Source: Plasmodiophora brassicae
Lineage: Eukaryota
DNA: 64,000 bases
Reading direction: 5' to 3'
NCBI GenBank assembly: GCA_036867785.1
Contig: CP145423.1
Location: 558,001 to 622,000, forward strand
Both the position numbers and the translations under genes were made by a program. The notes under the pieces were generated by a model, which saw nothing but the letters and a program-made list of their open reading frames with translations, was not told the origin of the DNA and made no database searches. Shown here in pieces: positions 1 through 64,000 of the stretch (within the stretch, counting starts at the first letter, position 1; the number at the start of each line of letters is the position of its first letter).

Positions 1-1
1 G

Positions 2-1522
2 TACCAGCGGCCGGCTCTGCTGGACGACATTGGCGCCTGCTCGCTGATGTTCGCCTACGATCGTTGCTGGGCGCTGGACGCCGCCGAGCGGATGTTCCTG
101 GAGCGGTGCGCCGTGTCGGCACCGACGACGGCGATGCTCCACGTGATGATCGTGGCGTACCGGCGCCATGGGCGCCTGGGTGTCGCCGTCGACACGTTCG
201 AGCGCATGAAGGCGTCCGGGGTGCCGATCCCCGACAGGACACGCCAGAACATGCTCTGCGTGTATTCCAAGGCGGGCCTGGTTGACGAGGCGCTGGACCT
301 GTTCCGGTCGGCGACGACGAACGTTGACACGTCCGCCTTCGTCATGCTGGTGCAGGCGTGCGCGCGGGATCGTCCCGCGCTCGCCGACCTGCACCGGCAC
401 GCCATGGAGCGGTCGCTGATGCGTCAGGACGACGTTCTGGTTGCGTTCGTGTCCGCGTACCAGCACGCGGGCGACCTGCCCGCTATCCAGAACCTGCAGG
501 CGTATGCGTCGGGGACGCTCTTCTGGCAGCACGATGCGGTTCGCAGCGCGTTCATCCTGGCGTACGCGTACTGCAGCAGTATCGACCTGGCCGAACGCGT
601 GTTCGACGACCGGCGCGCGTCCTGCCTGACGTCCATGGTCGCCGCGTACGCCCAGCACGGGCTCCTGCCGGAAGCCATGGGCGCCTTCCGTCAGTTCACA
701 GGGGCCGGGTTGCGGCCGAACAGCAACGTGATCGGGCACCTCCTCCAAGCGTGCGCCCGTGCTGGCGCCCTGCACGAGGCAGCGGATCTCGTCTCGGCGC
801 ACGGTGCCCATTGGGCGCCGGGCCATGCCGTGCACGTCGTCGACCTGTACGGCAGGATCGGCGACCTGGACCACGCCGAGCGCCTCGCTGCCGACGACCT
901 GCTGTCGCTGATGACCGTTCTCGCCGCTTGCCGATCGCACAAAGACGTGGCTCGTGCCGAACGCGTTCTGGGCCGGATCCGATCGACGGCGCTGTCGCCG
1001 GCGAACGTGCTGGCGGCCGCCTACCGCATCATGTCGGACGTGTACGCGAGCGTTGGCCGTGCTGGCGATGTCGCCCAGCTGCACGACGAGATGCGGGCGA
1101 GGAACCTGACGGTTGTCCCCGGGAGGACCACGGTCATCGTCGACGACCGCGCCGTGCACTTCCGGTCCGGCGACGACGCACACGACCCGAACCTTCGCGA
1201 CGCCCATCGACGTCTGATGAAGGACCTCGAAGCGCACGGGTACGCCACTGACCCGTGCACGGTCGTGTCCAGCGAATCGCCGCTGGACGCGCGACGATCC
1301 GTTCGCGGGCACAGCGAGAAGCTCGCGCTAGCGTTCGCGCTCAGCGCCCCTCTGCCGGCGGGCGCCCCGATCCGCCTGGCGAAAACCACACGGGTCTGCC
1401 CCGATTGCCACGACGCCGCCAAGCGCGTCTCCCAGATCTACGACCGCGACGTCTACCTGCGGGACGAACGACGGCATCACCGGTTCCGGGACGGCCAGTG
1501 CTCCTGTGGAGACGTCTGGTAG
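2..1522 (+). CDS. Pentatricopeptide repeat protein with C-terminal DYW-type deaminase domain (5' end lies before the window)
   Basis: Frame is open from position 2. It carries PPR-like helical repeats (e.g. LTSMVAAYAQHGLLPEAMGAFRQF), an E-like region, a PG box (VPGRTTV), HSEKLA, CPDCH and the terminal HHRFRDGQCSCGDVW. Confidence 0.93.
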   Translation, partial: YQRPALLDDIGACSLMFAYDRCWALDAAERMFLERCAVSAPTTAMLHVMIVAYRRHGRLGVAVDTFERMKASGVPIPDRTRQNMLCVYSKAGLVDEALDLFRSATTNVDTSAFVMLVQACARDRPALADLHRHAMERSLMRQDDVLVAFVSAYQHAGDLPAIQNLQAYASGTLFWQHDAVRSAFILAYAYCSSIDLAERVFDDRRASCLTSMVAAYAQHGLLPEAMGAFRQFTGAGLRPNSNVIGHLLQACARAGALHEAADLVSAHGAHWAPGHAVHVVDLYGRIGDLDHAERLAADDLLSLMTVLAACRSHKDVARAERVLGRIRSTALSPANVLAAAYRIMSDVYASVGRAGDVAQLHDEMRARNLTVVPGRTTVIVDDRAVHFRSGDDAHDPNLRDAHRRLMKDLEAHGYATDPCTVVSSESPLDARRSVRGHSEKLALAFALSAPLPAGAPIRLAKTTRVCPDCHDAAKRVSQIYDRDVYLRDERRHHRFRDGQCSCGDVW

Positions 1523-1708
1523 CGCGTTGACAATAATAAGCAGTCGACATCATCAGTCCGGGTGGAGTGGCACAACAACACAGGGTACTGTACATACGTT
1601 GGCCTTGCCGGGGACGATGGGGCTGGGACGGTCAGCGATCCGGAAGGTACCCACAGTCAGACGGGCGTATTTGGGCGGTGGTGGCGTGGACCGTCGTCGA
1701 CGACGCCC

Positions 1709-2410
1709 ATGTCGTGTCCGGCCCCTGACTTTGAGGGCGCCTATCGCCTCGTGCACGGCCAGCTGCTGGCGCTGCCGCCGACCCTGTCGTACCATTCGAT
1801 TCACCACACGTTCCAGGACGTGCTGCCGTGCTGCATCCAGCTGGCCCAGGAAGAGGGCCTGACGCCTGAACGGACGCTCCTCGTCAAAACCGCTGCGCTC
1901 TTCCACGACACAGGGTACGCGTTGCCGCGTGTTCGGAACCGGCCGCCAGCCTCACCACATGCACGCAGGTTCCTTGACCAGTACGACAAGAACGAGCCGT
2001 TCGGCGTGGAGCGGGCAAGGAAGTACCTGCCGCAGTTCGGGTACTCACCGCAGCAGATCGACGAGATCGCCAAGATCATCATGGTGACGGAGTGCATCGG
2101 GCCGGGGCACCAGGACCCCGGCGACGACATCTGCTGCCGGATCATGTGCGACGCCGACATGTACTCGATCGGGTCGGACTGCTACTTCCACAGGGCCGAA
2201 GGCCTGCGGCTGGAGATCATGCGGGTGAAGAAGAAGGTGCTGCCCGCGCGCGACTGGCACATCCGGAACCTGGACATGGTGAAGAACCACCACTTCTTCA
2301 CCGAGTCGGCGGAGCGGATCCTCGGGCCCGTGAAGCGCCAGAACATCGCCGAGATCGGCGCTCTGCTGTCCCGGGAACCGCAGACGACGACGACGACGGC
2401 TAAGCAATAG
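1709..2410 (+). CDS. HD-domain metal-dependent phosphohydrolase
   Basis: Motifs YHSIHHT, AALFHDTG and CDADMYSIG. Removing an in-frame 54-nt GT..AG intron (1915-1968) gives HDTGFLDQYDKNE. Confidence 0.85.
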   Translation: MSCPAPDFEGAYRLVHGQLLALPPTLSYHSIHHTFQDVLPCCIQLAQEEGLTPERTLLVKTAALFHDTGYALPRVRNRPPASPHARRFLDQYDKNEPFGVERARKYLPQFGYSPQQIDEIAKIIMVTECIGPGHQDPGDDICCRIMCDADMYSIGSDCYFHRAEGLRLEIMRVKKKVLPARDWHIRNLDMVKNHHFFTESAERILGPVKRQNIAEIGALLSREPQTTTTTAKQ

Positions 2411-2503
2411 AACGCCGCTGTGGATGGTATCGATTCGCCGGAGCCATGCACATGGGGGCAGGGAAATACATTGTTTGAGATATGGCACCGCGCGCCGGCG
2501 CCG

Positions 2504-3613
2504 TCATTGGTGTAGGTGCTTGAGGACGCGCATGACTTCTTCGTACGCGAAGAACGTCAGCGCCGAGCTGGGAACGGTCTACAACGCGCGATGTCAACAA
2601 CGTTCGGGGCTTCGACGCGGGCGAACGCTCGCGCGACCTTCAGCAGTTGTGGCAGGAGCCCACGGTAGAAACCTTTGAAGCCGTCGTGCTTGTAGATGTG
2701 TGCCCAGACATCTCGCGTCGACTTGTACAGGTACGGGCTGCTGTTCCCTGCGGGCTGGTTCGTGGGCAGTTGCCGCTGGTACAATCGTGCCTTCGTGACC
2801 TGCAGCGGGTACGTCGCCGTGCTACTGAACATCTTGGCGACACCGCCCATGGCCAGGAAGTGCCCGGAATTCAGCTGGTCCTCATCGCGATCTGCCACGA
2901 AGTGCTCCAACGCCAAACGCTATGGATAAGGCGCGTCAGAACCAGCGTTCGCAGGCGCGAGCGAATGGGGACCTTCAGCTGCTCGTAGGCCATGAACTGA
3001 AGGGCGCCGTTCGATACGAGGGTCAGCGCAGCACCAAGCCCTCGGTACAGGGCCAGGAAGCCCTCTTCGCGTGTGATCCGCCTGAACGCGTCGACCATGC
3101 CCGTGTAATCGTGGCTGTTCGCGTTGCCAGACCGGAACTGGAGTTGCAGTCGCGTCTTGACCATCCAGATCCTGTCAGCACTGGGTCAGGGCGCGCGTGT
3201 GCTCTGAAACGCGAACAGGTCACGGACGGGTTCGTCAGAAAGCAGGTGGCGACGCCTGCAACGGCGGCGCTGGACAGGTGGTGCAACGGTCCCAGCGGTT
3301 GATCCGGCCCTCGATGTTCCACCCACAATCGTTTCGCGATGTTATAGAACCCAAAGTACGCGCCCCATGCGACGCCGGACCCGACCAGGTTGGGCCACAG
3401 GCCGATATACAGCGCCGACACGCCTTCCTGCCTAACAATGGTCGGGAACGCAGACAGGAACCCGTTGTAGGTCAGGCCGGCCGCCAGCCCCGACCGCTGC
3501 ACCTGCATGCGCGTCTTGACGAGGTCGAGCGGCTGCAGGATGGACTTGGAGAACACACCGGACACGACACCCGCCACCGCGTGCTGCCAGGGCAGCGTCG
3601 TGTCCAACGGCAT
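2504..3613 (-). CDS. Mitochondrial carrier (SLC25) protein, folate/FAD carrier-like; multi-exon
   Basis: Carrier signatures PLDLVKTRMQ, NP|IWMVKTRLQ and YPLQVTKARL, plus GFKGFYRGL. Last exon ends VPSSALTFFAYEEVMRVLKHLHQ*. Confidence 0.9.
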
Positions 3614-3812
3614 CGGCGTGGCCCCGGCCCCCCGTGCGGCAACTACACACCGACTGCAGCGCAGTGCCACTGCTGTCCCAGTCGCGCACTGGACGCAGTC
3701 TCCCACTCTCGCGCGCCCTGACCCGGCGCACAAAATAATGGATCGATGATGCAGATCATCACCCCACACTGCCAGACGTATAGTAGCGGCGGCGGTCATT
3801 CTCGCAAAGCGG

Positions 3813-4847
3813 TCACGTTGATTGGATTTGTCGTTGGACCTCGTGGCGCAGCTGCCGGAGCAGGTGCGCCTCGCGAGCGGCGTACGAAGCGACGAGGTCG
3901 CGGGCGCGTTTCTCGTCGGCGAGCGCCTGCTGCAGGCGGTCGTGCAGAGCGGCGGAGCGCTGCTGTTCGGCGTGGAGTTCGGCCTCGAGGCGTTCGCCGG
4001 CGAGCGCCTGCGCCTCGAGGATTTCGATCTCGGCGGCGACGGCCTCGAAGTCGTCGAGGGCGACCTGGCCACGGTTCTCGCGCAGCTGCTCGACCTGGAT
4101 CGCCGCGTCACTGCATGAGCAACGCGTTGGCTAGCGTGGGTTAACCCGTACCTTGCTGATAATATGCTTGGAGGCGCAGAGCCGGCTGTGGAGCACTTCC
4201 TGGTCGATTTCCTCGTGCAGCTCGGACAGGCGCTGCTCCAGGCGGTCGTTGCGCTGGCGTGTCAGACGCAACTGTTCCAGGGTCTCCCAGGACCGCTCCA
4301 GCAGGTCGGTCTTTTCTTCACGAAGCAGTCGGCACTTATTGCTGACGTCTTCGAGTTGCCTCTCAAGGGTCGACATGCGCTGTGCTGCCCCGCACGCCTT
4401 CTCGGCGACTGCTTCCAGCTCCTTGCGTCGGGTTTGCAGAGATTCGACCTCCTGGGCAAGCGCGTCGGCTCTGTGGTTGGCGACCTGGACCGCGTTCTGC
4501 AGGGTGGCGACTGTTTCGCCGAGGAACGCATTCTCAGTCAGGACGGCGTCCAGTCGGGCTGAGCGAGGGCAGTTCGCCGCTGTGCACTGCTGCTGAGCCT
4601 GCCTCTTTGCCTTCGTCGTCGACGCAGACGTCATCGCCCGCCTAGCATCACAGCTGGCAACTTTCCTGGGGCACATGCACTCTGCTGTTCCCGCGTGCAA
4701 CAGCCGCTGACGTGCAGTCACAGGCAATCGACGCAGCGGGCTCCACTGCACCAGGTGAACCCACTCATCGGACAGTAACCTCCCGTTCAGCAAGGACGTA
4801 AATCCCAACCCGAAGGAACGCGCAATCGGCTTGAAGACCTGTGGCAA
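3813..4847 (-). CDS. Hypothetical coiled-coil protein (spliced; 5' end unresolved)
   Basis: E/Q/L/R-rich heptad sequence in ORF 4131-4847 continues after a short intron into ...QVEQLRENRGQ...HEVQRQIQST* (stop at 3813). Confidence 0.55.
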
Positions 4848-5137
4848 CTTGGCGAGGAATTAACCGCCTTCGGCGCAGCTTGTTCGCCCCGGTTTCCTGT
4901 CGAGTGGACAGAAACCCGCTATCGATCTCCGATCCGCACGATGAGGTCAACGTGAGCCCAACGCCGACTAGACCCAGCAAAGCATGTCATCTGACGTCCA
5001 CAATTCGCTTACCTAGCAATATGTGGAGTGTGGCGAACCCATCGATACGGATGGCAGCAGCAGTAGATTGTTTTATCAGCGACGCGCCGTTGCCTAGAAT
5101 GCTGAGCACAGTAGGTCGTGCGACAGGTGGGGCAACT

Positions 5138-5989
5138 TCAAGAGGAGGATTCTGTCTTGAATTGCTCTACGAGTAGTTGGTCGAGAGACTGATCATCATC
5201 ATCGTCGTCGTCGTCGTCGTTGTTGTCGCGCTGACGTTTCCGAGAAGCAGCCGGCATGTTCAATATGGCACATTTCGGTGTCCACTCGTCAAGGCGGGTG
5301 ACGTGCCCCATCTCATCGACCACCTGGCCGCGGAACATCCCTATAGCAGTGTCTGCTCTAGGAGCCCACGAGGCGAATCCCCCGTCAAGGGTACGCCCGT
5401 CCGACAGGACAGCACGGCCGCGACCTTCGAACCAACCCTGGCGCCACTGGCCCTTCAGGACCTGCCCGCCCGTATCGGACCACTTCCCCTGCCCATGTCG
5501 CTTGTCGTTGACCCAGTGCCCTTTGTACCGCCACCCATCTGCATGGCATGCTACGCCGTACCCGTCCTGCCTGCCGCATTTGTATCTCCCACGATAGCTG
5601 TACGACCCGTCGGTTGTCAGATACCGGCCTTCCCCATGACGCCTGCCGTTATGCCACTGCCCCGAGTACGTCCGTTGACCTGGAACGGTGAACCGCCCAC
5701 ACCCATGCGGGACCTTGACCTGGGCGGCGCCGTTCCACTGCTGGATGACATCGCCGCCGTATGTAAACCCTTCCGTGTTGTGGACCCAGTCCGAGCCGAG
5801 GCGGCGCCAATGCCGTTCGTCAATACAAACAGCAGGTACAGGCAGCTGGGGCGGCGAGGCGACTAGCTGCTGGGCAGGACGTCGCAGACCGTCCTCCTGC
5901 CCGGCCGCCTGCGGTTGACGAACAGTACCGGCGATAACGGCAGCGATGGCGGACAACGTCACGACCGCGATGGTGCCGCCAGCCTTCAT
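5138..5989 (-). CDS. MORN-repeat protein with N-terminal hydrophobic signal/anchor
   Basis: Repeated Y.G.W..G.RHG.G motifs (YSGQWHNGRRHGEG, YRGRYKCGRQDGYG, YKGHWVNDKRHGQG). N-terminus MKAGGTIAVVTLSAIAAVIAG; basic then poly-Asp tail. Confidence 0.85.
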   Translation of the reverse strand: MKAGGTIAVVTLSAIAAVIAGTVRQPQAAGQEDGLRRPAQQLVASPPQLPVPAVCIDERHWRRLGSDWVHNTEGFTYGGDVIQQWNGAAQVKVPHGCGRFTVPGQRTYSGQWHNGRRHGEGRYLTTDGSYSYRGRYKCGRQDGYGVACHADGWRYKGHWVNDKRHGQGKWSDTGGQVLKGQWRQGWFEGRGRAVLSDGRTLDGGFASWAPRADTAIGMFRGQVVDEMGHVTRLDEWTPKCAILNMPAASRKRQRDNNDDDDDDDDDQSLDQLLVEQFKTESSS

Positions 5990-6149
5990 CCCGCTTCGCT
6001 GTCGCAAGGAGGTGGGCGTCGTCAACTGACGCGACCGGCGTTTGCGGCTGCACTCCTTTTGGTGTCGCTAATTGTGTCGTCCGAGCCAGCACATGATCAG
6101 CCCACTCAGCAAGAAACGCTTCGGCGCTCTGGCAAGACGTTCCCTGTCG

Positions 6150-6620
6150 ACATGTTTCGCGCGTACCGGACACCCAGCACGGCGATTGGCGCTGGTGTTG
6201 ACGTCACGATGGATCAGGGACACCATCATAGCTGCTGACAACGCGCGCTGGCCCTGCGTATATGGCTACAGAGGAACACGCGTTCTGACTTCCATGCGTT
6301 CCGCGCCATGGGGTTTTCATCATCATTCCCACGGCGAAGCGGTTCCGAACTCGCGAACGCCGGCCGACTCCATTGTTTCATCGACACCCTGTACAGAGCA
6401 AGCGTAACGACGTCATTTATTGCTGTACCTGTACACAATTTCGACGATCCGTGTTGCCTCTAGCGTCTCCGGCTGCTGGATCCTGAAAAGAGCACCGACA
6501 TTGTGGACTGGGCAACTCCACGTCTGCGCGCAGGCTATACCTGGTGGGGAACCAGGCACCAAACCGTCGCGCCTGTTTACGGTCGGACCTTCCAGTAGAT
6601 GCTTGACTGACGTTGAACAC
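6150..6620. repeat. Diverged non-coding repeat related to 8150-8340, 10780-10965 and 13405-13790
   Basis: Shared blocks gtttcgcgcgtaccg, gatggatc.ggg, ggccctgcgta..tggcta..gaggaacacgcg and cattgtggact. Confidence 0.7.
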
Positions 6621-6918
6621 TACCGCGCCATCACCCTCCTCGTCGTCTACCGGGTCTACCTGCTGCTGCAGAACGCCGCCCTACGGGTATACTTCGACGT
6701 GCTCCCCGGCAAGGACGCCATGTTCGCCACGTCCAACAAAATCGGGGTCGCCATGGAGGTAGTCGGGAACGCGACAATGAGTGCCCAGTCGTGCGAATCG
6801 TGACCGCTGACCTTTGTGTGCGCAGATCGTTAACTTCGTCATGGTGAATCGCGTAGAGCGACAGAGGAGAGGGATATCGTCTACCGAGGTTGCTGCCATC
6901 AGGGCGCTCGAATCATGA
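6618..6918 (+). pseudogene. 3' fragment of a membrane-protein gene (two exons, no evident 5' part)
   Basis: Coding-like, C-ending codons give HYRAITLLVVYRVYLLLQNAALRVYFDVLPG...VAME, then an intron ~6759-6825 with ctgac branch, then IVNFVMVNRVERQRRGISSTEVAAIRALES*. Confidence 0.4.
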
Positions 6919-7308
6919 GCACAGTTCAATAAACTGTTCCAAATGATCATTCCCCGTCAGAATTGCCCTGATCCGGGTCACCACGTCTGCCACCGGACCG
7001 TTCGCCTGGAAATCCTCGTGTGTATGGTCCCCCATCATTGCATGATTTACCACTGATCGGGCACAAAGCCTCCCCGCTCGCGTTCATCACCTGGCCGCCT
7101 GCCGGATGGGCAGCGCTGGCGTTCCCAGCAGTTGGGAATGGATCTCGATCCGTCCGCCAGAACGTGGGATCGGGGGGCGGTCCAGGTAGCGTAAGAGGGC
7201 GCTCACGAATCTCGTTCCTTGTTCCGTTCGGCCGATCGGCCGACGGGGGGTGCCTGTCACCCCGACGCAACGTTATTTCGATAGTGGTCGTCGACCGGAC
7301 GCGACAAG

Positions 7309-7959
7309 ATGCACGCGATCAAGGCTGGAGCGCTGGGCTTCGTGGCGGGACTCGCGATCCGCGAGCTCATCGAATGTACGGGGGAACAGTGTGCACCAGG
7401 TGGCGCTGCTCCTGCTGACTGTTGCCACGTGCGCCTCATAGGCTGGCGTCGACGACACCGCCCGTCACCGCGTGTCGTCGCGTCATCGACCGTCGCGCCC
7501 CTGGCACCAGCTGTGCCAACTGTCAAACCGGCACCGCCGGCGCCCCCTGCCCCTGCTGTACGCGCACCACCACCAGCACCCCCTGCGCCTGCAGTACGCC
7601 CACCACCGCCAGCGCCCCCTGCGCCTGCTGTACCCGTACCACCGACGGCACCACCTCAGGCGCCCGCTGTGCCACGTCGTGCTCCTGCCCAAGTGGAACC
7701 GCAGGGGCCAGCTCAACCGCGTACTGCATCGATCGCCAAGGCGAGCACGTCGTTGCTCGACGAGTTGCAAGCCGCAGTGAATCGCCGCCGCTCATCCACC
7801 AACAGCTGTGCCGACGCAAGCAACGCCTGCACCGGCTCGGTCACGTTCAAACCTCTGCCAGCGAAACAGGCGGCGGCCGGGGCGACGCCGGGCAACTTCC
7901 GAGACGAACTGGCACGCGCTATGCAACGTCGCCGAGCGTCGCTGGGCGCCGACGAATGA
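7309..7959 (+). CDS. Proline-rich protein with N-terminal hydrophobic segment, copy 1
   Basis: ATG 7309; probable in-frame 66-nt intron 7376-7441; PPPAPPAP repeats; two amphipathic helices ending in RRR. Frame conserved in three copies. Confidence 0.75.
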   Translation: MHAIKAGALGFVAGLAIRELIECTGEQCAPGGAAPADCCHVRLIGWRRRHRPSPRVVASSTVAPLAPAVPTVKPAPPAPPAPAVRAPPPAPPAPAVRPPPPAPPAPAVPVPPTAPPQAPAVPRRAPAQVEPQGPAQPRTASIAKASTSLLDELQAAVNRRRSSTNSCADASNACTGSVTFKPLPAKQAAAGATPGNFRDELARAMQRRRASLGADE

Positions 7960-8379
7960 GGAAGACGCCAGACATTATACAACTCCATACGTTGGACACG
8001 AAGCAAATGATGCTGTGTGATGAGGGCGTATGGTGCGTTGTAGAGTCCCCCTACAGGTCGCAGGTCCGGGCACGACCGCACCTATCAGGCGCGTGGTCGC
8101 CTGAGCCGACCTGGCCGTGCGCCGCTCGACGCGTTCGGCTACGTCTCTGCCGACACGTTTCGCGCGTACCGTACATACGTGAAACCATGAGGTGGTTAGC
8201 GCCCCGGTGCTGATGTCACGCTTCTGAATGTTTGTACAAGATGGATCGGGGCGCCATAGCTGCTGGCTGTCGGCGTTTGGTTAAGAGCGCACGCCCTGGC
8301 TCTGTGTACGGCTGTCGAGCAACACGTTGCGACTACCAGGCGCTCCGGCCCCTGTGAGGTTTCATCGGATCAGGCGACC

Positions 8380-8790
8380 GCGTGCCTGTCCGGTACGGCC
8401 ATGCCTGGACGTTTACATCCATGGGAACGCGTTCGCGAAAGCGTCCTACGTCTCATGTCGGCTATTAACATCCCTGACATGTCCCGTGTCCTCGCCGCTC
8501 ACGACCTGATACCCGCTCCCGTCGACGTTATGCTGTTGCGGTTCACGTTATCGTTGCATTTGCTCATTGGCGTTCGAGTTCAGCTTACTATGGGCACATT
8601 GCTACCGGACCTGAAGCAGCTCGATGCCTTGCTGCAATTGGAGAAGGTTGTGGCGCTCATCGTGATAAACGTTTACTGGTGGAGGAATCCTCTGGACCGA
8701 ATTCTCGCAATGATACGAATTCGGGGCACTCCCGTCATCGAGAACTGTGCGGAATCGTTTGATGGCCTGGCGTTCCGGGGCATCCTGGCG
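8380..8790 (+). pseudogene. Fragment of DegT/DnrJ/EryC1/StrS-type PLP aminotransferase, copy 1
   Basis: VRPCLDVYI...ASYV, a frameshift, then LMSAINIPDM...LIPAPVDV...PVIENCAESFDG. The family IED(C/A)A Asp is replaced by Asn and no C-terminal half follows. Confidence 0.6.
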
Positions 8791-9944
8791 ATGATGTGCG
8801 CTCAGCATGCCACGTACCCGGTCCAGTCATCGTCAGCGTATGCCCAGAAAGCGGGCAAGATGGTTGGCCCGTCCAATTAGGTTTGCAACCGTCTCTGCCT
8901 GACACATGAGTTGACGTATGCCGTCGTCGTAGGCATATTAGCCGTTCTGGACTGCCCGATGACAGCAAGACGTCACGGCCGACCGATACGACAGGACTAT
9001 GACGTCCGTTGCAGCAGCACTGAATCCTTCTTCAGTAGGATGACGGAGCCTATTTCCCTGCAATCGTCCGCTACATCTGGCCATGACGCCCCCCCTGCTA
9101 TCCCGTTGCCCCCTGAATCAGTTACCTCGGACGACTTCAGTTGCCACTGAAGAGCCTGTCCCCCGCTTGCGGTGGATCTGTCAGACGTCGTAGTCAGGAC
9201 GGCGCCTGCCCGTTTGACCTCGTATGTCGACATGTTGCTGGTCAACGCGATGACAGTTTCATGGGTCGTTCTCCAGCCGGTGGTGCCGTACAACGGTCGC
9301 GCCCACGATAAACTCGCGGTACATACAGGTTGACGATCGTGTGAGCGGCCGGCCCGGGTCGAACCTTCCTGCCTTCGTCGCTGATGAGCCGTGCCTGCAG
9401 GGCGTATGTGGAGCAGTCTTCCCCAGCAGTCGAGCGTCGAGTGCCGCCTGCCGTCTGGACACGGCGCGTTCGACCTCGTTTCGGATTTGAGCACGTCCGG
9501 GTCAGGATAGCGAGAATGCGACTGGATCGAGAATCGGGTCAGTACGTCGGTCAGCTGGCTCCACGCCAATGCCCGCGTTGTCGCATGGCGCTTCCCTTCC
9601 CCATCGGTCGCAAGCCGCCTGCGAAGACGTCGTTCGTCTGTAAATCCTCGTGTGTGTGTGGCCCGTCATCGTAGCACGGTATAGGAGAGATCGGGCACAA
9701 AGCTTCCCCTTTCGCGCCCACCACCTGACCGCCTGCCGGATGGGCAGCGCAGGCGTTCCCCAGGAATCGGGCATGGACCTCGTTCCGTCGGCCAGAACGT
9801 GGGATCGGCGAGGCGGTCCGGGTAACATAAGCAGGCGATCACGAATCTCGTTCCTTCTTCCGTTCGGCCGATCGGCCGACGGGGGGTGCCTGTCACCCCG
9901 ACGCAACGTTATTTCGATAGTGGTCGTCGACGAAGAGTAACAAG

Positions 9945-10586
9945 ATGCACGCGATCAAGGCTGGAGCGCTGGGCTTCGTGGCGGGACTCGCGATCCGCGA
10001 GCTCATGGAATGTACGGGGGAACAGTGTGCACCAGGTGGCGCTGCTCCTGCTGACTGTTGCCACGTGCGCCTCATAGGCTGGCGTCGACGACACCGCCCG
10101 TCACCGCGTGTCGTCGCGTCGTCGACCGTCGCGTCCCTGGCACCAGCTGTGCCAACCGTCAAACCGGCGCCCCCTGCCCCTGCTGTACGCGCACCACCAC
10201 CAGCGCCCCCTGCGCCTGCAGTACGCCCACCACCGCCGGCGCCCCCTGCGCCTGCTGCACCAGCACCACCGGCGGCACCACCTCAGGCGCCCGCTGTGCC
10301 ACGTCGTCTTCCAGCACAAGTGGAACAGCAGGGACCAGCTCCACAGCGTACGACATCGATCGCCAAAGCGAGCAGCACGTTGCTCGACGAGTTGCAAGCC
10401 GCAGTGAATCGCCGCCGCTCATCCACCAACAGCTGTGCCGACGCAAGCAACGCCTGCACCGGGTCGGTCACGTTCAAACCTCTGCCAGCGAAACAGCCGG
10501 CGGCCGGAGCGACGACGGGCAACTTCCGAGACGAACTGGCACGCGCTATGCAACGTCGCCGAGCGTCGCTGGGCGCCGACGAATGA
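9945..10586 (+). CDS. Proline-rich protein, copy 2 (chimera of copies 3 and 1)
   Basis: Paralogue of 7309-7959. The 5' part matches copy 3 and the last codons and 3' flank match copy 1. Confidence 0.75.
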   Translation: MHAIKAGALGFVAGLAIRELMECTGEQCAPGGAAPADCCHVRLIGWRRRHRPSPRVVASSTVASLAPAVPTVKPAPPAPAVRAPPPAPPAPAVRPPPPAPPAPAAPAPPAAPPQAPAVPRRLPAQVEQQGPAPQRTTSIAKASSTLLDELQAAVNRRRSSTNSCADASNACTGSVTFKPLPAKQPAAGATTGNFRDELARAMQRRRASLGADE

Positions 10587-11006
10587 GGAAGACGCCAGAC
10601 ATTATACAACTCCATACGTTGGACACGAAGCAAATGATGCTGTGTGATGAGGGCGTATGGTGCGTTGTAGAGTCCCCCTACAGGTCGCAGGTCCGGGCAC
10701 GACCGCACCTATCAGGCGCGTGGTCGCCTGAGCCGACCTGGCCGTGCGCCGCTCGACGCGTTCGGCCACGTCTCTGCCGACACGTTTCGCGCGTACCGTA
10801 CATACGTGAAACCATGAGGTGGTTAGCGCCCCGGTGCTGATGTCACGCTTCTGAATGTTTGTACAAGATGGATCGGGGCGCCATAGCTGCTGGCTGTCGG
10901 CGTTTGGTTAAGAGCGCACGCCCTGGCTCTGTGTACGGCTGTCGAGCAACACGTTGCGACTACCAGGCGCTCCGGCCCCTGTGAGGTTTCATCGGATCAG
11001 GCGACC

Positions 11007-34480: not shown

Positions 34481-35194
34481 CTACATCGGCGGTTGTTTGC
34501 AGATAGGGCAGCTGATCGCCCAGCGGTCAATGCACGCCTTGTGGAACGTATGTCGCCGGGTGCAGTTCAGACGTCGCGCCAGCTTCCCGTTCATGTTGTC
34601 GAAACAGATCAGGCAGGGGTCGGCCTTCTTCCATACCGTCGCGGCCGGCAGCACGCCCAGCAGGTGACGCTTCGCATGGAACGCCAGGCAGGCCGCCCAG
34701 ATGTCCCGTGCGCTTCCCGACCCAGCGTCCCGAGACAGCTTCCTGGGGTACAGGTAGTCGCGAACAATCTCGTGGTGTGGGAACGTGCCCGGTGTCGCAG
34801 TCTCGAGCTGGCGCGCCCGTTCGGCGAGCTCCATCGGGGTTGGGCAGGCGGGGGCGCGACAGGCAGATCGACCAGCCATGCACAGCGCAGCGCGAACCAA
34901 CAGGACGGCAAGCACCTGGGCGGGCACGAGCAACTTCTGAAAGTCGGACGTGCTCCAGGACAGCGCCGCTAGGCTGATCAGGATCGGCGCGGTGACGGCT
35001 GTGGCATAGGACAGCACTGGCAAGCGCTGACGCGACCGCACTTGCCCCATGGGCAACGGCGACGTCGACGGGTCCTCTGGCGTACTTGCCCGGCCAGTGG
35101 GCGACGCTGTCGTCAGGTTGTCGCCGGCGCCGTGGGCGACGGCCACGATGACGCTGATGGCAATGCAGGTCGCCAGAGCGGATACGCCCACCAT
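34481..35194 (-). CDS. Signal peptide + TM + RING-H2 E3 ligase, paralogue 3
   Basis: CLICFDNMNGKLARRLNCTRRHTFHKACIDRWAISCPIC; PGTFPHHEIV motif shared with paralogues. Confidence 0.85.
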   Translation of the reverse strand: MVGVSALATCIAISVIVAVAHGAGDNLTTASPTGRASTPEDPSTSPLPMGQVRSRQRLPVLSYATAVTAPILISLAALSWSTSDFQKLLVPAQVLAVLLVRAALCMAGRSACRAPACPTPMELAERARQLETATPGTFPHHEIVRDYLYPRKLSRDAGSGSARDIWAACLAFHAKRHLLGVLPAATVWKKADPCLICFDNMNGKLARRLNCTRRHTFHKACIDRWAISCPICKQPPM

Positions 35195-35555
35195 GAGCGA
35201 AACGATTGCTGATTGCGTGGCGCACTGCCTGCTGCTTGCGCCCGTCAGCACGCCTGCCAGACGACGACGACGCGTCCAAGGCTGCACCGGAAATAGCGGT
35301 CACCCGTCAAGCACTTCGTCAATCGTCAGCCTGTCAAAATCAGGGCGCGGCAGTCGTCGGGTCGGCCATCTGGTGAGCCCGGGTCGGCCATCTGGTGCAT
35401 CCGGGTCGGCCATCCGGGTGCGTCCGTGGCGACCTGGTTGAAGGCGAACCACGCCGCTCCGGGGACGGTAACCTGTCGCCCTGCGCCACTGTGGTGCCCC
35501 TGTTCGTTTCAGCGGCCGACCACCCTCGCAGCCATTCCAGAATGCATATGTATAT

Positions 35556-36347
35556 TCAGAGAGAGTTGAGTTTCAGCAGCACTGATCGTCGCTTGCATTC
35601 AGGGCAGGTTGTCGGTCGCCGGTCAATGCAGGTCATGTGGAACACGTGCCCGTCGTCACAGGCCAAGCGCCTGACCATTGTCCCGGCCATGGTCCCCAGG
35701 CAGATCGGGCACGGATGATCGTCGTCGGACAAGGTCGCATTCGGCAGGACACCCAGCAGGTGGCGTTCCGCCTGACACGCTAAACGAGCAGCCCAGGAGC
35801 CGAGCGAGGCCAACGCCCGGTTCGGGGACCCGGCGAAACCAGACAGCGCCCTGTAGCGAAGAAAGTGCTTCACCACCGTATCGTGTGGGAGCGATCCCGG
35901 CGATGCCTCCTTGAGCTGGTATGTGCGCTCGGCGAGTCGAACCAGGTGCAAAGCGTGGGCGTTCGCTTGGGCAATCATGCGGAATTTGGGTGCGACGACT
36001 ACAGGGACGTATCCGATAGCGCAGACGAGGGTCAGCAGGGTCACAGTGACGACAATGCGATATAACAGGTCGCGATCGACACAGGACGGTGCAATTAGAG
36101 GGCTGACCAGCGTAAGCGCTATAAACCAAGTGAGCATCCGGACGCGACGCTCCAGCATGCGAATGAACGCCTCCGACAATTGCCAATCGATGACGTTCAG
36201 GTACGACAGGTCGATAGGTGGCGGCGCTGCAAATGCAACCGAACCAGGCATAGGTAGCACCTCGCCCGTGACGTTGCTGGCGCCGTGGACGGCCACGCCA
36301 ACTACGCCGATGGCGATGCACGTCCTCAGGACGAGCTGGCCCACCAT
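35556..36347 (-). CDS. Signal peptide + 2 TM + RING-H2 E3 ligase, paralogue 4
   Basis: CPICLGTMAGTMVRRLACDDGHVFHMTCIDRRPTTCPEC; GYVPVVVAP and PGSLPHD motifs shared with paralogue 1. Confidence 0.85.
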   Translation of the reverse strand: MVGQLVLRTCIAIGVVGVAVHGASNVTGEVLPMPGSVAFAAPPPIDLSYLNVIDWQLSEAFIRMLERRVRMLTWFIALTLVSPLIAPSCVDRDLLYRIVVTVTLLTLVCAIGYVPVVVAPKFRMIAQANAHALHLVRLAERTYQLKEASPGSLPHDTVVKHFLRYRALSGFAGSPNRALASLGSWAARLACQAERHLLGVLPNATLSDDDHPCPICLGTMAGTMVRRLACDDGHVFHMTCIDRRPTTCPECKRRSVLLKLNSL

Positions 36348-37064
36348 CGACAGGTGGGTTGGCAACCGGAAATGCGCGCGGCGCAGACTCGCTGCGGATC
36401 GGAGCACCGAATCATCGCACCCAGCAACACCAGCGCCTCCTGTGTGCGCACACATGGCGCAACAGTTGGATTACTCAGCGGTCAGTCGCCGTCACTGGAT
36501 CGTGGCGTCCGCCCCTCCGCCCAATGATTCTGCGGGTGACCGTCGCCATTGGCGCCAGTTGTCGACCTGCGATGTTCACGGCCTCAGACCGCCATGGCTA
36601 CGATGCAACCACTCCCGCTCGTCAGAGCAAACCCAGCATACCGCTCAGTGGAGAGCGCGCCTATTATCGTTCCCAATAACAACCGAGTCGCATCGAGGGG
36701 CGTCAGCGGGAAGAATGCACGCAAAGGTTGGCGCCATGTGCGAAGCCAGCGAACACACAGTGATCGCTACCGGGTCGAAGACGTCGCGACGGATCCAGGC
36801 TGGCGTACGGTGATGAAATCGCGAGAACAAGTAGGCGACTGTGCCGACGACGATACAGGCCATTGCAGTAAAGTGCGCCGAGGAGCACCTCGTGGGGCGA
36901 ACGTGCACAGGTCACAGGCTGGAGAACGATTGCCCAGCTCGAACTTACATTTAAACAAACGTCTGGCGAGTCCCGTCAGTGCGTCTCATATGGGGAAGAC
37001 TGAGAGTTACGGTACGGCACTAATACATTGGAAGCATCCACGTCTGAACGACCAATGACGACCA

Positions 37065-39133
37065 TTACAGTTGCCATTCAATAGGGTCTGCGCCGCGTTC
37101 TTTGAGGAACGCGTTCGCACGGGAGAAGTGCCGGCACCCAAAGAACCCCCTTGAGGCAGATAGACCAGATGGGTGGGCGCATTTCAACACGAGAAACCTC
37201 GGATCATTGAGGCTGACGCCAAGACTGGAGACCTTCTTCTGAGCGAACTGTCCCCACAGCATGAACACAATGGGGTCCTTGGAGGTCCTGGTGACGACAG
37301 CCTTCAGGATGGCATCGGTGAACGTACTCCAGCCGAAATCTTTGTGGCTATTCGCTTCGCTTTTCCGGACCGTCAGCGAGGCATTGAGTAGCAGCACCCC
37401 CTAGGACCGAGGCGCGGTGAGAGACCGCAGTCACACGCCTCATCTGAGATACCCGTTCAGCCCAAGGGACGAGGTTGCCGCTGTCGGGAGCTTTGAATCC
37501 CGGAATGTCCGACTGCAACTCCTTGAAGATATTGTACAGGCTTGATGGGATCGCAACGCCTTTCGGTACGGAGAAGGAAAGACCTTCCGCTTGACCGGGC
37601 CCGTGATAAGGGTCCTGTCCGACGATGACAACCCGAACCTGGGTAGGTGGTCGCTTTAGAAGGTGGATGAAGCAATGGCATAACGCGAGAAACCTTATCG
37701 AGCGGGGTAAGCTGCAATGCCCGGTACACCATCTCAGAGGGAGGGAACACGGTTGCCCCCCGCTCTATTTCAACAGCCTAAACACGACTCAGGTCGAGTA
37801 TTCCGGCGTTGATACGAACACGGCACCGACGAGGGATTTTTGCAGGTTCTGGAAGTACGGCTTCCTGAATTCAGCTGCGAGCGCTTGCGACCAGGACGAG
37901 CCCAAGTCTACATTGGCGTACCCGCTGGCGGGAGCAGGTGCACTCTTTGGAGGTGGGGCGGCTTGCCGAGAGAAGAACGACATTAGACTCTGCTGTTTCG
38001 GCTTGATATTCGCGACTTTCTTGGTCGGTTTAGAAGGGGCCGCCGCCGCGCCTGCCTTCGACACCTGAACGCTTGTCTCCACCATCACGGTTTTGTCTTC
38101 GACAACTGCGGGCGTGGATGAGCCAACGAAGCGCAACTAGACCAGTAGATATGTACCGACCTAGGTACTTGCCCTTCTTGTACGTTTCCTGGACAGTGTT
38201 CTTGACGAGTTTCCGCACCGTCGAGTCAACCGGAGCCGCGTCTTCCTTGGCGGGCGACTCTTGGGCAGCAGCAGGCGGCAGCACAGGATCTTCTTCCATA
38301 CTGTCCTCCTTCCTGGCGTCGTCATCGTTCCGGACATCGTCAGGCGGGTCGTCAGCCATATTGCTTTCACCGTCGTCAAACGGATCGTCAACGGGACCAT
38401 CACGTTCATCCTCATCATCATCGTCCTCGTCGTCATCATCAGAAGACTGATTGGCGAGCATCGACGGAACCCTGTTCGCCGACGACGACTTTGACTTCGC
38501 GACGGCAACCCCCTTCTTCGAGGCGACCGGCGGCGCGGTGCCATTGGCCTTTGGCTTCTGCGCCGTCTCCTTTTTCACAACCGAACCTCGAGACAGGAAC
38601 GCCCTCATAGCAGCGCTCTCCTCCTTTGCCTTCTTCGGTGCCGGGGCCGGTTTCGCAGGCTCATCGGGCTTACGCTTGGGCATCGGGGCGGACGCAGCAG
38701 GTGGCGCAACGGGGACAGGCGCCGATGCTGTCCGTTCAATCGCCGCGGACGGTTGTATGACCGGGTCATGGGGCTGTGCAGCCTGCAACGCACTCGCCTG
38801 GCGCTGGGTCAGCGCGCGCAGGTCGCGATCGGCAGGTGATGACCCCTCAATTCGTGGCTCGACGCCATACACCTGAGCGCTGACGATCCTCCCAGGTAGG
38901 CCGCCCAGTGCGCTGTCGCCAACCAGGACAACGTTCAGCATCCCGGTCGTGTCGTCGACGACGCTGACCGCCACGGTCGCCGCGACGCGCGCCACCTGAT
39001 CCACCGCGAACTGCGTCAGGGCCCTCCTCGCCACCGACACACGGACCGCCGCCGATCGCGCCAGCCCCATCACCGACATCGGCCTCGACTCGTCAAGCAC
39101 GGCCGACGACAGCAACGACAGACAGGCGTCCAT
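37065..39133 (-). CDS. DNA polymerase delta subunit 3 (POLD3/Pol32/Cdc27)-like protein fused in frame to family-1 uracil-DNA glycosylase
   Basis: N-terminal POLD3-like winged-helix region ([16 protein letters not shown]...ARRALTQF...VVLV...SAQVYGVEP), charged linker, [18 protein letters not shown] across intron 38106-38160, and PIP box QQSLMSFF (37972-37995). With no stop, this runs into [54 protein letters not shown]. Confidence 0.85.
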
Positions 39134-39319
39134 CGATTGCCCGACCGATATCCCGAATGAGCAACTGCACGGCGCGCGCACCGGCCCCGTCGTCCCTCCA
39201 AAAAACGAGGGCCAAACGCACCGTCGAGTTGTACGCGATTTTTGGGGGCAGAAACGGTCGACTGGTGCAATTCCCCAGCGACGAACGCCCCCTCAACCGC
39301 ACATGCTGAATATACATGG

Positions 39320-40253
39320 CTATGTGCATTGGCAGTCGAGTGACCAGTGGATGGGATCGGCGTGGCGGGATGTGAGGAAATTGTTGGCGCGCGAGAAGTG
39401 CTGGCAGCCGAGGAAGCCGCGGTGGGCGGACAGGCCGGACGGGTGTGCACGTGTCAGGACTAGGAACCGGGGTTGCTTCCGCAGGGGCAGGTCCAGGGCG
39501 GCGACCTTCGCCTGGGCGTGCCGGCCCCACAGCATGAACACGGCCGGGCTCTCCGCGTCCCGTTCGACAACGGCCTTGAGGATCGCGTCCGTGAACCGGG
39601 ACCACCCGAGGTCTTTATGGCTGCCCGGCTCGTTAGCACGTACGGTCAAAGTCGCGTTCAATAACAGGACGCCCTATGACTGGGTTGAGTCGCGCGAAAA
39701 GGCACCCCGTCCTGGTCTGACACCAACCTGCATCGCCCAGGGCGTCAGGCTGCCGTTCGTCGGGTGGACCTTGAAGTTCGGGATATCCTTCGTCAGCTCC
39801 TGGAAGATGTTCTTCAGGCCGGACGGGAACGGGACGCTCGCGGGGACGGAAAAGGCCAACCCGTCGGCCTGCCCGGCGCCCGGGTAGGGGTCCTGGCCGA
39901 CGATCACTACGCGTACGCGTTCCAGCGGCGTCAACCGCAGGCAGCGGTAGACCAGGGCGGCCGGCGGGTAGACCTTGGCGCCGTGTTTCCCTTCATCGGC
40001 CTGGAACAACCGTCCCCGTCAGATGCCACTCGTCGACCCCGTCACGACACGCGTGCACCAGTGCGCGCTGCACGTCCTGGAAGTAGGGCATGGCGACCTG
40101 GGGCACCAGCGCCCTGTACCACCCCGGGCCGACCTGCTCCTCAGTGAAATCGGCGTACGCCTTGCAGAACGTGGTCGCAGGCGCCACCGCGTCGCTCAGC
40201 GATCGCGGGACGACGCCCGGCCGCGGCACGCGCCGCCAAGAACGGCTGATCAT
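39320..40253 (-). CDS. UNG: Second uracil-DNA glycosylase, probably mitochondrial; multi-exon
   Basis: Arg/Ser-rich N-terminus MISRSWRRVPRPGVVPRSLS. Motifs [31 protein letters not shown] and HPSGLSAHRGF. Confidence 0.9.
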
Positions 40254-40320
40254 GGCGGAATGGGCGTTGGACACGGTTGTGTGGCCGGGCTGCGCTCGAT
40301 AATACTCGCTGTCGTCTGTG

Positions 40321-40623
40321 ATGGAGGCGCAGCAGCAGCAGCAGGGCGAGTCATCGCCGGTGGACGGCGCGCACCGTCGCCAGGGGTCGCTGGTGGAGTT
40401 CCACGACCCGGGCGAGGCGTCCCAGGGGTACCTGGGATGGAAGTACAACGGCCTGGCATCGGTCGCGAACTTCGCCCACGGCGACACGTTCTGGGACGCG
40501 GCCGATGCCAAGGCGCCCGAGCACGATGCGCCTGCGGACGCACCGCCGTCGTCGCCGGCGACGAAGAAGAAGAAGGCGGCCAAGAAGGGGAAGGCGGCCG
40601 GGGAACACTCGACGTCGTCGTGA
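40321..40623 (+). CDS. Small hypothetical protein with Lys-rich tail
   Basis: ATG ORF divergent from the second UNG, strong GC3 codon bias, KKKKAAKKGK tail. Confidence 0.5.
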   Translation: MEAQQQQQGESSPVDGAHRRQGSLVEFHDPGEASQGYLGWKYNGLASVANFAHGDTFWDAADAKAPEHDAPADAPPSSPATKKKKAAKKGKAAGEHSTSS

Positions 40624-40635
40624 ACCTGTTGCTGC

Positions 40636-41189
40636 TCAATAGATGCCGTACAGGCCTGCTGTCTTGAGCCACATGGTCGATGTGGGGATCGGAACGGCGG
40701 TCCCCGCCGGGTCCGGTGCAGGGCAGGTCGGCCTCGGAAGCCACAGCGCTAGGCCGTTGATCTCGACGCGGACCAGGGCGTGGTCGGCGACGCTGGCCTC
40801 GGCGGCAGCGACCAGAGCGTTCCGGTGCCAGGTGCGAACGGCACGCGCCGCGTCGAGCCGGCGAAACGATCGCGCTAGATGGCGCCCGGCCCAGCGCAGA
40901 CGGTGCCGACGGCGCCACCGCCGCAGGTACCGTCGTAGGCGGCCGTGGACGACCCGAAGCGCGGCCCGGAAGCGGCGGCGCCGCGCGACGACGAGCGACC
41001 TCCAGGACGACATCGCCGAGCGCAGCGACCCGGATCGAGACGCCATGCGCCGGGCGACCTTCCTGATGGCCAGGTCCATGCCGGCGAAGCTGAACGACCG
41101 GGGCGTCAGTGGGCGCGCGTGCAGACCGCTGGTTGGCGCAGTCGTCCTACTCGACGTTGTCGTCGTCGGGGCAGTCGCTCGACGTCATG
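40636..41189 (-). CDS. Hypothetical Arg/Trp-rich helical protein (Sfi1-repeat-like)
   Basis: Exon MTSSDCPDDDNV splices in frame to DFAGMDLAIRKV... with periodic W motifs (AMSSWR, YLRRWR, AVRTWH). Confidence 0.4.
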
Positions 41190-41345
41190 CTCGGCCTGGT
41201 CGACGTGTTCGTGTGACGATCCACACGAAGCAACCGGGAGGCGGTTGGATGGATGAACAGCCGGGTGCGGGTTCCTGTGTGCTTTATAGTGTTATTTAAA
41301 CATCGGGTGGATCTATAATACGCGCGAGCGCGCGCGCGCCCGGGC

Positions 41346-44300
41346 TCACTCGACGACAGCGTCGACGGCATCGGGCAGAGCGTAGCCGATCGCAGACCGG
41401 GGCGACTTGTCGCTGACGGGCGAGGTCGCGCCTGAGCCGTGCGGCAGGTGCCGGCGGCCGCCGCCGTCGTCCGCCTCGCCGTCGGGGAACACGTCGTCCC
41501 GCAACTCGGGGACGTACGGCGCCAGGGTCGACCAGGTCAGGTCCCACAGCTTGTCGTCGAACCCGTCCGGGTCGGCGTGCACGACGCGCAGCGCGTTCTT
41601 CAGCGACTCGGTGACCGTTTCCGACAGCAGCGACTGCCCCGACTCCAGGCTGACGAACCGGCCCAGCGACGTCAGGACGGCCGCCCAGAGCTCCTCGAAC
41701 TGCGGCCGGTCCAGCCGTCGGATAACGGGCAGGCACGACAGGAACAGGCGGCAGACGAAGGACGAGACGGCACAGCGGCACTTCGACAGGTAGTGGGACG
41801 ACGATCGCGTCTCGGACAGGACCCGCATCATGGGCACGATGACCCGGTGGAAGACGTTCGCCCACGCGTCGGGAGGGAACTCGCGGGCCTCGGCCGACAG
41901 CAGGATCTGCTGGAGCGTCACCAGCGAATGCTCCCGCAGGCTGAACTTCTCGCTTGTGCAGACCACGATCCGGAGCGCGTCCAGGACCGACAGACGCAGC
42001 GCCTCCTGGTCGACCGGGAGCTCTGGCGCGGCGTCGTCCGCGCCCTGATCAGGAGCGGCAGCTGTGGGTTCGACCGAGGCGCCGTCGTCAGCGCTGGCCG
42101 CTCGACGGGGGCCATGCGCCGCAAGACCATCGATTCGGCTGTGCAGCAGCAGGAAGTACTCCACAGCACGGAGACGATCCGATACGGTGCCCATCTTGGA
42201 CTGGGCGAACTGGAGATCGACGCGGACGACCGTTTCGAACGTGTCGGCGGAAACGCCATCACAGGTGCGATCGGACAGGATCAGCGCGAGCGTCTCGAAC
42301 GCCGGGCTGTACGTGTGCGACGACGACGCGCAGCGCCTCAGCAGACTCAGGACGATTTTCCAGGCGCGCGCGTTCGGAATGATGGACGAGTTCGCCTGCA
42401 GGATGTGCAGAAGCCCGTTGGCGACCTGCACGGTTGTCAGCCACCGGTTCCAGATATGTAGGACCCTTCGAGGAGGCGCTGACCTGCTGCCCGATACGAT
42501 GGTTGGGATGCCGGACGACGTCGAACTGTGCACAGGTCTCCAGAACGGACACGACGGGCAGGTCGGGACTGTCCAGTGGCAGCAGCTTGAGGCACATCTG
42601 CAGGATGGCAACGCAAACGGCCTCGGCCATGGCGTCTGAAACGGTCAGGGCTTCGACGGTCGCCTTAGGGTGGAGGGTCAGCTCAGCGACATGGCGCAGC
42701 GCCCCTTCCGGATGGCTGCCGGGTTCGTCAGCAGCCATCATCTGCGACTGCAGCAGCCGCTGGAGATGTTCGGCAACGCGAGGCCAGACAAGCTGAGCGC
42801 GATCCCGATTCCGAACGACGACATTGCTCAGGAGCTGCAAGTAAAAGACAGATTGCTTGATGGCAAGCGCAACGTCCTCCTCGAACTTGGGCGCGTAGTG
42901 GTCGACGTCCGACTCGGGTTTGTGTGTCAGGCTCGTCAACGCGTCAACCAATGCATTGAGCGACTCTGCAGGCAGGTAAGCAGTGTCCGCCAATGATTCC
43001 TCGACATGGAGCCCTTCACAGAAGGCGCGGGCATGGTCTCGCGCGGCGTCCAGGCGCGTGGCAACGGACTCGGCATCAGACTGTGCAGGAATCAGCGAAA
43101 CGTGCGTGCGTTCGTGAAACGCGCACATGCCTGATCGCCTGATGCCATCAGGAAGCTCTGAACGGAGCTAAATAGCGACTGGAACGATATGGGCTTCGTG
43201 ACGTAATCGTCGAAGGCAAGATGCCGACGTAGTTCTTTGGCATCTTCTGTACAATACAGTTTAGACGAAACGTGTGTGCACTTGCAGGAATCCCGTACGG
43301 TGGCAGAAATCATCCAGGGCCGACATTGAGGGGGGCAGCAATCCCAGCCTGAGCAGTTGGAAGAGGACCGTCAGCCAACTGCCCCAGGACGTCGACATGC
43401 ATTCCGCGAGGAATGGCCGGAAGGCGAGTCTAACGGCCCGCTGTGCCTGCGACTGGGGCTCCCCCAATGCCAACACGACGTCCTCTAAGTGCAGCGTCAC
43501 GTCAAGCAGCCCTGTGCCAACCGTCAGTACGGGCAAGGGGTGAACCGTATGTCGCCAGGGTACCGGATATTTCACAGCCAAAGCTCACGACGCTGTCGAC
43601 GGCGGCGCTGCAGCGGTACTTGCATCCCAATGAGCCAACCATCTCCAAGGCATTGACGCAGAGGTCGAGAACCACGTTCTATGGCAGGAGACGGTTCAGC
43701 CAGGAAACGCGTTGGTGGGCGACACCACAACGTACCGTGTGGCTTAGGCCATACAGCACACAGACAGAACGCAAGATCGGTTGCCAGATTTCCCCAAACA
43801 GTTCAGCATCGAGCTGCGATCCGTGATAGATGCAATACCTGAGGCGTCGCCAAGCTTAGTGGAACCGGGCACAGGCGACCAGCAAACAGCGCCTACGATC
43901 TGCCCCAGTCGGAGTTGGACCGAGCGATCAGCTCCGACCACAGGCTTCGCGAGATCTCGCCTCCCGGTCCCGGGCTGGATATCTTCAGCTCCTCGCAGAC
44001 AATCGACTGGTACAAATCCTGCAGGAATTCCACAGAGAAGCTTTCGCCGTCGTTGATCCCGCGAACGTTCCGCATAAACTGGTCAAACGTCATCTTCTGT
44101 TTGATGCCATCGTTGTGGGCGTCCTAGCAGCGCGCATATCAGTTCAGCAAACAGCTGGCTAACGGAAAGCGCCGTACAGTGTTCAGCATGATCAGCGCGA
44201 ACGTCAAGATGTGCACAACGTCGGCGTTGGCGAAATCTCTCGAGTTGTGGTCGAAGTAGTGCAGGGAGAACGACTGGACAATGCGATCGATCTGCTGGGC

Positions 44301-46046
44301 CTCGACGGGCAGCCTGAAACCCTCGAGGCAGATCCTCAGCGCCTCGACAACGGTCTTGGCACGAAAGTCGAACAAGGAGATGAAGGCATCGCGCACCTCG
44401 CAGGATAACGGTTTGTGGCCACCCAGGAATTCGCCCAGCACCTGCTTATCAACGACGGGTGTCTGAAACAGCAGCCGGGCCAACCCGTTGGCGTCGTGCC
44501 CGGATTCAATCAGGCCATTCGCTTCGAATGCCGCAATGCCCGCCTTCGGCTTCGCGTTGAACGCCGACACGCACTCGAACAGGATGGATTTCCGCGATCG
44601 CGTCGCCCGAAGCGATTCGACATCGAGGGAACCGTCGGCGCCCGGCGCTTTCGCGAACGAATCCAGGACGGCAAACAGGCAGCGCGCCGCAAGGACATGG
44701 TTGCCCGTCGGCGACGCTGATTCAGCGGGGAACGCGGCTGCGCACAGAAACCGGACGACATTGCTGAAGACGTTCGTGGCGCGCAGGCAGCAATCGTAGT
44801 TGATGAACAGTTCCCGGTAGACGCCCGGCAGGCGGGCTAGATCCGCTAGGCTCTCCAGCACAATCTCCTGGACTTCGGGCGGCGCCTCCGACTTGCCCAA
44901 GAAGACGGTGTTGACAAGGACCTCGATCTGAACCTTGAAGTGCGCGCGAAGGTTCGAAACGATGACGAAGGCGATGCGAACGACGAGGGCGACGACCGAC
45001 GTCACCTGCGATCGTGCGTTCTGCAGAAGGAACGCGCAGACGTCGTCCTGGATCAGGCACAGCAACGACCTGTCCTGGGCCAGGTCGTTGCCGCCGTGCA
45101 CGATCGCCTCCAGGATCAAGTGCAGGACGAGTTCGACGGTGCGGACGTTGCCGGTGGTACGCTGCGACGCAGCACGACCCATGGCGACCAGGTTGCCGAG
45201 GACCTTCACCATGCAGGCCACCCCGAACCGCTGCTCGATGTGTGGCGTATTGGTGGAATGCGCACGGTCCAGGACGTCGTCGTTGCCCGCGACCGCGGCG
45301 GCCACGCGCGCGAACACGACCCTGACCATTTCGAAGAGCGAGTGCCGGGCGCGGTCGCCGAGCAGCTGAGAGTACTCGGGCGGGCGCATCTGACGGTTGA
45401 TCCGGAAACAGGTCTGGACCATTTCCCAGACGGTCGTGTCCGACAGGTACGCGGCGTGCTCGACGGCGAGGCACGCCAGGTGCACCTGCAGGATCTGCAT
45501 GAGGACCAGCTCGTCGTGGCCGGCATCGGTCGCCTCGAACCGGCAGTGCGTGCCCGCGTCGGCGATGTCGGCGACGGCGGCGGCCGCATGCGCCGACGCC
45601 GCCGCGAACATGCCCGATGTCAGGAATCGGTACAGCGACGACAGGGCGGCGCCCGTGATCGGCCCGCTGGTCTCCTCCGAACGAATGGCGGCCACGAACG
45701 GACGGATCAACTCCAACCTGTCGAACTCGTCGCCGATGCCTGAGACGAACCATGAACGACAGCAGTGCAACGCAGGGCAGCGTACCCCGCATACCGTCTG
45801 TATTGTCGAGCGACCATCTAAGGTTCTGGAAGCTCTGCATCAGCCACGGTTCCTCGACGTACGCGCCATCCTGCACGCCCCCCCGCGTTCAGTACGAGCC
45901 GGGCGAGCGTCGCGCGCGCGGAGCCGTACCGTCGAGCGCCACCGGCGATTCTGTCGCATGACGCGCATCACCTCGAGCGTCTCGCCGACGACCAGGTCGT
46001 GGTGCAGGCGGCAGCGGCGCCGCGCGGCGTCGTCCGCCATGGCCAT
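41346..46046 (-). CDS. GBF1: Large Sec7-domain ARF guanine exchange factor, GBF1/GNOM type; multi-exon
   Basis: DCB region (PFVAAIRSEETSGPITGAALSS, HCRFEATD), HUS box (ELFINYDC) and Sec7 domain (FNAKPKAGI, LGEFLG, FRLPVEAQQIDRI, IMLNT|DAHN, RGINDG). Confidence 0.92.
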
Positions 46047-46376
46047 GGGGCCCCGGCGACGGCGATGCTTTGCGGCAGAGAGCGAGACGTGCGCCTGGGC
46101 CGCGCGCCTTCCTCGTCGCTGCGCGGGCCGCAGACCCGCGGGCGTCGTCGTCCCCAAAAATACGCCGCCGCCGTCGGCGCCACGTTACGCGACGCGGTGC
46201 CGGTCCGTCGTGCAGCGACGACGAGTCGACCGAGGGGGGCTGCTGGCGTCCGATACAGCCGTCCGATTCCTCGTGCACGACCGATTGGACTGGCTCGGGC
46301 GAACTGTGTGCTCCTGGGAACACGGAAACTACCGTGATATCGCTCGACCTACGTAGTGAATGGTGCGATGTAGAGA

Positions 46377-46952
46377 TTAGGCAGCCGATCGGTCGTTTGC
46401 GGCACTGCTGCGGTCGTAGGTTCTGACGGAGAGGGTATCGGCATCGGCGGCGGATACGAGGGACCGCCCCATGGGATCATCGAGGACGATCGAGAACGGG
46501 GCGTCGCCGTCGATGTACTGCTGCAGTTCGTCCAGCATGTCGAGTCGTTCGGGGGTGAGCCCAGACGGCGCCGATAACGTCGCGTAGATCTCCTCGAGCA
46601 TCGATTTCACAGAGCAGAACCGGGACCCCTCCACGTCGGCCTGTAGACCGATGTCGGGGATCGACACGGTCGCCGTCGTCGACTTGACGATATCCCGGGC
46701 GAGGTCGGCCTGCGATGCGACCTCGAGCGTGACCGCGCGACCGGTCGGCCCAGGGGCGCCCGATTCATCCACGACCGATTGGCGGAACCCGCAGTGGGCG
46801 CACTGGTGCACGCGCAGGCGCACGTCCTGGAACCCTTCCTGCAGCGACCCCGCGATGTACGTGTCGCTCTCGTCGCCGCACTGCTCGCAGCGGCCCGGGA
46901 CGACCTCGACTATGTGAATCAGCAACCCGCCGCTGCCTTGCCCGCTAGCCAT
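46377..46952 (-). CDS. ZPR1-like zinc finger protein, single module
   Basis: CEQC...CAHCGFR, DLARDIVKSTTATVSIPDIGL, FSIVLDDPMGRS. Confidence 0.85.
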   Translation of the reverse strand: MASGQGSGGLLIHIVEVVPGRCEQCGDESDTYIAGSLQEGFQDVRLRVHQCAHCGFRQSVVDESGAPGPTGRAVTLEVASQADLARDIVKSTTATVSIPDIGLQADVEGSRFCSVKSMLEEIYATLSAPSGLTPERLDMLDELQQYIDGDAPFSIVLDDPMGRSLVSAADADTLSVRTYDRSSAANDRSAA

Positions 46953-47096
46953 AGGTAGTATGCGGCGAGCCGCGAATGACGACGCCGCCGCCGCACAGTC
47001 CGTGGAACTGCGCAACTGCAGTCACGCTATTTCCGGTAAGTGTTATACTCGCCACTTAACGGTGGACCACCACGGCGATGTTGTACTAAGGCTACG

Positions 47097-50000
47097 TTAA
47101 AGGTCCCGCGACGGTATCATGACGACGTCCCAGGCGGCGGGTTTCCGGCCGGATTTCAGGCTGGACTGCAGGGCGCGATGCCACATCTGCCGTGCGGAAT
47201 CGCAGACGAAGAAGACGGACAGCTTGTGCTGGCCGACCCCGAGGACAAGGATCGCGCGGGGCGTCTCGGCCACCTCGACTGAGTCGATCTTGGACAGGGC
47301 GAGATACCCGCCGAGTGCGTCGGCACCCGCGGCCCACCCCGATGTGGAGAGCGCCTGCAGCTGCGCCGACGGGATGTCGGGCGCTTCCACAGGAACGGGC
47401 GACTCTTTGGCGGCGTAGACGAACTCGAACAGCTTCTGTTCGTGGGGCTTGCACGCCCAGACCAGCGACCGCCGTTCGAGCGTGCCGTTGTCACGTAGAA
47501 CGTCGACCAGGGTGCACAAACGCACGACCGCGCCCGGTACGGGTGCCTGCCGCACCTGCCACCAGGCCGAACAGAAGAGCCGGCACTTCCGCGTCAGGAC
47601 GGCAGCAACGCTGTCAGCGGCGCCGAACGCGCGCAGCACCCACGTCTGCCGTGTGATTCTGGCGTCCCCGTCGCACCCACCTTCCACGTACCCGACCGTG
47701 ATCTCCTGCCCGGTCGCGTCCAGTTCCGCTTCGTAAATGTCGCCGTAGTGCAGGCGCTGGAACGACGACGGCGCGTCGGTGATGGCGGCACCGATGTACG
47801 CGTAGTGGCAGGAGAGGATCAGGACTCGCGGGACGATCCCCGCACCGAACAGGACGCTGCGTGCGGGCGCACGCACCTCGATCGTAGCGGCGGCTTCGAG
47901 AAATTCGTCGACGGCGAAGACCTGCGCGTCCAGCATGCGTTGCTGTAAGGCGCGCGCCGACGCAGCGAGCGACGCTCGTCCAAGCACGTCGGCGAGGTAC
48001 GATGGTCGTAACGAGACGCCTTGCACGACGGCCAGCCGCACGTAGTCCTTCGTCAGCGCGTCGCCGGCCTCGGCGAGGACGTTGCACAGCCGGGCGCGCA
48101 TCGTGTCGATCAGGGTGCCGCACCCGGGGCGGATCTCCCGCAGGACGACGTCGCCTGTGCCCGCTGTGTACGTTCCCGCCGCCATCTCCAGGTCGTAGTC
48201 CAGCATGGCGTGCACGTGCGCCAACGGGAGCAGGTCGGCAATGACGAACTCCTGCAGGTCGGCGTTGCGTTCGGCGAGGCGCGCCGCGTACGCGCCGGTC
48301 CCTTCCCGAAGGACAGACGCGCCGGCGGCGGCGTCGTTCAGGCGCGCCAGGTAATGGAGCTTGCGGACGGCGCTGATGGCGTCGTCGAAGGCGCCGGCAG
48401 CGCACGCCATCGTCGCCTCCAGGCCGGGCGCCAATCGTCGTTCCGTCGACGACCGCGAACGGATTACGCGGGTGACGCGCGCCATCAGCTGCGCGACGGC
48501 GTCCACGGCCAGGATGACGTCGTCGCAGGACTCGATGAACGGTTCGACGGCCCAGGCCGGCACTCCCCCCGTCAGGCTCGCCGACAGGACCGAGCAGAGC
48601 TTGGCGCCCAGATACAGGGCATCGCCGGGCCCGTCCTGGTGACAGTGTCAAACGTGTCCATGGAGCAGCGAAACGCATCGATGCGAGGTACCTTATGGAA
48701 GACAGCGCCCAGCACAGCAGACAGCCAGGACGGGCGCAGGACCTGTCGTGTCGCCTTCCGACGGGACGCCATCGTCGCCGACGACGACGTCAAGAGCGCG
48801 CTGATGAGGCGCAGGTAGGCGGAGAGGGTCAGGCCGGCGACGTCAACGCAACGGGTGCCGTCCACGACCGTCACCTGCGCCTGCCATTGCTGGTGCCGCC
48901 CAGGCGGTCGGTGCCGCGTCGAGTGATCCGCACCGCGATTCGGTTCGACCTGGAGGTCGCAGAACGTGGTCGAGGCCAGCAGCTCGGTGGCGAACCCGAG
49001 CAGGTTCTCCTCGCCGGTGCCGATGGCGGGCGGTGTCCACACGTCGGGCACGGGCGGGTCCGGCCCGTCGGAGAACGCCGCCTCCAGGTCCCTCATGAAG
49101 TGGGCGGATCGGGTCTCCGGCGTTGGGCACGATGCCGGCGGTGGCAACGGCGGCGATGGTTCCCCGTCAGCGACGGCGTGCTCTCGCATCGTCTTCTCGT
49201 ACGCTTCGCGAGTGTACGCCTCGATGCGCGGTCGCATGGACCGTGCGCGTCCGAGATCCACGCCCGAATCGGCCGGCGCCATGGCGACCACCAGGGCGTG
49301 AATCCGCGCCAGGCCACTGAGCAGGTCGGGCGTCGAGGCTGCCGCCTGCGAACGCTGCCGTCGCATAAGCAGCGCCCGGATCTGCCCCTGGACGGTCGTC
49401 CCATCGTGGTCGATGCGCTCTTCGAGCGGCACGTCCAGCTGCGCGTGCCACTCGAAGGTGACGCGCCCCGGCGCGTGGTGGGCGGCGATCCGGAACACGT
49501 TGTCGTGTTTCTCGAGCCAGGCGCCGTGCGCGCTGCCGTCGGCGACCGTGAGCGTCAGTCGGGAGCTGCAGGCATAGACACAGGCCCGCGCGTCAGCAGA
49601 AAGTCCGGGACTGCACATGCACAACTGCGCGCGCGCACTTCGCCCACTTACCGTTGGTGCAGGCCGGCCCAGCGCGTGACGTGCGCGATCAGCTCGAGGC
49701 GCGCGTCGTACGCGTCCTGCGCGTCCAGCATGTCGCCGACGACGAGCGTGTGGATGACGGCCGTGTTCGGGTCGGCGTCGTCGGCGGCGACGCCGGCGAA
49801 CCCGACAATGCCGCCCCGGGCCAGCACGACGAAATGCCGTTCGACCCGAGCGCCAACCTCGCAGGTTGCCACCGCCCGCCAGTGCTCGACGGGCGCCGGC
49901 CCGCTGACCGACCCCGATGCAATGCCCGTCTCGAGACGGTGCATCAGGTCGGCGTGCGCCACCTGCAGCGGGACCAGGCGCAGGCGAGCGGTGGGCGCAG

Positions 50001-52365
50001 GGCGCCACAGGCCCGATTCCCGGGCGACGCACTCGGCGAGGACGCGCCCGCTTGGCGCTGCGGTCCACGTCGCCACATCGGCGGATGCCTCCACGAGTCG
50101 TGCCACGACGTCGTCCCTGCGGTCGCCGGCGACCGTGTCGGCGACCTGCTGCAGGCACCGGAACACGACGCGCTGCATCTGGGCACGTACCCGGTGCACG
50201 TCCTCGCCCGTTTCCGCGACCTGCGACGCGGTTGCCTCGGCCATCTCAGCGAGGTCGTCCAGCGCGCCCAGGACGACGGCCGCGTTGAACGCCAGCGGCG
50301 TCTGCTCGATGGCGACGGGCGCGGCCGGTGCGTCGCCGGGTGCCAGCGCCGTGACGAACTCGCCGGCCAGTGTCTTGCCGAGCAGGACCCGGGCCCTGGA
50401 TGACGGCGTCGCGTGAACCGCACGCCAGAGGGCGACGTTTCGCCAGGCCAGGTGCAGCAGTTTCACACAGGACTGGCGCAGGCGCGCGATGCTGTCGGGA
50501 TTGTCGATCAGCGGGTCGCCGGCGCGTTCGCTGGCGTCGGCGCACGATTCCAGCAGCGCCAGGGTCCCGTTGACGAGCGCCCCCAGGTCCAGGTCGGCGT
50601 GGTCGGCGTTCAGCGCGCCGGCGATCACCCGGAATGCGACGTAGACGAGAACGGAGGCGGCGTCGTGCACATGGTGACGCATGATCGTCGGCGCGGTCAC
50701 GATCAGCGACGTCAGCTGAGCGGGTTGCATTGCGGCGCCTAAGACAGCGACCGCACGAAGCGCTTCAGACCGGATGGCCCAATGCTGGACGGCGGCGACA
50801 ATCTCCAGCAAACGTTTCGTGACAACGCGCATGACGCGCTCGTAGTTGACGAAGGCGGGTGGCGTTGCCGCCGTCGCGTACCGAACGATGAGACGGATGA
50901 CGACGACGAGCGCGTCAACGTCGTCGCCGGCCACGACGAGGCGCCCTTCGTAGCGGTGCTCGTACTGGACGATCATTCGCGGGATCTGCTTGACGACCTC
51001 GACGAGGCACAGTCGCCCGCTCCAGGCGGCGTCGGCCATGGCCGCAGGATTATCGGCCCGTTTCGTATCGAACGTCTCGAGAAGGGCGCAGGCCGACCTG
51101 GCGAACACGTCGAAGTTGTCTGCGGCCACCTCGATGACGTGGCGTTCCACTCGCAGGCGCGCCTTCTCATCCGGCAGGGACTTCACGCTGGGCAGTGATG
51201 CAACGATGCCGCTGAGCACTTCGATCTGCCGACAGACTCGGGTACGACGGGCCACCAGGGCGGTATCGGCGGCACATGCGGCTCGGTTCGTCAGGTGGCG
51301 CAACCCTCGAACAAGGTCGGAGACGAAGAGCTCGTGGTCGATCGACGCTGTGGCGAACGCGGCGGCCGCGGCTGGGGATCGCAGCGAGACGACCCCGATC
51401 AGGTGTAACGCCTCGAACAGGTCATCGAGCTCGCGCGCGTTCAGCGAATCAACAGCTCGAACCTGTCCCGATGACTTGTCGATGACGATGTCGACGAGTT
51501 GGGACACGTACGTCGCACCGTTTGGCGAAACATCCAGGAACGACGATGCCGATTGAGCGTCTTTGACGAGGAGGCTCAGCAGGCGGAACAGGGGCGCAGG
51601 GGTTAGGTCAGACAACGCCACCCAGTATTCAAGGAGGCGAGGGATATGTCCACGTAGAAGATCGCAAGCTTCGCTGCCGTAATACGGGTGCATAGCGTAT
51701 CTCGACATGATGGCCAGCAGCGATTCCAGCTCTGCGAGCGGGTCATTGGTAATCGCAGCACATTACGAACCGTGACGATCTACCGGTATCCATCTGGACG
51801 ACTTTGAGGAGGTTCGGCAGGGATTCCTCCAAGCTGGCCATGGCGGCGGCAGGGCTGGCTTCCATCAGGTCCCCAACGATGACCTGCAACATCGGCTCGC
51901 TGCTGATGTCGTTGATAGCGGCCAGGCGTAGCACGGCGGAACCGAGATGCATGAGGACCTGCAATTCCGTGCCGTACTTTTGGATCACTGACCGACTGGT
52001 GCCGACGATCTTGGCGACCGCGTCATTTTCGTCTTCATCCTTCCCAAACATCCATTCCTTGCTGCTCAGGGATTTGTCCTTTCCAGACCTAGGCGGGGTA
52101 GGTGGATACAATGGAGCGCCCCGCGACATTGTCATTACCTAGAGAGTTCGATACTGCCGATGAGGCCGACAAGGCTAGTGACGGCATTGTCTATAGTGTC
52201 GCTGTCGACAGCTGTGTGGAGGGCAGTAACGGCGATGCCGGCCAGCGGATCACTGTTGACGGCATCGGCCGGCGAGCGGACACGTGGCAACAGCTGGACC
52301 ATGCCTATATGCGCACGCAGGTGGGCTGCCGGCGAGGCGATCCCAATGAGGACGATTATGCTTTC
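47097..52365 (-). CDS. Very large hypothetical protein (alpha-solenoid N-part, possible C-terminal PH-like domain); 5' end unresolved
   Basis: ORFs 52135-52458, 51743-52135, 49648-51708, 48572-50158 and 47097-48563 join in frame via GT..AG introns (IELSR|SGKD, MDT|ELESLL, HQR|SRLTL, FHK|DGPGD). Confidence 0.7.
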
Positions 52366-52850
52366 CCTGTGACTGGGGGTACACAGGGCTGACATCGCCC
52401 CACTCGGCCCCGCGTGCTGGCAATTGTTTAAACGCTTGACTTGACCCCCTGTGGGCATTCATGGGCATCCGCCGCCGTCAACATCGTGTAGGAAACATGT
52501 GTACCACAACGCACGAGCGGGCTGGTGTCGCATGATGCGGCAAAGTGACCATCCCAGCGTGCAGCGCCGCAAAAAGGGATTGGTGGGCAGGATTCGACCT
52601 GCCGTAAGTATGGCGCCGCCCTAAAGTTCCCCGGCGGTCGAGAAGTCCGTCGCGGTGTCCGCCACGGCATCCGTTTCGCGAGGTACGGCGTCCTCGGTCG
52701 TCACTTGCCAATTCGCGCTATGCGTCCTTGGGTTGCCAGCCTCAACGTTTCGAACGGTACGTAAGCCAGTTGATTTGGAAAGGCGTTAAGCCGGATTCTG
52801 GATTCTGATGACAAGAATTGTTTGTTGATGGCGTGTAATGATACGTTTTT

Positions 52851-53587
52851 CTATACCATCTTTCGGGGCTGACCAGTACAATCGATTTTCATTCTGTCCG
52901 ATGTCGTCGTGTGCTTCGAGATTTTAATCCTTGGTTTTGATCCTGCAGGTGATATCCACGGCACCGAGTGAGCTGATCCGCTCATATTCGGGGATGGGGT
53001 AGAAAGGCGTAGAATTGCAGAATCCCGTTGTGGAAGGCGCCGCTGTACGGTTTCCCGGAATCGGGTTCGACCATGGCCCCAACACCTGAACGTGGCTACC
53101 GACCCGTCTATACATACACTGCTCACGGTTTAGTCTGAACATGATCGGCAGCCGCTGATCGGCAAAGGGTTGGAAAATAGTGGTGGTTGTATAGAGTGTC
53201 GAGGCACGCACCTCGAGCTCGGCATCAGCGTATGCCACAGCGGGCTGACAGTGATGAACAAGGACGGAAGCAGTAGCAAGAAAAGGAACCAAGAAACCGG
53301 GCAGATACAGCGGCAACAGGCTGCAGGCGGCGTTAAAGGCCCTGGAATATACAACTGCAAGCGGCAATCCTCTACAGGAGTTGCACGCGACCCGTGTGCC
53401 ACTAAACAAACCACGTGGACACGGGCTCTGCACGACGCGATCGTACGCGTTTGGGCAGCTGTTTCGCGCGCGTGACAACACAATGTGCACACGGTAACCG
53501 GGTATATGTTTCACGAATAGCAATGGATTCAGACAAGAACGATGCCGTCGGGGTTGGAACGCGCTGCGCGGCAGATTCAAGGATCAT
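52851..53587 (-). CDS. Possible small multi-exon hypothetical gene
   Basis: Short open segments with splice-like signals. One segment (53120-53180) has diverged copies at ~56596-56660 and ~62890-62960. Confidence 0.25.
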
Positions 53588-53949
53588 GAGCCGCGCGCCT
53601 GAAGACGAGGCAGACCAGGACGACCGGATAGAGCGACGTCAGCTGATGCACCCGGCCATCGTGGTGCGCCTCCCCATCAATTGTCAGGCCGGTTCGACTG
53701 ACTGGCCCGCTCTCCGCTTACGTTCCTCTCCGTACAGGCCGTTCCTGTAGGGGCGCCAGTGTACCTGGGTACACGTACGCCATCGTAATGTTCACGGCCA
53801 TTCCCGCTACTCGTCATCGCCATCGAAGGTCAGGGGATCGGCCGCCTGATGGCCGTGATCACCTGCATGGGTTCTACCCGGCCGCCATGGGCCTGTGACA
53901 ATTCGAGATGCGGCTAAACTGATCATGTGTATCATGGTGATATCGGCAG

Positions 53950-55749
53950 CTACGGCACGACAACGACTTCCTGGAGGAGGTCCGGGTCGTGACCGGCAGC
54001 GTCGACGGCCGGGGCCGCCTCGACGTCGACGACGGCGGTGCGGGGGCCGCCCCAGGTCCGCACCCTGAAGGTCAGGATTCCATACAGCTGGAATCCGGCG
54101 GCCAGGATGGGGAGGACCAAGACCACGGCGGGATAGACCCAGGTGATCTTGATCCGCCCGATCCTGACCGCCACCACGATCAGGTACAGCCAGATGACGC
54201 CGAAGACGGCAACGGCGTACCCGACCGTGTACCAGGTGCCCTGGCCCTGCATCAGCTGCAGGCACAGGGCATACACGAACAAGGGGCCGTTGCGCAGGGC
54301 GGACAGGGCCAGGAGCGTGTTCAGGCCGGGGAATTGCCGCCAGAGCGTCGGCGACGTCAGCTGGTAGACCTCGTTGAGCAGCGTGCCCAGGTACCAGCGT
54401 CGGCGCTGCTTCATCAGCGAGCGGAACGTGGCGCATCCCTCCGTCTTGCAGCGGGCCGACGGGCAGAACCCGATCCGGTACCGGTCGGCGCACCGCTCCA
54501 TCAGCAGGTGCGTCAGGTAGCGGTCCTCGCCCAGGTGCGTCCGGTTGAAGTCGAAGCTGTCGACGGCGTCCATGTTGCCGAAGTAGGTGGGCGCCACCCT
54601 GGCCAGCGACTCGAACCGGACCATGGTGAGGGCGCCGGGCAGGCAGGACACCGACCCGAGGTAGTCCTCAGCGTTGCGCTGGAGCATCTGCGACTCGACG
54701 TACTCGGCGTCCTGCAGCACCTTCAGGAAGCTGTACGTGCCGGCCGTCTTGCACGTGATCAGCCCGGTCAGCGCGTCGCGGTAGACGCCCGTCTGCCCCA
54801 TCATCTCGTAGGTGAAGTGCGCGATGGCCAGCGCGTCCAGCTCAATGTCGGAATCGATGAACAGGAGCAGCGGCTTCGTCGCCAGGGCGGCGTACAGGTC
54901 GGACAGGTAGCGGAAGGCGCACATCTGCGCGTGCCGCTTGCCGCCATGCACGAACCGGCAGGGCGTGACCTTCAGGCCCCGGAACATGATGTCGACGCCG
55001 ACGGCAGGCAGGCCGTCGCCGCTGACCCCGATCTCGTCCAGCACGTTGCCCGTCGTCAGCATGCTGCTGTCGATACAGGTCTTGCCCGCCACCAGGCAGT
55101 AGATGACCGTCCGGTACAGCGTCGACACCTCGTCCGAGTCGAACGCCAGCACGAGGTGCAGACGATGCGTCGGGTACTCGGCCTGCGCCACCGAGTTGAT
55201 CGCCGTCATGAGCGTCTCGATCGGCTCGTTGTAGATCGGCATGACGACCGTGACGTACGGGTTCTGGTTGCGCACCCGCTTCTTCGTCGCCCGCGTGGCG
55301 ATCGCCTTCAGGACCTGGGCGTCCGTCGGAGCCCGTCGCCCGGCGTCAATCGCACACTTGACGCGGAACCAGGTGGCCACAACCAACGCCAGCGGTTCCA
55401 GCATCACCAGCATGGCGAAGGTTGCGTCCAGCCTGTCCCAGGGAGACGCCCTGAACGCGTGACGGAAGTTGACCGACGCGATCAGTAGGCCGTACACGCC
55501 GATGTTGTACGACGTGTACAGGACCAGGAACGCGGCCGCAACCAGGCGCGTCAGCACCGGGTGCTCCTGGTCCTTCTCCCCGTAAACGACCACGTTGCCC
55601 AGGGTGACAATGTAGGTGACAATGTACGCGATGGCGTGCAGGAACGCCATCAGGAGGGAACCCCACACGAGGGCGAACACGATAGACGTGCCATAAACGT
55701 TCAAGAGCTGCTGGGCGGCCTGCACGATCGAGGTCGCCGTCGTCGTCAT
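53950..55749 (-). CDS. CHS: Chitin synthase, intronless, resembling fungal class VI (division 3)
   Basis: VVMPIYNE, RFVHGGKRHAQ, LLFIDSD, LQDAEY, SVSCLPGALTM, LGEDRYLTHL, QRRRWYLG, RTWGGPR. Confidence 0.93.
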   Translation of the reverse strand: MTTTATSIVQAAQQLLNVYGTSIVFALVWGSLLMAFLHAIAYIVTYIVTLGNVVVYGEKDQEHPVLTRLVAAAFLVLYTSYNIGVYGLLIASVNFRHAFRASPWDRLDATFAMLVMLEPLALVVATWFRVKCAIDAGRRAPTDAQVLKAIATRATKKRVRNQNPYVTVVMPIYNEPIETLMTAINSVAQAEYPTHRLHLVLAFDSDEVSTLYRTVIYCLVAGKTCIDSSMLTTGNVLDEIGVSGDGLPAVGVDIMFRGLKVTPCRFVHGGKRHAQMCAFRYLSDLYAALATKPLLLFIDSDIELDALAIAHFTYEMMGQTGVYRDALTGLITCKTAGTYSFLKVLQDAEYVESQMLQRNAEDYLGSVSCLPGALTMVRFESLARVAPTYFGNMDAVDSFDFNRTHLGEDRYLTHLLMERCADRYRIGFCPSARCKTEGCATFRSLMKQRRRWYLGTLLNEVYQLTSPTLWRQFPGLNTLLALSALRNGPLFVYALCLQLMQGQGTWYTVGYAVAVFGVIWLYLIVVAVRIGRIKITWVYPAVVLVLPILAAGFQLYGILTFRVRTWGGPRTAVVDVEAAPAVDAAGHDPDLLQEVVVVP

Positions 55750-55876
55750 CGCAATCCGTCTTCAATCACAATGAGGCGACGACCGAACGTGACACGCTCA
55801 CCGTTCGTTTCGGAGGCTGAAGATTCGCGCCAGTTTGGGGGTTCACAGTCTGGGACTGCATCGGAGCGTAGCGGGG

Positions 55877-55976
55877 GCGCGCACTGAACCGTCGGAGAAA
55901 TAGAACCGACACTGACGGGGCGCGCGCGCGCACTGAACCTTCGGAGAAATAGAAGCGACAGTGACGCGGCGCGCGC
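55877..55976. repeat. Two tandem ~49-bp direct repeats upstream of chitin synthase
   Basis: The unit gcgcactgaacc(g/t)tcggagaaatagaa(c/g)cgaca(c/g)tgacg occurs twice (cactgaacc at 55882 and 55931). Confidence 0.85.
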
Positions 55977-56121
55977 AAGCCAGCACCGTTAAGGCACGCC
56001 GTCGACCGACCATGGGCAACGTGCAACGGCCACTGCGGTTCCGCATTACAACGTTGGAACTCGGCGCGACAACATGCAAACGCAACGCGGCGTCTGCCTG
56101 CACAGAACGCGGCGGGTGCCA

Positions 56122-56143
56122 GGGGGGGGGGGGGGGGGGGGGG
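56122..56143 (+). repeat. G22 homopolymer
   Basis: Run of 22 G; the mirror copy near 63440 has only six. Confidence 0.9.
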
Positions 56144-56729
56144 CGCCGGCTCGCTCTACCCGGCCACCGGCCGGTCAGTCACTGGGAGGGAGGCGTTCCT
56201 GGCATCACGCCAACCTGTGGCTGCCGTTGATCAGTAAGCTAGGTCAGCGTGTCCCTGCCCAGGCACCGACCACAATCAACTGTCAGCCGTACTGGTCGAG
56301 GTCTGCCCGTGAACTTCCGACAGCGACTAGCTCGCCTACTGCCCAGGGACACCGTTCCAAAGACGCTCAACAGGGTGCCTCCCGCTCGTCCAGACTGTTT
56401 CCAGGTAACCAGCAAATACTACGGGAACAGGCCATGCAAACATTCGTAGGTAGGTATGCCATGTCAACTGCATTGAATGAACTGCCTGTCCAGAAGCGTT
56501 TTCCCAGGGATATGGCGAAGGCGTCGTAAGTGGCGAACGGGTGTACGAGTGGCTGGAAACGTGGCTACCGATCCGTCCATAAATAATACACACTGCTCAC
56601 GGTTCAATCTGAACACGATCGGCCAGCCGCTGATCGGCAACAGCTTGGGAAATAGTGGTTGTGACGGAACTCGATCGGCAGAGGGTCCCGCGAGGTCGAC
56701 TGGATCTCAAGTCCAGACCTCCTCCGATC

Positions 56730-57070
56730 CCATCATCACGTATGTCTTCACGCTGGGCAACGTCTTCCCGCGTCCACGGCGAAAAGAACCAGGACCATCC
56801 GGTCCTGACGCGCCTGGTTACGGCCACCTTCATGGACCTGTACACGTCGTACAACCTCGGCGTGTACGGCCTACTGATCGTGTCGGTCAACTTCGGGCAC
56901 GCCTTCTGTGCGTCGCCCTGGGACACCCTGAAGCCAACGTTCGCAACGACCGTGATGCTCGAGCCGGTGACGTTGGTGGTTGCCACCTGGTTCCGGATCA
57001 AGTGTGCGATCAACGCCGGGCGACGGGCTCCGGGCGACGACCAGGTCCTAAAGGCGGCCGCCTCGCGCGA
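56730..57070 (+). pseudogene. 5' fragment of class VI-like chitin synthase
   Basis: EKNQDHPVLTRLVTATFMDLYTSYNLGVYGLLIVSVNFGHAF...WFRIKCAINAGRR; frameshifted and truncated. Confidence 0.85.
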
Positions 57071-57099
57071 GGTCCGAAGGCCTCGGCCGCAACGACATG

Positions 57100-57553
57100 G
57101 AGGCGATCGCCTTCAGCACCTGGTATTCGCTCGGTATCGGTCGCCAGGCGTCCACTGATCCTAACCAGGTGGCAACGCCAACGTCACCGGCTCGAGCATC
57201 ACGGTCGTGGCGAACGTTGGACGCAGGGAGTCCCAGTAGGGCGACGCAAAGAAGGCGTGCCCGACGTTGAGCGACACGTTCAGCAGGCCGTACACGCCGA
57301 GGTTGTACGACGTGTACAAGACCAGGAAGATGGCCGCAACGAGGCGCGTCAGCACCGGATGGTCCTGGTTCTTTTCGCCGTGGACGCGGGAAACGTTGCC
57401 CAGCGTGACGACGTACGCGATGATGTAGCAGGTGGCGTGCGGGAACGCGATCAGCAGGGAGAACCGAACGATGGCGTATACGATGCATGTGCCGTAGTCG
57501 TCGAAGAACCACTCATGGGCGGCCTGCACCACCGTCGTCGCCCTCATCGTCAT
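57100..57553 (-). pseudogene. 5' fragment of class VI-like chitin synthase
   Basis: MTMRATTVVQAAHEWFFDDYGTCIVYAIV...HPVLTRLVAAIFLVLYTSYNLGVYG; premature stop. Confidence 0.85.
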
Positions 57554-58254
57554 GCGGCCTGGAGCTTGCCGCTGCGCTGCTGCTAGTTCTCGACAACCAA
57601 CGCTGGCGCCGACAACCGCTCTGCAATCACTATGACGCGACGACCGAACCTGACACGTTCACCGTTAGTTTCGGAGGCTGAAGATTCCTGCCGGGTTGCG
57701 GGTTCGGAGCCTGGGACTGAATCGGATCGCGCGCGCGCACTGAACCTTCGGAGAAATAGAACGGGCACTGACGCGGCGCGCGCACGCCCGCACCGTTAAG
57801 GCACGCTGTCGACCGATCATGGGCAACGTGCAACGGCCGCTGCGATTCCGCATTTCGTCGAGGCCCTGTGCGCTCACGCGCGATAACATGCAAACGCAAA
57901 GCGACGTCTGCCTGCACAGAACGCGGCGGGTGGCCATGAGGGCGCCGGCCGGTCAGTCACTGGGGTCGGGGGCGTTCCTGGAATCACAGCTGCCGTACCG
58001 GCCTACCCGGTGCCATTGACACTGCCCAGGGACACCGTTCCATCGACGCTCAACACGGTGCCTCCCGCTCGTCGAGGATGTTTCCTCGTAACCGGCAAAC
58101 GCTATGGGAACGTACGGGTGCAAACAATCATAGGTAGGGATGCCATGTCCACTGCATTGGATGAACTGCATGTCCCATAGGGGTAGGACCGACTTCATCG
58201 ACGGTTCGGTCGGGACGGGTGCGCCAGTAACACCGTTCCAACGACTCTCAACAG

Positions 58255-58912
58255 GACGTATCCGGCTCGTTCAGGCGGGTTCCTGGTGATCAGCATACGC
58301 TACGGCGGGAAGGCAGAGGCAAACAGCGGGCAGTTGCGATGGGCCGACAGGGCGATCAACGTGTTCTGGCCGTCGAGTTATCCGATGCCACGCAGCCAGG
58401 CCTGTTCCAAAGCGCGTCACTTGGACGCCCGGGGGCACGGATGTGTGCCGACCTGGTGGCAATTAATTCCTCGGCCTGAACACACTTATCGGCCTGTCGG
58501 GCCTGCGCAACGGCCTGCTGTTCCTCTGCCCTGTCGCTCCTGCAGGGGCAGGGCACCTGGTACACATGCGCGTTCGCGATCACGGCTGAGTCGCCAATGC
58601 GACTCAGCCGGCACCAAATTGGGCTGGTTGACACGTCTTGTTCTGTCATCACAACTGGCGGTGGCATGCTTTCCCCGGTGGCGGCGTCCACGACCGCGAG
58701 TGGCCATTGCCAGTCGTTCCGCCGCGTCCAGCTGCCATGGGCACCTGCGCGTTCTGGACGACGACGTTGCCCAGCGTGACGAGGTACGTGGCGATGTAGT
58801 ACATGGCGTGCAGGAACGCAATCAGCAGGGAAAACCAGACGATGGCGTACACGATCCATGTGCCATAGTCGTCGAAGGACTGCTGAGCGGCCTGCACCAC
58901 CGTCGTCGTCAT
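58255..58912 (-). pseudogene. Internally deleted chitin synthase relic (5' piece 58760-58912, 3' piece 58255-58600)
   Basis: MTTTVVQAAQQSFDDYGTWIVYAIVWFSLLIAFLHAMYYIATYLVTLGNVV. The decayed 3' region resembles 54230-54480 (gtaccaggtgccctg, gttcaggccg.ggaatt). Confidence 0.7.
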
Positions 58913-59160
58913 GCCTGGAGTGTGCCGCTGCTGCTGCTCTCGACAACCAACGCTCGCATCGACAACCGCTCTGTCATCCCTATGACGCGACGGCCTAGTG
59001 GGTGCGCTTCTAATCCCCAACCGGCACGAAACTTCAGCCTCCGAGACTAATGGTGAGCGTGCCACGTTCGGTCGTCGCGTCATAGTGATTGCAGAGCGGT
59101 TGTCAACGCGAGCGTTGGTTGTCGACAGCAGCAGCAGCAGCGTTACACTCCAGCACGACG

Positions 59161-59545
59161 ATGAAGGCGGTGCAGGCCGCCCAGCAGTTCTTCGACGACT
59201 ATGGCACGTGCATCGTGTACGCCATCGTCTGGTTTTCCCTGCTAGATGATCGCATTCCTGCACGCCATCTTCTACATTGCCACGTACGTCGGCATGCTGG
59301 GTAACGTCGTACGCGGGTCCTGACGCGACTCGTTGCCGCACACCTGGTACAACGTGGACGTCTACGGCTTGCTGATCGCGTCGTTCAACTTCACGCCTTC
59401 TCGGCGTCGCCCTGGGACACCCTGGATCCAACGATCGCCAAGATCGAGCCGCTTACTCTACTGATCGCCACCTGGTTAGGATCAGTGGACGCCTGGCGAC
59501 GGGCAATGAGCGAGAAGACCAGGTGCTGAAGGCGACCGTCTCGAG
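59161..59545 (+). pseudogene. 5' fragment of class VI-like chitin synthase
   Basis: MKAVQAAQQFFDDYGTCIVYAIVWFSLL, then frameshifts; ends gaccaggtgctgaaggcg. Confidence 0.8.
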
Positions 59546-59888
59546 GTCGTTATTGGCGTGATCACCGCTCGGGTCCTCGCCAGCCACGTGCTGCTGCGAC
59601 GTAACGACCACACCGTCGAGGGTATTGTCGTCATCAGCGTCCGCCTGGTTGGCGCCAAACGTCCGCACGTGTACCAGGTGCCCTAGCCGTGGACGCCGGT
59701 TGTCAGTGCCTCCCACGACGACGGCGGTCAGCGGTTGCCAGTGACGATAACAAAGTGATTTACTCCCGACGATGACGGAGCGTGACGGTGGCGATGTAAC
59801 GGCGTGTCTCGCCAGGCGGCCAGGCGAGCCGGCCCGGCCCACTGACCGTTACCGACAACAGCGTCAGGGGCGGAGCCTCTGCTGTAGA

Positions 59889-61241
59889 CGTTCCCGGAGT
59901 CGAACTGGGTCAGGCTGTCACGCGGCGTCCCATTCGACCCCGCCACGGACACCGTGGCGGACTTCGCGATGAAGCTATGGTACTCCTGCAGGCGACTCGT
60001 GGTACGATATGGAGGCGGCCGTCGTGCGTGGATGGCATGCGATCGTCGGCCGCCTGGGCGACTGCGACCTTCAGGATAGCGTATGTGGGGCGCTGCGTTC
60101 ATCGCGATGGGCGTCGCGCTCGCTGGTCGCCGAGGCGGTTGCGGGAAGCGACCTCGTGAATGCTGATCCAGCGTTCGCGTTATCGGTGACGAATGCGGGT
60201 CGCGCCATGAGCCGTGCCCGCCGCGCTGCCCTTGTTGTCGACCGCCCTGAACTGTTTCCGCTAATGCACGCCAGCCTGGACGATCTGCCCGTTTTCAGCG
60301 TCCTGATGAAACGGGACCTGGACGGGGTCGGGGCTTCGCTCCTCTGGTGTCTATCGCGTATGACGTCAACAGGCATAACGACTGCGTACCAGGATATCCT
60401 TCAGGTTATAGTACGACTGCTGGAGCCACTGCGGACGCGGACGTCGTTGGTTGCTCTGGCCGCCATGCGTATCGTCCTCAAGGAGACCGACCTGCCTGTC
60501 CTGCGCTGGCAGTCCGCCTTGATTTTCGAGTTACTTCGTCGCCAGGTACGGCATCGTGCAATGCCTGATGGCTTGTGCGCCTAACTTCCTTGTCAGGTTC
60601 AAATTCGGGATCACGAACTGGAGCGTGATGCGGTGCAGACGCTCGTGGCCGCGTTGGTGCGCCTGACACCCCGGCGGCGACCTCGCGGGCCCGACCTGGA
60701 TTCCACGTTGGATCTCGTCCAAGACGAGGTCCAGTACCTGGCGCTGAGCGGCACCCGTGATGAGAACCATTGTCGACGGTCGTGTGTGTTCCTGGAGGCG
60801 CTGGCGACACTGCTCGCGCTAAGCGGGACAGCGTGTGCAACGCGTCTGCGGCGACTCCTCCCGTGCTTGTTCGTGTTCATTGAGCACCAGAACCGGGATG
60901 CATGTCGAGCCGGGATCGCCGCCCTCTCCATGACCGTTTGCGTCTGCTGGCCTCGTGTGTCGGCGCACGCCCGCAAGCTGTTCGAAGGTGTTGCACGGGC
61001 CTGGCTGCGGAATGCGGTCCACGAGGCCCCTTGCGATCGTATCGCGTTCGACCTTGTGGAATTGCTGGCCCTGCTTGTCGATGTCGCTCCATCGCAGGTG
61101 ACGCCGCTGCTCGCTGAATTCGCATCCATGGAACCGATCGACGACCTCGTGCGTCGGGCCAGGACACGGTCAGCGCACCCGTCCCCACCGCCGCTGAAGT
61201 CGGCCCTCCTATGGGACATGCAGTTCATTCAATGCGGTTGA
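59889..61241 (+). CDS. TTI2-like (TELO2-interacting protein 2) HEAT-repeat gene; 5' end unclear or truncated
   Basis: Leu-rich helical exons joined by introns (RRLV|DSVC, LRRQ|VQIR). RLRRLLPCLFVFIE...TVCVCWPRVSAH resembles the Tti2 WPR..H signature. Confidence 0.55.
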
Positions 61242-61997
61242 CAATATGGCATTCCTACCTACGAATGTTTGCACCCGTTCCCATAGCATTCGCCTTCTAC
61301 TCGGAAACAGTCTGGACGAGCGGGAGGCACCCTGTTGAGCGTCGTTGGAACGGTGTCCCTGGGCAGTAGGCGAGCTAGTCGCTGTCGGAAGTTCACGGGC
61401 AGACCCCGACCAGTACGGGTGACAGTCGATTGTGGTCGGTGCCTGGGTAGGCATACGCTGCCCTGGCTTGCTGATCGGCGGCGGCGACAGGTCGGCGTTG
61501 CGAGCATAGCAATGTCGTTGGTGGACATGGCACCGGGTAGCCCGATACGGCAGCTGTGATCCCTGAAACGCCGCGCGCCCAGTGACTGACGTCCGAGCCG
61601 GCGCCCCCCATGGCACCCGCCGCGTTCTGTGCAGGCAGACGTCGCGTTGCGTTTCCATGCTGTCGCGCCGAGTTCCGACGTCGTAATGCGGAACCGCAGT
61701 GGCCGCTGCACGTTGCCCATGATCGGTCGACAGCGTGCCTTAACGGTGCGGGCGTGCGCGCGCCGCGTCACTGTCGCTCGTCAGTGCCCGTTCTATTTCT
61801 CCGACGGTTCAGTGCGCGCGCGCGATCCGATTCAGTCCCAGGCTCCGAACCCGCAACCCGGCAGGAATCTTCAGCCTCCGAAATAACGGTGAACGTGTCA
61901 GGGTCGGTCGTCGCGTCATAGTGATTGCAGAGCGGTTGTCGGCGCCAGCGTTGGTTGTCGAGAACTAGCAGCAGCGCAGCGGCAAGCTCCAGGCCGC

Positions 61998-62455
61998 ATG
62001 ACGATGAGGGCGACGACGGTGGTGCAGGCCGCCCATGAGTGGTTCTTCGACGACTACGGCACATGCATCGTATACGCCATCGTTCGGTTCTCCCTGCTGA
62101 TCGCGTTCCCGCTCGCCACCTGCTACATCATTGCGTACGTCGTCACGCTGGGCAACGTCTTCCCGCGTCCGCGGCGAAAGGAACCAGGACCATCCGGCCG
62201 GTGCTGACGCGCCTCGTTGCCGCCATCTTCCTCGTCCTGTACACGTCGTACAATCTCGGCGGGTACGGCCTGCTGATCGTGTCGGTCAACTTCAGGCACG
62301 CGTTCTGGGCGTCGCCCTGGGACACCCTGAACCCAACCTTCGCAACGCTCGTGATGCCCGGGCCGCTGACGTTGGTGGTTGCCACCTGGTTCCACATGAT
62401 CAAGTGTGCAACCGATGCCGGGCGAAGACCAGGTGCTGAAGGCTATCGCCTCCAG
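61998..62455 (+). pseudogene. 5' fragment of class VI-like chitin synthase
   Basis: Mirror of 57100-57553, with frameshifts. Confidence 0.85.
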
Positions 62456-62469
62456 GTCGTTGCGGCCGA

Positions 62470-62830
62470 GGCCTTCGGACCTCGCGCGAGGCGATCGCGA
62501 TCGCCTTTAGGACCTGGTCGTCGGTCGGTGCCCGTCGCCCGGCATCGATCGCACACTTGATGCGGAACCAGGTGGCCACCACCAACGTCAGCGGCTCGAG
62601 CATCACGAGTGTTGCGAAGGTTGGGTCCAGGGTGTCTCAGGGCGACGCCCAGCTGCAGAAGGCGTGCCCGAAGTTGAGCGACACGAACAGCAGGCCGTAC
62701 ACGCCGAAGTTGTACGACGTGTACAGGACCAGGAAGATGGCTGCAACGAGACGCGTCAGGACCGGATGGTCCTGGTTCTCCTCGCCGTGGAAGACGACGT
62801 TGCCCAGCGTGACGACGTACGTGATGATGT
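62470..62830 (-). pseudogene. 5' fragment of class VI-like chitin synthase
   Basis: IITYVVTLGNVVFHGEENQDHPVLTRLVAAIFLVLYTSYNFGVYG...ASP*; mirror of 56730-57070. Confidence 0.85.
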
Positions 62831-63816
62831 GAGGAGGTCTGGACTTGAGATGCAGACGACCTCGTGGGACCCCCTTCCGAGTTCCGCCACAACCACTCTT
62901 TCCCAAGCTGTTGCCGATCAGCGGCTGGCCGATCGTGTTCAAGTAGAGCCGTGAGCAGTGTGTACTAGCCACGTTTCCAACACTCGCAACCGGAGCCCAT
63001 GTTGCGGCCCGGACACACATGGACGCTCTTGTCGTACACCCGTTCGCCACTTACGACGCCTTCGCCATATCCCTGAGAAAACGCTTCTGGACAGGCAGTT
63101 CATTCAATGCAGTTGACATGGCATCCCTACCTACGAATGTTTGCATGGCCTGTTCCCGTAGTATTTGCTGGTTACCTGGAAACAGTCTGGACGAGCGGGA
63201 GGCACCCTGTTGAGCGTCTTGGGAACGGTAGCCCCTGGGCAGTAGGCGAGCTAGTCGCTGTCGGAAGTTCACGGGCAGACCTCGACCAGTACGGCTGACA
63301 GTTGATTGTGGTCGGTGCCTGGGCAGGGACACGCTGACCTAGCTTACTGATCTACGGCAGCCACAGGTTGGCGTGATGCCAGGAACGCCTCACTCCCAGT
63401 GACTGACCGGCCGGTGGCCGGGTAGAGCGAGCCGGCGCCCCCCATGGCACCCGCCGCGTTCTGTGCAGGCAGACGCCGCGTTGCGTTTGCATGTTGTCGC
63501 GCCAAGTTCCGACGTCGTAATGCGGAACCGCAGTGGCCGTTGCACGTTGCCCATGCTCGGTCGACGGCGTGCCTTAACGGTGCTGGCGTGCGCGCGCCGC
63601 GTCACTGTCGCTTGTATTTCTCCGAAGGTTCAGTGCGCGCGCGCGCCCCGTCAGTGTCGGTTCTATTTCTCCGACGGTTCAGTGCGCGCCCCCGCTACGC
63701 TCCGATGCAGTCCCAGACTGTGAACCCCCAAACTGGCGCGAATCTTCAGCCTCCGAAACGAACGGTGATCGTGTCACGTTCGGTCGTCTTCTCATTGTGA
63801 TTGAAGACGGATTGCG

Positions 63817-64000
63817 ATGACGACGACGGCGACCTCGATCGTGCAGGCCGCCCAGCAGCTCTTGAACGTTTATGGCACGTCTATCGTGTTCGCCCTCGTG
63901 TGGGGTTCCCTCCTGATGGCGTTCCTGCACGCCATCGCGTACATTGTCACCTACATTGTCACCCTGGGCAACGTGGTCGTTTACGGGGAGAAGGACCAGG
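63817..64000 (+). CDS. CHS: Second copy of class VI-like chitin synthase (runs off window end)
   Basis: ATGACGACGACGGCGACCTCGATC... appears identical to the reverse complement of 55566-55749. Confidence 0.8.
   Translation, partial: MTTTATSIVQAAQQLLNVYGTSIVFALVWGSLLMAFLHAIAYIVTYIVTLGNVVVYGEKDQ

What the first reader, a model, noticed from the sequence alone, without database searches (positions are those of the whole stretch)
37065..39133. DNA polymerase delta subunit POLD3/Pol32 fused to uracil-DNA glycosylase through a shared PIP box
Seen: a POLD3-like ORF splices over a canonical 55-nt intron (38106-38160) into [11 protein letters not shown]...[13 protein letters not shown]. With no stop, this continues via a short Pro/Ala linker into a full family-1 UNG with intact GQDPYH, LLLN and HPS motifs. 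Known: POLD3/Pol32 normally ends just after its C-terminal PIP box, and nuclear UNG2 begins with a PIP box, so one motif occupies both positions here. Poxviruses build UNG (D4) into their polymerase holoenzyme, but I know of no covalent equivalent in a cellular replisome. Inference: Pol delta in this lineage carries a tethered uracil-excision module coupling base-excision repair to replication.
Basis: partly seen in the sequence, partly recalled or inferred. Interest (0 to 1): 0.9.

Follow-up and report, generated by a model that had tools for sequence, protein, structure and literature searches.

The report
Polymerase-delta subunit fused to uracil glycosylase
In the clubroot parasite Plasmodiophora brassicae, the third subunit of the replicative DNA polymerase delta and a complete uracil-removing repair enzyme are written as one expressed gene joined at a single clamp-binding motif, which would physically tie uracil repair to DNA replication.

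Summary
On the minus strand, 39133..37065 is a five-exon, 617-codon frame with no stop. Two of those contigs each span the whole frame with no base differences. The organism is Plasmodiophora brassicae.

The N-half misses Pfam CDC27's cut-off, but other tests place it in the POLD3/Cdc27/Pol32 family:
- An exhaustive phmmer search found only Spongospora "DNA polymerase delta subunit 3" and two proteins that pass CDC27.
- hhalign gives 97.3% probability over the N-terminal domain.
- The architecture is collinear down to the C-terminal PIP box.

The only PIP motif, at residues 362-369, sits 22 residues before a complete family-1 UNG domain.

The fusion is not shared by Spongospora, whose POLD3 stands alone at 384 aa. 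A free-standing, faster-evolving UNG paralogue lies just upstream. The public gene model wrongly merges it with this gene.

Not shown:
- the protein itself
- absence of an internal UNG transcription start
- absence of a second POLD3 in the genome

I rate it a new variant of known parts, with moderately high interest.

The parts
38161..39133 (-). Exon 1: POLD3-like residues 1-324 plus the first base of codon 325. It holds the start codon, the N-terminal domain, Lys/Pro-rich stretches with an internal hydrophobic-Phe motif (around residue 176-182), and the acidic run.
   Evidence: Translation. The start aligns with the Spongospora POLD3 start (M1, D2 and C4 invariant). It is contiguous in RNA contigs.
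38858..39124 (-). N-terminal domain of POLD3/Cdc27 type, residues 4-92. In known POLD3 this is the winged-helix part that binds the second subunit (recalled).
   Evidence: hhalign of A2 against A3 gives probability 97.3 and E 2.6e-11 over 4-92. BLASTP to Halteromyces Cdc27 covers 7-93 at 32% identity, E 1e-10.
38106..38160 (-). Intron 1, 55 nt, GT..AG
   Evidence: Sequence. Skipped in 4 of 4 runs (joint 38105>38161).
37831..38105 (-). Exon 2: POLD3 C-terminal motif, Lys-rich tail, PIP box, 22-residue Pro/Ala linker and the first helix of UNG, all in one exon
   Evidence: Weak Pfam CDC27 hit to the profile's last positions, 407-442 of 443 (E 0.005, 16.7 bits).
37972..37995 (-). PIP box QQSLMSFF, residues 362-369. 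It is the only match to Q-x-x-[ILMV]-x-x-[FYW]-[FYW] in the 617 aa.
   Evidence: Regex. It aligns with the C-terminal PIP of Halteromyces Cdc27.
37065..37905 (-). Family-1 uracil-DNA glycosylase catalytic domain, residues 392-617, interrupted by introns 2-4, with stop TAA at 37067-37065
   Evidence: phmmer to solved UNGs gives E 6e-71 over the whole catalytic domain. NCBIfam UNG equivalogs pass. Motifs.
37778..37830 (-). Intron 2, 53 nt, GT..AG. If retained, the frame stops at 37791-37789.
   Evidence: Skipped in 4 of 4 runs.
37639..37693 (-). Intron 3, 55 nt, GT..AG
   Evidence: Skipped in 4 of 4 runs.
37401..37452 (-). Intron 4, 52 nt, GT..AG. The upstream paralogue has an intron at the same position.
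   Evidence: Skipped in 4 of 4 runs.
39320..40253 (-). Free-standing tandem UNG paralogue, 273 aa, with introns at 39674-39727 and 40001-40058. It has an Arg-rich N-terminus and no PIP, and reads GQDPYP in place of GQDPYH. It is context for the fusion, not part of the fused gene.
   Evidence: Its introns are skipped, and it lies on contigs separate from the fused gene in X5, X6 and X8. It is 61% identical to the fused UNG, its sister in the tree, and evolves faster.

Best explanation
This is a genuine, expressed, in-frame gene fusion in Plasmodiophora brassicae. A complete POLD3/Cdc27/Pol32-type third subunit of DNA polymerase delta is joined to a complete, slowly evolving family-1 uracil-DNA glycosylase.

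The POLD3 part has the N-terminal domain, a disordered basic and acidic middle, the C-terminal motif and the PIP box. It does not stop a few residues after its PIP box. It continues through about 22 Pro/Ala-rich residues into the UNG domain.

Inferred mechanism:
- The N-terminal domain docks the protein on the second subunit of Pol delta, and probably of Pol zeta, which shares this subunit in yeast and human (recalled).
- The single PIP box holds the protein on PCNA.
- The UNG domain hangs on a short tether next to the clamp and scans freshly made duplex.
- Misincorporated dUMP is therefore excised immediately behind the polymerase.

This is the job that free UNG2 does in animals through its own N-terminal PIP box. 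Here the 'UNG2-type N-terminus' is a whole polymerase subunit. The neighbouring free paralogue, with its Arg-rich N-terminus, may serve the organelle.

Shown: the reading frame, splicing, transcript continuity, homology of both halves, and absence of the fusion in Spongospora. Inferred: translation as one chain, incorporation into Pol delta, PCNA binding, and glycosylase activity.
For: (1) Frame and RNA. The 617-codon frame has no stop across four GT..AG introns. All four introns are skipped in contigs of 4 of 4 runs from 4 studies. X5 record 4 and X8 record 14 each cover 5'UTR to 3'UTR. No other letters or indels are listed in the gene.

(2) The N-half is POLD3.
- phmmer of exon 1 against 1.84 billion representatives gave 4 hits. 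One is itself. The others are Spongospora subterranea 'DNA polymerase delta subunit 3' (E 7e-7, aligned 1-315), P0006 and Halteromyces Cdc27.
- The last two pass Pfam CDC27 at 2e-12 and 3e-36.
- hhalign of the phytomyxid pair against that pair gives probability 97.3 and E 2.6e-11.
- MAFFT shows collinear motifs, including the one split by intron 1 and the terminal PIP.

(3) The UNG half.
- E 6e-71 to solved UNGs over the full catalytic domain.
- NCBIfam equivalogs pass.
- GQDPYH, LLLN and HPS are intact.
- It sits on a short branch (0.074, against 0.72 for the paralogue).
- It has fewer unique changes than the paralogue with 7 of 7 outgroups. This suggests it is the constrained copy.

(4) Eukaryote UNGs do carry an N-terminal PIP. 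The strict motif lies within the first 15 residues in 4 of 20 named long eukaryote UNGs examined.

(5) No second Plasmodiophora POLD3-like protein appeared.
Against: - Pfam CDC27 is not reached. Exon 1 gives no hit. Exon 2 gives 16.7 bits against a cut-off of 24.5. The public model P0003, which contains the spliced junction, gives no CDC27 hit at E<=1.
- P0001 alone, and the two-sequence phytomyxid profile, do not hit solved POLD3. Only the profile that includes P0006 and P0007 does.
- Contigs cannot show single molecules, transcript starts or rare isoforms (caveats). An internal start giving a separate UNG from Met366, or retention of intron 2 giving a UNG-less POLD3, is therefore not excluded.
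- No protein-level data exist here.
- The fusion is absent from the nearest relative available (Spongospora), so it is not needed for Pol delta in phytomyxids generally.
- No whole genome was held. 'Only POLD3' rests on protein databases alone.
- The fold of the N-terminal domain could not be tested.
Confidence: 0.75

Rival explanations
1. Dual-output locus. The fused frame exists, but most UNG is made separately from an internal promoter inside the POLD3 part, starting at Met366 within the PIP box and giving about 252 aa. Alternatively, most POLD3 is made without UNG through retention of intron 2, which brings a stop at 37791-37789. On this reading the tethered form is minor.
For: Met366 would give a UNG of ordinary length, and the free paralogue is 273 aa. 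Read-through of intron 2 ends in a stop 16 codons on. Contigs cannot show starts, ends or rare variants (text). The genome is dense, and one X1 contig runs over several genes.
Against: No alternative joint and no intron-retaining contig was listed in any of the 4 runs. A UNG starting at Met366 would lose the Q and L of the PIP motif. Many ATGs precede Met366 on the full mRNA. POLD3 has no stop of its own in the spliced frame.
Confidence: 0.18
2. The N-half is a captured, diverged copy of POLD3 that now serves only as a nuclear and PCNA-targeting arm for UNG. A separate canonical POLD3 elsewhere in the genome serves Pol delta.
For: The N-half is too diverged to pass Pfam CDC27. It is only 29-32% identical to Spongospora POLD3. 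The whole genome could not be searched.
Against: The exhaustive phmmer search found no other Plasmodiophora relative among its 4 hits. Spongospora's own stand-alone POLD3 fails Pfam as well, so the divergence is lineage-wide and not a sign of decay. Every landmark is kept in order: start, N-terminal domain, internal motif, acidic run, C-terminal motif and PIP.
Confidence: 0.07
3. Artefact: an assembly error, a missed stop or frameshift, or chimeric RNA contigs joining two neighbouring genes.
For: The public model for this locus is itself a wrong merge of two genes. This shows that automated models here are unreliable.
Against: Independent contigs from 4 studies agree base for base with the window over 36913-39246, including the junction. 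The junction between PIP and UNG lies inside one exon. The frame is kept across all four observed splice joints.
Confidence: 0.02

Closest known systems
POLD3 / Cdc27 / Pol32, third subunit of DNA polymerase delta (Pfam PF09507)
   Same: It shares the homologous N-terminal domain, a long disordered charged middle, the C-terminal motif and a PIP box, at about the same length (372 aa here, 384 in Spongospora, 379 in Halteromyces).
   Different: Known members end a few residues after the PIP. Spongospora ends 7 residues after and Halteromyces 3. This one continues into an enzyme domain. It also scores below Pfam's cut-off.
Nuclear uracil-DNA glycosylase UNG2 of animals, and PIP-bearing UNGs of other eukaryotes
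   Same: [quoted passage not shown] The function is taken from the abstracts of PMC8053108 and PMC13292882 as shown in the search listing. N-terminal PIPs were seen.
   Different: In UNG2 the PIP is at the very N-terminus of a short disordered arm. Here the 'arm' is a whole polymerase subunit. The PIP-to-GQDPY distance is 89 residues here, against 131-284 in the long forms examined.
Human UNG1/UNG2: one catalytic domain with alternative mitochondrial or nuclear N-termini (recalled)
   Same: Two N-terminal addresses sit on one kind of catalytic domain. Here an Arg-rich N-terminus is on the free paralogue and a PIP-bearing one on the fused copy.
   Different: Here the two forms are separate tandem genes, 61% identical, and not isoforms of one gene. 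The organelle role of the paralogue is inferred from composition only.
Poxvirus DNA polymerase holoenzyme E9-A20-D4, where D4 is a UNG
   Same: A uracil-DNA glycosylase is a built-in part of a replicative polymerase assembly (abstracts of PMC3946371, PMC5682278 and PMC10253040, as shown in the search listing).
   Different: D4 is held non-covalently through A20 and acts as the processivity factor in place of a PCNA-type clamp. Here the link is covalent, to a PCNA-binding accessory subunit, in a cellular genome. There is no homology of the linking parts.
Prokaryote-type UNG fusions to other repair enzymes
   Same: A family-1 UNG is joined in one chain to another DNA-repair module. Among the 120 long UNG proteins listed, fusions appear with HhH-GPD/endonuclease III, photolyase and AP-endonuclease-2 families.
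   Different: Those partners are repair enzymes. None of the 120 listed carries PF09507 or any replisome subunit.

Membership tests
POLD3/Cdc27/Pol32 (PF09507) | Scores above Pfam CDC27's gathering cut-off | tested here: not met
   Exon 1 gives no hit at E<=1. Exon 2 gives 16.7 bits against a cut-off of 24.5, on profile positions 407-442 of 443. P0003 gives no CDC27 hit. The exact 617-aa spliced chain was not scanned as one piece. Spongospora POLD3 also fails.
POLD3/Cdc27/Pol32 (PF09507) | N-terminal domain homologous to that of accepted members | tested here: met
   phmmer library-wide gives E 3.8e-5 and 5.8e-4 to P0006 and P0007, which pass CDC27 at 2e-12 and 3e-36. hhalign gives probability 97.3 and E 2.6e-11 over residues 4-92. 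BLASTP gives 1e-10.
POLD3/Cdc27/Pol32 (PF09507) | N-terminal domain adopts the winged-helix fold of solved POLD3 (3E0J, 6S1M) | not tested
   The structure job failed and the tool then took no jobs. A four-sequence profile hits 6s1m_C and 3e0j_B at about 1e-18, but P0006 and P0007 drive that match. P0001 alone and the two-sequence profile A2 do not hit them.
POLD3/Cdc27/Pol32 (PF09507) | PIP box at the C-terminal end of the POLD3 part, after a Lys-rich tail and the conserved T-Y...G-[YF]-L motif | tested here: met
   QQSLMSFF at 362-369 aligns with the Halteromyces terminal PIP. The preceding motif aligns in all three full-length sequences and spans the intron-1 joint.
POLD3/Cdc27/Pol32 (PF09507) | Binds the second subunit and is part of Pol delta | not testable with these tools
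   No P. brassicae POLD2 or PCNA sequence was in hand, and no genome was held.
Family-1 uracil-DNA glycosylase (UNG; PF03167, TIGR00628) | Full-length match to the catalytic domain above curated cut-offs | tested here: met
   PDB UNGs match at E 6e-71, with P0003 residues 476-700 against chain residues 4-221. TIGR00628 scores 455 bits against a cut-off of 185.75. That whole-protein score includes the second UNG stretch of P0003, but the best stretch is 478-693, which is the fused copy. Pfam UDG on exons 4 and 5 is.
Family-1 uracil-DNA glycosylase (UNG; PF03167, TIGR00628) | Catalytic and uracil-pocket motifs GQDPYH, LLLN and HPS followed by the inserting Leu (roles recalled from human and E. 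coli UNG) | tested here: met
   All are present once each at residues 451, 509 and 582, and HPS is followed by G-L. The free paralogue has GQDPYP instead.
Family-1 uracil-DNA glycosylase (UNG; PF03167, TIGR00628) | Uracil excision activity | not testable with these tools
   This needs an enzyme assay.
PIP-box PCNA ligands | Q-x-x-[ILM]-x-x-[FY]-[FY] in a disordered stretch | tested here: met
   There is a single strict match in 617 aa, flanked by a Lys-rich stretch and a Pro/Ala-rich stretch. PCNA binding itself was not tested.
Poxvirus-type polymerase-UNG holoenzyme (E9-A20-D4) | UNG serves as the processivity factor through an A20-like bridge | not tested
   This is an analogy of function only. 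No A20-like or E9-like sequence is involved, and it is not filed as a member.

The most novel reading that the evidence does not exclude
The fused chain is the only POLD3 of P. brassicae and its main nuclear UNG. Every Pol delta holoenzyme, and Pol zeta if the subunit is shared as in yeast and human, would then carry a covalently tethered active uracil glycosylase at the PCNA clamp. This would be the first cellular counterpart of the poxvirus polymerase-UNG holoenzyme. Uracil excision would become stoichiometric with DNA synthesis, and abasic sites would be created right where a translesion polymerase that shares the subunit can act.
Probability: 0.45. Interest if true: 0.75.

Novelty: new variant of a known kind. 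Interest (0 to 1): 0.62.

Why it matters
Coupling of UNG2 to the replication fork through PCNA is well known in animals. In cells it has been seen as a transient, regulated contact between separate proteins. A natural covalent fusion of UNG to a core accessory subunit of the replicative polymerase gives 'Rosetta-stone' evidence that the two act together.

It also offers a ready-made system for asking what happens when uracil excision is obligatorily tied to Pol delta, and possibly Pol zeta. The questions include processivity, Okazaki-fragment maturation, tolerance of abasic sites and mutation spectrum.

It corrects a public gene model that hides both the POLD3 identity and a separate neighbouring UNG gene. 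Four literature searches found no description of such a fusion. Supplementary tables of genome papers could not be seen and might list the locus.

Tried and rejected
- Whole genome of the window: none held. A second POLD3 could not be sought by tblastn.
- Word-indexed homologue search with exon 1. The 'longer' setting gave only the public P. brassicae model. The 'near' setting gave only the window's own unspliced ORF.
- Metagenome scans with the exon-2 peptide and with the phytomyxid POLD3 alignment: no relative found.
- The look-up of sequencing runs listed no holder on record as RNA. The laid contigs nevertheless lack the introns. Depths from contigs were not used to rank genes or halves of the gene.
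- Structure prediction of the N-terminal domain: the job failed, and the tool then took no jobs. No fold search was run.
- P0001 alone and the two-sequence profile A2 against PDB: no POLD3 hit.
- A 30-letter loose end seen at 37541 in all four runs was sought in the window and not found. A local alternative exon was therefore rejected as its source, and its origin stays open.
- The careful ML tree did not finish, so the quick tree was used.
- Horizontal origin of the UNG from the bacterial HhH-GPD-UDG group was considered because of their high bit scores. It was rejected: those proteins have two UDG stretches, and the tree puts both P. brassicae copies on the side that holds the eukaryotes.
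- Complex prediction was not used. No P. brassicae PCNA or POLD2 sequence was in hand.
Full report
**What is there.** Read on the minus strand, the window has an ATG at 39133 and an open frame to 38161. A second exon (38105..37831) carries the motif QQSLMSFF and runs on without a stop. Joined, the five exons give 1854 nt, or 617 codons, ending at TAA 37067..37065. The only stop is the terminal one. QQSLMSFF at residues 362-369 is the only PIP-type match. GQDPYH, LLLN and HPS lie at residues 451, 509 and 582. Unspliced, the frame would end after 367 aa.

**Is it transcribed as one piece?**
- The look-up of sequencing runs listed twenty holders, none on record as RNA.
- I laid four of them, from four studies with four organism labels, on 36000-41500.
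- In 4 of 4 runs the contigs skip all four introns at the canonical ends, so they derive from spliced RNA.
- X5 record 4 (2119 nt, 36913-39246) and X8 record 14 (2215 nt, 36766-39195) each run from 5'UTR to 3'UTR of the fused frame.
- X6 covers it in two overlapping pieces. X1 covers it in a 10.6-kb contig that also crosses neighbouring genes.
- No other letters or indels are listed anywhere in the gene. The one listed difference, at 39479, lies in the neighbour gene.
- The tool's own caveats apply. Contigs show neither single molecules, nor starts or ends, nor rare isoforms, and I did not use depth to rank anything.

**Organism and public model.** The word-indexed search returned one longer protein, P0003. 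It is 701 aa and named 'Uracil-DNA glycosylase [Plasmodiophora brassicae]', hypothetical protein PBRA_006831.
- That model merges the upstream UNG paralogue with this gene through one predicted intron. It removes the acidic region through another.
- Neither joint appears among the six joints. The contigs are continuous across both stretches.
- Its precomputed Pfam list shows only the UDG domain, so the polymerase-subunit half is not recognised in the databases.

**Is the N-half POLD3?**
- Pfam says no by its own cut-off. Exon 1 has no hit. Exon 2 has a sub-threshold CDC27 hit (E 0.005, 16.7 bits against 24.5) to the last 36 profile positions, which hold the PIP. P0003 has none.
- An exhaustive phmmer search of exon 1 against 1.84 billion representatives gave four hits. 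They are the window's own unspliced ORF, P0005 (E 7e-7, aligned over 1-315), P0006 (E 3.8e-5) and P0007 (E 5.8e-4).
- P0005 is Spongospora subterranea 'DNA polymerase delta subunit 3'. P0007 is Halteromyces radiatus 'DNA polymerase subunit Cdc27'.
- P0006 and P0007 pass Pfam CDC27 at 2e-12 and 3e-36. P0005, like the window's protein, does not.
- Profile-profile comparison of the phytomyxid pair with the CDC27 pair gives 97.3% probability and E 2.6e-11 over residues 4-92. BLASTP to P0007 gives 1e-10 over the same domain.
- A four-sequence profile hits solved human POLD3 (6s1m_C, 3e0j_B) at about 1e-18. The two accepted members drive that match, because the window's sequence alone and the phytomyxid pair alone do not hit.
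- The MAFFT alignment is collinear from start to end. It shows the N-terminal domain, an internal hydrophobic-Phe motif, the acidic run, a T-Y...G-[YF]-L motif that spans the intron-1 joint, a Lys-rich tail and the PIP box, which aligns with the terminal PIP of the fungal protein.
- I conclude that the N-half is a diverged but complete POLD3. The fold test could not be run.

**The UNG half.**
- It matches solved family-1 UNGs from cod, E. coli and human at E 6e-71 to 1e-64 over the whole catalytic domain.
- It passes the NCBIfam UNG equivalogs.
- By the offset of 84 between P0003 and the 617-aa chain, the catalytic domain is residues 392-616. That leaves 22 residues between the PIP and the domain.
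- Homology to the upstream paralogue already starts about 15 residues after the PIP.

**The 'shared PIP' claim.** The motif sits where POLD3 proteins end. Spongospora ends 7 residues after its PIP and Halteromyces 3. It also sits where eukaryote UNGs begin. Of 20 named long eukaryote UNGs, 4 have the strict motif within their first 15 residues (Klebsormidium, Raphidocelis, Amphibalanus, Balamuthia), and several others have near-matches. One motif therefore does stand in both positions. Whether it descends from the POLD3 gene or the UNG gene cannot be told.

**The neighbour and the history.**
- Just upstream on the same strand (40253..39320) lies a free UNG of 273 aa. Its two introns are both spliced in the RNA contigs. 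In X5, X6 and X8 it lies on contigs separate from the fused gene.
- It has no PIP, an Arg-rich N-terminus (5 Arg and 1 acidic residue in the first 30), and GQDPYP in place of GQDPYH.
- It is 61% identical to the fused UNG. Two of its intron positions coincide with introns 2 and 4 of the fused gene.
- In a quick ML tree of 119 UNG domains the two copies are sisters (SH-aLRT 99). The fused copy is on a short branch (0.074) and the free one on a long branch (0.72).
- Relative-rate counts with seven outgroups give more unique changes in the free copy in 7 of 7 (21-30 against 4-13; p from 6e-5 to 0.048). The fused UNG is the conservative copy, which suggests it is the constrained one.
- Spongospora's POLD3 is a stand-alone 384-aa protein. 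The fusion therefore arose after the two genera split, or was lost in Spongospora.

**Is the architecture known elsewhere?**
- A search for long UNG-domain proteins (385-1227 aa) found 1077, of which the best 120 were listed. None of those 120 carries PF09507.
- The fusions seen are to HhH-GPD/endonuclease III, photolyase, AP-endonuclease-2 and assorted others.
- Only 120 of 1077 could be seen, and a diverged POLD3 would not be flagged, since P0003 itself is not.
- Two metagenome scans found no relatives.
- Literature searches found no natural fusion. I searched for POLD3 + UNG + fusion, Pol32 + UNG + gene fusion, Plasmodiophora + UNG, and the locus tag. For these I saw search listings and abstract starts only.

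**How it most likely works.** By homology, the N-terminal domain binds the second subunit of Pol delta and the PIP binds PCNA. These roles are recalled from work on human POLD3 and yeast Pol32. The UNG domain would then sit on a 22-residue tether at the clamp. [quoted passage not shown] Here the same end would be reached by making UNG part of the polymerase. Poxviruses build a UNG (D4) into their polymerase holoenzyme through A20 (abstracts of PMC3946371 and PMC5682278). There it is non-covalent and acts as a processivity factor. Because Pol32/POLD3 is shared with Pol zeta in yeast and human (recalled), the tethered UNG might also be delivered with the translesion polymerase. That last point is speculation.

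**What remains open.**
- Translation as one chain.
- Whether an internal start gives a separate UNG from Met366, or intron-2 retention gives a UNG-less POLD3.
- Whether a second POLD3 exists in the genome. None was seen, and no genome was held.
- PCNA and POLD2 binding.
- Enzyme activity.

**Verdict.** The functional inference is reasonable but untested. I rate it a new variant of known parts, so far seen in one species and wrongly modelled in public annotation. Interest is about 0.6.

Noticed in passing
window 39320-40253 (-): A free-standing tandem UNG paralogue of 273 aa with an Arg-rich, PIP-less N-terminus and GQDPYP in place of GQDPYH. It is sister to the fused UNG but on a roughly tenfold longer branch. 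It may be an organelle-targeted or functionally shifted copy.
   Followed up: partly
window 37065-40253 (-); protein P0003: The public 701-aa model (PBRA_006831, 'Uracil-DNA glycosylase') merges the upstream UNG with the POLD3-UNG gene and drops the acidic region. Neither of its two extra introns is seen in the RNA contigs of four runs. Two genes of 273 and 617 aa fit the data.
   Followed up: yes
window 37541 and 40329: In all four runs a contig fits the window only up to 37541, inside UNG exon 4 and over about 70 nt judging by the depth excess. It then continues with the same unrelated GC-rich letters in every run. Another contig fits only from 40329 onward. The 30-letter continuation at 37541 is not in the window. 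It may be a partial copy of the UNG exon elsewhere in the genome, or a chimeric transcript.
   Followed up: partly
proteins P0008-P0051 (metagenome records): The highest-scoring long relatives of the UNG domain are proteins of about 700-800 aa that combine an HhH-GPD/endonuclease III domain with two UDG stretches. Deinococcus-type proteins join UDG to photolyase, and others join it to an AP-endonuclease-2 domain.
   Followed up: partly
window 32714-36470 (-) and 41346-45611 (-): Three tandem genes with C-terminal RING-finger hits (all below Pfam's cut-offs) lie downstream of the fused gene, and a GBF1/Sec7-type ARF-GEF lies upstream. None has an evident link to replication or repair.
   Followed up: partly
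window 36000-41500: One RNA-type contig of run X1 (10.6 kb) runs through several genes and the stretches between them, with all six introns removed. This points to very dense or overlapping transcription units in this genome.
   Followed up: no
window about 38590-38610 (-), residues around 176-182: An internal hydrophobic-Phe motif after a Lys/Pro-rich stretch aligns with a similar motif in Spongospora POLD3. P0006 has a similar motif that MAFFT placed a few columns upstream. It resembles a degenerate second PIP-like motif, and its role is unknown here.
   Followed up: no
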